The notes under the pieces were generated by a model. The model saw only the letters and a list, made by a program, of their open reading frames with translations, had not been told where the DNA came from and made no database searches. A program made the position numbers and the translations under genes. Source: a virus. From it: 37,667 nt of DNA. How positions within the stretch are numbered: the stretch's first letter is position 1; each line of letters starts with the position of its first letter. Below are positions 1 through 37,667 of the stretch, piece by piece. Where the stretch lies: the UHGV virus genome UHGV-0387565; one strand, given 5' to 3'.

Positions 1-2
1 AT

Positions 3-293
3 ATGAACTACGCAAAAATCATGGAAAACGGAACTGTAAGAATCAGTTCCATCAAAAAAGAGGGCTACAAACCACTCAAGGAAGAGAAACCAGAGGGATT
101 TAGTAATTTAGTCTTTGTTGGCTATACAGAGACAGAAGAAAACGTAATCAAAGAGTATGAAGCTGTCGATGACGGTATGAGCGCCTATGGGAAATTGCAA
201 AAAGACTTAAAAGCAACACAGGCGGCACAGGAAGTCACAGATCAAGCGGTGCAGGAGCTGATTTTAGCAACAATGGAAGCGGAGGTGAAATGA
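3..293 (+). CDS. hypothetical protein (head-module small protein, 96 aa)
   Basis: ORF in the track. ATG at 3 lies 6 nt after an AAGGAGAAG motif formed by the last bases of the window, assuming circularity. Position is between the large unknown ORF and the scaffold gene. Confidence 0.5.
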   Translation: MNYAKIMENGTVRISSIKKEGYKPLKEEKPEGFSNLVFVGYTETEENVIKEYEAVDDGMSAYGKLQKDLKATQAAQEVTDQAVQELILATMEAEVK

Positions 294-388
294 TGGCACA
301 GTTTTTGGCAAACAGGATTAAAGGTGGACACTTGACAATTGATGAAGTACCGGAGAGTTTGAAAGAACAGGTACAGGTGTTACTTTAG
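293..388 (+). CDS. small ORF (31 aa, MAQFLANRIKGGHLTIDEVPESLKEQVQVLL), translationally coupled
   Basis: ATG overlaps the upstream TGA (ATGA). A strong GGAGGTG RBS lies 7 nt upstream. No homology recognised. Confidence 0.3.
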   Translation: MAQFLANRIKGGHLTIDEVPESLKEQVQVLL

Positions 389-396
389 GAGTAGAT

Positions 397-507
397 ATGT
401 TCAAATGGTTAAAGCAGAGATTCTGCAAACACAAGTATTGCAAGCACTACAACAAGGCTACAAAGGGATATGTTAGGCGTTGCGTAAAGTGCGGAAAAAT
501 TGAATAG
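397..507 (+). CDS. mini zinc-ribbon protein (36 aa, C-x5-C ... C-x2-C)
   Basis: An AGGAG RBS lies 5 nt upstream of the ATG. Product is MFKWLKQRFCKHKYCKHYNKATKGYVRRCVKCGKIE with four Cys in a ribbon-like spacing. Confidence 0.35.
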   Translation: MFKWLKQRFCKHKYCKHYNKATKGYVRRCVKCGKIE

Positions 508-637
508 GTAAGACATTAGCACATAGAGATATGTGTTATTTTTATGCCTTTTTGGTCAGTAGATGAGACCTTAAACAGTCAATTCGTGGTGGATGGTTAC
601 ACACCTTAAACAACCTAAGACGAAAGGAGAATGGAGC

Positions 638-1186
638 ATGAAAACAGATTTTTTAAAAGGACTTGGATTGGAGCAGGATGTCATTGATAAAATCATGGCA
701 GAGAACGGGAAAGACATTGCCGCTGAAAAGGCAAAGACTACCAAAGCAGAGGGGGAGCGCGATAAATACAAAGGTCAGCTTGAGACCGCAACGGAATCTT
801 TGGAAAAGTTTAAAGATGTTGACCCAACAGCTATGCAGGGCGAGATCGACAAGCTGAATCAACAGCTGAAAGACAAGGATGCTGAGTATGCCGCCAAAGA
901 AGCGGATCGCATCTTTTCCGACACGATCAAAGAAGCGATCAAGACAGCCGGGGGACGCAATGAAAAAGCGGTCATGGCTATGCTTGATATGGATGCATTA
1001 AAAGACTCAAAAAACCAGTCTGAGGACATCAAGAAAGCATTGGAAACCGTAAAGGAGTCTGATGCTTATTTATTTGGCTCTGATGAGCCTTTTAAGAACC
1101 CAGTAGGAGCAACTGGCGGCTCTGGCACAGGTGGAGATAATTTCTCGGCGATCAGAGCGGCTATGGGGCTTCCAACAGAAAAATAA
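638..1186 (+). CDS. phage scaffolding protein
   Basis: Charged coiled-coil-like protein (K/E/D-rich, 'QQLKDKDAEYAAKEAD') immediately upstream of the capsid gene. RBS AAAGGAGA lies 6 nt before ATG 638; the ORF track starts earlier at 593. Confidence 0.65.
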   Translation: MKTDFLKGLGLEQDVIDKIMAENGKDIAAEKAKTTKAEGERDKYKGQLETATESLEKFKDVDPTAMQGEIDKLNQQLKDKDAEYAAKEADRIFSDTIKEAIKTAGGRNEKAVMAMLDMDALKDSKNQSEDIKKALETVKESDAYLFGSDEPFKNPVGATGGSGTGGDNFSAIRAAMGLPTEK

Positions 1187-1211
1187 TTTTGAAAGAATGA
1201 GGTAATAAGAT

Positions 1212-2069
1212 ATGGCGAACACAATTGCATTAAGAAAAGCATATTCCACTATGCTTGATGAAGTTTATAAACTGGCATCCCTTACAGCAGTTTTGGACGG
1301 AGCGAACGAACTTGTAAAAGAGGGTGCAAACGCAAATGAAATTTTGATTCCGAAAATGACGATGTCCGGTCTTGCAAATTACAATAAGCAGACAGGATAT
1401 GTTGCAGGTGATGTTACACTTGAGTACGAGACTAAGAAATGTACTTATGATCGTGGCCGTATGTTCACTGTGGACGCTATGGACAATATCGAATCTGCAG
1501 GTGTTGCCTTCGGACGTCTTTCCGGAGAATTTTTGAGAACACAGGTTGTTCCGGAGCTTGACGCTTGGAGACTTGCATCTTATGCAGGATATGCACCATC
1601 CACTAATAAAGTGGGAGCAGCGATTGCAGATGCTAAAGCCGGCATTGCAGCGATTAGAAAAGGCAAGACTGCTATTAAAAATGCGGAGGCAAAGCCGGAA
1701 ACCTGTTATCTGTATATCTCTGCCGCACTCAAAGGGGATATTGAGGACCTTGATACAACGGCATCCAAGAAAGTTCTGGAAGGCTGGGCTGGAGTGATTG
1801 AAGTTCCTGAGGGAAGATTTTTCGACAAAGTCACGTTGACAGCATCTGGAGCCGGCGGCTTTACAACAACAGGCGGTAAGAAGATTGATTTCTTGATTGT
1901 TGACAAGAATGCAGTAATCCAGAATCAGAAGCACACTGTATCTAAGATCATCACACCGGATCAGAATCAGGATGCGGATGCTTGGAAGTTCGGATATCGT
2001 ACCGTAGGTATTGCAGAAGCGAAAGACAACAAAAAAGTGGCCATCTATGTGCACACTGCTGCGGAGTAG
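1212..2069 (+). CDS. major capsid protein
   Basis: 285-aa ORF directly after the scaffold gene with a good RBS, as expected for the head module. No catalytic motifs. The antisense ORF 1230..2354 is rejected. Confidence 0.7.
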   Translation: MANTIALRKAYSTMLDEVYKLASLTAVLDGANELVKEGANANEILIPKMTMSGLANYNKQTGYVAGDVTLEYETKKCTYDRGRMFTVDAMDNIESAGVAFGRLSGEFLRTQVVPELDAWRLASYAGYAPSTNKVGAAIADAKAGIAAIRKGKTAIKNAEAKPETCYLYISAALKGDIEDLDTTASKKVLEGWAGVIEVPEGRFFDKVTLTASGAGGFTTTGGKKIDFLIVDKNAVIQNQKHTVSKIITPDQNQDADAWKFGYRTVGIAEAKDNKKVAIYVHTAAE

Positions 2070-2081
2070 GAGTTGATCTGA

Positions 2082-2468
2082 ATGAATTTGTATGCGGACT
2101 ATAACTTCTATATGACGGAGTATAAGGGAAAAGCCACAGAAGAAGAATTTCGAAGGCAGATCGTGAAAGCAAGTGCCCACGTTCGGAGGATTACCTTTGG
2201 GCGTGCGGACAACTGCACGGAAATGGAAGAGGTGAAACTTGCTGTATGTGCAGTTTGTGATGTACTGATTTCGGATGAAAAAAGCCGAGAAAATAACAGT
2301 GGCAGACAGATCGCATCGGAGAGTACGGATGGATATTCCGTAAGCTATGTACAAGAAAAATCAGCTGATGAGACATCAGAAGAATTGTCATGTCGGAAAG
2401 CGTGTCAGGCGGCGGAACTATACTTGGAACCGACAGGTCTGCTCTATGCGGGGGTGGAAGAATGCTGA
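2082..2468 (+). CDS. head-tail connector / DNA-packaging (gp6-like) protein, putative
   Basis: 128-aa ORF after the capsid gene with RBS GAGTAGGAG. Positional call only. Confidence 0.45.
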   Translation: MNLYADYNFYMTEYKGKATEEEFRRQIVKASAHVRRITFGRADNCTEMEEVKLAVCAVCDVLISDEKSRENNSGRQIASESTDGYSVSYVQEKSADETSEELSCRKACQAAELYLEPTGLLYAGVEEC

Positions 2469-2797
2469 CCAATACAGATGCTACGATATACCACAGACAG
2501 TATGATCCGGAAACAAGACTGGATCAATGGGAACGGGAATATATCCCAGAAGTATGGTGGTATAAAAACGAAAAGTCGCAGATCACGACTGATGGATTAA
2601 AGCAGGCTGATGCGTACACAATCAGGATCCCGGACACGAGCGTGGCTGTCAAAAAAGATGATTATCTTGTAAAAGGAGATTGTAAGGTTGACATGCAGAC
2701 CATCAAGGACTTGGATGGACTGGATAAGACCAGAGTCACGTCTGTAAACTACAATACTTTTGGCGGCAATCCGCATATTAAGGTGGTGGGAGTGTAG
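2462..2797 (+). CDS. head closure / head-tail adaptor protein, putative
   Basis: ATG 2462 overlaps the stop of the upstream gene. 111-aa W/Y-rich protein (EVWWYKNEK) in the neck-gene position. Confidence 0.45.
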   Translation: MLTNTDATIYHRQYDPETRLDQWEREYIPEVWWYKNEKSQITTDGLKQADAYTIRIPDTSVAVKKDDYLVKGDCKVDMQTIKDLDGLDKTRVTSVNYNTFGGNPHIKVVGV

Positions 2798-3186
2798 TGA
2801 CAAAAGGAAAGAAAAAATTCCAGATTGAGACACCGAGAGGTGCAATTTATACGCAAGCAACAAAAGGCGGAAAAGTGACGGCAAGGCTTGACTGGAATCC
2901 CAGCTTTAAGCCAAGTACGGAATCCGGTTTCGCAAATGCACAGTCTTTTGTAGATTCCGAGTGTATTAGACGGATGGCGCCAGAGACACCAAAGAGATCC
3001 GGTGTTTTGATTAAATCTGCAACGCTCGGAACGGTAATCGGAAGTGGAGAAATCAATCAGATTGCCCCTTATGCCCGCAGACACTACTACGAACACAAGG
3101 AAAAATCACAGTGGTTCGAACGCATGAAGAACCGGCACAAGGACTCTATCTTGAAAGGAGCGGCGAACTATGTCAAAACTCATTGA
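2797..3186 (+). CDS. neck/tail-completion protein (minor capsid-like), putative
   Basis: GTG start overlaps the upstream TAG by one base (taGTG). 129-aa basic protein in the tail-attachment gene slot. Confidence 0.45.
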   Translation: MTKGKKKFQIETPRGAIYTQATKGGKVTARLDWNPSFKPSTESGFANAQSFVDSECIRRMAPETPKRSGVLIKSATLGTVIGSGEINQIAPYARRHYYEHKEKSQWFERMKNRHKDSILKGAANYVKTH

Positions 3187-3589
3187 CATCGTCAGATTAT
3201 ACATCCTCATGTGCCCGTTTTTAAGTGATGGGCGTGTAAATGTGGACTATATCGGAACAGATATGGGATATTCAATCGACCCTCTTCCGTGTGATCCAAT
3301 TATCCAGAGATATATGGATGGTGGAGCAAAAAAGCAGTTCCAGTTTGCGTTTTCAAGCCAAGAGGAATACGATCAGGACGCGCGAATCAATATTGAGAAC
3401 AGCGGATTCTTCCAAAGTTTTGAGGAATGGCTGGAACAGCAGAGTTTTAATGGCAATCTTCCGGAACTCGGAGAAAAGAAGAATCCAATATCAATCGAAA
3501 CTTTAAACAGCGGCTACCTGTACGATATGAACGGCGAAAATGCCAAGTATCGCATAGAGTGCCGCTTAATTTATGCACAGGAGGTATAA
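3170..3589 (+). CDS. tail terminator / tail-component protein, putative
   Basis: 139-aa ORF with RBS GAAAGGAG 9 nt upstream, between the neck genes and the major tail gene. Confidence 0.45.
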   Translation: MSKLIDIVRLYILMCPFLSDGRVNVDYIGTDMGYSIDPLPCDPIIQRYMDGGAKKQFQFAFSSQEEYDQDARINIENSGFFQSFEEWLEQQSFNGNLPELGEKKNPISIETLNSGYLYDMNGENAKYRIECRLIYAQEV

Positions 3590-3591
3590 GT

Positions 3592-4116
3592 ATGTCAGGA
3601 ACAGCACCAAAATTAGTAGGCAGACACCTGCGAGTGGCGTTTTTAAACACGGATGCAACATGTAGTTCGCCAAAATTCGAGAGAATGACCAATTTTACCA
3701 GTATGACAAACGGAAAAAATCCAAAAGAGTACTCACGTCAATATGTGGACGAAAGCACCGAAAGATCAGATGTAGTTGGATATGCTCCGGCCACAGAATA
3801 CTCATTTGACCTGTATACAGGCAATCCGGTACATGATCGCATTGCTGCAATTCATGATGGAGAGAAAGTAGCGGATGACGCGCACGTGGAAGTTGTCACA
3901 GTGGATTTTTACAAGAAAAATACGAAAGGTGATAAGTGCTTTGCGACAAAGAGAACTTACGCAGTTATCCCAGATTCTGACGGAGATGGAACGGACGCAT
4001 TGGTTTACAGTGGATCACTGAAAGCTGTATCCGACATCGAGGAAGGATATGTTACAGAGACTGATATTACATCCAAGACAGTTACTTACACTAAGGGTGA
4101 TTACATGGGGGAGTAG
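3592..4116 (+). CDS. major tail protein, putative
   Basis: 174-aa ORF with RBS CAGGAGGT 5 nt upstream. It sits immediately upstream of the chaperone pair and TMP; the ORF track extends it to 3559. Confidence 0.55.
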   Translation: MSGTAPKLVGRHLRVAFLNTDATCSSPKFERMTNFTSMTNGKNPKEYSRQYVDESTERSDVVGYAPATEYSFDLYTGNPVHDRIAAIHDGEKVADDAHVEVVTVDFYKKNTKGDKCFATKRTYAVIPDSDGDGTDALVYSGSLKAVSDIEEGYVTETDITSKTVTYTKGDYMGE

Positions 4117-4171
4117 CTGCCGCCGATTTTAAGGCGGTAAAAAACACAAAAAAGAATAGGAGAGTGAGCCA

Positions 4172-4537
4172 ATGAGCCAGTGGAAATGGAATGACGTAGA
4201 GCTCGAAATCGATATGGACGATGTAGAGTTTTTGGAAAGGTATGAAAAGGTATTTGAAAACATCGAGCCGAGGGAGAAGAAGCTTGAAAAGGTTGGAAAA
4301 ATATCCGAAATAACCAGAGAATATTGTTTGCTGTTTTATGATATTTTTGACGGGATTTTCGGAGAAGGTACTTCTGAAAAACTTTTTGACGGGAAAATGA
4401 ATTTAAGAGTTTGCGAAGAGTGCTATGATTCATTCATTGCTGTATGTGAAAAAGAAATCAATGCCGTAAACAAGAGAAGAAATTCTGTTGTTAGCAAATA
4501 TACTCCGAATAGAGCTCAGAGACGCGCAAAGAAATAA
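4172..4537 (+). CDS. tail assembly chaperone (gpG-like)
   Basis: 121-aa acidic protein upstream of TMP with RBS AGGAGAG. It is followed by an ORF overlapping by 50 nt in the +1 frame. Confidence 0.6.
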   Translation: MSQWKWNDVELEIDMDDVEFLERYEKVFENIEPREKKLEKVGKISEITREYCLLFYDIFDGIFGEGTSEKLFDGKMNLRVCEECYDSFIAVCEKEINAVNKRRNSVVSKYTPNRAQRRAKK

Positions 4538-5111
4538 CATGAATTTTTTCTACGAAGAGTTGCCAAACACGGTAAATGTGAAAGGTGAAAACATCAAGGT
4601 CATTACGGATTTCCGTGAATACATCAGGCTTTTGGATATGTTAAAAGACCAAGAGCTTGATGCTCTTCAAAAATTTGCGATCATACAGCAGTATTTTCTT
4701 GATGACATAGTCGCAGACGAAGAAGCTATAAGCGCATTGTCCTGCTTTATAACGATGAATACAAATTGCGTAGAGGTTGCGGAGACAGGTGATTGTGGGA
4801 GACCACAAGAAAAGCCGAAGAAAAATTTGTTCTCGTACTCCATTGATTATCCATATATATTATCCGGCTTTCTCAGGGATTATGGTATTGATTTAATCGA
4901 CATTAAATATATGCACTGGTGGAAATTCCGGATGCTTTTCGATGGTCTGTCTGACGATACAGAAATCAAGCAGCGAATAATGTACCGCAGCGTTGATTTA
5001 TCGGAAATCAAAGACAAAGAAGAGAGAAAACGAATTAAAAAGATCCAGAAATCAATTCAATTGCCATCTGAGAGTCTGACGGATTATGATATCGGAAACG
5101 CTTTCATGTGA
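4488..5111 (+). CDS. tail assembly chaperone gpT-like / Gp15-like protein (possible +1 frameshift extension of the upstream gene, or independent start at ATG 4539)
   Basis: ORF open from TTG 4488 in the +1 frame relative to 4172..4537. First in-frame ATG is at 4539, 2 nt after the upstream stop. Position between major tail gene and TMP. Confidence 0.5.
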   Translation: MLANILRIELRDAQRNNMNFFYEELPNTVNVKGENIKVITDFREYIRLLDMLKDQELDALQKFAIIQQYFLDDIVADEEAISALSCFITMNTNCVEVAETGDCGRPQEKPKKNLFSYSIDYPYILSGFLRDYGIDLIDIKYMHWWKFRMLFDGLSDDTEIKQRIMYRSVDLSEIKDKEERKRIKKIQKSIQLPSESLTDYDIGNAFM

Positions 5112-5115
5112 GGTG

Positions 5116-5274
5116 ATGAAGATGGACAAAATAAAGAAACCGCCACTGATAAGAAAGTGGTATAGATGTCCAGTGTGCGGGTGCAAACTCTTGATTTATG
5201 ATAATGCAACTGTCTGTACCAATGTATTTATTAAGTGCCGGACATGTAAAAAAGAAGTAGAGATTAAAATTTAA
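5116..5274 (+). CDS. small zinc-ribbon protein (CPVCG ... C-x2-C-x-T-C)
   Basis: GAGGTG RBS lies 6 nt before ATG 5122 (alternative ATG 5116). Four-Cys ribbon KWYRCPVCGCKLL...CRTCKKEV. Located just upstream of TMP. Confidence 0.45.
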   Translation: MKMDKIKKPPLIRKWYRCPVCGCKLLIYDNATVCTNVFIKCRTCKKEVEIKI

Positions 5275-5325
5275 GCACTTTAAATTGAGCCATTGAGCCT
5301 GTGCTATCCATAAAGGAGGGATAGT

Positions 5326-7656
5326 ATGGGTTATGATGGCTCATTAAAATTTAATACAGAAATAAACGAATCTGGATTTAATTCAGGAATTTCCAAACTT
5401 GGCAGTGTTGCAAGTGGTGGATTGAAAGTTATTGCCGGATCAGTAGCTGGCGTTGCTGCAGCATTTGGGGCAGTGTCTAAAATGTCTCTTGATTCTGTTG
5501 CAAGCTTGGAGCAGAACATAGGCGGTGTTGAGACGCTGTTTAAAGATAGCGCGCAGACAGTGATTGATAACGCGAACAATGCGTATAAGACAGCTGGTGT
5601 ATCCGCAAATAAGTACATGGAGACTGTGACAAGCTTTTCTGCATCACTTTTACAGGGACTTGGGAATAACACCGCAGAAGCTGCTAAAATAGCGGACATG
5701 GCAATGGTAGACATGTCTGACAATGCGAATAAATTCGGTTCCAACATGACGGATATCCAAAATGCTTATCAGGGATTCGCGAAGCAGAACTACACAATGT
5801 TGGATAACCTGAAGCTTGGATATGGTGGAACTCAGGCTGAAATGATCCGCTTGATTAACGACAGCGGCATTCTCAATGAAAAAATAGAGAATCTTGACAA
5901 TGTGTCGTTTGATCAGATCATTCAAGCAATCCACAAGATTCAAGAAAATATGGGTATTGCCGGAACGACAAGTGCAGAAGCATTGACTACTATAGAGGGT
6001 TCTGTGCAATCCGCAAAAGCGGCATTTGATAACTTCTTGAATGGTTCAAGTTCCCCACAGGAGTTGGCAGACGCTGTAAAGGCTGCGGCTGAAAATATAA
6101 CAAATAATTTGATGCAGATTGTTCCAAGACTCGCAAAAGAACTCCCAGAGGTTGGAAACCTGTTGATGGACAGTCTTTCGCAGTCACTTAACTCTGGAAA
6201 ACTCGGAGAAATGATGCAGATCGGTGGACAAGTCATTTCCAACATAACAACTGGAATTATACAAGCATTGCCCGGAATTGTAACTGCATCAGCGCAGATT
6301 ATAAGCTCATTTGCACAAAATATCAGCACCAGTATACCTCAACTGTTATCATCTGGAATACAGATCATACAGGCGATAGTGAGTGGAATGATGCAAATAT
6401 TGCCATCTGTCGGCTTGCTTGCAACTCAGCTCATTACAACTTTATATGAGCAACTGACGACACAAGGTCCGGGTTTGCTGCAGCAAGGATACGAACTACT
6501 GAGCAATCTGATTGACGGATTTGTACAGGCAATTCCTGAAGCATTGCCGAAAGTGCTTGACTTTGTCCAGGGTATCGGCGAAAAACTTGCAGAAGCAGCT
6601 CCTGTAATGATTCAAAAAGGATTTGAGTTGCTGCAGAAATTAGTCGAAGGAATTGTGAGTGCGATACCAATTTTGATCGAGCGAGTTCCAGAAATTATTT
6701 CGACATTCGCAAACATCATCAATGATAATTTCCCTACGATCCTGATGAAGGGTGCTGAATTACTCGGTCAGTTGGCGCTCGGACTTATTCAGGCAATACC
6801 GACTCTGATTGCAAATATTCCACAGATTATAGCAGCTATCGTTGATACATTAATGGCGTTCCAGTGGTTGAATCTTGGTAAAACCATTATAACCGCATTA
6901 GGAAACGGAATTAAATCTATGGTTGGTTTCGTCGCAGAATGCGGAAAAAGCATATTGAACGGAATCAAATCATCTGTTCAAAATTTGCCAACTTTATTGC
7001 GCGATATCGGTCGAACTGCAATGACTGGGTTTTCTAATGTGATACAAACTTCAATCGTTGCAGTAAAAAATGCCGCTTCGAATATTGTAAGTACTATCGT
7101 AAGTACAATCTCTTCCATTCCCGGACAGATGGCTTCTATCGGCAGCAATATTGTTCAGGGGCTGTGGAATGGAATATCCAACATGACGGGATGGATCATT
7201 GATAAAATAGGTGGATTCGCTGATAGTGTAGTTACAGCTATTTGTGATTTTTTTGGTATAAAATCACCGTCCAGAGTTATGCGAGATCAGGTTGGTAAGT
7301 ATCTTGCAATGGGAGTTGGCGTTGGATATGAAGAGTACATGCCGTATGAAGAAATGAAAAAAGTATCCGGTAAGGTGGTGTCGCAGTTGTCCGCATCTGT
7401 GAGTGGTGTAACGTTATCAGTGCCGGAAAGCGCTGGAAGTCAAACGTACCAGAAAAGCGTTGGAATTCAAAAAGCCAACAACAACGATGATCTAATCTAC
7501 GCAGTAGATCGATTATCCAGACTCGCAAACCGGCCGCTTGAAATTATCAATAAAATCGATTCCGTAGAGACATCCAGAGTACTCGCAACACCAATGGAAA
7601 AACAAATAGAAAAGAATTCTAGTTTTCGGAAGATGTTAGGAGGGGATAGAAATTGA
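5326..7656 (+). CDS. tail tape measure protein (TP901-type)
   Basis: 776-aa protein, alpha-helical and Ala/Gly/Ser-rich, with the typical TMP core motif 'NAYQGFAKQNYTMLDNLKLGYGG' and a run of hydrophobic helical repeats. RBS AAAGGAGGG. Confidence 0.9.
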   Translation: MGYDGSLKFNTEINESGFNSGISKLGSVASGGLKVIAGSVAGVAAAFGAVSKMSLDSVASLEQNIGGVETLFKDSAQTVIDNANNAYKTAGVSANKYMETVTSFSASLLQGLGNNTAEAAKIADMAMVDMSDNANKFGSNMTDIQNAYQGFAKQNYTMLDNLKLGYGGTQAEMIRLINDSGILNEKIENLDNVSFDQIIQAIHKIQENMGIAGTTSAEALTTIEGSVQSAKAAFDNFLNGSSSPQELADAVKAAAENITNNLMQIVPRLAKELPEVGNLLMDSLSQSLNSGKLGEMMQIGGQVISNITTGIIQALPGIVTASAQIISSFAQNISTSIPQLLSSGIQIIQAIVSGMMQILPSVGLLATQLITTLYEQLTTQGPGLLQQGYELLSNLIDGFVQAIPEALPKVLDFVQGIGEKLAEAAPVMIQKGFELLQKLVEGIVSAIPILIERVPEIISTFANIINDNFPTILMKGAELLGQLALGLIQAIPTLIANIPQIIAAIVDTLMAFQWLNLGKTIITALGNGIKSMVGFVAECGKSILNGIKSSVQNLPTLLRDIGRTAMTGFSNVIQTSIVAVKNAASNIVSTIVSTISSIPGQMASIGSNIVQGLWNGISNMTGWIIDKIGGFADSVVTAICDFFGIKSPSRVMRDQVGKYLAMGVGVGYEEYMPYEEMKKVSGKVVSQLSASVSGVTLSVPESAGSQTYQKSVGIQKANNNDDLIYAVDRLSRLANRPLEIINKIDSVETSRVLATPMEKQIEKNSSFRKMLGGDRN

Positions 7657-9125
7657 GCCTATCAGTAAAATTTGACGATCAGGAACTCGGGCGATACTTA
7701 AGTGTATTGTCCGGGTTCTCTCCGTTTAGCGGAGTAAATAGAGAGTCAGAACTCCTTGACGGAGCAGAAAGTGCAAAAGGAGAGGATTTTGGCTATATAA
7801 CATATAAATCAAAGACACTTGAAATGCCATTTGAAATTAAAGGTGATATCTTGGCAAGCTATGATGCGATCCAGAAGATCCTAAACGTCACAGAGCCAAA
7901 AAGGCTTGTGTTTGGGAATTATCCGGATCGCTATTTTTATGCTGTCCCTGATGGTAATTTTGATATAACACAGGTTGCAATGTTTGGGAAAGGCACGATC
8001 ACATGGCTTATCCCAGACGGAGTAGCGTACTCAACCGCAGAATTCTCCTTTGACGGAGTACAAAAAGACGGCTACCAGACCATTACAATCCAAAACAACG
8101 GTACAGAATGGGCGGATGTGGACTACGAGATCACGCACCAGCACGAAAACGGCTTTATCGGACTGGTAAGCCAGTATGGAGTCATCCAGCTCGGCAAACA
8201 GGAAGAGGCGGACGGAGAGAATTACGAAGCGTCCGAAGAACTGTTTAACGGTTATAGTCTGTTTCAAGACGATCACGGTACCTCTTATCAGAATCCGGAA
8301 AACACCACACAGGGAACGCTCGAAGTCAAGAATGTTGCCGGATATAACGTCATGGCATTAAAAGGTGGACAGGCAACATCCGGATTCTGGAACGGTGGAA
8401 TGAAAACACTTACTATCCCGGTGGACAGCGAGGGCAGACGTGGGGCAAAGAACTTTTACTGTTACACGCAGCACTGGTTTGAGTGTGGATTAATGGGACA
8501 GACCGGAGCGCAGACTATTGCGTTTCTGACAGGAGAAAATGAAGTGATCTGTTCTATGTCCATAAATAAAAACGATTCTGTTGGGAATACGGCGCATGTG
8601 GACTGGTTTGCACCACAAAACAAGAAAATTAAGACACTGGATTTCCAGCCGACATCCTACGAGGATAACCCGTTTAATTTAAAAATGGGCGGCGGACACA
8701 ATGACTTTTTAAAAGAGGGTGACAAGTTGCGTATTTTCTGGTACGGGAAGTATTACCACTTTACTATCCCGGAAATCAAAGATATGGAATGCGAGAAAAT
8801 CCAGATCTGGATTGGACAGTGGGGGGACCGAAATCTGTCGAACCAGTACGTTACGCACAACTATTTAAAAAGCATCTGGTTTCGTAAGGACAACGTGGAA
8901 AAATATCAGGATGTGCCAAACCGGTACCGTGCCGGAGATGTGGTGTCTATAGACGGGGAGAGTACGAAGGTCTACGTTAATGGGATGGTGGCTAAGGGAG
9001 ATGAGATTACGGGGACGGACTATTTTAAAGTGCCACCCGGAACAACAGAAGTGCAGTTCTGCTACTCTTCCTTTTCTTCTCCGCCGCCCCAGATTAAAGC
9101 GAAAATGCGGGAGGTTTACTTGTAA
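7653..9125 (+). CDS. distal tail protein (Dit), extended form
   Basis: 490-aa ORF immediately after TMP, with TTG start overlapping the TMP stop (ATTGA) and RBS AGGAGGGG. The size suggests an inserted carbohydrate-binding domain. Confidence 0.6.
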   Translation: MSLSVKFDDQELGRYLSVLSGFSPFSGVNRESELLDGAESAKGEDFGYITYKSKTLEMPFEIKGDILASYDAIQKILNVTEPKRLVFGNYPDRYFYAVPDGNFDITQVAMFGKGTITWLIPDGVAYSTAEFSFDGVQKDGYQTITIQNNGTEWADVDYEITHQHENGFIGLVSQYGVIQLGKQEEADGENYEASEELFNGYSLFQDDHGTSYQNPENTTQGTLEVKNVAGYNVMALKGGQATSGFWNGGMKTLTIPVDSEGRRGAKNFYCYTQHWFECGLMGQTGAQTIAFLTGENEVICSMSINKNDSVGNTAHVDWFAPQNKKIKTLDFQPTSYEDNPFNLKMGGGHNDFLKEGDKLRIFWYGKYYHFTIPEIKDMECEKIQIWIGQWGDRNLSNQYVTHNYLKSIWFRKDNVEKYQDVPNRYRAGDVVSIDGESTKVYVNGMVAKGDEITGTDYFKVPPGTTEVQFCYSSFSSPPPQIKAKMREVYL

Positions 9126-11608
9126 TGGACAGTATTAGAATTGCGATTCTGAGCGCAAATAACACACCAGTAGCATTTATGGACAACGCACACAAAAAGT
9201 CTATGCACTACTGGAAAGACGAATTGCACGAATACTTACAGGGTGCGGCAAATACTTACACCTTTACGGTGTCCGCAAAGCATCAGGATGCAGAGAATGT
9301 TACCGCCGGAAATAAGGTGGCGTTTATACACAAAGGGAAATCCTATTACTTAAATATCGTAAATACGGAGCAAACAGAAGAGACGATCACAGCTACGGCG
9401 TGGTCGTTATCTTTTGAGCTAATCAACGAGGATGCAGGGGAATACAAGGCAGGACAGGCGATGAGTTTTGAAGAGTACCTTGCCATATTTGATGCGGAGA
9501 GAACGCTGAAATTGGGGCTTAACGAGGTATCAGATAAACGGATCGCCAATGAGTGGACAGGCACAACGTCTGTATTAAAGAGGCTATTTTCTCTAGCCAA
9601 CGTATTTTCGGCAGAAATCGAGTTTGAAACGGTTTTAAATAAGGACTACTCCTTAAAAGAGATCGTCCTGAATGTCTACCGAGAACACTCCAACACCAAC
9701 AGCGGAGTCGGAGAATACCGGAATGACATTGTACTGCGGTACGGGAAAGGAATTACCGGAATTCGAAAAACCACAGATGCCGAGAAGCTTTACACCTGTA
9801 TCCAGCCGACCGGGAAAGACGGGCTGACGATCAACGGACTGGACAAAAAAGAATACGATGAGAACGGGAATATCGAGTACTTTACAGACGGCGCAATCAT
9901 CCGGGCACCGCAGGCAAGGGACCGATTCCCGTCCAACATCGTAAACAAGGACGATGCTTATATCATGCTGCGGAAAGAGTACGATACAGACAGCAAGGAC
10001 AAGCTCTATAGCATGGCACTATCTGACCTCAAGACCGCATCCGAGCCAGTGGTAACCTATGAGGTAGACGGGTACTTTGATACTAATATCGGGGACACGG
10101 TGAGGATGCAGGATCAGGAGTGGACACCAGTGCTTTATCTACAGGCGAGAGTGTCCGAACAGGTGCGCAGTCTTACCAATCCAAAGACTGCCAAGACGGT
10201 GTTTAGCAACTACAAGGAGTTGACTTCCGAAATATCCGACGATCTCATTAAGAGGATGGAGGACTTGATCTCAAAAAACAAAGTCTATACCTGTTCCATC
10301 TCTACAAACAACGGCACTATCTTCAAAAACGGGATTGGCAGCACAACGCTGACAGCTTACGCTTACAACAACGGCGCGGATGTGTCAAGTAACCTACAGT
10401 TCCGTTGGAGCAAAGACGGACAGGAGTTTTATGTCGGTAGGAGCGTGACGGTAAATGCATCTGATGTGGATGTAAAAGCAGTGTACTCATTTGAGGCTTT
10501 GGAAAATGGGATAAAACGTGGGTATTACGAGGTCACAGTGACTAAAGTAGAAGATGGAGCACCGGGAGACCCCGGGAAAGACGGCGTAGGAATTGAGAGC
10601 GTGACCAAGTATTATTTGGCGTCTGAAAAAAGCACCGGAATTACAACATCCTCTTCCGGGTGGACAACTGCAATACAGACCATGACGGAAACAAAAAAAT
10701 ACTTATGGAGCTACGAGATAATCGCTTACACAGACGGCGCATCCACCAAGACAACTCCCGTGATTATCGGAGTGCACGGACAAAATGGAGCAGACGGGGA
10801 TTCCGGCATTATCGTGTCTTCAACAGCTCCGGAAAATCCAAAGGTTGGACAGCTCTGGCAGACAGCAAGCGGAGAGCCGATCAAGCGGTGGGATGGAAGT
10901 AGGTGGGTGATCCATTATATCGCAGTCGAGAATCTGGACGTGCAAACGCTCAGTGCAATCGTTGCTAACCTTGGAACTGTAACAGCCGGACTTATTAAGA
11001 GTAAGGATGGACACTTTTACATAAATGTAGACACCGGAGAGATCTACTCTGAAGATGAAAACGGGATAAACAGCTCTGCAATAAGCAAGGGTGTATTTGT
11101 GGCGAATGGGATGAACAGCGGCAGACACACAAGCTTATCTATATTCCCAACGCAGATTGCGCAGTATTTTGACGGAGCCACCATTTTAAACCTTGTTAAT
11201 TTTAAACGGGACGGTATATTTGTTAAAAACTCCGGATCATACGAAATAAACATATCTAAAGCAACAAATTATGACTCCGGAAAGATAAAAGGACCATTCG
11301 CCAGCACAAACTCATCCAACTATATACAGGCGGAGCTAATAAGGAGAGGGTGCGTGGTTACATGTAAAATCACGGCACTTATACAATTTCCAAACACAGG
11401 ATCGCACGGACCGTTTGACGAATTAAGGATCCCTGTAGGATATCGACCAGTCGTAGACATAGTAGAGACGTACAGCGAATTGGTTGGTACGTCAATTATC
11501 GGGACTGGCAGATATTATATTTCAAAAGACGGAGGAATATCCATTGTAACTGGCAAGACAGACTACTGTGAACGCATAAAGACATTTACATGGATTACGG
11601 ATGACTAA
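9125..11608 (+). CDS. tail-associated protein Tal / prophage tail endopeptidase-type baseplate protein (likely receptor-binding region at the C-terminus)
   Basis: 827-aa ORF after Dit with RBS GGGAGG. Short collagen-like Gly-X-Y stretches (GAPGDPGKDGVG, GQNGADGDSG). Order TMP-Dit-Tal. Confidence 0.65.
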   Translation: MDSIRIAILSANNTPVAFMDNAHKKSMHYWKDELHEYLQGAANTYTFTVSAKHQDAENVTAGNKVAFIHKGKSYYLNIVNTEQTEETITATAWSLSFELINEDAGEYKAGQAMSFEEYLAIFDAERTLKLGLNEVSDKRIANEWTGTTSVLKRLFSLANVFSAEIEFETVLNKDYSLKEIVLNVYREHSNTNSGVGEYRNDIVLRYGKGITGIRKTTDAEKLYTCIQPTGKDGLTINGLDKKEYDENGNIEYFTDGAIIRAPQARDRFPSNIVNKDDAYIMLRKEYDTDSKDKLYSMALSDLKTASEPVVTYEVDGYFDTNIGDTVRMQDQEWTPVLYLQARVSEQVRSLTNPKTAKTVFSNYKELTSEISDDLIKRMEDLISKNKVYTCSISTNNGTIFKNGIGSTTLTAYAYNNGADVSSNLQFRWSKDGQEFYVGRSVTVNASDVDVKAVYSFEALENGIKRGYYEVTVTKVEDGAPGDPGKDGVGIESVTKYYLASEKSTGITTSSSGWTTAIQTMTETKKYLWSYEIIAYTDGASTKTTPVIIGVHGQNGADGDSGIIVSSTAPENPKVGQLWQTASGEPIKRWDGSRWVIHYIAVENLDVQTLSAIVANLGTVTAGLIKSKDGHFYINVDTGEIYSEDENGINSSAISKGVFVANGMNSGRHTSLSIFPTQIAQYFDGATILNLVNFKRDGIFVKNSGSYEINISKATNYDSGKIKGPFASTNSSNYIQAELIRRGCVVTCKITALIQFPNTGSHGPFDELRIPVGYRPVVDIVETYSELVGTSIIGTGRYYISKDGGISIVTGKTDYCERIKTFTWITDD

Positions 11609-11632
11609 AGGAGTGAATATGGAGATCAGAGC

Positions 11633-11657
11633 GAGACCGTGAGGGTCTTATTTTTAT
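11633..11657 (+). terminator. putative rho-independent terminator after the tail genes
   Basis: Hairpin gAGACC-gtgag-GGTCTt followed by TATTTTTAT. Confidence 0.4.
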
Positions 11658-11678
11658 ACTTAAAACTGGAGGAAAGAC

Positions 11679-11984
11679 ATGACAGAAATATTGACAGAAA
11701 CCTATAAACTTGCGTTGCCGATAGTACTCACAGCATTTATGGGATACATTGTGTGGCTACTCAAAAATCAGAAGAAGGACAGGGACGCAAATAGTGCAGG
11801 GACAATGCTACTTTTGCGCGTCCAACTTATCGAGTACCACGAAAAATGGACAAAAAGAGGGTATGTTACGAAGCATGGAATTGAGAATTTTATCGAAATG
11901 TATGATGCATACCATAAACTCGGCGGGAATGGAATGGCAACGCAACTATTAGCAGAAGTAAAAGAACTGCCAATAAAAGGATAA
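11679..11984 (+). CDS. membrane protein, possible holin (one N-terminal transmembrane segment)
   Basis: 101-aa protein with hydrophobic segment LALPIVLTAFMGYIVWLL followed by a charged stretch. RBS GGAGGAAAG. Lysis-cassette position. Confidence 0.4.
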   Translation: MTEILTETYKLALPIVLTAFMGYIVWLLKNQKKDRDANSAGTMLLLRVQLIEYHEKWTKRGYVTKHGIENFIEMYDAYHKLGGNGMATQLLAEVKELPIKG

Positions 11985-11997
11985 AGGAGAATGCAGC

Positions 11998-12246
11998 ATG
12001 AAAAAAATTAACTGGATTGTAAGAATTAAAAACAAGGCATTCTGGGTGGCACTGATCCCGGCACTCTTGCTGTTGGTACAGGCTATTGCGGCAGTGTTTG
12101 GATTTGCGATCGATCTCGGAGACCTTGGAGACAAGTTATTGACTGTAATTAATGCGCTCTTTGCAGTTCTGGCAATCCTTGGTGTAGTGGTAGACCCAAC
12201 AACACCGGGAACAGGAGATTCGGAGAGGGCGCTTACATATAAGTAG
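11998..12246 (+). CDS. holin, phi-LC3-like family
   Basis: 82 aa. N-terminus MKKINWIVRIKNKAFWVALIPALLLL plus a second hydrophobic helix and a C-terminal DPTTPGTGDSE tail, matching my recollection of LC3-type holins. RBS AAAGGAGAA. Confidence 0.7.
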   Translation: MKKINWIVRIKNKAFWVALIPALLLLVQAIAAVFGFAIDLGDLGDKLLTVINALFAVLAILGVVVDPTTPGTGDSERALTYK

Positions 12247-12252
12247 ATTCGG

Positions 12253-12281
12253 GAGGGCTTGGAAACAGGCTCTCTTTTATT
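12253..12281 (+). terminator. putative rho-independent terminator downstream of the holin
   Basis: Stem GAGGGCTTG-gaaa-CAGGCTCTC (9 bp with 2 G-U pairs) followed by TTTTATT. Confidence 0.45.
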
Positions 12282-12297
12282 GTGCGACGTCGCACGG
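12279..12297. repeat. palindromic element copy 1 (ATTGTGCGACGTCGCAC, containing the 14-bp perfect palindrome GTGCGACGTCGCAC) placed just 5' of an RBS
   Basis: Seen directly in the sequence. The same 17-mer recurs exactly 300 bp downstream. Confidence 0.8.
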
Positions 12298-12312
12298 AAA
12301 GGAGTTAAAATC

Positions 12313-12579
12313 ATGGGAAGCAAGGAATTTTTAAACATTTGCAAGGCAAAGGTAGCAGATTATTTTAACCAAAACAAGGACAAGACGGACACATCTGGCA
12401 ACATGACTGTGAATGATGTATTTGTAGTTTGGTATTGCAAAACACTGCAAAATCACAAGGCATTGCTTAGTACGCCAGTAAGTGATGGTATGTATTACGA
12501 GATCACTTACAATGGAGATAAAAATGAGATCTATTTTGATGCTTATAAAAAGTGGGAAAACATTAAATTTGATATGTAA
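12313..12579 (+). CDS. hypothetical protein (88 aa) between holin and endolysin
   Basis: RBS GGAAAGGAG lies 8 nt before ATG 12313. Flanked on both sides by the palindromic 17-mer. Confidence 0.55.
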   Translation: MGSKEFLNICKAKVADYFNQNKDKTDTSGNMTVNDVFVVWYCKTLQNHKALLSTPVSDGMYYEITYNGDKNEIYFDAYKKWENIKFDM

Positions 12580-12597
12580 TTGTGCGACGTCGCACAA
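12580..12597. repeat. palindromic element copy 2 (TTGTGCGACGTCGCACAA, 18-bp perfect palindrome) placed just 5' of an RBS
   Basis: Seen directly. Followed by AAGGAGGTG and ATG 12610. Confidence 0.8.
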
Positions 12598-12609
12598 GGA
12601 GGTGAGAAC

Positions 12610-12699
12610 ATGAGCGAACAGAACGAATTTGGTAGAGTATCCGCAGAGGAACTGGAAAAGGCATTTGAGACAGAAGAACAGGAGGAAGAGAAAGAATGA
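12610..12699 (+). CDS. small acidic leader ORF (29 aa) translationally coupled to the endolysin
   Basis: Strong RBS AAGGAGGTG. The stop TGA overlaps the endolysin ATG (ATGA). Confidence 0.25.
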   Translation: MSEQNEFGRVSAEELEKAFETEEQEEEKE

Positions 12700-13499
12700 A
12701 AATTGGCTTAAGGGGAGGACACTCCCCAAATTGTAAAGGTGCAATCGGTCTGATCGATGAGCAGGCAGAAGTACGGAAGATCTACAATGAGCTCGCACCA
12801 ATGTTACAGGCTGTCGGTCATACTGTGGTTGATTGTAATTCCAACGCATCCAATGTGTCTGGTGAGCTGTCTGACGGCACAAATAAGGCGAATAGTGCCG
12901 GGTGCGATATTTACGTAACTTTGCACATGAATGCGGCAGGAGCGGCGTCAGCTGGCGGCACAGAGGTGTGGTTATACGATGCATCTAACCAGACCATGAA
13001 TACGATCGCAAGTAATATCTGCAAAAATTTTGCCGGAAAAGGATTTGCGAATCGTGGAGTTAAATACAGTTCCGGATACCACGATCTGAATGCATCGAAC
13101 ATGCCGGCTATGATCGTGGAGACATTATTCTGCACTGGCACAGGTGATGTGGCCAGATATCGAAATTTAGGTACAAAAGGAATTGCGGAGCTGATTGCAA
13201 AGGCGATTGACAGTAGAACGTCTGCGGAAAATGGACAGGGAAATCAGAATACAAAGACAGACCAGGAAGGAGAAGAAACTATGCAGTGTATGTTTACAGT
13301 GGAAGGAAAAGGATGTGTTTATTGGATGCATGATGGAGTTGTAACACCTTTGGAGCATCCAGACGAAATGAAGATTTTACAGGAGATCTATAAAGCGAAT
13401 TATGGACATGATATGCCAACTTACAAGTGGAGTCCAAACGGACCGTGGTATGTGAGACTGATGGCGCCATTGTATCGGGATCCAGTCAAAACTATCTAA
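12696..13499 (+). CDS. endolysin, N-acetylmuramoyl-L-alanine amidase (Amidase_3 type) with a C-terminal domain of unrecognised type
   Basis: N-terminal motifs MKIGLRGGHS...G..DE and TLHMNA...GTEVW, consistent with zinc-dependent MurNAc-LAA amidases. The last ~75 aa are W/Y-rich with no recognisable LysM/SH3. RBS GGAGGAAG. Confidence 0.85.
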   Translation: MKIGLRGGHSPNCKGAIGLIDEQAEVRKIYNELAPMLQAVGHTVVDCNSNASNVSGELSDGTNKANSAGCDIYVTLHMNAAGAASAGGTEVWLYDASNQTMNTIASNICKNFAGKGFANRGVKYSSGYHDLNASNMPAMIVETLFCTGTGDVARYRNLGTKGIAELIAKAIDSRTSAENGQGNQNTKTDQEGEETMQCMFTVEGKGCVYWMHDGVVTPLEHPDEMKILQEIYKANYGHDMPTYKWSPNGPWYVRLMAPLYRDPVKTI

Positions 13500-13505
13500 T
13501 AAAAT

Positions 13506-13546
13506 CCCCTCGGAGAGCTGATCTCTGAGGGGAATAATATTATTTT
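13506..13546 (+). terminator. rho-independent terminator of the late/lysis operon
   Basis: 11-bp stem CCCCTCGGAGA/TCTCTGAGGGG with loop GCTGA, followed by an AT-rich stretch ending in a short T run (AATAATATTATTTT). Confidence 0.6.
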
Positions 13547-13587
13547 CCATCAAAATGTATTTTTAATAAATTCAATTCAAACCCCTC

Positions 13588-13598
13588 TGTGCTATAAT
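13588..13598 (+). promoter_or_regulatory. putative extended -10 promoter (TGcTATAAT)
   Basis: TGCTATAAT at 13590..13598, about 30 nt upstream of the 13628 ORF. Confidence 0.3.
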
Positions 13599-13627
13599 AT
13601 ATGTAGTCAATGCGAGGGGGGATAATC

Positions 13628-13807
13628 ATGGAATACCAAATCTACGAATCTTACGATACGTTTTTATTATATCAGGAATTTATGGAGATACCCGGAAATA
13701 CATTTGAATTTCGGCTGCCAGAAGGGATGATCCTGACAACCGAAATGATGCACACCTTTCTGCGTGCGGCGTATATGAGTGTTGGACGGATGGAGTTGCC
13801 GTCCTGA
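13628..13807 (+). CDS. small hypothetical protein (59 aa), stand-alone gene between the lysis terminator and the integrase-proximal inverted repeat
   Basis: Strong RBS GAGGGGGG 6 nt before the ATG, with its own -10 element. Acidic F/Y/M-rich product. Confidence 0.45.
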   Translation: MEYQIYESYDTFLLYQEFMEIPGNTFEFRLPEGMILTTEMMHTFLRAAYMSVGRMELPS

Positions 13808-13846
13808 ATATTGTATCATTTTCGTGTATATTTATAATATGTAGAA

Positions 13847-13898
13847 ATATTATAGGTTATTGTTATTTGGTGGCCCGGATTGTAGTAACCTATAATAT
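13847..13898. other. candidate attP for the serine integrase: perfect 13-bp inverted arms ATATTATAGGTTA / TAACCTATAATAT separated by 26 bp
   Basis: Seen directly. Lies 27 bp from the 3' end of the serine recombinase gene. Its ~50-bp size and imperfect internal dyad symmetry are typical of serine-integrase attP sites. Confidence 0.4.
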
Positions 13899-13924
13899 AT
13901 CCGCAAACCCTATAATCAGAGGGT

Positions 13925-15343
13925 TCACGATATGTAAAGATGGAAGATTAGTTTGCCATTTTTCTTGTCATAAACGATATCCTCTACCAAACTCCTCATA
14001 AAAATCCCTTTGGTATCATAGTCTATTGCATCATTTTTAATCACATCATATACAGTTTGCACGTTCTTGAGCACGTCAGATTTTGTTTTCGTATCTTCAT
14101 TATTCTTATTGAGATTTTCCAGTTGCATCAAAATATCTTCCCTGTCTTTTTGCAGACGCTCTTTGTTCCGTTTATATTCTTCCAAAGTATCTACCTCATT
14201 TTCATAGGCAAGACGGATCCGTTTCTCCCTGTTGGAAATTTTATCAAGTTCAGACAAGAGTGATTCACGTTCTGATATCTTCTCGCCGGTCTCAGCGGAG
14301 TGGTAGGAGTATTCAAAATCCATACCAGAAAGAAGTTTTTCAAAATACTCTTCCAGTGCAGCGATCACTTTTTTCTCTGATATCGAACAGGATTCGGTAT
14401 GTATTCCTTTACTGTACTTATAACACTGGAAACCAGGTGAGTGCCTGTTTGCACCATTGTAAGAAAGAGAAGCTCCGCAGTACCCGCATTTTAAAATCCC
14501 TGATAACCAATGTTTACATGAGGATACATCACGGCGTTTCAGTGGCTTATATGTAGTTTGTATCTTTTTCATGCGCTCTTCGAAGCGTTCTTTTGAATAA
14601 TAGACCTCGTGAGTTCCGATAAACGATATACCGTTCCAAACGACAAGACCGTAGTAAAATGGATTTTTCAAGATTCTTTCTACGCTACGGGATTCAAATG
14701 GATTTCCTCGTCTTGTACGTACTCCCATACCATTTAGTTTTCGTGTTATCTTCGTAACATCCGAGTTATGGTAGTCAAATTCATCACAGATAAAGTCTAC
14801 AATCTTCATTTCGTCTTGATCAATTTTATAAGGATCTCCGTTTCCAACAGCGCGATACCCAAAAGGTGGGGACATCTGGTATCCTTTTTTTGTAGCCTTT
14901 TCTTTCATCCCTCTTAGGACTTCGCCAGAAAGCCGGATAGAGTAGTATTCATCCATCCATTCAATGATTCGTTCGATCAGAGAGCCGAATGGACCATCTA
15001 TCAAAGGTTCTGACACACTCACAACATCAACGTTGCTTTGCTTCCGCAGCAGGGATTTGTATACGATAGATTCTTCTTGATTTCTTGCGAATCTGCTGAA
15101 TTTCCAAACCAGAATCACATCAACCGGATGATCGGATGATTTTGCAAGCCCGATCATTTTCTGAAACTCCGGACGCTTGTCTGCTTTTCTTCCGGAAATT
15201 CCTAATTCAAAGAAAACTTTTAAAATGACAATATTGTTTTTAGTAGCATATTCCCGTAATAATTTTTCTTGAGAATCCGGTGAAAGCTCTTCCTGCTTAT
15301 CAGTGGATACGCGAACGTAACCATAGGCATACTTTACGCTCAT
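13925..15343 (-). CDS. int: large serine recombinase (phage integrase)
   Basis: N-terminal resolvase catalytic domain (YGYVRVSTDKQ with catalytic Ser), recombinase domain, Cys-rich zinc-ribbon region (CKHWLSGILKCGYCG...FQCYKY) and C-terminal coiled-coil. RBS GAGGAGATG. Confidence 0.95.
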   Translation of the reverse strand: MSVKYAYGYVRVSTDKQEELSPDSQEKLLREYATKNNIVILKVFFELGISGRKADKRPEFQKMIGLAKSSDHPVDVILVWKFSRFARNQEESIVYKSLLRKQSNVDVVSVSEPLIDGPFGSLIERIIEWMDEYYSIRLSGEVLRGMKEKATKKGYQMSPPFGYRAVGNGDPYKIDQDEMKIVDFICDEFDYHNSDVTKITRKLNGMGVRTRRGNPFESRSVERILKNPFYYGLVVWNGISFIGTHEVYYSKERFEERMKKIQTTYKPLKRRDVSSCKHWLSGILKCGYCGASLSYNGANRHSPGFQCYKYSKGIHTESCSISEKKVIAALEEYFEKLLSGMDFEYSYHSAETGEKISERESLLSELDKISNREKRIRLAYENEVDTLEEYKRNKERLQKDREDILMQLENLNKNNEDTKTKSDVLKNVQTVYDVIKNDAIDYDTKGIFMRSLVEDIVYDKKNGKLIFHLYIS

Positions 15344-15487
15344 AGTAGATCATCTCCTCATTTAATTTATGTAAAAATAAGTACAAAAATAACAGCCAGC
15401 ACATGAACAAATGTTCTGGATTGTGTAGCTGTTCCGAAGATGATACAATATTCTTGGATTTCAATCGCATATCTTCGGATATGTATA

Positions 15488-15526
15488 CCGTCTCAGTGTT
15501 GGTAGCACTGGGGCGGTATTTTATTG
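15488..15526. terminator. hairpin at the 3' end of the lipoprotein gene, possible bidirectional terminator/insulator between the lysogeny operon and int
   Basis: CCGTCTCAGTG-ttggtag-CACTGGGGCGG (11 bp with 2 G-U pairs), followed on the + strand by TATTTTATTG. On the - strand it directly follows the lipoprotein stop. Confidence 0.4.
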
Positions 15527-16012
15527 TCCTAAAGAATCGAGAGAGTTCATTAAGTCTTCCGTACTCATACCGGCAGCGGAAGAAGTGTATGCGTCAGTGA
15601 TCTGCTTTGCGTATTGGGTGTATACGTCAGTTAATTTCAATGACCATTCTTCATAAACACTGTACTCATCCCCATTTTTCTGCATTAGCGTAGCCATTTC
15701 GGAAACTCCCTGATTAGAAATCTCGGCCAGTTTTTCAACCTTGCTATTTGATAATTCAGCAAGTGCATTTAAGTCTCCGGCAATCGGAGCTGCTTCGTTA
15801 TTATATTCTTCCACAAGTCCCGGAGTCGCGTCAGCAATCTTCTGTGTGTAGTCATCAAGTATGCTCTGATATGTCACTTCAACTTCCGGTTCTTTTTCCA
15901 CTTTTTCGGCTTTAGGTTCATTATTTTTTACTGGCTCTTTATCTCCACCGCACGCTGTCATAGATAACGCCATAGTTCCAATCAATAACATGGTTACAAT
16001 TTTCTTTTTCAT
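15521..16012 (-). CDS. secreted lipoprotein (163 aa), candidate superinfection-exclusion-type moron
   Basis: Signal peptide MKKKIVTMLLIGTMALSMTAC with a lipobox Cys, then an acidic helical domain. RBS GGGAGAAG. Sits between int and the repressor operon. Confidence 0.7.
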   Translation of the reverse strand: MKKKIVTMLLIGTMALSMTACGGDKEPVKNNEPKAEKVEKEPEVEVTYQSILDDYTQKIADATPGLVEEYNNEAAPIAGDLNALAELSNSKVEKLAEISNQGVSEMATLMQKNGDEYSVYEEWSLKLTDVYTQYAKQITDAYTSSAAGMSTEDLMNSLDSLGQ

Positions 16013-16042
16013 AATATAGCTTCTCCCGTTTGCGATTTGTTT

Positions 16043-17107
16043 TTATTTATCCTGCTCGACATATCTTTTCACTACTTCGATCAACCGATCTTTGTATTTA
16101 TACAAATCATTCAGTGTGTCGATGTAAAATCGTTCCATCTTTTTATTTTCGTCCGGAATGAATAATTGTTTGTTTTTCTTGTCGAGATTTATCCTACAAA
16201 TAGGCTTTCTGTTATTGTCTTTGTATAAGATACCAAAGTAGCTCTCTGTATCTCTATGTACTACATCGTTAACATCCACTGTTCCTGCGAGCATACCTCT
16301 TACAATGTAGAATGATTCGATTTCTTCTTCCGTAGTTACGATTTTTGATACGGGTTCTTCTGGAAATTCTTCTGTTTCTGTTTTTTCATCATCGGTATCT
16401 TTTGATAAAGCAGAAGATATCTTGTTATTCACGATTTCATTCACAAATGAGGAGAACGCCCTTTTTACAACAGGAGTGAATTTTTCTATCACTCTTTGGT
16501 TCTTCTGTCCGTCATATATATTCGTGAGTACAAGCCTTACAAATTCTTCTGATGGTGATTCAAATTCATTTGACAATACACCTTTTATAAGAGAACTGTA
16601 TTTTAATTCTTCAGCTGTGCTGAATATTTTTTCTTTGTCAAAATTCTCTTTGCAGAATTTTCTCAACTCATTAATAGAAGAATCTTTTAAGTTGATCATA
16701 TTGATTTCAAGAAATGGCACTAAATCCATCTTGTTTGCTTCTTCTAGGTCAGTGTAAAATCTATATACCAGTCCATTTGTTAAAATTCCGAATTTAGCTG
16801 GAGATGTACCAAAATATCTGAAAAGTTGAGAAGAATGTTTGTCTAACTGTTCAGAACAACTTTTGCATTCAATTAAAATACTTGGCTCTCCGTTATCCAA
16901 AATCGCATAGTCGACCTTTTCCCCTTTTTTAATTCCAACATCTGCGATATATTCCGGACAAAATTCTAACGGATTGAATACATCATACCCAAGTATTTGA
17001 AACAGCGGTACGATTAAAGACATTTTTGTCGCTTCTTCAGTAGATACAGTATCCTTCATCATAGATACACGTTCCGAAAATTGTTTAATAGATTCGTTAA
17101 ACTCCAT
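16043..17107 (-). CDS. HsdR-N-terminal-type (COG4748-like) PD-(D/E)XK nuclease-domain protein with an unknown C-terminal domain
   Basis: N-terminal ~140 aa match the type I R-subunit N-terminal nuclease-domain pattern (LIVPLFQILGYDVF...GEKVDYAIL...PSILIECKS...QLFRYF...FGILTNG.YRFY). D...E-C-K fits a PD-(D/E)XK core. The C-terminal ~200 aa are acidic and unrecognised. RBS GGAGGAG. Confidence 0.7.
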   Translation of the reverse strand: MEFNESIKQFSERVSMMKDTVSTEEATKMSLIVPLFQILGYDVFNPLEFCPEYIADVGIKKGEKVDYAILDNGEPSILIECKSCSEQLDKHSSQLFRYFGTSPAKFGILTNGLVYRFYTDLEEANKMDLVPFLEINMINLKDSSINELRKFCKENFDKEKIFSTAEELKYSSLIKGVLSNEFESPSEEFVRLVLTNIYDGQKNQRVIEKFTPVVKRAFSSFVNEIVNNKISSALSKDTDDEKTETEEFPEEPVSKIVTTEEEIESFYIVRGMLAGTVDVNDVVHRDTESYFGILYKDNNRKPICRINLDKKNKQLFIPDENKKMERFYIDTLNDLYKYKDRLIEVVKRYVEQDK

Positions 17108-17167
17108 ATTCTCCTCCTTCTGTACTTTAACACCACTTTACTCTATATAAACGCCGAAGCGGTTATA

Positions 17168-17611
17168 TCATTTAAAACTTTTAAAATCCATAATCTTTTC
17201 ATCATATCCAGCCAGCCTTGCAATCTGGCTTTTTGTCATGCCCGGATTCTCATAGATTAAAGAATCTGGTATTAGAAGTTCTGCTGCAAAAATATTCGCT
17301 TCTATTTCATTGGTAGAAGATAACAGAAGAGTCTTGTTTCTGATAAAGTAGCAATTTTCTTTTCTGTGAAGAATGGAGTGTGCTAACTCGTGAGCCATTA
17401 CAAGATTCAGCTCATGTTCTTCCAAATCTTCATTCAGAAAAATGCACTTGTGATTTTTAAGAAACATATAGCATCCAGCTCGACTTCCCAAAGGTCCTAA
17501 TTGAACTTCGACATTTAAACAGTTTGCAAGTTTAAAAGGATTTCTTGTATTAAATTTCTTTATGTAGTATTCAACTAAACGCTTAATATCGTTTGTTCTC
17601 AATTTATACAC
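17168..17611 (-). CDS. ImmA/IrrE-family metallopeptidase (anti-repressor protease)
   Basis: HEXXH motif MAHELAHSILH. Gene start abuts the repressor stop (TAGGTG), giving the classic ImmR-ImmA pair. Confidence 0.85.
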   Translation of the reverse strand: MYKLRTNDIKRLVEYYIKKFNTRNPFKLANCLNVEVQLGPLGSRAGCYMFLKNHKCIFLNEDLEEHELNLVMAHELAHSILHRKENCYFIRNKTLLLSSTNEIEANIFAAELLIPDSLIYENPGMTKSQIARLAGYDEKIMDFKSFK

Positions 17612-18034
17612 CTACTTTTTATTTTTGTTAGGGTTGTACTTTTCTTTGTTAATCGGTTTCAACCTTCTCATCATCAGCTCGATTTGCCCAAGAAGCAAGT
17701 CAATATCTTCTTCTGGAATAGCTTGACCATCATAAGAAGCAGGACCTTCTTCATTGTTTTTCAACTTATTTCTGATGTTTTCCATATCTTTTGCAATGTC
17801 GCGCTCATCTTTCGCCGTTAGTGATGACGGATTATCACTGTTAGATGCTCCAGACATTAAATAATCCAACGATACGCTGAAGTAATCAGCGATTTGCTGG
17901 AGCTTGTTAACATTTGGTTGACTTGAACCTAATTTGCTTATGTACCCTTTTCCAAAATTAAGCTCGTTTTCCAATTTATTCATTGAAATTCCATGTTCTT
18001 TGCACAGATGTTTTACGCGTTCTCTCAGTGTCAT
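17612..18034 (-). CDS. XRE-family HTH transcriptional repressor (CI/ImmR-like)
   Basis: N-terminal HTH (LRERVKHLCKEHGISMNKLENELNFGKGYISKL). RBS GAAAGGAG before ATG (complement of 18032..18034). Divergent from the cro-like gene. Confidence 0.85.
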   Translation of the reverse strand: MTLRERVKHLCKEHGISMNKLENELNFGKGYISKLGSSQPNVNKLQQIADYFSVSLDYLMSGASNSDNPSSLTAKDERDIAKDMENIRNKLKNNEEGPASYDGQAIPEEDIDLLLGQIELMMRRLKPINKEKYNPNKNKK

Positions 18035-18263
18035 ATGTAGACTCCTTTCAAAATTCTGAAAAAATCGCAAAATAGTCCTTGACATTCTGAAATTATCGCG
18101 TATAATGTGATTATAGGGTTCTGAAAAAATCGCAAAAAATTGCGATAATAAGAATGCTGGAATTTATTTTGTAATTTTGCTTGACATCTTGATTATAGAA
18201 TATTTTCAGAACTTAGTCAATATAAAATTGTGATATTTTCAGAACTTAACAAAAAGAAAAGAG
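18035..18263. promoter_or_regulatory. lysis-lysogeny switch region with repeated operator-like half-sites and candidate promoters
   Basis: TTCTGAAAAA(A)TCGCAAA occurs at 18054..18070 and 18118..18136, with a variant TTCTGAAATTATCGCG at 18085..18100. The inverted form ATTTTCAGAACTTA occurs at 18202..18215 and 18235..18248. A rightward promoter has TTGACA 18078..18083 and TATAAT 18100..18105 with a 16-nt spacer. A candidate leftward promoter has -35 TTGACT (complement of 18214..18219) and -10 TATAAT (complement of 18191..18196). A palindrome ATCGCAAaaaaTTGCGAT lies at 18129..18146. Confidence 0.6.
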
Positions 18264-18464
18264 GTGATTGATACGGAAAATAATGTTTTTGACAAGATAT
18301 CTAAAAAAGCTTCAGAAAAAGGTATTTCCATCAACTTATTAGAAAGTCGTGCCGGCGTTTCCACCGGAAGTATTTATAAGTGGAATACAGTTAGTCCTAC
18401 AGTAAGAAACTTATCTAAAGTAGCAAAGGTGCTAGGCTGCACTATAGATGAGTTGTTAGAGTAA
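18264..18464 (+). CDS. Cro-like XRE-family HTH regulator
   Basis: 66-aa product with HTH (GISINLLESRAGVSTGSIYKW). GTG start as in the ORF track, though the RBS spacing is poor so the exact start is uncertain. Confidence 0.6.
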   Translation: MIDTENNVFDKISKKASEKGISINLLESRAGVSTGSIYKWNTVSPTVRNLSKVAKVLGCTIDELLE

Positions 18465-18564
18465 CACTTCGTGTTGATAAATATTTGTAAATACGGAGTA
18501 TGGAAGTTTGTAGGACAACATACGTAGGACGATCAACCTGCATACAGTAAAGAGGGGTGGTGAA

Positions 18565-18717
18565 ATGAAAGGAATCGAAGTAGTAAGCATGATTAAAATC
18601 AATGGATCTTGGATAAGCCAAGAGGATTTAAACCGAGAGGAACTTTCTCAAATCTTGGAGAAAAAAATAGATGAAACGATGAAAAATATAGGATTCGAAA
18701 GAAGAAAAACCGCCTAG
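18565..18717 (+). CDS. small hypothetical protein (50 aa)
   Basis: Strong RBS AAGAGGGGTGGTG before ATG 18565. The stop sits inside the 14-bp palindrome ACCGCCTAGGCGGT. Confidence 0.35.
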   Translation: MKGIEVVSMIKINGSWISQEDLNREELSQILEKKIDETMKNIGFERRKTA

Positions 18718-18739
18718 GCGGTAGATGGGAGGACAAGCT

Positions 18740-18925
18740 ATGAAAGTTAAAGGAACTTACCATTGCCAGACTACTCAACAGCCCAATGCATTAAACGGTT
18801 GGGACATCCGTTCTGTATCTGTTGAGTTACCGGAGCAGGACAAGCCCTACTGGCATAAGGTTGCAGCAGCTGTGATCGGGTTTGGGCTAGCGGTAATCGG
18901 ATGGTGGCTAGTGGTTGGGTATTAA
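18740..18925 (+). CDS. small membrane protein (61 aa, C-terminal TM helix)
   Basis: RBS GGGAGGACAAG. C-terminus VAAAVIGFGLAVIGWWLVVGY. Confidence 0.4.
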   Translation: MKVKGTYHCQTTQQPNALNGWDIRSVSVELPEQDKPYWHKVAAAVIGFGLAVIGWWLVVGY

Positions 18926-19022
18926 AAATGAGCACTCAGAGGATGACCGAGGGGGTTGGTTCTCTCTCTAAGCGCTCAAGCAACTACAACTTTATATTAA
19001 CTGATTTTGGGAGAAAGTGCAA

Positions 19023-19175
19023 ATGGAAAAATCTTGTGATAATTGTGCAAATCTCTGTCCGATAGGAGAGGGAGACCACATATGCGAAGAAAAACCAGGA
19101 GTATTGGTATTGGAAGAGTATTTACCCACAGATGACTATCTTTGGTGTAACGGAGATTGTTGGAGGAACAGATAA
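19023..19175 (+). CDS. small Cys-rich (putative zinc-binding) protein, 50 aa
   Basis: RBS GGGAGAAAG before the ATG. Seven Cys (CDNCANLCP...HICEE...WCNGDCW). Stop abuts the ATG of the next gene. Confidence 0.4.
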   Translation: MEKSCDNCANLCPIGEGDHICEEKPGVLVLEEYLPTDDYLWCNGDCWRNR

Positions 19176-19409
19176 ATGACAGCTAGAAATTTTGAGATAA
19201 AAGAAACGATGCTTGCTCTTCCCCAAAAGAGCGAAACGGATATTTACCACATAGAGCTAAACCGCATCAGCTGGTTTGGGAAAGAGGACAAGTTGGATAT
19301 CCGCGGATGGTCAGAAGACCATTCAAAAATGACAAAAGGAATCAGCCTCACAGAGGATGAATTCATAAAGATAGCCCGTGCAGGCTTAGAAAAAACAGGA
19401 GGTATTTAA
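19176..19409 (+). CDS. PC4/YdbC-like ssDNA-binding protein, putative
   Basis: 77-aa product with the pattern ELNRISWFG...KLDIRGW..DHSKMTKGISLTEDEF, which I recall for YdbC/PC4-like bacterial proteins. RBS TGGAGGAA. Confidence 0.45.
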   Translation: MTARNFEIKETMLALPQKSETDIYHIELNRISWFGKEDKLDIRGWSEDHSKMTKGISLTEDEFIKIARAGLEKTGGI

Positions 19410-19410
19410 A

Positions 19411-19848
19411 ATGGCACAGATTACACTTACATTTGATAGTTATGAGGAACTGGTTTCTTTTTCAGAGAAACTGTTATCCAGAGAGGGCGGTATGGAAACC
19501 CATGGAGTCAGCAAAACCGTTCCGGACGTTGAGCCTCAACAAGCAGTTTCCTATGGACAGCAGATTGCACCGCATTTTCCAGAGGCGAACACATCGGTAC
19601 AGCCAAAACAGCCAGAGCAGAATCAAGTAATTCAGAATACCGCGCCGGGCCCGTCGATTCCTATAGCTGCGCCGACGTATACAAGGGAAGATCTGTCAAA
19701 AGCTGCCATGTCTTTAATGGACAAAGGGATGCAGGCACAGCTGCAGCATCTGATCCAGAGTTTCGGGGTATCCTCTCTTGTGGAACTACCAGCAGAACAG
19801 TACGGAAGCTTTGCAACGGCGATTCGGGAAATGGGGGCTCAGATCTAA
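19411..19848 (+). CDS. hypothetical early protein (145 aa) with a central Gln/Pro-rich linker
   Basis: RBS CAGGAGGT. Two-domain appearance separated by the low-complexity stretch QPKQPEQNQVIQNTAPGPSIPIAAP. Confidence 0.5.
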   Translation: MAQITLTFDSYEELVSFSEKLLSREGGMETHGVSKTVPDVEPQQAVSYGQQIAPHFPEANTSVQPKQPEQNQVIQNTAPGPSIPIAAPTYTREDLSKAAMSLMDKGMQAQLQHLIQSFGVSSLVELPAEQYGSFATAIREMGAQI

Positions 19849-19849
19849 T

Positions 19850-21028
19850 ATGGCACATGAAGAGAGAAACCATGCTCTGTTAAGTGCATCTTCGGCTCAC
19901 AGATGGCTGGCGTGTACCCCAAGTGCACGGTTGGAGGAACAATTTCCGGATACTACTTCTGAGGCTGCAAAAGAGGGGACACTGGCGCATGAACTTGCAG
20001 AGCTGAAGGTAAGGAACTATTTTAAGCCACATGATGTGTCTAAAAGAAAGCTGACTTTTGCAATCAAAAAAATGAAAGAGAACCCGTTATGGGATGACGA
20101 AATGTTGGAGCATACGGACACATACATTGACTATATTCGGGATGTGTCCATTAAGCTCCCAACAGATCCGTATGTGGAAGTAGAAAAACAAGTCCGGTTC
20201 GACTCCTATGTACCAGAGGGGTTCGGTACTGCAGACTGCATCATGATTCAGGGAGAAACCCTGTTTGTGATCGACTTTAAATACGGCAAGGGTGTTCTTG
20301 TTTCCGCAGAGGAAAATCCACAGATGATGCTGTATGCACTCGGTGCATATGACGCATGTAAGTTATTTTATCCGATTAAACAGATCCGGCTTGCTATCGT
20401 GCAGCCGAGGCTGCCAGACGGAATCTCTGAATGGGGATGTAGTCTGGAACAGCTTTTGGAATTTGGAGATTATGTGAAGGAAAAGGCTGCGGTTGCATTT
20501 AAAGGAGACGGAGAGTTTGTTCCCGGGGAAAAACAGTGCAGGTTCTGCCGTGCGAAATCCCAGTGCAGGGCAAGGGCAGAAGAAAATGTGAAGCTGGCTT
20601 TTGCAACAGACAAGAAACCGCCATTGATTACAAATGAGGAAGTTGGAAGATACCTGGAACAGGGAGAAGATGTTGCAAGATGGCTCAAAGATCTGCAGGA
20701 GTTTGCGTTGTCAGAATGCCTTGCCGGAAAGAAGATTCCTGGATGGAAAGCGGTAGAGGGCCGAGGATCCAGAGACTGGACAGATATGGATACAGCATTT
20801 GAAAAACTTTTAAAGAGTGGGATTACAGAAGAGCCGATGCTGTGGGAAAAGAAACCACTGACTTTGGCGCAGGTAGAAAAGCTGATAGGGAAGAAAGATT
20901 TTCAGGACGCAGTCGGAGAGTTTGTGGTGAAGAAGCCAGGGAAACCGACACTTGCAAAAGAGTCAGATAAAAGAGAAACAATTACAAACAAAGTGACAGC
21001 CGAAGAGGCATTCAAGGAGGAAAACTAA
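19850..21028 (+). CDS. DUF2800-type Cas4-like PD-(D/E)XK exonuclease with a probable Fe-S Cys cluster
   Basis: Motifs IDFKYGKG and QMMLYALGAY (RecB/Cas4-like). One N-terminal Cys (WLACTPS) and a C-terminal C-x2-C-x5-C (CRFCRAKSQC). ATG 2 nt after the upstream stop; the ORF track starts earlier at 19778, overlapping the upstream gene. Confidence 0.7.
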   Translation: MAHEERNHALLSASSAHRWLACTPSARLEEQFPDTTSEAAKEGTLAHELAELKVRNYFKPHDVSKRKLTFAIKKMKENPLWDDEMLEHTDTYIDYIRDVSIKLPTDPYVEVEKQVRFDSYVPEGFGTADCIMIQGETLFVIDFKYGKGVLVSAEENPQMMLYALGAYDACKLFYPIKQIRLAIVQPRLPDGISEWGCSLEQLLEFGDYVKEKAAVAFKGDGEFVPGEKQCRFCRAKSQCRARAEENVKLAFATDKKPPLITNEEVGRYLEQGEDVARWLKDLQEFALSECLAGKKIPGWKAVEGRGSRDWTDMDTAFEKLLKSGITEEPMLWEKKPLTLAQVEKLIGKKDFQDAVGEFVVKKPGKPTLAKESDKRETITNKVTAEEAFKEEN

Positions 21029-21029
21029 T

Positions 21030-21659
21030 ATGAACGAATTAACAAACGTAACAACAGGAAAAGCAAGATTATCTTATGTACACTTATTTAAACCTTATGC
21101 GGCTACACCGGGACAGGAAGAAAAATTCAGTGTTACCGTGTTAGTGCCGAAATCCGATGTGGATACTATGAACCGGATCAATGCAGCTATTGAAGCCGCG
21201 AAGCAGAGGGGAACAGCGGAAAAATGGAACGGTGTATGCCCACCTGTGGTGTCAACACCAGTTCATGACGGGGATGGTGTGCGTCCGTCAGATGGGATGC
21301 CATTTGGGGCAGAATGTAAAGGACACTGGGTGTTCACGGCAAGTGCAAAAGCAGATTATCCACCGGAGGTGGTAGACGTAAACATGAATCCGATTATTAA
21401 CCAGTCTGAGATTTACAGTGGGATTTATGCGAGAGTAAATGTGAACTTCTTTCCATATTCTTTCGGGGGAAAGAAAGGAATTGGATGTGGCCTGGGTCCG
21501 GTCATGAAATTGGAAGACGGAGAATCCCTAGGAGGAAGTGCGCCGACAGCGGCACAGGCGTTTGGTGCAATGCCCCAGCCAGTCAATCCAACACCACAGT
21601 ACAGGAACGCACCGCAGAATGTACAGGCAATCAATCCGATCACAGGGATGCCGATGTAA
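21030..21659 (+). CDS. DUF2815-family phage protein (SSB-like partner of DUF2800)
   Basis: N-terminus TTGKARLSYVHLFKPYA. The conserved pairing with the DUF2800 nuclease upstream of polA is by recollection. RBS AAGGAGGAAAA. Confidence 0.55.
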   Translation: MNELTNVTTGKARLSYVHLFKPYAATPGQEEKFSVTVLVPKSDVDTMNRINAAIEAAKQRGTAEKWNGVCPPVVSTPVHDGDGVRPSDGMPFGAECKGHWVFTASAKADYPPEVVDVNMNPIINQSEIYSGIYARVNVNFFPYSFGGKKGIGCGLGPVMKLEDGESLGGSAPTAAQAFGAMPQPVNPTPQYRNAPQNVQAINPITGMPM

Positions 21660-21702
21660 TCAAGAGGGGCTTTAGCCCCTCCTTTTAACAGGAGACGTAA
21701 TT

Positions 21703-23679
21703 ATGCAACACCATTTATCTATAGATATTGAGACAAAAAGCAGTGTGGACATCACAAAAGCGGGAGCTTACAGATATGCACAGTCCGAAGATTTTGAAAT
21801 TCTTTTGTTTGCCTATAAATATGATGAAGAGGATGTACAGCTTGTAGATCTTACCGTAGAAGAACGTATTCCAGAACGGATTTTGACCGCTCTTATGAAT
21901 CCTAATGTGGTCAAGCACGCATATAATGCGGCATTTGAGTGGTACTGTTTGAATACTGCAGGGTATCGTACTCCTTTGGAACAGTGGAACTGTACGATGA
22001 TCCATGGACTGTATTGCGGGTACGCTGCAGGGTTGGATGCAACAGGAAAGGCAATAGGCCTTCCGCAGGATAAGCAGAAGCTTTCCACAGGAAAGGCTTT
22101 GATCCGATATTTTTGTACTCCTTGTAAACCGACAAAAAGTAACGGTGGCAGGAGCTGGAATCTTCCGAAGCACGCTCCAGAAAAGTGGGAGCTGTTCAGG
22201 GAATATTGTAAACAAGACGTTGTCACTGAGAATGAAATCCTAAAAAGGTTGCAGGCGTTTCCAGTTCCGAAAGAAGAACAGAGATTGTGGAGGATGGATA
22301 TCTTGATGAATGCGTATGGAGTTCGGGTAGATACAAATCTGATCGCAGGGGCTTTGGCAATTGATTCTCATAGCACGGAGTGCCTGACAGCAGAAGCATT
22401 CAGGATTACCGGTCTTTCCAACCCGAATAGCGCAACACAGTTGCAACAGTGGTTGTCCGGAAAGGGTGTGGATATTCCAAACCTGCAAAAAGCAACAGTA
22501 GAAGAATACTTACAGCGGGAAGATCTTCCGGATGATGCGAGAAAGATTTTGGAAATTCGTCAGCAGTTAGGGAAAACATCTATTAAGAAATATGTTGCCA
22601 TGGATACCGCAAAGGGAGCGGATGATCGTGTACGCGGACTGACACAGTTTTATGGTGCGAATCGGACCGGGCGTTGGGCAGGAAGGCTTGTACAGTTGCA
22701 GAATCTTCCGAGGAATTATTTAAAGACCCTGGATTATGCCAGAAACCTTGTAAAAGATAAAAACTATGACGGGATTAAGCTGCTATACGGGAATGTTCCG
22801 GATACTCTGTCGCAGCTGATCAGAACAGCGTTCATCCCCTCAGATGGGAATAAATTCGTTGTGGCTGACTTTTCTGCCATTGAAGCTCGTGTGATTGCGT
22901 GGCTGGCGGGAGAACAGTGGGTAAATGAAGTATTTGCTACACATGGAAAGATCTATGAAGCAACAGCATCTCAGATGTTCCATGTTCCGATTGAAAAGAT
23001 TGCAAAAGGAAATCCGGAATACAGCCTGCGGCAGAAAGGAAAAGTTGCCACGCTTGCGTTAGGGTATCAGGGTGGAACAGCAGCCTTAATTGCCATGGGA
23101 GCATTGAATATGGGACTGGCGGAAGAGGAACTTCCCGATATTGTACAGAGATGGCGGAGCGCAAATCCGCGGATCAGAGACTTGTGGTATGCAGTGGAGC
23201 AGGCGGCCCTTACTACGATGCAGACGGCACGGCCACAGGGAATCTACGGTTTGATTTTCCGGTACGAGGGGGATCTGGTATACGGACAGTCATTTTTGAC
23301 AGTGCAGCTTCCAAGCGGGAGAAAGCTGTTCTACCCGAAACCATTTCTGCAGGAGAATCAGTTTGGGAAGATGGCAATCCACTATTACACGGTCGGGCAA
23401 CAGACAAGAAAATGGGAAGTGGCATCCACTTATGGGGGAAAGATGACAGAGAATATCGTACAGGCAATCGCACGTGACTGTCTTGCAGAGACTCTAAAAA
23501 GAATTGACAGGATGGGGCTGCAGGTCGTGTTTCATGTACATGATGAGGTGATCATCGATGCCCCTGTATCAATTACGGTGGATGAAATCTGTGATCTGAT
23601 GGCAGAGCCGATACCTTGGGCACCGGGACTGATCTTAAAAGGTGCTGGATTTGAGAGTGACTATTACATGAAAGACTAG
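21703..23679 (+). CDS. DNA polymerase I (family A) with 3'-5' exonuclease domain
   Basis: Exo I motif LSIDIETKS. Pol motif A DFSAIEARVIAWL, motif B RQKGKVATLALGYQGG, motif C VHDEVI. Confidence 0.95.
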   Translation: MQHHLSIDIETKSSVDITKAGAYRYAQSEDFEILLFAYKYDEEDVQLVDLTVEERIPERILTALMNPNVVKHAYNAAFEWYCLNTAGYRTPLEQWNCTMIHGLYCGYAAGLDATGKAIGLPQDKQKLSTGKALIRYFCTPCKPTKSNGGRSWNLPKHAPEKWELFREYCKQDVVTENEILKRLQAFPVPKEEQRLWRMDILMNAYGVRVDTNLIAGALAIDSHSTECLTAEAFRITGLSNPNSATQLQQWLSGKGVDIPNLQKATVEEYLQREDLPDDARKILEIRQQLGKTSIKKYVAMDTAKGADDRVRGLTQFYGANRTGRWAGRLVQLQNLPRNYLKTLDYARNLVKDKNYDGIKLLYGNVPDTLSQLIRTAFIPSDGNKFVVADFSAIEARVIAWLAGEQWVNEVFATHGKIYEATASQMFHVPIEKIAKGNPEYSLRQKGKVATLALGYQGGTAALIAMGALNMGLAEEELPDIVQRWRSANPRIRDLWYAVEQAALTTMQTARPQGIYGLIFRYEGDLVYGQSFLTVQLPSGRKLFYPKPFLQENQFGKMAIHYYTVGQQTRKWEVASTYGGKMTENIVQAIARDCLAETLKRIDRMGLQVVFHVHDEVIIDAPVSITVDEICDLMAEPIPWAPGLILKGAGFESDYYMKD

Positions 23680-23690
23680 GAGGAGTTGAA

Positions 23691-26102
23691 GTGGAATATA
23701 ACAGAAAACTTTTGGTCAGCATGGCCGGATCAAGAAAGGCTACATACTGGCCGAAAAGTGAGATCATGTGGTCGGAATTTGTTGACCGGTTGAAAACTCC
23801 GGCCAGAAGTCTGGAAACCTTAGAAAATTATTTGGCATTGTCAAAGAGCCAACAGGCTGAATTGAAAGATGTTGGAGGGTTTGTCGGCGGTACCTTTTTC
23901 AATGATAGAAGAAAAGGGGCTTACGTGCAGGGGAGAGATCTGCTGACGTTGGATATGGACAATATACCGGCAGGGCAGACAGAAGAAATATTGAAGAGAG
24001 TATCTGGTCTGGGATGCGCAGCAGTTGTTTATAGTACGCGGAAACATTCCGGATACGCCCCGAGGCTCCGGGTCATTATTCCTGTGGATAGAACGGCTAC
24101 TCCGGACGAATATGAACCCGCAGCAAGAAAGGCGGCTGCATTGATTGGGATCGAGTTCTGTGACCCGACTACATTTGACGCAAGCCGGCTGATGTACTGG
24201 CCAAGCTGTTGTAAGGACGGGGAGTATGTTTATCAGGTATATGATCATCCGTTCTGCAGTCTGGACGGGCTGCTAGGAATGTATAAGAACTGGAAGAATG
24301 TAGCCGAATGGCCGCAAGTACCCGGAAGTGAAACCATCGAAAAAAGGCGTCTGGCAAAACAGGAAAATCCGACAGAGAAAAAAGGAATCATAGGAGCATT
24401 CTGCCGCACGTATTCCATTACGCAGGCAATGGAACAGTTTATCCCGGGAATGTACGAACAGACGGATATTCCAAACAGATACACTTATACGGGAGGAACT
24501 ACAACGGGAGGTGCGATTCTATATGACGGTGATCTGTTCCTCTATTCCCACCATGCTACGGATCCGTGTTCCGGGCAATTGGTGAATGCGTTTGACCTGA
24601 TCCGTCTGCATATGTATGGCGACCTGGATAAAGAAGCAAAAGAGGGCACTCCATCCGTAAAGCTTCCGTCTTTTCAAGCAATGGCAAAAATGGCACGAGC
24701 GGACAAAGAGGTGTCTACTCTTCTTATTAAAGAGAAGTTTGAACAGGCAAAAAAAGTATCTGGTCTGGAAAGCCCGGCACGGGAAGAGGACGGGAATGTA
24801 GACTGGGTACTGAATCTTACAAAAGATGGAAATGGGAAAATCGAAAAAACAATCGCAAATGTAACACTGGTACTGGAAAATGATCCGCTCTTAAAGGGGA
24901 AGATCGTTATCGACCAATTTGCAAGCTGTGGAATGGTGCTGGGCGCATTGCCGTGGAATCAGAGAGAGGAAAAACGCCGTTGGAAAGATGTTGACTACGC
25001 AGGGTATTACCGATATATGGAGACATTTTACGGACTTACGGGAAAAGAAAAGCTGGATAACGGTCTGCTGATCGTGAGCAGCCAGAATCAGATTAACGAG
25101 GTGGAGGACTATCTGGAGAGCTTGAAATGGGATGGTAAAAAGCGTGTGGATACGCTGCTGTCGGATTATCTGGGTGCAGAGGATAATGCCTATACAAGGG
25201 CGGTGATCAGGAAGTCTTTATGTGCTGCAGTAGCAAGAGCTGTAACCGGAGGAGTGAAATATGATTATATGCCGATCTTTACCGGACCACAGGGAATCGG
25301 GAAAAGTACATTCCTTGCAATTTTAGGAAAACAGTGGTTTTCGGATTCTTTGACAAGCTTTGAAGGAAAAGAAGCAGCGGAACTGATACAGGGTACCTGG
25401 ATCAATGAAGTAGGAGAACTGACAGCAATGACAAAGCAGGAAACCAGTGCGGTCAAACAGTTTTTAAGCAAGACACACGATATCTACCGGGCAGCGTATG
25501 GGCGTACAACAGATAAGTATCCCAGGAGATGTGTATTTTTTGGTACTTCAAATGACAGCGAATTCCTAAAAGACGCCACAGGCAACAGAAGATTCTGGCC
25601 GGTGGATGTGGGAGAGTATAAGGCAAAGAAATCTGTATGGGTGGATCTTCCGGAAGAAGTGGATCAGATCTGGGCGGAAACGTACATGTATTGGGTACTG
25701 GGAGAGTCCTTATTTCTGCCAAAAGAGATTGAAAAACTGGCAGAAGAACAGCAGGAGAAACACAGGGAGTCTTTTGCTAAAGAAGGTGTGATCCGGGAAT
25801 TCTTAGAACGGAAAATTCCTGTGGGCTGGGACAGCATGAACCTGATGCAAAGGCGGCAGTTCCTGCAAGGGGGAGCGCATTTAACAGAGAACGTTGATCT
25901 GATGGACAGAGAAAAAGTGTGTGCGGCAGAAATATGGCAGGAGTGCTTTGGTTCCGATATCAAATACATGGGGAAGAGGGATAGCATGGAAATCAACAAC
26001 ATCCTATCTTGTATAAGCGGTTGGAAAAGAAACAAATCGTCTTTGAGGTACGGGTTTTACGGTACACAGAGAGGATTTGAAAGGGTGTCAACAAAGCGGT
26101 GA
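23691..26102 (+). CDS. primase-helicase (VirE/P4-type; N-terminal bifunctional primase-polymerase-like domain plus C-terminal P-loop NTPase)
   Basis: 803 aa. Walker A FTGPQGIGKST and Walker B-like WINEVGEL. VirE-family appearance. RBS TAGGAGGAG with a GTG start. Confidence 0.85.
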   Translation: MEYNRKLLVSMAGSRKATYWPKSEIMWSEFVDRLKTPARSLETLENYLALSKSQQAELKDVGGFVGGTFFNDRRKGAYVQGRDLLTLDMDNIPAGQTEEILKRVSGLGCAAVVYSTRKHSGYAPRLRVIIPVDRTATPDEYEPAARKAAALIGIEFCDPTTFDASRLMYWPSCCKDGEYVYQVYDHPFCSLDGLLGMYKNWKNVAEWPQVPGSETIEKRRLAKQENPTEKKGIIGAFCRTYSITQAMEQFIPGMYEQTDIPNRYTYTGGTTTGGAILYDGDLFLYSHHATDPCSGQLVNAFDLIRLHMYGDLDKEAKEGTPSVKLPSFQAMAKMARADKEVSTLLIKEKFEQAKKVSGLESPAREEDGNVDWVLNLTKDGNGKIEKTIANVTLVLENDPLLKGKIVIDQFASCGMVLGALPWNQREEKRRWKDVDYAGYYRYMETFYGLTGKEKLDNGLLIVSSQNQINEVEDYLESLKWDGKKRVDTLLSDYLGAEDNAYTRAVIRKSLCAAVARAVTGGVKYDYMPIFTGPQGIGKSTFLAILGKQWFSDSLTSFEGKEAAELIQGTWINEVGELTAMTKQETSAVKQFLSKTHDIYRAAYGRTTDKYPRRCVFFGTSNDSEFLKDATGNRRFWPVDVGEYKAKKSVWVDLPEEVDQIWAETYMYWVLGESLFLPKEIEKLAEEQQEKHRESFAKEGVIREFLERKIPVGWDSMNLMQRRQFLQGGAHLTENVDLMDREKVCAAEIWQECFGSDIKYMGKRDSMEINNILSCISGWKRNKSSLRYGFYGTQRGFERVSTKR

Positions 26103-26360
26103 AAAGGGTGTCGACAAAGTTCTAAATCGTCAACAAAGTACAAAAAATGCTGATTTTTGATGTTTGTTTACGTGTTGACACTAATGTAGCACATTTGTTG
26201 ACATAAAAAACAGCGAAATTACGTTGTTTATAGATATATGTCAACAGTGTCAACAAACTTTTTATAAAAAATAAAAAAATATAATTAAAGATATATATAT
26301 ACACCATAATACGCCATAAACGGCATACGCGCGTATACATATACGCGTATAGGGCTTGTT
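26081..26360. repeat. ori-like region: tandem AAGGGTGTC(A/G)ACAAAG iterons, several GTTGACA/TGTCAAC copies in both orientations, an AT-rich tract and GC-containing palindromes
   Basis: Iterons at 26081..26096 and 26105..26120, then CGTCAACAAAG (26128..26138), GTGTTGACAC (26173..26182), TTGTTGACAT (26197..26206), ATGTCAACAGTGTCAACAAAC (26239..26259). AT-rich stretch at 26260..26300. Palindromes ACGCGCGT and TATACGCGTATA at 26327..26352. Confidence 0.5.
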
Positions 26361-26379
26361 GTTGTCAGGAGGTAAGAGA

Positions 26380-26697
26380 ATGTTAGAAAAAGAAATTGAA
26401 AAAATCCTAGTACAAGAGGTAAAAAAACTGGGAGGCAGGGCTTATAAGTGGGTAAGCCCGGGAAATAACGGAGTGCCCGACCGGATCATCATCTTTCCCG
26501 GGCAGATGCCGATCTTCGCAGAGTTGAAAACGGATTCTGGAAAAGTGTCATCCGTCCAGAGAGTCCAGTTAAAGAGGCTGTCAGATTTAGGGCAGCGGGT
26601 GCGTGTGATATACGGCATCTCAGGAATCTGCCAGTTTTTTCGGGATCATGGATTTGAGGAAGCAAGCAGAAAGCTGGTGCAGAGATATGGGCTGTGA
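26380..26697 (+). CDS. VRR-NUC domain nuclease
   Basis: PD..(E)xK core GVPDRIIIFPGQMPIFAELK. RBS CAGGAGGTAAGAGA before ATG 26380; the ORF track starts at TTG 26356. Confidence 0.8.
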   Translation: MLEKEIEKILVQEVKKLGGRAYKWVSPGNNGVPDRIIIFPGQMPIFAELKTDSGKVSSVQRVQLKRLSDLGQRVRVIYGISGICQFFRDHGFEEASRKLVQRYGL

Positions 26698-26714
26698 TGT
26701 AAAGGAGGCGAAAG

Positions 26715-27182
26715 ATGAAGACTAAATTATTTTGCGATAGGTGCGGTAAAGAAATATGGCGATACCCCAGTCAGGTAAAGACGCATAATTTTTGTTCACG
26801 AAAGTGCTTGTCGGAATTTTCAAGCAGGATAAAAAATCCCGATGGATATCGACAGCTTAAAAATTACACTAACATATCAAAGCATATGTCAGACTTGAAT
26901 AGAAAGATGAACCCAAAGAGAATGGACTTCGCAACGAGAGCAAAACTTAGCACGGTAAAGAGAGAATCTTGTCAGGGAAAGTCATACATAAAGTCATTCG
27001 GAAGGCATCTGCACAGAACCGTTGCAGAAAGGATGTTAGGGAGAAAACTTAAATCGGGGGAAGTTGTACATCACATAGACGGGAATAAACAGAATAATGC
27101 CCCTGGAAATTTAAAAGTCTTTCGGAATCAGGCAGAACATCTAAGATGGCATCTGCAAAATGGAGGAGGTGATGCCCGATGA
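26715..27182 (+). CDS. HNH endonuclease with an N-terminal zinc finger
   Basis: HNH core VVHHIDGNKQNNAPGNLKVFRNQAEHLRWH. N-terminal CDRCGKE...CSRKC. RBS AAAGGAGG. Confidence 0.85.
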   Translation: MKTKLFCDRCGKEIWRYPSQVKTHNFCSRKCLSEFSSRIKNPDGYRQLKNYTNISKHMSDLNRKMNPKRMDFATRAKLSTVKRESCQGKSYIKSFGRHLHRTVAERMLGRKLKSGEVVHHIDGNKQNNAPGNLKVFRNQAEHLRWHLQNGGGDAR

Positions 27183-27264
27183 TATTCAGACCACATGGCT
27201 ATCAAGAATATTGCATTAACAAGATATTGGAAATCAAAAAAATAGGCCTTTTTCTGGATATGGG

Positions 27265-28605
27265 TTGAAAGGTTTAGGGAAAACAATCACAACATTGACA
27301 GCGGTAAAGGAATTAAAATACAACCGGTTTGAAGTACAAAAAATTTTGGTGATCGCACCGAAAAAAGTCGCAGAGGGAACCTGGACGAAGGAAAAGGATA
27401 AATGGGAGCATACACGGATGATGCGGGTATCCCAGATACTTGGAAGCGAAGCAAAAAGGATACGTGCCCTCAATACGCCGGCTGATCTATACATCATCAA
27501 TCGGGAGAATGTGGTGTGGCTGGTGGATTATTACCGTAATGCCTGGCCGTTTGACATGGTAGTGATTGATGAGTCCAGCAGTTTTAAAAGCCACAAGGCG
27601 AAACGGTTCAAAGCCCTGGCAAGTGTCAGTTCCAGGATTGGCAGGATGGTGGAACTGACAGGAACTCCTTCTCCGAATGGTTTAGAGGATCTTTGGGCGC
27701 AGGTCTATCTTTTGGATGAGGGTGATCGGCTTGGAAAGCGGTACACCGGATTCCGGGAACGTTATTTTGATCCGGGAGACCGGGGACAGAATGTGATATA
27801 CAACTATAAGGCGAAACCGGGAACCGAAGAAAGTATCCTACAGAAGATCTCAGATATCTGTATCAGCATGAAGGCAGAGGACTACCTGCAACTTCCGGAT
27901 ATCACATATCATGAAATACCGGTGGAACTTGACAGCAAGTCAAGGAAGGCCTATACGGAATTAGAGTACAAGATGGTGCTGGAGTTGCCGGAGGATGAAG
28001 AAGAAATCAGTGTCACAAGTGCAGCAGCATTGAGTAATAAGCTGTTACAGCTTGGGAACGGGGCAATTTATGATGAAGACCGGAACTATCATGAAATACA
28101 TAACTGTAAGATCGAAGCATTCCTAGAACTGATCGAGTCCCTTCAGGGGAAACCGGCACTGGTGTTTTATAATTTCCAGCATGATAAAATCCGGATCCTG
28201 AAAGCGTTGGAGAAAATGCGGTTGCGGATCCGTGAGCTTAAGACAACGCAGGATGAAGATGATTGGAATGCCGGAAAGATAGATCTACTGCTTACTCATC
28301 CGGCCAGTAGTGCCTACGGGTTGAATCTGCAGCAGGGAGGAAACCATGTAATCTGGTTTGGCCTGACATGGAATTATGAACTGTATACACAGGCAAATAA
28401 AAGGCTACACCGACAGGGGCAGACAGAGAAAGTAATCATACATCACCTGGTCTGTACAGAAACCAGAGACGAAGATGTGATGAAAGCACTCAGTAAAAAG
28501 GACGACGTGCAAGGCTGGGTAATGGCCAGTCTGAAGGCAAGGATTAAAGCGATAAAGGAGAACCGGAATATTGACAGATCAGGCAAAGATAAAAGCATTA
28601 AATAA
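27265..28605 (+). CDS. SNF2-family helicase; N-terminus apparently truncated or frameshifted
   Basis: Motif I GLGKT lies at the very start (TTG start). DESSSFKS is a DExx box, and the helicase C-terminal domain carries motif VI LHRQGQT. A short upstream ORF in another frame ends in an A7 run. Confidence 0.85.
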   Translation: MKGLGKTITTLTAVKELKYNRFEVQKILVIAPKKVAEGTWTKEKDKWEHTRMMRVSQILGSEAKRIRALNTPADLYIINRENVVWLVDYYRNAWPFDMVVIDESSSFKSHKAKRFKALASVSSRIGRMVELTGTPSPNGLEDLWAQVYLLDEGDRLGKRYTGFRERYFDPGDRGQNVIYNYKAKPGTEESILQKISDICISMKAEDYLQLPDITYHEIPVELDSKSRKAYTELEYKMVLELPEDEEEISVTSAAALSNKLLQLGNGAIYDEDRNYHEIHNCKIEAFLELIESLQGKPALVFYNFQHDKIRILKALEKMRLRIRELKTTQDEDDWNAGKIDLLLTHPASSAYGLNLQQGGNHVIWFGLTWNYELYTQANKRLHRQGQTEKVIIHHLVCTETRDEDVMKALSKKDDVQGWVMASLKARIKAIKENRNIDRSGKDKSIK

Positions 28606-28758
28606 GCATTTCAGTGAGGTATTATGCCCAGGATGCGGACAGGTCATCAAGGAATCGGATGACATGAGCCGTATTCAGTATGTACGGACAAAGAGGGCAA
28701 CGGATGTTTTTTTTTCACACTGAATGCTTTAGGAAAATATGGAACAGGAGAAAAAAGA

Positions 28759-29142
28759 ATGGGAAAAGTTGATGATTATACAGCAGGTAGATCACATGGA
28801 TTGATTCTAGCAAGGGAGATTGTAAAAAAAGACGGTATCGAGGGACTGGAAAAAGAAATCCAGTTTCGGAATATCACGGGGGTTAACACGGCGCTGACCA
28901 GAAAAGAGTTAAATGTGGCCTGTGAGAAGATTAAAAACATGACACTGGACACAATGATGGTGATCGCAGTCGCAACGCTGCATGATGAGTTCGGTTTTGC
29001 CGGGAAACGGTGCAAGAGATTTATCGACCGAATGAACCTGAAAGCAGAGTGTCTGGTGGACGATATGGCAACATGGGATGAGTATACAAAGATGATTAAA
29101 GATGAGATCGGAATCGAGATGACGATACGGAGGAATGACTAA
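28759..29142 (+). CDS. hypothetical protein (127 aa)
   Basis: RBS CAGGAGAAAAAAG. No recognisable motif. Confidence 0.5.
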   Translation: MGKVDDYTAGRSHGLILAREIVKKDGIEGLEKEIQFRNITGVNTALTRKELNVACEKIKNMTLDTMMVIAVATLHDEFGFAGKRCKRFIDRMNLKAECLVDDMATWDEYTKMIKDEIGIEMTIRRND

Positions 29143-29324
29143 TGCCAAAAGTGAAAGAAACACGCTTGCGAAAAGGCGACACGATCAAATGCGCTGATGC
29201 AGAGGATTGCGTGAGGACAATGAATGAATTGGCGGTCTGCGGGATAGAGACGGATTTCCTGTATGAAAAAGATGGAGAGAGCGGTTTATGGTTGAAAATA
29301 ACGGGAGGAAAATTAGATGGATGA
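29142..29324 (+). CDS. hypothetical protein (60 aa)
   Basis: ATG overlaps the upstream stop (TAATG), with RBS GGAGGAATG. Confidence 0.45.
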   Translation: MPKVKETRLRKGDTIKCADAEDCVRTMNELAVCGIETDFLYEKDGESGLWLKITGGKLDG

Positions 29325-29700
29325 TAAGAAAGTTAGAGAAGCGATAGAAAGAATACACAAAATGCGAGATGCGTACAATGCAACATTGCGCTCACTTCCG
29401 CAGAAAACGAGAGAAAGAAGTGATTATAACAATTATGTCGATGCATTTCTAGTGGCAATCGAAGCACTGGAAAAGCAGTTACCGAAGAAAACTAGAGAAA
29501 ATGGAATGCAGGATGGTTTGATTAGGAAAATCAAATATTACACTTGTCCTACTTGCGGTAATTGTCTTTTGACTGAAATGATGAACGAAAGACAGAACAC
29601 AGGTTATTGTTGGGATTGCGGACAGAGATTAGATTGGAGTTACCAGACGGAAGTGGCAGGAAACATTTTTGACGATCCAGAGCTGTTGGAGGTGGAGTGA
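29317..29700 (+). CDS. hypothetical protein with a C-terminal zinc ribbon (CPTCGNC ... CWDCGQ)
   Basis: RBS GGGAGGAAAA. Helical N-terminal half and a four-Cys ribbon in the C-terminal half. Confidence 0.5.
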   Translation: MDDKKVREAIERIHKMRDAYNATLRSLPQKTRERSDYNNYVDAFLVAIEALEKQLPKKTRENGMQDGLIRKIKYYTCPTCGNCLLTEMMNERQNTGYCWDCGQRLDWSYQTEVAGNIFDDPELLEVE

Positions 29701-29888
29701 TGAACACATTAGAGAAAATCGTGGAAGAAATCGAATCCATGAAAAATGATGCCTACGAAACACTGAAGGAAGAAAAGAAAAGGCATGGAGCAAGTGAAAC
29801 AGCAGAAGAGCTGGAAAGCTATATTTATGGGCTGACTTGCGCAGTAGATATTGTGGAGAAGTATGTGGATAAGGAGAATGTGGAATGA
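29697..29888 (+). CDS. hypothetical acidic protein (63 aa)
   Basis: ATG overlaps the upstream stop. RBS GGAGGTGGAG. Confidence 0.45.
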   Translation: MMNTLEKIVEEIESMKNDAYETLKEEKKRHGASETAEELESYIYGLTCAVDIVEKYVDKENVE

Positions 29889-30085
29889 AAATTAAAGCGT
29901 GTCCATTTTGTGGATGCCGTGACAGAAGAGTCGGAATCCGGAGAATGGGAAGCAAAGGATATAGGGTAGTGTGCGGTGCTTGCGGAGCATCTGGGCCTTA
30001 TGTGGCAATTAAGGCGTGTCGGGATGACAAGATGATTGCACAGGATGCAGCAAGACAAGGATGGAATAATAGGTGGGAGGAATAA
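29885..30085 (+). CDS. Lar-family restriction alleviation protein, putative
   Basis: 66 aa with the signature CPFCG ... C..CG ... GP ... and a C-terminal ..A.R.GWNNR, matching my recollection of the Lar family (CPFCG, C-x2-C, AWNRR). ATG overlaps the upstream stop. Confidence 0.55.
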   Translation: MKIKACPFCGCRDRRVGIRRMGSKGYRVVCGACGASGPYVAIKACRDDKMIAQDAARQGWNNRWEE

Positions 30086-30086
30086 C

Positions 30087-30278
30087 ATGGACATTTTAAT
30101 CACAATCGCATTCCTAGCCCTGTATTACATCCTGGGGCTTGGAACAATCATAGCATTCAAGGAGATCGGATTAGAAGACGTGAAGCTGGAGAAGCAAGAC
30201 TATTTAGCGGCGGCAATGTTCCCACTGTTGTTGCTTGTAATATTTACAGGATGGATAGTTGAGAAGATATGGAGGTGA
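30087..30278 (+). CDS. small membrane protein (63 aa, two TM helices)
   Basis: RBS GGTGGGAGG 6 nt before ATG 30087. Hydrophobic helices ILITIAFLALYYILGLGTIIAF and MFPLLLLVIFTGWIV. The ORF track starts earlier at 30036. Confidence 0.5.
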   Translation: MDILITIAFLALYYILGLGTIIAFKEIGLEDVKLEKQDYLAAAMFPLLLLVIFTGWIVEKIWR

Positions 30279-30285
30279 TGCAGGA

Positions 30286-30510
30286 ATGACAAGAGATACT
30301 ATGAAGCGCAGAAGGGAGACGGCAGGAGTTATCCGAAAGATTGAAGCGTACACTATGGCAACGAGGAAGCCCTGTGAGACAGCCTTAAAGCAACAGGGGC
30401 ACAAAGCCTTTGCCTGTGACTTTAAAGGCGGCGAGAGGGCGAATAAGGATACTGTGGACTACATAGCAGAGAAATACAACATAAAAGAGCGGATTCCGGG
30501 AGGTGATTGA
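30286..30510 (+). CDS. hypothetical basic protein (74 aa)
   Basis: RBS GGAGGTG 8 nt before ATG 30286; the track offers an earlier TTG at 30259. Confidence 0.45.
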   Translation: MTRDTMKRRRETAGVIRKIEAYTMATRKPCETALKQQGHKAFACDFKGGERANKDTVDYIAEKYNIKERIPGGD

Positions 30511-30511
30511 G

Positions 30512-30919
30512 TTGGACAAGAACGTAATCTATGAGTATATGGATGCGAAAGCATTGGTAAAAGAGACAGAAGAAGATATCAGACGGCACAGAAGAAAGAC
30601 GATCGTGCAAGACAAGGTGACAGGCAGCAATCCGGAGTTTCCATACCAGCCGCAGAGCTTTAACATTTCCGGATGCGTAGAGAGTCATGTGAATGTGGAT
30701 GAGGAAGAAAAACTGTTGGAAGAGCGCAAGAGGAACGCGAAGCTGATTAAAGTAAAGGCAGAGCGTGTGATTAATAAAGCACCGGTCCGGATGCAGAGGA
30801 TTATCCGGTTCAAGGTGATGCAGGGGCTTACGTGGGATGAAGTGGCTGCAAAAATGAAAGGGAATTGCACAGGAGAAAGCGCAAGGAAAGAATTTCAGAG
30901 GTGGATGAAAGAAAAATAG
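30512..30919 (+). CDS. ArpU-family / sigma-70 region-4-like late gene transcriptional regulator, putative
   Basis: C-terminal segment MQRIIRFKVMQGLTWDEVAAKM...ESARKEFQRWM resembles a sigma region-4 HTH. Position immediately upstream of the terminase genes. Start is ambiguous: GTG 30503, TTG 30512 or ATG 30539. Confidence 0.5.
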   Translation: MDKNVIYEYMDAKALVKETEEDIRRHRRKTIVQDKVTGSNPEFPYQPQSFNISGCVESHVNVDEEEKLLEERKRNAKLIKVKAERVINKAPVRMQRIIRFKVMQGLTWDEVAAKMKGNCTGESARKEFQRWMKEK

Positions 30920-30921
30920 AA

Positions 30922-30950
30922 GTTTGTCCGTTTTGTCCACATTGTCCGCT
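30922..30950. promoter_or_regulatory. triple direct repeat TTGTCC(G/A) (TTTGTCCGTTTTGTCCACATTGTCCGC) downstream of the ArpU-like gene
   Basis: Seen directly. An inverted copy GGACAA lies at 31074..31079. Candidate regulator binding site, late promoter or pac-associated element. Confidence 0.3.
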
Positions 30951-31057
30951 TTAAATAATATATAGTATAACATGGAGTCAGAAGAAAGACTTCAAAATCT
31001 TTCCAAACATTCGGAACACCGCCGGACTTCTCCCCTTTCTTGTCTGGCGGTGTTTTT

Positions 31058-31104
31058 ATGCCGCGGTCAGTTGGGACAAGCGGGTTCGAACCCCGCACAC
31101 GGTT
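31058..31104 (+). other. tRNA-like T-arm hairpin (GCGGG-TTCGAAC-CCCGC) plus acceptor-like 3' tail, possibly a tRNA 3' fragment
   Basis: Perfect T-loop consensus with a 5-bp GC stem at 31080..31096. No convincing anticodon or D arm could be folded upstream. Confidence 0.25.
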
Positions 31105-31296
31105 TAGTAGCATATCACGGTAAATATTGAAAATCCGGAATGCCGTGGAAGTGCTACGAGTGATATCACAAAACGCAGATATCCGCAGATCTGCCAGAAC
31201 AACAAACAAAAATAGATTCAGCAATCTATATTTAGTGCAATCAGCGTACCCGAGTGCTGCGGATAGGGTAAAGGATGTCAAGAAAAGGCATCCTAC

Positions 31297-31369
31297 GGGT
31301 GTATAGCTCAGTTGGTAGAGCAATCGGCTGTTAACCGATGTGTCGCAGGTTCGAATCCTGCTATACCCG
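31297..31369 (+). tRNA. tRNA-Asn (anticodon GTT)
   Basis: Cloverleaf folded by hand: acceptor GGGTGTA/TATACCC (one G-U), D-arm GCTC-AGTTGGTA-GAGC, anticodon arm ATCGG-CTGTTAA-CCGAT, T-arm GCAGG-TTCGAAT-CCTGC, discriminator G. No encoded CCA. Confidence 0.85.
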
Positions 31370-31530
31370 TTGTGGACTACTGCAAGGTTCCTCCTTTTTC
31401 TTATAAATTTTGATTGTGTACTTGGTTATTTTGGTTTTTGTTGGCATTTGTAATTCTTTCGAGCAGTAGTCCTAAATTCTTGGCATCCAGAGATGGGTGC
31501 TTTTATTATGTTTTAAAGGTGGTGAGTCGG

Positions 31531-31998
31531 ATGGCGAAAGGTAAATATCAGGAATGGATAGAGCCGGAAGGCTTGCTAAAAATAGAGGGATGGGCGAGAG
31601 ATGGTCTGACGGACGAGCAGATTGCAGATAATATCGGGATTTCCAGAAGCACATTAAATAGCTGGAAAGACAAGTATTCGGACATTTCGGACACCCTAAA
31701 AAGAGGGAAAGAGGTCGTTGATCGTCAAGTCGAGAATGCTTTGCTAAAACGTGCGCTTGGGTATGAGTACACGGAAACGACCAGAGAATACATACCGGAA
31801 CTCGACGAGATGAAAACTACGAAAAAGGTCACAAAGCAAGTAGCACCAGACACAACAGCCCAGATCTTTTGGCTGAAGAACCGGAAACCAGACAAGTGGA
31901 GAGATAAGCAGGAATACGAGGATAGAACGGCAATTGAAAAGCTGGATGAAATCTTGAAAGGATTGCATGACAATGCAGCTAAGCAAAAAACAGAATGA
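31531..31998 (+). CDS. terS: terminase small subunit
   Basis: 155-aa product with an HTH-like segment LTDEQIADNIGISRSTLNSW, directly upstream of and overlapping terL. RBS AAAGGTGGTGAG before ATG 31531; the ORF track starts at 31414. Confidence 0.75.
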   Translation: MAKGKYQEWIEPEGLLKIEGWARDGLTDEQIADNIGISRSTLNSWKDKYSDISDTLKRGKEVVDRQVENALLKRALGYEYTETTREYIPELDEMKTTKKVTKQVAPDTTAQIFWLKNRKPDKWRDKQEYEDRTAIEKLDEILKGLHDNAAKQKTE

Positions 31999-33301
31999 AT
32001 ACATCATAAACGCAACTCATAGATGGAATATCAAGTCCGGAGCGGTTCGTTCTGGAAAGTCTTTTGTAGATACTGCTTATATCGTCCCGAAAAGAATCCG
32101 AGAGAGAGCTGGACTCCCCGGCTTGAATGTAATCATGGGTGTCTCCAAAGAATCCATAGAGCGAAACGTACTCCAACCGATGAGGGAAATCTATACCAGT
32201 GATCTAATCGGGAACATTAACAACCGGAATGTGGCAAGAGTATGTGGAGAGGATGTCTATTGTCTCGGTGCAGAAAAGGTCAGTCAGGTTGCGAAGATAC
32301 AGGGAGCGTCCATTAAGTACTGTTACGGCGATGAGATAGCAAAATGGAACAAAGAGGTGTTCCAGATGTTGAAATCCCGTCTCGATAAGACGTACTCCTG
32401 CTTTGATGGAGCTTGCAACCCGGAACATCCGACACACTGGCTCAAAGAGTTCATCGACAATGTAGAGCTGGACATCTATCTCCAAAAGTACACCATATTC
32501 GATAATCCATTTCTGGATCCAGAATTTGTTAAGCAACTCTGCAAGGAATATGATGGTACAATCTATTATGACCGCCTCATCCTTGGCTTATGGAAACGAG
32601 CAGATGGAGCGATTTATAAGCGGTTTGCTGACAACCCAGAAGCGTTCAAATGCGAAATCGTGGATGAGTTCTCACAGGAATCAGAGCATAAGCAATTCCG
32701 AAAAGAGGATATTACATCAATCGAGATTGGCTTGGACTTTGGTGGCAATCAATCTGGTCACTCATTCGTTGCCAGAGGATATACAGATAATTACAGAGAT
32801 GTAATTGCGCTAAAATCCCGCAGAATCATGGCAAAAGACGAGAAAGAGGATATTGACAGCAACAGGCTGAACGAGTTGTTTTGCGAATTTATTTGGGAAG
32901 TAATAGAGCAATATTCAGTGTGCGTGAAAGGTGGTGATTACGTGCAGTATTGCAACGTAGAATCCGTATTTTGGGATAATGCAGAAACCGTCCTTGGTAA
33001 TTCTATCCGCAATGCCGTGGAAAAGGAGTTTCCGTGGATAGCTGTCAAACCAGCAAAGAAAAGACCAATCAACGACAGGATCAGATGCACCGTCAAGCTC
33101 ATGGGGGCTGGGCGGTTTTTTATTACAAAAGACTGCGAATCTCTGCAAATTGCTTTATCAGATGCAGTTTGGAACAAAGAAGCTGTCGGGAAAGACGAGC
33201 GTCTGGATGACGGAAGCACTGACATTGACAGCTTGGATGCGTTCGAATACACGATCGAACGTGACATGAAATACCTAATCGAAGAGGTGGAAGATGTTTG
33301 A
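31967..33301 (+). CDS. terL: terminase large subunit (PBSX/pac-type)
   Basis: Walker A GAVRSGKS near the N-terminus. 444 aa in the size and arrangement of the ATPase plus nuclease domains. Overlaps terS by 32 nt. Confidence 0.9.
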   Translation: MTMQLSKKQNEYIINATHRWNIKSGAVRSGKSFVDTAYIVPKRIRERAGLPGLNVIMGVSKESIERNVLQPMREIYTSDLIGNINNRNVARVCGEDVYCLGAEKVSQVAKIQGASIKYCYGDEIAKWNKEVFQMLKSRLDKTYSCFDGACNPEHPTHWLKEFIDNVELDIYLQKYTIFDNPFLDPEFVKQLCKEYDGTIYYDRLILGLWKRADGAIYKRFADNPEAFKCEIVDEFSQESEHKQFRKEDITSIEIGLDFGGNQSGHSFVARGYTDNYRDVIALKSRRIMAKDEKEDIDSNRLNELFCEFIWEVIEQYSVCVKGGDYVQYCNVESVFWDNAETVLGNSIRNAVEKEFPWIAVKPAKKRPINDRIRCTVKLMGAGRFFITKDCESLQIALSDAVWNKEAVGKDERLDDGSTDIDSLDAFEYTIERDMKYLIEEVEDV

Positions 33302-34646
33302 TGGAATTAAGAGATTATGGAAAGGAATCATGAGGATGTTTGGATATACGACATTAAAACAGATCATCGGCAAGGATATCGCACTATCCAACGACATGAT
33401 ATATGCAATCAACAGATGGAGACAGATGTTAAATGGTGATGCAGAATGGATTTCAGATAGCATCGTTTCTCTTGGGATTGAAGATGGAATCTGCCGAGAG
33501 TTTGCGGACTGTGCACTGGTTGAAATGGAAACCAGTGTAACAAATGAACGTCTGGACAAGATCTATCAGAAGAATATCGCAAGTCTGAATGAAAACCTGC
33601 AGGAAGGGCTTGCGCTTGGGTCATTCGTTCTGAAGCCACTGGGAGAATCGGCTGCAGAATTTGTCTCAGCCGACAAGATCATACCGATCAGCTTTGGGGA
33701 TGATGGAAAGCCAAATGATATTGCATTTCTGACCGTAAAAAAGGTTGGGGACGCTGATTATTTCACAAGGCTTGAACGGCACTATTTCATTGACGGGAAT
33801 CTGACTATAGAAAACAAGTGCTTCCACTCCCAGACGGCGAATGATATAGGTCTTCCGTGCAGCCTAGAAGCGGTGGAAGAATGGGAGAATATCCTACCTG
33901 GACCAATTACATACCCCGGCATGAACCGTATGGACTTTGGATATTATCGTAATCCAATTAAAAATAAAATAGATGGTTCTGCCTGCGGAGTGTCGGTGTA
34001 CGAGTCGGCCGCTGAACTGATTCGGAAAGCTGATACACAGGGGGCAAGGCTTGACTGGGAATACGAATCGGGTGAGCGTGCTATCCATGTGGATAATAGA
34101 GCACTTAAACAAGATAGGGCAACCGGGAAGTTTGGACTCCCAAAACTCAAAGACAAATTGTATCGAGGAATGAATCTGGACGCTGGAAAAGACCAAGAAC
34201 TCTTAAAAGAATACTCCCCAGAAATGAGAGATGAAGCCTTTAAGCGTGGATTGGAAGAGTACAAGCGAGAGATTGAATTTTCCGTAGGTCTTGCTTATGG
34301 AGACCTGTCAGATGTGCAGGAAGTGGCAAAAACAGCCACGGAAATCAAAGCGTCAAAGAACCGTAAATACAACCGGGTAACGGCAATCCAGAATAACTTA
34401 TACGATTGCTTAGAGGACTTTGCCGCAGGGCTTGCATTCTACAACAGCATGCTTAACTCGGGATATGAGTTCTCTTGCAAATTCAACGATTCCATACTGA
34501 CCGATGAGGAAACAGAGCGTCAGCAGGACAGACAGGACGTGAGTATGGGAGTGATGTCGCATTTGGAATACCGGATGAAATGGTACAACGAGGATGAGGT
34601 AACGGCTAAAAAGATGCTGCCAGAGCAAATTGAAGTAATGGAGTAG
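33294..34646 (+). CDS. portal protein (SPP1 gp6-like)
   Basis: 450-aa ORF immediately after terL with RBS GAGGTGGAAG. Portal-like size and acidic C-terminus. Confidence 0.8.
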   Translation: MFDGIKRLWKGIMRMFGYTTLKQIIGKDIALSNDMIYAINRWRQMLNGDAEWISDSIVSLGIEDGICREFADCALVEMETSVTNERLDKIYQKNIASLNENLQEGLALGSFVLKPLGESAAEFVSADKIIPISFGDDGKPNDIAFLTVKKVGDADYFTRLERHYFIDGNLTIENKCFHSQTANDIGLPCSLEAVEEWENILPGPITYPGMNRMDFGYYRNPIKNKIDGSACGVSVYESAAELIRKADTQGARLDWEYESGERAIHVDNRALKQDRATGKFGLPKLKDKLYRGMNLDAGKDQELLKEYSPEMRDEAFKRGLEEYKREIEFSVGLAYGDLSDVQEVAKTATEIKASKNRKYNRVTAIQNNLYDCLEDFAAGLAFYNSMLNSGYEFSCKFNDSILTDEETERQQDRQDVSMGVMSHLEYRMKWYNEDEVTAKKMLPEQIEVME

Positions 34647-34655
34647 GTGATCTGA

Positions 34656-35840
34656 TTGAGGGAAGACTACAAAAAGCAGCTATCCGGTCAAATCGAGAAA
34701 AATTATCTGAAATTGGAACAGATGATTCTGGAAGACATTGTTCGTCGGATTAAAAAAGCAGGAAAAATCACAAGCACGGCAGACTGGCAGATTAACCGGT
34801 TGCAGATCATCGGGTACTCTTCTGAGGACATCGAAAAGTTGGTAAAAACCACGCTGAACCTGTCATATCCGGAAGTGTTTGAACTGTATGACAAGGTTAT
34901 CGATTGGGAATATGTCCGCAACAAAGACATATACGAACAGGTCAATGCGGAATATATCCCCTACGAGGATAATAAGGAGTTGCAACAGCTTGCAGATGGA
35001 TTCATCCAGCAGAGCAATGATGATCTGCGGAACGTCACAAAGTCCATGGGATTTTATGTGGATTACGGAGGCGGTAGGCTTGTTATGACTCCATTATCCG
35101 ACATCTACCAAGGATACCTTGATAAGGCTATTACAGGCGTTGTTTACGGAGCATTTGATTATAATACCATGATTCGCAAGGTGGTCACACAACTCACCAA
35201 CAGCGGACTCAGAAGCATTGACTACGCATCTGGATGGCATAACAGAGTTGATGTGGCTGCCAGAAGGGCGGTTATGACAGGAGTGTCGCAGCTTACCGGA
35301 AAAATCACGGAAATGAACGCCGAGAAGTTGGGGACAGAACATTTTGAGATTGCGTGGCACGCCGGAGCGAGACCCTCTCATGCTGTCTGGCAAGGTAAGG
35401 TCTGGAGTAAAAAAGAACTTGTTACGGTATGCGGTCTTGGAACAGTCACTGGACTGCTCGGGGCAAACTGTTACCATGAGTATTACCCTTTTGTAAAAGG
35501 TGTCTCGGAGCGGAATTGGTCTGATTCTTGGCTTGCAGAACAGAACCGAAAGGAAAGTATACCTAATACGTTTAACGGCAAGGAATACACCTTATACGAA
35601 GCCAAACAGCAACAGCGAAAAATGGAAACAGCAATGAGAGCACAGAGAGAAAAGGCTGTGCTACTAAAACAGGGTGGTGCTGATCCAGACGATGTGATGC
35701 TTGCGAAAGCAAAGTATCAAGGACAACTCGGGGAGTACACCAGATTTTGTAAACGAATGGGGCTGCATCAAGAGCGTGAGCGCATCTATTACGATATGCG
35801 CGGCAGAGTGGCACCCGTACCAAAACGATTTAGGAGGTAG
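34656..35840 (+). CDS. head morphogenesis / minor capsid protein (SPP1 gp7 / Mu F-like)
   Basis: 394-aa ORF after the portal gene with a TTG start and RBS GGAGTAGGTGA. Positional and compositional resemblance to the gp7 family. Confidence 0.65.
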   Translation: MREDYKKQLSGQIEKNYLKLEQMILEDIVRRIKKAGKITSTADWQINRLQIIGYSSEDIEKLVKTTLNLSYPEVFELYDKVIDWEYVRNKDIYEQVNAEYIPYEDNKELQQLADGFIQQSNDDLRNVTKSMGFYVDYGGGRLVMTPLSDIYQGYLDKAITGVVYGAFDYNTMIRKVVTQLTNSGLRSIDYASGWHNRVDVAARRAVMTGVSQLTGKITEMNAEKLGTEHFEIAWHAGARPSHAVWQGKVWSKKELVTVCGLGTVTGLLGANCYHEYYPFVKGVSERNWSDSWLAEQNRKESIPNTFNGKEYTLYEAKQQQRKMETAMRAQREKAVLLKQGGADPDDVMLAKAKYQGQLGEYTRFCKRMGLHQERERIYYDMRGRVAPVPKRFRR

Positions 35841-35842
35841 AA

Positions 35843-36124
35843 ATGAGTAAAGTAAAAGTAATCAGACAGCCGACAGCGGAAGCAACATTGATTTTTGAAT
35901 TTGAGACAGCATCTTCCGAATTTTTGGTAAAGAATTTTACGGACGGTGATGTGTATGCATCACTCGAAAAAGATGCGACAAAAGAGCAGAGCGTACTGAT
36001 TCCAGCACAAACCGCACAAAGATTGCAGTATGGCTCTTACGGTGGCGGAAAGAGCAACATCGTCCAAATCATCCCCACAGCAACCTCAGAAAAAGGAGTA
36101 GAAGTACAATGCTTAAAATGGTAG
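35843..36124 (+). CDS. hypothetical head-module protein (93 aa)
   Basis: RBS AGGAGGTAGAA. No recognisable motifs. Confidence 0.5.
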   Translation: MSKVKVIRQPTAEATLIFEFETASSEFLVKNFTDGDVYASLEKDATKEQSVLIPAQTAQRLQYGSYGGGKSNIVQIIPTATSEKGVEVQCLKW

Positions 36125-37667
36125 ATGGAACAGGAATCATAGGAGTGGATATGATCTGCCCTTTAGGAGTCTCCACTCCACAGCCGCCTAATTATGACAG
36201 GGTAGAGATGGAGGGTACAGGGATGTTGGTACTGCCGAACAGCTTGGATGCTCCGCTTGAGGGGTTGGAACTTGGTGGTAAGACAGCGCAGGTGCAGACG
36301 AGTGGGAAGAATCTTGCTAATCCGAGTGAGTTCGTGGTTGGTACTCTTGCAGGAGACACTGGGAATATCATAGGCCTAAAGCAATACATTTCCACTGGGT
36401 ATATCCCTGCTATTCCTGGCAAAAGGTATTCTACTAGCTGCGGAAACAAATTTTTGGCGCATACAATATTTGCATACGATAAAGAAAAGACAAAAATCAA
36501 TTCTGCGATAAATATGTCGTCAGAAATGCCAGAAGGTGCAGCTTACATAAGATTGTCATACAGGAAAATAGACATGACCAATGTTACAGAATCCGATATG
36601 GAAGAACTGAAAAAAGTTTGCATGGTAAATGAAGGCTCTACCGTTCTATCGTATGAACAATACACAGGCGGTAAACCATCTCCTTCTCCGGAATATCCAC
36701 AAGCAATAAAGAATGTTGGAAAGTGGAATGAAGAGAAGCAGAAATATGAAGTGGATGTGAAAGTTACGGGTAAGAACCTGTTTGATGCAAAAAAAGCAAA
36801 GTCTGGCTGGATAACACCTGATGGTAAACAGACACTTGTAGCATTGGGAAGCGTAGACAATGTGGTATCTGATTATATCCAAGTGTATCCGGGAATGAAC
36901 TACACTTCATCAGCCAGTGTATTTCAAAATTTTTATGATTCAGAAAAGAATTTTTTAAATCATATTACGAATGCTAGCACTTCGATAGTTGTCCCAGATA
37001 ATGCAAAATACATGATTGTTGTTATTGCGGTAAATAAAGCTTTAGTCATTCAAACAGCAAATACTTTAATGATTAATATTGGATCAAGCCGAACGGATTT
37101 TGAATCCTACAAAGAACAAACCCTCACCATCACATCCGACAGACCAATCACAAAGTGGGACAGACTGGTAGAGCAGGGTGGACAGATTGGGTGGTTGTAT
37201 AAATCTCGGGAGGTGAATTTTACAGGAGAAGAATCATGGAAACGACACACGGAAACCGATATGTCTGTATGGTTTGCTTGCTATAATTGTCTGCACGGAA
37301 TAAAAACGCACAATGTCACCCAAAACATCGGAGTATTCAACAATTATGCACTGTGGAGTAAAGAAATTGTAGACGACAGGGTTGGAAAATTTTGCACAAA
37401 CGGTAATTTATCGAATAACTTCTTTTTGGCTGGAATGCCAAAAGATTATACGGTGGAAACATTTAAAGCGTGGCTGAGAGAAAAGAATGAATATGGAAAA
37501 CCTATGCGTTTAACCTACGAAACCGAAACCACCGAATTCATCCCACTCCCAGAAAAAGAGCAGAATGCTATCCGAGCATTAAAAACCTACTACCCTACCA
37601 CAGTAATCACAGCAGACGGAGGGGAACTTTACCCCGATATTAAAGTAACCTATCGAAAGGAGAAGTA
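36109..37667 (+). CDS. large hypothetical protein (at least 519 aa) with two internally similar domains each beginning GKNL...; open to the window end, with a stop completed by window base 1 if the sequence is circular
   Basis: Translated by hand with no stop from ATG 36109 to the last base; the final partial codon TA plus base 1 (A) gives TAA. RBS AAAAGGAG. Head-module position suggests a head fibre/decoration protein or a moron. Confidence 0.6.
   Translation, partial: MLKMVDGTGIIGVDMICPLGVSTPQPPNYDRVEMEGTGMLVLPNSLDAPLEGLELGGKTAQVQTSGKNLANPSEFVVGTLAGDTGNIIGLKQYISTGYIPAIPGKRYSTSCGNKFLAHTIFAYDKEKTKINSAINMSSEMPEGAAYIRLSYRKIDMTNVTESDMEELKKVCMVNEGSTVLSYEQYTGGKPSPSPEYPQAIKNVGKWNEEKQKYEVDVKVTGKNLFDAKKAKSGWITPDGKQTLVALGSVDNVVSDYIQVYPGMNYTSSASVFQNFYDSEKNFLNHITNASTSIVVPDNAKYMIVVIAVNKALVIQTANTLMINIGSSRTDFESYKEQTLTITSDRPITKWDRLVEQGGQIGWLYKSREVNFTGEESWKRHTETDMSVWFACYNCLHGIKTHNVTQNIGVFNNYALWSKEIVDDRVGKFCTNGNLSNNFFLAGMPKDYTVETFKAWLREKNEYGKPMRLTYETETTEFIPLPEKEQNAIRALKTYYPTTVITADGGELYPDIKVTYRKEK

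What the first reader, a model, noticed from the sequence alone, without database searches (positions are those of the whole stretch)
12279..12600. Two copies of a palindromic 17-mer (ATTGTGCGACGTCGCAC), exactly 300 bp apart, each immediately 5' of an RBS in the lysis cassette
Copy 1 at 12279..12295 precedes RBS GGAAAGGAG and the unknown 88-aa gene. Copy 2 at 12580..12596 (extended to an 18-bp perfect palindrome) precedes AAGGAGGTG, the 29-aa acidic leader ORF and the endolysin. The palindromes would form GC-rich hairpins ~10 nt upstream of each Shine-Dalgarno. They could be RNA processing or stability elements, sites for a dimeric DNA-binding regulator, or translational control elements timing endolysin synthesis. 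The enclosed 88-aa protein (MGSKEFLNICKAKVADYFNQ...) has no recognisable function.
Basis: seen in the sequence. Interest (0 to 1): 0.55.

Follow-up and report, generated by a model that had tools for sequence, protein, structure and literature searches.

The report
Palindromic joints flanking phage gene cassette
The two identical palindromes are the left and right copies of a short conserved 'joint' that gut Lachnospiraceae phages place just ahead of ribosome-binding sites; here they bracket a 300-bp accessory gene slotted between the holin and endolysin genes, which makes this a real but not unprecedented gene-shuffling element whose direct function is still untested.

Summary
ATTGTGCGACGTCGCAC occurs at 12279-12295 and 12579-12595 (copy 2 lies one base before the coordinates given), exactly 300 bp apart, and nowhere else in the window. 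The motif is not specific to lysis. In related Ruminococcus gnavus phages and other Lachnospiraceae mobile elements, TTGTGCGACRTCGCAC sits directly before the Shine-Dalgarno of many unrelated genes. These include at least five endolysin types, serine and tyrosine integrases, DUF6275, a Tad2-like anti-defence gene and several small ORFs. It usually follows a terminator or a stop codon. The closest relatives lack the DUF6275 gene and carry one copy at the holin|endolysin junction; RG-TP1 is an exact empty site. The duplication therefore marks a 300-bp promoter-less cassette insertion. phiRg507T2_3 holds a different cassette in the same slot, also flanked by the motif. Where the motif is kept it is constrained (3/16 polymorphic sites against 40/67 synonymous sites). 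About 20% of homologous junctions have deleted it, so it is dispensable. Covariation is too weak to separate an RNA hairpin from a protein-binding site. The best reading is a conserved intercistronic joint at which modules recombine. Its likely direct role, which is inferred and not shown, is a 5' hairpin for the downstream cistron. The nearest analogue is the PeSL element of T4-type phages.

The parts
11998..12246 (+). Holin gene (Phage_holin_1); the upstream module of the junction
   Evidence: Pfam PF04531 E 2.6e-25; phrog holin families
12251..12278 (+). Intrinsic-terminator-like hairpin (9-11 bp stem, GAAA loop) followed by a T-run, directly before copy 1
   Evidence: Terminator scan hit at 12251-12276. 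Folds at -15.9 kcal/mol, z -4.4. It is the most conserved non-coding stretch among relatives, pi 0.027.
12279..12295 (+). Copy 1 of the 17-mer. The family-wide motif TTGTGCGACGTCGCAC is 12280-12295 and the palindromic core is 12282-12295. This is the left junction of the cassette.
   Evidence: RNA hairpin -7.9 kcal/mol.
12296..12304 (+). Shine-Dalgarno GGAAAGGAG of the DUF6275 gene
   Evidence: Read from sequence. The same motif-to-SD-to-ATG arrangement occurs in L019, L023, L091, L114 and others.
12313..12579 (+). DUF6275 gene (88 aa); the cargo of the inserted cassette
   Evidence: PF19791 E 8e-35; about 7,900 relatives. Absent from RG-TP1, phiRg507T2_2, phiRgIBDN1 and phiRgPS_6. AF2 model pLDDT 89 with no solved-structure match.
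12296..12595 (+). The 300-bp segment present here and absent from the RG-TP1 empty site: SD, DUF6275 ORF and the second motif copy. Because of the repeat it can equally be drawn as 12279-12578.
   Evidence: Alignment of the window with RG-TP1 and phiRg507T2_2 shows one clean gap bounded by the 17-mer.
12579..12597 (+). Copy 2 of the 17-mer (12579-12595), extending to the perfect 18-bp palindrome at 12580-12597. This is the right junction of the cassette. Its first A is the last base of the DUF6275 stop codon.
   Evidence: RNA hairpin -9.3 kcal/mol, z -3.7.
12596..12604 (+). Shine-Dalgarno AAGGAGGTG of the 29-aa leader ORF
   Evidence: Read from sequence. Identical in the RG-TP1 empty site.
12610..12699 (+). 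Conserved 29-aa acidic ORF whose stop overlaps the endolysin start (ATGA)
   Evidence: Coding signature among relatives: pi at codon position 3 is 0.162 against 0.040 at position 2.
12696..13499 (+). Endolysin (N-acetylmuramoyl-L-alanine amidase, Amidase_3); the downstream module of the junction
   Evidence: PF01520 E 6e-23; phrog_435

Best explanation
SHOWN. The two 17-mers are the left and right junction copies of a short conserved palindromic joint, TTGTGCGAC(A/G)TCGCAC. Temperate phages and other mobile elements of Lachnospiraceae (the Ruminococcus/Mediterraneibacter gnavus and Dorea group) carry this joint immediately 5' of the Shine-Dalgarno of many different genes, usually right after a terminator T-run or a stop codon. 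In this phage a promoter-less 300-bp cassette (SD, DUF6275 ORF and one joint copy) occupies the holin-terminator|endolysin junction. The closest relatives have the same junction with a single joint copy and no cassette. Another relative has a Tad2-like cassette in the same slot, again with a joint copy on each side. The joint is the point at which upstream and downstream modules are recombined in many combinations. INFERRED, on how cassettes move. Cassettes enter and leave by recombination between joint copies, using short homology of 16-18 nt plus similar SDs. The phage's own single-strand-annealing recombinase or template switching at the hairpin could catalyse this. Loop-out between the two direct copies would regenerate the empty site exactly. 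INFERRED, on the joint's direct function (about 35-40% on its own). In the polycistronic mRNA the joint folds into a 6-7 bp hairpin with a 4-nt loop that abuts an unpaired strong SD. After cleavage in the AU-rich stretch just upstream (UUUUAUU, or UAAUU after a stop codon), the hairpin would sit at the 5' end of the downstream cistron, protect it from 5'-exonuclease and insulate its SD from upstream structure. The cggR-gapA, glnRA and clostridial cip-cel operons work this way. The element modulates expression and is not essential.
For: The repeat is real and not due to chance. RG-TP1 is an exact empty site and three other R. gnavus phages have one copy and no DUF6275 gene. The alignment gives a clean 300-bp gap bounded by the 17-mer. 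phiRg507T2_3 has two copies 545 bp apart flanking gp19, a tandem Tad2-like protein, in the same slot. Intergenic hits lie 12-24 nt before start codons of many unrelated genes, and the families were confirmed by Pfam. Across 185,579 species genomes there were only 42 SD-linked hits. About 28 are in Lachnospiraceae, all next to mobile-element genes, with 1-3 per genome. On mosaicism, about 70 upstream and about 73 downstream sequence clusters occur; the leader-endolysin module is joined to 7 upstream modules and the holin-terminator module to 4 downstream modules. On constraint, 3/16 motif sites are polymorphic against 40/67 third-codon sites (Fisher p 0.005), and pi is 0.049 against 0.16-0.17. 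On structure, hairpins fold at -7.9 and -9.3 kcal/mol with the SD unpaired. The two gene starts rank 3rd and 5th of 48 in the window for structure abutting the SD. The stem GTGCG/CGCAC is kept while the central 4 nt vary, and one lineage changed the outer pair on both sides, TTGCGACGTCGCAA. Precedents are PeSL-mediated shuffling (PMC2839356, PMC4122927), 5' hairpins stabilising RNase Y products (bioRxiv 10.1101/2023.03.12.532304) and intergenic stem-loops in a clostridial operon (PMC10311766).
Against: No transcript or 5'-end data exist, so the RNA role is pure inference. Covariation is weak: 89% of cells are paired, only 3 cells show change on both sides, and single-site variants split evenly between wobble-compatible and pair-breaking. 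Conserved half-sites with a variable centre fit a dimeric protein site equally well. The stem sequence is almost invariant across unrelated contexts, which a purely structural element does not need. Seventeen of 73 homologous junctions (7 of 35 distinct haplotypes) have deleted the palindrome while the leader ORF and endolysin remain intact, and the window's own integrase leader lacks it. Any function is therefore dispensable. In integrase contexts the motif lies 13-14 nt from the SD and is followed by a -10-like ATATAAT, which fits an operator better than an SD-abutting hairpin. Recombination at the joint is inferred from comparative patterns and was not observed. Module boundaries would coincide with gene boundaries in any case.
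Confidence: 0.55

Rival explanations
1. The palindrome is a recognition site for a sequence-specific dimeric protein. As duplex DNA it would act as an operator or transcriptional roadblock. As an RNA hairpin it would act as a translational operator next to the SD. Either way it would co-regulate endolysin, integrase and accessory cassettes.
For: The stem or half-site sequence is nearly invariant across dozens of unrelated contexts while the central 4 nt vary, which is typical of bipartite dimer sites. The motif is under constraint. There is little compensatory change. In integrase contexts it sits directly upstream of a -10-like ATATAAT or ATATACT, where a repressor would bind. Its TGTGC-N6-GCACA layout recalls CRP/FNR-type sites; this is from my own knowledge and is a lead, not a test.
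Against: No promoter-like site accompanies the two copies in this window, and the SD follows them immediately. No further copies lie near the lysogeny switch or anywhere else in the window or in two complete relatives. No cognate protein has been identified. The motif is deleted in about 20% of junctions. It was found only on mobile elements, although the genome scan required an adjacent SD, so promoter-proximal host sites were not tested.
Confidence: 0.2
2. The motif has no role in gene expression. It is only a recombination joint or scar, kept uniform by frequent recombination or gene conversion among co-infecting phages and prophages. It persists because it promotes module exchange.
For: It marks mosaic breakpoints in many pairwise combinations. 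It flanks alternative cassettes and exact empty sites. It is dispensable and prone to deletion. There is no covariation.
Against: Second-order selection for evolvability is weak. The fixed position against the SD, on the coding strand and right after terminators, is not required for a recombination joint. Low polymorphism relative to synonymous sites would need very frequent homogenisation. The centre varies while the stems do not.
Confidence: 0.2
3. The cassettes are inserted by a dedicated site-specific mechanism that recognises the palindrome. It would resemble integron attC recombination or a target-site duplication, perhaps using the element's integrase.
For: The empty site has one copy and the filled site has two identical copies. 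The cassettes are promoter-less single ORFs carried with one palindrome, as integron cassettes are. The motif is often adjacent to integrase genes.
Against: The motif occurs with both serine and tyrosine integrases, and in phages whose integrase leader lacks it. It is 16-18 nt long, not the 57-141 nt of an attC site, and no IntI-type gene or attI/Pc arrangement is present. The 300-bp insert has no terminal inverted repeats or transposase. A 17-bp target duplication fits no common transposase. Only 6 distinct two-copy arrangements were seen, too few to show that the copies are identical more often than chance.
Confidence: 0.04
4. The motif is a host genome-wide repeat, such as a REP-like, uptake or methylation-related sequence, that merely happens to be in the phage.
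For: It is a GC-rich palindrome in an AT-rich genome, and the G variant contains GACGTC.
Against: There are only 2 copies in 37.7 kb, 1-2 in complete relatives, and 42 SD-linked stretches in 185,579 species genomes with 1-3 per Lachnospiraceae genome, all beside mobile-element genes. In the viral scan, hits outside SD contexts lie inside long ORFs.
Confidence: 0.01

Closest known systems
PeSL (promoter-early stem-loop) regulatory cassettes of T4-type phages (Arbiol et al. 2010, PMC2839356; Comeau et al. 2014, PMC4122927)
   Same: Both are short conserved intergenic motifs spanning from the upstream stop codon to the SD and start of the next gene. Both contain a stem-loop and flank small non-essential ORFs. 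Both bound the insertions, deletions and replacements that distinguish close relatives. Recombination between copies is proposed to shuffle modules, and in T4-type phages it is shown to form mini-circles.
   Different: PeSLs are defined by a strong sigma-70-like early promoter plus a terminator stem-loop. No promoter accompanies the motif here, and the palindrome itself is not a terminator. A separate terminator often precedes it. The motif here is one nearly invariant 16-nt sequence, not a composite of variable layout. It has 1-2 copies per genome, not about 50. It occurs in temperate siphoviruses and integrative elements of Lachnospiraceae, not in lytic T4-type myoviruses. Mini-circles have not been looked for.
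Intercistronic 5' stabiliser and processing hairpins of Firmicutes operons (cggR-gapA and glnRA in B. subtilis, bioRxiv 10.1101/2023.03.12.532304; cip-cel operon of Ruminiclostridium cellulolyticum, PMC10311766)
   Same: A GC-rich stem-loop lies in an intercistronic region, downstream of an AU-rich single-stranded stretch and just upstream of the next cistron. In the known cases this hairpin ends up at the 5' end of the processed RNA and protects it from RNase J1.
   Different: Those hairpins are locus-specific and are supported by compensatory mutations. Here the same sequence recurs at many loci with almost no covariation, no cleavage site has been mapped, and the element is often deleted.
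Conserved boundary or linker sequences at module junctions of lambdoid and dairy phages (from my own knowledge of the HK620/lambdoid and Sfi21-type comparative literature; not re-read here)
   Same: Short conserved sequences at gene boundaries where mosaic joints cluster. They are interpreted as sites of homologous recombination between otherwise unrelated modules.
   Different: Those sequences are generally not palindromic and not tied to the SD. Their functional status is equally unresolved.
Integron gene cassettes and attC sites
   Same: Promoter-less single-ORF cassettes, each carried with one palindromic element, are arrayed head to tail. Empty and filled sites differ by exactly one cassette plus one repeat.
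   Different: attC sites are 57-141 nt imperfect palindromes with extrahelical bases, recombined as single-stranded hairpins by an IntI tyrosine recombinase at attI. None of these features is present here.

Membership tests
PeSL regulatory cassette (T4-type phages) | Contains a sigma-70-like promoter (-35 and -10 boxes) driving the downstream ORF | tested here: not met
   The promoter scan of 9000-15500 found no + strand promoter-like site at 12240-12312 or 12560-12609. The SD follows the palindrome with no room for a -10 box.
PeSL regulatory cassette (T4-type phages) | Contains a stem-loop acting as terminator or attenuator of upstream transcription | tested here: inconclusive
   A separate terminator-like hairpin with a T-run precedes copy 1. 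Copy 2 follows a stop codon with no terminator. The palindrome itself has no T-run after it.
PeSL regulatory cassette (T4-type phages) | Flanks variable ORFs and bounds the indels and replacements between closely related phages | tested here: met
   Empty site in RG-TP1, a DUF6275 cassette here and a Tad2-like cassette in phiRg507T2_3, all bounded by the motif. Combinatorial joints are shown.
PeSL regulatory cassette (T4-type phages) | Recombination between copies yields mini-circles or deletions | not testable with these tools
   This needs PCR or long-read sequencing of phage lysates.
Intrinsic (Rho-independent) terminator | GC-rich hairpin immediately followed by a U-run | tested here: not met
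   The palindrome is followed by the purine-rich stretches GGAAAGGAG and AAGGAGGTG. The terminator scan flagged only the upstream hairpin at 12251-12276.
5' stabiliser / selective RNA processing hairpin | Stable stem-loop between cistrons, preceded by an AU-rich single-stranded segment, with the SD left accessible | tested here: met
   -7.9 and -9.3 kcal/mol; UUUUAUU or UAAUU lies upstream; the SD is unpaired in the MFE and centroid structures. The two starts rank 3rd and 5th of 48 gene starts.
5' stabiliser / selective RNA processing hairpin | Pairing maintained by compensatory changes | tested here: inconclusive
   89% of cells are paired, 2 pairs and 3 cells show change on both sides, and the covariation score was reached by 5 of 500 shuffles. 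Most pairs never vary.
5' stabiliser / selective RNA processing hairpin | A processed 5' end maps at or just upstream of the hairpin, and the hairpin prolongs the half-life of the downstream RNA | not testable with these tools
   No transcriptome or 5'-end data are available.
Operator of a dimeric DNA-binding regulator | Dyad-symmetric half-sites with a tolerant central spacer | tested here: met
   GTGCG-N4-CGCAC is conserved and the centre varies: ACAT, ACGT, GTAT, TCAT, ATAT, ATGT.
Operator of a dimeric DNA-binding regulator | Positioned relative to a promoter (overlapping or just downstream of the -35/-10 boxes) | tested here: not met
   There is no promoter at either copy in the window. 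In relatives' integrase leaders a -10-like box does follow the motif, so the feature may be met in that context only.
Operator of a dimeric DNA-binding regulator | A cognate binding protein exists | not testable with these tools
   No candidate was identified. EMSA or pull-down would be needed.
Integron attC / gene cassette | An attC of 57-141 nt with an R''-L''/L'-R' structure, plus an adjacent IntI tyrosine recombinase with attI and Pc | tested here: not met
   The motif is 16-18 nt. The window's integrase is a large serine recombinase (Resolvase, Recombinase and Zn_ribbon_recom domains). The motif occurs with both serine and tyrosine integrases.
REP-like / genome-wide host repeat | Tens to hundreds of extragenic copies per host chromosome | tested here: not met
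   42 SD-linked stretches in 185,579 species genomes, with 1-3 per Lachnospiraceae genome, all beside mobile-element genes. Caveat: the scan required an adjacent AGGA.
Transposable element with target-site duplication | Terminal inverted repeats and/or a transposase within the inserted segment | tested here: not met
   The 300-bp insert holds only the DUF6275 ORF. No internal terminal inverted repeats were found.

The most novel reading that the evidence does not exclude
The 16-nt palindrome is the cis-element of a dedicated system, not yet described, that is shared by Lachnospiraceae phages and integrative elements. One version is a sequence-specific RNA- or DNA-binding factor that co-controls endolysin, integrase and anti-defence cassettes through this one site. 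The other is a hairpin-directed cassette-exchange mechanism, a phage 'mini-integron', that moves promoter-less accessory genes such as DUF6275 and Tad2-like genes between genomes. The near-invariance of the stem sequence across about 70 unrelated contexts, its restriction to mobile elements, and the one-copy empty versus two-copy filled sites are not excluded by either version.
Probability: 0.2. Interest if true: 0.75.

Novelty: new variant of a known kind. Interest (0 to 1): 0.5.

Why it matters
If the reading holds, this motif is a simple sequence flag for exchangeable accessory-gene slots in phages of an abundant gut bacterial family linked to inflammatory bowel disease. One occupant of the slot is a Tad2-like anti-Thoeris gene. 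DUF6275, a family of about 7,900 proteins with no known function, and other motif-flanked small ORFs therefore become candidates for anti-defence or host-interaction genes, found through their association with the motif. It would also extend PeSL-type modular shuffling at conserved intergenic cassettes from lytic T4-type phages of Proteobacteria to temperate siphoviruses and integrative elements of Firmicutes. Finally, it offers a compact natural part (terminator, hairpin and strong SD) for expressing genes in Lachnospiraceae. If the motif instead proves to be bound by a specific factor, it would define a regulon shared by phages and integrative elements.

Tried and rejected
1. Chance repeat: rejected.
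2. Lysis-specific regulatory element: rejected, because the motif precedes integrases and many other genes.
3. Promoter: no sigma-70-like hexamers with workable spacing at either copy (and direct reading). I also checked sigma-54-like and extended -10 readings by eye and dropped them.
4. Terminator: no T-run follows the palindrome.
5. Known RNA family: the Rfam E-value scan of 11600-13700 gave only two sub-threshold hits, both elsewhere.
6. Host genome-wide repeat: rejected.
7. Structure versus sequence by covariation: pair counts on 22 distinct variants were inconclusive. Wobble-compatible and pair-breaking single variants were about equally common on either strand.
8. Target-site-duplication signal from identical central bases in the two copies of a genome: only 6 distinct two-copy arrangements (5 same, 1 mixed). 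Near-identical backbones differ at this CpG position, so no inference is possible.
9. Function of DUF6275: no PDB sequence hit. The AF2 model is confident, but Foldseek against PDB gave nothing at E <= 0.001. No paper mentions DUF6275.
10. Literature: neither R. gnavus phage paper mentions the motif, and the 14-mers do not occur in the searchable library.
11. Known transcription-factor consensus sequences recalled from memory (cre, Rex, LexA, ComR box, Spo0A box): none fits. A CRP/FNR-like TGTGN-N6-NCACA layout is only a loose resemblance.
12. The 'no-ORF' motif hits in viral contigs lie inside 335-475-codon frames and were set aside as coding or chance hits.
Full report
**Observation.** The 17-mer ATTGTGCGACGTCGCAC is present twice on the + strand, at 12279-12295 and 12579-12595. 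The start-to-start distance is exactly 300 bp. Copy 2 extends to the perfect 18-bp palindrome TTGTGCGACGTCGCACAA at 12580-12597. Shuffles of the window give 0.03 expected matches at up to 3 mismatches. The 14-nt core has no further copy in the 37.7-kb window at up to 2 mismatches. The surrounding order is as follows:

- tail fibre (9125-11608)
- a small membrane protein, phrog_4105 (11679-11984)
- holin, Phage_holin_1 (11998-12246)
- a terminator-like hairpin with a T-run (12251-12278)
- copy 1
- SD GGAAAGGAG
- an 88-aa gene (12313-12579)
- copy 2, whose first A is the last base of the TAA stop
- SD AAGGAGGTG
- a 29-aa acidic ORF (12610-12699) whose stop overlaps the endolysin start
- Amidase_3 endolysin (12696-13499)
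- a large serine integrase on the opposite strand (13925-15343)

The 88-aa protein is a clear member of DUF6275 (PF19791, E 8e-35), a family with no known function.

**Why there are two copies.** The nearest cultured relatives are temperate Ruminococcus (Mediterraneibacter) gnavus siphoviruses. RG-TP1, phiRg507T2_2, phiRgIBDN1 and phiRgPS_6 all lack the DUF6275 gene. Each has a single copy of the motif between the holin terminator's T-run and the SD of the 29-aa ORF. RG-TP1 reads ...CTCTTTT-ATTGTGCGACGTCGCAC-AAGGAGGTGAGAACATG, which is an exact empty site. A three-way alignment shows one clean 300-bp gap bounded by the 17-mer. phiRgPS_6 has a different holin and a different terminator hairpin but the same motif and downstream sequence. 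phiRg507T2_3 has two copies 545 bp apart in the same slot. They flank gp19, which Pfam identifies as a tandem Tad2-like (Thoeris anti-defence 2-like) protein, and an Amidase_2 endolysin follows. Viral contigs repeat the DUF6275 arrangement with 300-301-bp spacing (L019, L023, L084, L091, L114). The 300-bp periodicity is therefore one promoter-less cassette: SD, 267-bp ORF and one joint copy.

**The motif is not specific to the lysis cassette.** A scan of IMG/VR for TTGTGCGACRTCGCAC stopped at its 120-stretch limit. Nearly all intergenic hits lie 12-24 nt upstream of a start codon and directly 5' of an SD. They usually follow a terminator hairpin with a T-run, or a stop codon. The downstream genes are unrelated to one another. 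They include:

- the 29-aa ORF with the Amidase_3 endolysin
- Amidase_2, Amidase_2 plus glucosaminidase, GH25, and Amidase_3 plus choline-binding endolysins
- large serine recombinases with at least five different N-termini
- tyrosine integrases
- an HTH_17 excisionase-like protein
- DUF6275 and Tad2-like proteins
- a 63-aa protein family, a 127-148-aa protein family and several small acidic ORFs

These families were confirmed by Pfam. Hits not linked to an SD lie inside 335-475-codon reading frames and are the handful of chance or coding matches expected in a collection of that size. In 185,579 species-representative genomes the SD-linked motif occurs in only 42 stretches. About 28 are in Lachnospiraceae (Dorea, Mordavella, Acetatifactor, C. 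symbiosum and unnamed MAGs), with 1-3 per genome, each beside a mobile-element gene. The remainder are ORF-less matches in high-GC unrelated phyla. This disposes of the genome-wide host motif alternative. One caveat remains: the scan required an adjacent AGGA, so promoter-proximal host sites were not tested.

**A joint between modules.** Among 194 distinct SD-linked instances, the 116 nt upstream fall into about 70 clusters and the 118 nt downstream into about 73 clusters. The leader-endolysin module is joined to 7 different upstream modules. The holin-terminator module is joined to 4 different downstream modules: leader-endolysin, Amidase_2 endolysin, DUF6275 and Tad2-like. Sequence similarity between phages therefore starts or stops at the motif in many combinations.

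**Constraint and dispensability.** I drew two samples that do not depend on the motif, anchored on the endolysin protein and on DUF6275. Of 73 endolysin-anchored junctions, about three-quarters keep the full motif or a single-substitution variant of it. Seventeen carry internal deletions of the palindrome in front of an intact leader ORF and endolysin, for example ATTGCACAACAGGAGG, TTTTATCGCACGG, ATTATGCAAGGAGG and ATTGTGCGGAAAGG. That is 7 of 35 distinct haplotypes. Among haplotypes that keep the motif, diversity compares as follows:

| Region | Polymorphic sites | pi |
|---|---|---|
| Motif (16 nt) | 3/16 | 0.049 |
| Third codon positions | 40/67 | 0.16-0.17 |
| Spacer upstream of the terminator | 18/20 | 0.27 |
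| SD | - | 0.062 |
| Terminator hairpin | - | 0.027 |

The difference between the motif and third codon positions is significant (Fisher p 0.005). The motif is thus constrained or homogenised where present, yet it can be lost. The window's own integrase leader lacks it, although relatives with the same upstream sequence have it. DUF6275 genes at 74% identity or less, from other phage groups, have no such flanks. The motif belongs to this phage and mobile-element group, not to DUF6275.

**Structure or sequence?** As RNA the copies fold into 6-7-bp stems with a 4-nt loop (-7.9 and -9.3 kcal/mol; z -2.2 and -3.7). The upstream terminator folds separately (-15.9 kcal/mol) and the SD stays unpaired. 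The two gene starts rank 3rd and 5th of 48 in the window for structure abutting the SD, against a median of -1.4 kcal/mol. At homologous positions the stem GTGCG/CGCAC is kept while the centre varies (ACAT, ACGT, GTAT, TCAT, ATAT, ATGT). One lineage has the outer pair changed on both sides (TTGCGACGTCGCAA). A few variants are G.U-compatible. The formal pair count is weak, however: 89% of cells are paired, only 3 cells show change on both sides, and most pairs never vary. Single-site variants break pairing about as often as they preserve it. Conserved arms with a variable centre fit an RNA hairpin and a dimeric protein site equally well. Rfam has no matching family.

**Mechanism: what is shown and what is inferred.**

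- Shown: the two copies bound a cassette insertion at a conserved junction, and the same junction motif bounds alternative cassettes and mosaic joints across a family of Lachnospiraceae mobile elements.
- Inferred: cassettes move by recombination between joint copies. These phages encode Sak4- or ERF-type annealing proteins according to the records' annotation. Loop-out between the direct copies would regenerate the empty site exactly.
- Inferred, with lower confidence: the direct function is that of an intercistronic 5' hairpin. The motif lies on the coding strand, against an exposed strong SD and downstream of an AU-rich single-stranded stretch. This geometry matches the stabilising hairpins at the 5' ends of RNase Y products in cggR-gapA and glnRA (bioRxiv 10.1101/2023.03.12.532304) and the intergenic stem-loops controlling processing of the clostridial cip-cel operon (PMC10311766).
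- Against this reading: near-invariance of the sequence, weak covariation, frequent deletion, and the integrase contexts, where the motif lies 13-14 nt from the SD and directly before a -10-like box. Those contexts suit an operator better.

**Comparison with known elements.** The closest described system is the PeSL of T4-type phages. PeSLs are conserved intergenic cassettes that run from the upstream stop codon to the SD and start of the next ORF. They contain a stem-loop, flank non-essential ORFs and mediate indels and replacements between relatives (PMC2839356 section 13; PMC4122927). The present element works like a PeSL as a shuffling joint but is not a member of that family. It has no promoter, it is a single 16-nt palindrome, it has 1-2 copies per genome, and it lives in temperate Firmicutes phages and integrative elements. 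It is also not an intrinsic terminator, an attC site, a REP element or a transposon end; the membership table gives the feature-by-feature tests. The two R. gnavus phage genome papers do not mention it, and the motif string is absent from the searchable literature.

**The enclosed gene.** DUF6275 is a large family, with 7,913 relatives at E <= 0.001. It is found in phages of very different Firmicutes and of Fusobacterium, with 73-78% DNA identity over its 3' two-thirds. An AlphaFold model is confident (pLDDT 89, pTM 0.81) and shows one N-terminal helix packed on a five-stranded antiparallel sheet. It has no significant match among solved structures by sequence or by fold. The same slot holds a Tad2-like anti-defence gene in a sister phage, which makes an accessory or anti-defence role a reasonable guess. 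That is inference only.

**Verdict.** The feature is real and non-random, and the duplication is explained: the two copies are cassette junctions. The motif is a previously undescribed, family-wide joint of Lachnospiraceae mobile elements and a new variant of the conserved-intergenic-cassette theme. Its biochemical role is unresolved. Interest is moderate, 0.5.

Noticed in passing
window 15405-15416 (- strand), about 60 nt upstream of the integrase start at 15343: GAACATTTGTTC is a perfect GAAC-N4-GTTC, the Gram-positive LexA (Cheo-box) layout. Relatives' integrase leaders keep GAAC...GTTC with a different N4 (gaacacacgttc, gaacatctgttc, gaacactcgttc, gaactgttgttc). This suggests SOS control of integrase or of a divergent transcript.
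   Followed up: partly
window 12610-12699: The 29-aa highly acidic ORF (MSEQNEFGRVSAEELEKAFETEEQEEEKE) overlaps the endolysin start (ATGA). It is conserved with a coding signature: pi at codon position 3 is 0.162 against 0.040 at position 2. It appears to be a translated leader coupled to the endolysin. Other endolysin types in the same slot lack it, although one has a different 41-aa acidic ORF (L046).
   Followed up: partly
window 12251-12278: A strong, highly conserved intrinsic-terminator-like hairpin (-15.9 kcal/mol; pi 0.027) sits between the holin and the endolysin. The endolysin and any cassette must therefore be expressed by read-through or by processing of read-through transcripts. 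phiRgPS_6 has a different hairpin at the same place.
   Followed up: partly
L126 (MT980837.1, phiRg507T2_3) 18310-18819: gp19, annotated as hypothetical, is a tandem Tad2-like (Thoeris anti-defence 2-like, PF11195, E 7e-26) protein. It occupies the motif-flanked slot between the holin terminator and the endolysin. gp19-like genes ending ...DDWVFVD* precede the motif in several other loci (L044, L090, L108, L141, L168).
   Followed up: partly
window 12413-12573 (3' two-thirds of the DUF6275 gene): This stretch has 73-78% nucleotide identity to genes in phages of Fusobacterium, Lactobacillus, Enterococcus, Latilactobacillus and Clostridium. That is unusually high DNA-level conservation across distant hosts for an 88-aa protein of unknown function. 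The AF2 model is confident but has no solved structural relative.
   Followed up: partly
L021, L027, L036, L132, L133, L143, L144, L154, L160 and others (integrase leaders): Integrase genes of different families (serine PF00239, tyrosine PF00589) share about 45 nt of upstream sequence: a small hairpin, TTATTTTTATAC(C/G)CA..T, the motif, and then a -10-like ATATAAT, ATATACT or ATATATT before the GGAAGGTG SD. In L275-L286 the same TATTTTTATACGCAAAAT precedes DUF6275 without the motif.
   Followed up: no
L172, L173, L185, L191, L194, L208-L215, L225, L226, L234, L241: At least five different internal deletions of the palindrome are seen at the same junction, for example ATTG[...]CACAA and TTTTAT[...]CGCACGG. 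This is consistent with palindrome-mediated slippage and shows that the element is prone to deletion.
   Followed up: partly
L086, motif at about 3762 (- orientation): Here the motif directly follows what looks like a tRNA 3' end (ggttcgaatcccaac). This hints that in some elements it lies at or next to an attachment-site boundary.
   Followed up: no
L007, L013, L029, L038 and similar loci: The perfect-palindrome 16-mer also recurs inside long ORFs (335-475 codons), where it encodes a '(L)CDVA' peptide. The same gene families are hit repeatedly. These were treated as coding or chance matches and not examined further.
   Followed up: no

What the first reader, a model, noticed from the sequence alone, without database searches (positions are those of the whole stretch)
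15521..17107. Lysogeny-module moron: lipoprotein plus HsdR-N-type nuclease-domain protein between the integrase and the ImmA/repressor operon
Two co-oriented genes sit in the slot where temperate phages of Gram-positive hosts carry superinfection-exclusion or abortive-infection cargo, for example ltp in Streptococcus phage TP-J34 or sie genes in lactococcal phages. They lie downstream of, and on the same strand as, the repressor and ImmA. A strong hairpin follows them before int. This suggests expression from the lysogenic promoter. The pair consists of a secreted lipoprotein and a cytoplasmic PD-(D/E)XK nuclease of the type I R-subunit N-terminal family fused to an unknown acidic C-terminal domain. 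It could be a two-layer exclusion/defence module: a surface block plus an intracellular nuclease. I do not recognise it as a named defence system.
Basis: partly seen in the sequence, partly recalled or inferred. Interest (0 to 1): 0.75.

Follow-up and report, generated by a model that had tools for sequence, protein, structure and literature searches.

The report
Prophage cargo: solitary nuclease plus lipoprotein
A temperate phage of gut Lachnospiraceae carries, in the operon that keeps it dormant, a stand-alone restriction-type DNA nuclease and a surface lipoprotein; both are real, conserved genes that probably protect the host cell against other phages, but they are two independently swapped cargo genes, not a paired system.

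Summary
Two co-oriented genes lie at 15521-17107 (- strand), between a serine integrase and an ImmA/repressor pair.

**Nuclease.** The 354-aa protein belongs to a large, full-length family (PHROG 4225; named "predicted type IV restriction endonuclease" or "type I restriction endonuclease" by sources). It has three parts:
- a helical connector followed by an acidic linker;
- a C-terminal alpha/beta sandwich with no significant structural relative.

It is not a fragment of hsdR. No helicase, methylase or specificity gene accompanies it. In Bacillota and in a Corynebacterium phage, the family sits repeatedly in the repressor-(ImmA)-X-integrase slot.

**Lipoprotein.** It has an invariant lipobox cysteine. 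Its family is much smaller and occupies the same slot.

**Pairing.** The two genes co-occur only in a small clade of near-identical prophages. In modules with the same ImmA and lipoprotein, the nuclease position carries other cassettes, including the PADLOC candidate defence system PDC-M24.

**Hairpin.** The "strong hairpin" has its T-run on the opposite strand. It belongs to a conserved non-coding block upstream of int.

**Verdict.** These are ordinary but uncharacterised lysogeny-module cargo. The most likely reading is a solitary defence nuclease plus an independent exclusion-type lipoprotein.

The parts
17612..18085 (-). HTH (XRE/CI-type) repressor, first gene of the lysogeny operon. The real start is probably the ATG at 18034, which follows a GAAAGGAG ribosome-binding site.
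   Evidence: Pfam HTH_19 at 1.3e-5 and HTH_3 at 7.8e-5. PADLOC capH-like at 3.3e-6. Sequence read.
18192..18220 (-). Sigma-70-like promoter (TTGACT-17-TATAAT, 11/12) upstream of the repressor. It is the inferred promoter for rep-immA-nuclease-lipoprotein.
   Evidence: Consensus scan only. No comparable - strand site lies between it and the cargo genes.
17168..17611 (-). ImmA/IrrE-type M78 metalloprotease (anti-repressor protease).
   Evidence: Pfam Peptidase_M78 at 1.1e-15. PADLOC capP-like at 1.2e-14.
17105..17178 (-). Conserved 70-bp junction/spacer carrying the ribosome-binding site (AAGGAGGAG). In sister prophages the same spacer sits directly in front of the lipoprotein ATG, so it marks the cassette-exchange point.
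   Evidence: blastn junction mapping: window 17178..17105 matches L095 4495-4573, L112 4927-4986, L114 4928-4993 and L109 4930-4987, each immediately upstream of the lipoprotein gene.
16718..17107 (-). Nuclease gene, residues 1-130: HsdR-N-type PD-(D/E)XK catalytic domain. Invariant residues are E24, D66 (16912-16910), E80 (16870-16868), K82 (16864-16862) and Q94.
16388..16717 (-). Nuclease gene, residues 131-240: helical connector (long helices 158-183 and 204-241).
   Evidence: AF2 model, pLDDT above 90. dN/dS 0.17.
16337..16387 (-). Nuclease gene, residues 241-257: acidic, disordered linker (DTDDEKTETEEFPEEP), variable in length among homologues.
   Evidence: pLDDT below 50 for residues 241-253. 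Gap-rich, variable columns. dN/dS 0.55.
16043..16336 (-). Nuclease gene, residues 258-354 plus the stop codon: C-terminal alpha-beta5-alpha sandwich domain. Conserved residues are T258, T259, E262, D286, Y290 and R305. It is the presumed specificity or sensor domain.
15521..16012 (-). Lipoprotein gene. It encodes a signal peptide with lipobox (...LSMTA|C21), a Lys/Glu/Pro-rich tether (22-46) and a conserved extracytoplasmic domain of about 100 residues (47-146).
   Evidence: Cys21 and 26 other columns are invariant in 18 homologues. PHROG 1904 at 1.9e-9 over residues 46-146. Homologues carry a C-terminal LysM domain. dN/dS 0.09.
15380..15520 (.). Conserved non-coding block immediately upstream of int. 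It includes the 'strong hairpin' at 15485-15519 (T-run on the + strand), an invariant 18-mer CCGAAGATGATACAATAT and its 8-nt inverted copy ATCTTCGG.
   Evidence: Found in 54 fetched loci (26 distinct versions), upstream of both serine and tyrosine integrases, regardless of cargo. Terminator-like on the + strand. No Rfam match. No compensatory pairs on either strand.
13925..15343 (-). Large serine recombinase (integrase), last gene of the lysogeny module.
   Evidence: Pfam Resolvase at 8.2e-29, Recombinase at 4.4e-13, Zn_ribbon_recom at 5.8e-8.

Best explanation
The two genes are independent accessory cargo (morons) in a cassette-exchange hotspot of the lysogeny operon of a temperate Lachnospiraceae phage, related to Ruminococcus gnavus phages.

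Nuclease. The 354-aa protein is a solitary restriction-type DNA endonuclease of the family catalogued as PHROG 4225, which sources also name 'predicted type IV restriction endonuclease'.
- Shown: an N-terminal HsdR-N/type IIG-like PD-(D/E)XK domain with a complete metal-binding and catalytic set (E24, D66, E80-x-K82, Q94).
- Shown: this domain is joined by a helical connector and a flexible acidic linker to a C-terminal alpha/beta sandwich.
- Inferred: the sandwich supplies target recognition or activation in place of the methylase/specificity module or ATP motor of type IIG and type I enzymes.
- Inferred: the gene is transcribed with the repressor and ImmA from the lysogenic promoter, so it is present in lysogens and cuts incoming foreign (phage) DNA. 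Because no cognate methylase exists, it must discriminate by DNA modification or by some other non-self feature.

Lipoprotein.
- Shown: it has a signal peptide with a lipobox, and relatives fused to LysM.
- Inferred: it is exported and lipid-anchored outside the membrane. It acts separately at the cell envelope, most likely as a superinfection-exclusion or other lysogenic-conversion factor.
For: Gene order, spacing and the single strong - strand promoter-like site.

Nuclease family:
- Pfam HSDR_N and a full-length PHROG 4225 match at 8e-148.
- 5633 50%-identity clusters at E <= 0.001, nearly all about 340-390 aa and matched end to end.
- Invariant E24/D66/E80/K82/Q94.
- Purifying selection in both folded domains.
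- Source names: 'type I restriction endonuclease', 'endonuclease', 'predicted type IV restriction endonuclease'.

The nuclease is solitary:
- Among the 145 immediate neighbours in 80 species genomes, the recurrent Pfam families are HTH_3 (14), Peptidase_S24 (6), Peptidase_M78 (6), Phage_integrase (7) and Resolvase (4). No methylase, HsdS or helicase family recurs.
- None of the 10 replication-module proteins of this phage that were scanned is a methylase.

The slot recurs:
- 21 of 43 Bacillota loci have both an integrase and an HTH/ImmA gene within 5 kb.
- The same order is seen in gut prophages, in S. pneumoniae phage IPP25 as repressor-hypothetical-nuclease-integrase, and in Corynebacterium phage Juicebox.

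The slot is a defence-type hotspot:
- Sister modules with the same ImmA and lipoprotein carry PDC-M24A/B (PADLOC 1e-70 and 5e-95), a HIRAN-TM protein plus bPH_1, and other cassettes at the nuclease position.
- Some family members are fused to TerD domains.

Lipoprotein:
- Invariant Cys21.
- The same slot is used next to tyrosine integrases and in an Enterococcus prophage, as HTH-M78-lipoprotein/LysM-integrase.
Against: - No experiment and no characterised homologue was found. No paper in the held library reports a tested member.
- PADLOC has no model for either protein.
- Outside Bacillota the family is mostly chromosomal with no phage context: 34 of 37 loci. The family's function therefore need not be tied to lysogeny.
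- Expression from the lysogenic promoter rests on consensus scans and gene spacing only.
- The lipoprotein's domain has no structural or functional annotation.
Confidence: 0.55

Rival explanations
1. The pair is a cooperative two-layer exclusion/defence system. The lipoprotein and the nuclease would be functionally coupled and inherited together.
For: They are adjacent, 30 bp apart and co-oriented. They co-occur in the same order in a few near-identical prophages: L013, L014, L015, L017, L020, L104 and L107.
Against: - About 73 of 80 nuclease loci lack the lipoprotein, and about 17 of 24 lipoprotein loci lack the nuclease.
- The nuclease pairs with bPH_1 in other prophages or stands alone before int.
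- The lipoprotein stands alone, or with a 90-aa ORF, elsewhere.
- The nuclease position is swapped for unrelated cassettes while the lipoprotein stays in place.
- The family sizes differ more than 50-fold: at least 8000 versus 151 hits.
Confidence: 0.07
2. The nuclease serves the phage's own life cycle and is not a defence of the lysogen. Possible roles are host or competitor DNA degradation after induction, recombination or repair, or a role in excision.
For: - It is co-transcribed with ImmA. If the repressor autoregulates its promoter, induction could raise expression, as with the capH/capP-like pair.
- It always lies next to the integrase in Bacillota phages.
- PD-(D/E)XK nucleases do serve in recombination.
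Against: - The phage already encodes a DUF2800/PDDEXK_1 exonuclease, an Enc34-type SSB, a VRR-NUC nuclease and an HNH nuclease in its early and replication module, on the other strand.
- The nuclease is dispensable. Sister phages with the same module replace it with unrelated cassettes, including a candidate defence system.
- The family is common in non-phage chromosomal contexts.
- Its closest structural relatives are restriction enzymes, not recombination nucleases.
Confidence: 0.15
3. The nuclease is a toxic effector of an abortive-infection or addiction type. It would be held inactive, for example by its C-terminal domain or a host factor, and released on infection or on prophage loss. It would kill the cell instead of selectively restricting foreign DNA.
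For: - It is a solitary nuclease with no protective methylase.
- It has a tethered C-terminal domain of unknown ligand.
- Some relatives are fused to TerD stress-response domains.
- Neighbouring alternative cassettes look like Abi-type genes, such as a TM protein pair and HIRAN-TM.
- One Porphyromonas phage carries the gene next to HicAB.
Against: No antitoxin-like or sensor partner is conserved next to it. Nothing here distinguishes this reading from direct restriction. The structural relatives are restriction nucleases.
Confidence: 0.2

Closest known systems
N-terminal nuclease domain of type I restriction R subunits (HsdR; EcoR124I 2w00; Vibrio HsdR fragment 3h1t) and of type IIG/IIL enzymes (BpuSI 3s1s, DrdV 7lo5)
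   Different: No SF2 motor, no methyltransferase or target-recognition domain in the protein, and no hsdM/hsdS or methylase gene nearby. Those modules are replaced by an acidic linker and a roughly 95-residue alpha/beta sandwich of unknown function.
COG4748 / PHROG 4225: 'predicted type IV restriction endonuclease' / 'endonuclease' (catalogued family, uncharacterised as far as the searched literature shows)
   Same: Full-length match to PHROG 4225 (E = 8e-148, residues 1-351 on profile positions 2-356 of 357). A 46%-identical full-length homologue is named 'predicted type IV restriction endonuclease' by JGI. COG4748 is listed among restriction endonucleases in a survey of Tn7 cargo (PMC8649781) and grouped with HSDR_N in the PD-(D/E)XK census (PMC3424549).
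   Different: Nothing differs at the family level; this is an ordinary member. What is added here is the recurrent position in the repressor-(ImmA)-X-integrase operon of Gram-positive temperate phages, and the anatomy of the C-terminal domain.
Prophage-encoded exclusion lipoproteins in the int-repressor interval, such as Ltp of Streptococcus thermophilus phage TP-J34 (recalled from memory, not compared here)
   Same: A small secreted lipoprotein with a lipobox cysteine, encoded between the integrase and the repressor and co-oriented with the lysogeny genes.
   Different: No sequence or fold comparison with Ltp was possible. No Pfam, NCBIfam or PDB hit of significance was found. The conserved domain is shared with LysM-fused prophage proteins, which suggests a cell-wall-associated role not described for Ltp.
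Defence hotspots of temperate phages and satellites (P2/P4 hotspots; morons between integrase and repressor in mycobacteriophages), recalled from memory and from PMC13586616 (title and abstract only)
   Same: A fixed position with conserved flanks (the 3' end of immA plus a 70-bp spacer, and the lipoprotein gene). Unrelated cassettes are exchanged there between otherwise near-identical phages, including a PADLOC candidate system.
   Different: The host clade differs (Lachnospiraceae and other Bacillota), and the slot lies inside the repressor-ImmA-integrase operon itself. Defence activity has not been shown for any of these cassettes.

Membership tests
HSDR_N / PD-(D/E)XK nuclease domain (Pfam PF04313) | Profile match above Pfam's gathering score | tested here: met
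   62.7 bits against a cut-off of 25.1, E = 5.5e-17, residues 23-125. HSDR_N_2 scores 33 bits against 25.
HSDR_N / PD-(D/E)XK nuclease domain (Pfam PF04313) | Catalytic D ... E-x-K motif (plus a helix-1 glutamate), conserved across homologues | tested here: met
   E24, D66, E80, K82 and Q94 are invariant in 32 sequences of 38-53% identity.
HSDR_N / PD-(D/E)XK nuclease domain (Pfam PF04313) | Restriction-endonuclease-like alpha/beta fold similar to solved HsdR N-terminal domains | tested here: met
Type I restriction-modification R subunit (HsdR) | SF2 translocase motor (ResIII/Helicase_C) in the same polypeptide | tested here: not met
   The only Pfam hits are HSDR_N, HSDR_N_2 and a weak PDDEXK_3. 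The protein is 354 aa, and the family is uniformly about 350 aa.
Type I restriction-modification R subunit (HsdR) | Adjacent hsdM and hsdS genes | tested here: not met
   No methylase or Methylase_S family recurs among the 145 immediate neighbours in 80 genomes. None of the 10 replication-module proteins scanned in the window is one.
Type IV (modification-dependent) restriction endonuclease | Solitary nuclease with no cognate methyltransferase | tested here: met
   Neighbourhood analysis. The scanned part of the window's own gene content.
Type IV (modification-dependent) restriction endonuclease | A domain that reads modified bases (SRA, EVE/YTH/ASCH, McrB-N, winged helix and similar) | tested here: inconclusive
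Type IV (modification-dependent) restriction endonuclease | Cleavage dependent on DNA modification | not testable with these tools
   Needs nuclease assays on modified and unmodified DNA.
PHROG 4225 ('endonuclease') | Full-length profile match | tested here: met
   E = 8.2e-148, residues 1-351 on profile positions 2-356 of 357.
COG4748 ('predicted type IV restriction endonuclease') | Assignment by the COG profile | not tested
   No COG library was available. Indirect evidence: JGI gives the COG4748 name to the full-length homologue P0464, which is 46% identical.
Named anti-phage defence systems (PADLOC-DB v2.0.0) | Significant match to a system component model | tested here: not met
   Nuclease: only REase_MTase_IIG at E = 0.0037, 13 bits, over the nuclease domain alone. 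Lipoprotein: no hit.
Two-gene defence system (lipoprotein + nuclease) | Conserved co-occurrence and order of the two genes across diverged elements | tested here: not met
   About 7 of 80 and 6-7 of 24 loci, all from one closely related clade. Each gene occurs alone in the same slot elsewhere.
Bacterial lipoprotein | Signal peptide with a lipobox and an invariant +1 cysteine | tested here: met
   The sequence reads MKKK-hydrophobic-LSMTA|C. Cys21 is invariant in 18/18, with -3 to -1 variants ITA, LGA, TAC-type. No dedicated predictor such as SignalP or LipoP was available.
Prophage superinfection-exclusion lipoprotein (Ltp-like) | Homology to Ltp, or a demonstrated block of phage DNA entry | not tested
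   No Ltp sequence or model was at hand. Only position and lipoprotein nature are shared.

The most novel reading that the evidence does not exclude
The roughly 350-aa HSDR_N-plus-sandwich family (PHROG 4225/COG4748), with thousands of clusters across phyla, could be an unrecognised single-protein anti-phage system. Its C-terminal alpha/beta sandwich would be a new kind of non-self DNA or phage-protein sensor. Temperate phages of Gram-positive bacteria (Lachnospiraceae, Enterococcus, S. pneumoniae, Clostridium, Corynebacterium) would have repeatedly wired it into the repressor-ImmA-integrase operon, a previously undescribed defence-cassette hotspot, so that its dose follows the lysogenic or SOS state. 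A conserved non-coding element upstream of int, shared by phages with serine and tyrosine integrases, could be a regulatory RNA or protein-binding site that insulates int from this operon.
Probability: 0.4. Interest if true: 0.6.

Novelty: new member of a known kind. Interest (0 to 1): 0.4.

Why it matters
If the inference is right, it has two consequences.
- A very common, already catalogued but untested nuclease family becomes a concrete, testable candidate for prophage-mediated defence in gut Firmicutes and in pathogens such as S. pneumoniae and Enterococcus.
- The immA-to-int interval of these phages becomes a place to mine further defence cassettes. PDC-M24, HIRAN-TM/bPH and several unknowns were already seen there.

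The finding also corrects the tempting reading of two adjacent morons as one "system". Taken by itself, the locus is ordinary temperate-phage cargo.

Tried and rejected
- **PDB sequence searches.** Searches with the protein, the family profile and the C-terminal profile found nothing significant. The lipoprotein profile matched only signal-peptide or low-complexity regions.
- **Fold searches.** A Foldseek search of the C-terminal domain against BFVD gave no hit with E <= 0.001. The afdb50 library was unavailable.
- **Pseudogenised hsdR.** Rejected because of the size and uniformity of the family and dN/dS of about 0.1.
- **A conserved partner gene.** I looked for a methylase, helicase or HsdS by clustering neighbours and by a Pfam scan of 145 neighbours. 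None recurred. One metagenomic relative sits after an SNF2/ResIII helicase, but this arrangement does not recur.
- **Rfam.** A scan of 13800-18600 found nothing.
- **RNAalifold.** Folding the conserved non-coding block on each strand gave no compensatory pairs and low covariation terms. Neither the strand nor the nature of that element could be settled.
- **attP.** I considered the block as attP. This is unlikely because it precedes both serine and tyrosine integrases.
- **Literature.** Searches for COG4748, PF04313, HSDR_N with prophage, and similar terms found no characterised member.
Full report
**1. What is in the sequence**

The window looks like a roughly 37.7-kb temperate siphovirus-type genome.
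- Structural and lysis genes run on the + strand up to 13.5 kb.
- The replication module runs on the + strand from 19.4 kb (DUF2800/PDDEXK_1, Enc34-type SSB, PolA, VapE-like primase-helicase, VRR-NUC, HNH, SNF2).
- It shares short DNA stretches with isolated Ruminococcus gnavus phages.

Between the two blocks, a - strand block reads in this order:
- HTH repressor, 17612-18085;
- ImmA/M78 protease, 17168-17611;
- a 354-aa ORF, 16043-17107;
- a 163-aa ORF, 15521-16012;
- a large serine recombinase, 13925-15343.

A cro-like HTH gene lies divergently at 18264-18464. Two facing sigma-70-like promoters lie in the switch region: TTGACT-17-TATAAT on the - strand at 18220-18192, and TTGACA-16-TATAAT on the + strand at 18079-18106. 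The gaps in the - strand block are 0, 60, 30 and 177 bp. Both cargo genes have good ribosome-binding sites.

**2. The 354-aa protein**

*Family.* Pfam places residues 23-125 in HSDR_N (E = 5.5e-17). PHROGs gives a full-length match to phrog_4225 "endonuclease" (8e-148). PADLOC gives only a marginal hit (0.0037) to the nuclease end of type IIG enzymes. The family is very large.
- The word-indexed search saturated at 8000 hits.
- The exhaustive search of 50%-identity representatives found 5633 clusters at E <= 0.001 and 1246 at E <= 1e-30. Almost all are 340-390 aa and match from end to end.
- Sources name members "type I restriction endonuclease", "endonuclease" and "predicted type IV restriction endonuclease". 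To my knowledge the last is the COG4748 name, but no COG library was available to confirm it.
- COG4748 is listed with HSDR_N in the PD-(D/E)XK census (PMC3424549) and among restriction endonucleases in a Tn7-cargo survey (PMC8649781).
- I found no paper reporting an experiment on a member.

*Conservation.* In an alignment of 32 members at 38-53% identity to the query, E24, D66, E80, K82 and Q94 are invariant. This is the PD-(D/E)XK catalytic set.

*Structure.* AlphaFold2 with this alignment gives pLDDT 91, with four regions:
- an alpha/beta nuclease domain (about residues 1-130);
- a helical connector (about 131-240);
- a disordered acidic linker (241-257);
- a C-terminal alpha-beta5-alpha domain (258-354).

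*Selection.* Pairwise dN/dS among 65 distinct close homologues is 0.08 for the nuclease domain, 0.17 for the connector, 0.55 for the linker and 0.10 for the C-terminal domain. dS is partly saturated, so these are rough values. The protein is a complete, constrained, two-domain enzyme and not a remnant of hsdR.

**3. Is there a partner gene?**

- I fetched 80 loci from 80 species genomes spanning Bacillota, Bacteroidota, Pseudomonadota and Planctomycetota.
- Clustering the neighbours within 5 kb showed only four recurrent groups: XRE-type HTH proteins (27 loci, just upstream), tyrosine-integrase-like proteins (16 loci, downstream, same strand), serine recombinases (8) and ImmA-like proteases (7).
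- A Pfam scan of the 145 immediate neighbours gave HTH_3 (14), Peptidase_S24 (6), Peptidase_M78 (6), Phage_integrase (7) and Resolvase (4). No methyltransferase, HsdS or helicase family was shared by two or more neighbours.
- In Bacillota, 21 of 43 loci have both an integrase and an HTH/ImmA gene within 5 kb. In the other phyla, 34 of 37 have neither.
- The same order appears in gut prophages: HTH-M78-nuclease-bPH_1-serine integrase.
- It appears in S. pneumoniae phage IPP25 as repressor-hypothetical-"type I restriction enzyme related protein"-integrase.
- It appears in Corynebacterium phage Juicebox as repressor-endonuclease-metalloprotease-...-integrase.
- A Porphyromonas phage carries the gene beside HicAB.
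- Only 19 of 50,697 phage records hold a homologue, but their hosts span several phyla.
- Some family members are fused to TerD domains, at either end.
- None of the 10 replication-module proteins of this window that were scanned is a methyltransferase.

The nuclease is therefore solitary. Its one recurrent association is with the lysogeny operon of Gram-positive temperate phages.

**4. The lipoprotein**

- The N-terminus reads MKKKIVTMLLIGTMALSMTA|CGGD. The cysteine is invariant in 18 homologues down to 47% identity, and the -3 to -1 positions vary within lipobox-compatible residues.
- A Lys/Glu/Pro-rich tether follows, and then a conserved domain of about 100 residues with 26 further invariant columns.
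- That domain matches PHROG 1904 (1.9e-9). In Enterococcus and other hosts it is followed by a LysM domain, which argues for an extracytoplasmic, wall-proximal location.
- The family is small (151 hits) and again lives in the lysogeny slot. Examples are HTH-lipoprotein-90-aa ORF-tyrosine integrase and HTH-M78-lipoprotein/LysM-tyrosine integrase in an Enterococcus raffinosus prophage.
- dN/dS is 0.09.
- No fold or function could be assigned.

**5. Are the two genes a system?**

No.
- Of 80 IMG/VR loci with the nuclease (64-95% identity), only L013, L014, L015, L017 and L020 have the lipoprotein directly downstream. L052 has a distant relative.
- Of about 24 lipoprotein loci, 6-7 have the nuclease.
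- Junction mapping gives the clearest picture. In loci whose repressor-ImmA region is 93-96% identical in DNA to the window's and whose lipoprotein gene is 80-87% identical, the interval between them holds unrelated cassettes:
  - DUF6978 plus DUF1828/1829, which are PADLOC candidate system PDC-M24A/B (1e-70 and 5e-95);
  - a 213-aa TPR-like protein;
  - a 300-aa protein of unknown function;
  - a 334-aa protein plus a 155-aa membrane protein.
- A more diverged module (L109; ImmA 56% identical) holds a HIRAN-TM protein plus bPH_1 at the same position.
- The 70-bp spacer that precedes the nuclease ATG in the window (17178-17105) precedes the lipoprotein ATG in those loci. The nuclease gene therefore behaves as a discrete insert at a cassette-exchange point.

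**6. The hairpin and the block upstream of int**

- The hairpin at 15485-15519 is strong, but its T-run (TTTTATTG) is on the + strand. On the - strand it is followed by ACAUAUCC.
- It is the distal end of a roughly 140-nt non-coding block, about 95% identical to the int-gp20 intergenic region of R. gnavus phage phiRgPS_6. That phage has a tyrosine integrase and a different cargo gene.
- blastn finds the block in 54 fetched loci (26 versions). It was always immediately upstream of int in the loci I inspected (phiRgPS_6, L012, L125 and others), whether int is a serine or a tyrosine recombinase and whatever the cargo.
- It contains an invariant 18-mer, CCGAAGATGATACAATAT, and an 8-nt inverted copy, ATCTTCGG.
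- Read on the + strand, it resembles TTGnnn-17-TGATACAAT followed by a short transcript of about 70 nt that ends at the hairpin.
- Read on the - strand, it resembles a leader with a second hairpin plus U-run just before the int ribosome-binding site.
- RNAalifold found no compensatory changes on either strand, and Rfam has no match. I leave this element unresolved.
- It does show that the hairpin is not evidence for termination of the cargo operon.

**7. Mechanism**

*Shown:*
- an intact HsdR-N-type nuclease domain;
- a tethered, conserved C-terminal domain;
- no modification or motor partner;
- position in the lysogeny operon;
- the exchangeable-cassette nature of the slot.

*Inferred:*
- transcription from the repressor promoter in lysogens;
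- Mg2+-dependent cleavage of incoming DNA;
- discrimination through the C-terminal domain, by modification or by another non-self cue;
- benefit to the lysogen as defence against other phages.

The lipoprotein most likely acts independently at the envelope, in exclusion or another conversion function.

They are weighed in the structured fields, and the pair hypothesis is the weakest.

**8. Novelty and verdict**

The nuclease is an ordinary member of a catalogued but untested family. The lipoprotein belongs to a small prophage family that no library searched here annotates. Together they are typical lysogeny-module morons. What goes beyond the database labels:
- the conserved placement of this nuclease family in the repressor-(ImmA)-X-integrase operon, across Bacillota and in one Actinobacteria phage;
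- evidence that the position is a cassette hotspot;
- the anatomy of the C-terminal domain;
- the conserved non-coding block upstream of int.

Interest is moderate (0.4). The classification is new member of a known kind.

Noticed in passing
window 15380-15530 (also L121 4001-4145, L012 3706-3856, L125 7202-7350 and about 50 other fetched loci): A roughly 140-nt non-coding block immediately upstream of int is conserved in 54 loci (26 versions). It is present whether int is a serine or a tyrosine recombinase and whatever cargo lies beside it. It holds an invariant 18-mer CCGAAGATGATACAATAT, an inverted 8-mer ATCTTCGG, and the terminator-like hairpin at 15485-15519 with its T-run on the + strand. 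It could be a short + strand RNA gene (TTGnnn-17-TGATACAAT promoter), an int leader or attenuator on the - strand, or protein-binding sites. There is no Rfam match, and no compensatory pairs on either strand.
   Followed up: partly
L095 3256-4487; L103 4295-4936; L112 3547-4449; L114 3478-4921; L109 3524-4934: In sister prophages with a closely similar or related ImmA and the same lipoprotein, the nuclease position holds other cassettes: PDC-M24A/B (DUF6978 plus DUF1828/1829), a TPR-like 213-aa protein, an unknown 300-aa protein, a 334-aa protein plus a 155-aa membrane protein, and a HIRAN-TM protein plus bPH_1. The slot is worth mining for defence genes.
   Followed up: partly
window 18060-18260: The switch region between the repressor and cro holds about five copies of a TTCTGAAAA / TTTTCAGAA motif in both orientations, for example TTTGCGATTTTTTCAGAA twice. 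These overlap the two facing promoter-like sites and are probably operators. The repressor probably starts at the ATG at 18034, after GAAAGGAG, not at 18085.
   Followed up: no
P0250, P0321, P0344, P0384 (N-terminal) and P0356 (C-terminal): Some members of the nuclease family are fused to a TerD domain. In P0356, TerD replaces the C-terminal sandwich.
   Followed up: no
L122 3896-7080: One metagenomic relative (P0343) lies directly downstream of a 647-aa ResIII/SWI2_SNF2/Helicase_C protein near a tyrosine integrase. This resembles a split motor-plus-nuclease arrangement. It did not recur in the 80 genome loci.
   Followed up: partly
L121 4142-4741 (phiRgPS_6 gp20): In the isolated R. gnavus phage phiRgPS_6, the same slot between int and the ImmA-like gene holds a 200-aa 'beta-sandwich domain-containing protein'. 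Its first 27 residues match the signal peptide of the window's lipoprotein at 85% identity. Different exported cargo therefore shares one leader.
   Followed up: no
window 17108-17167: The immA-nuclease spacer contains a small GC stem with a UUCG loop (ACCGC-TTCG-GCGTT) followed by TTTATATAG. This is a weak terminator- or attenuator-like element at the cassette junction. It was read by eye only.
   Followed up: no
Bacteroidota loci among L156-L204 (e.g. L188 7230-7895): In Bacteroidota the nuclease family is chromosomal. Six loci have a response-regulator-like protein of about 226 aa just upstream, and five have a TPR protein of about 590 aa. A paper links RR-like and HK-like genes with restriction-modification neighbourhoods that include HSDR domains (PMC8011034).
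   Followed up: no
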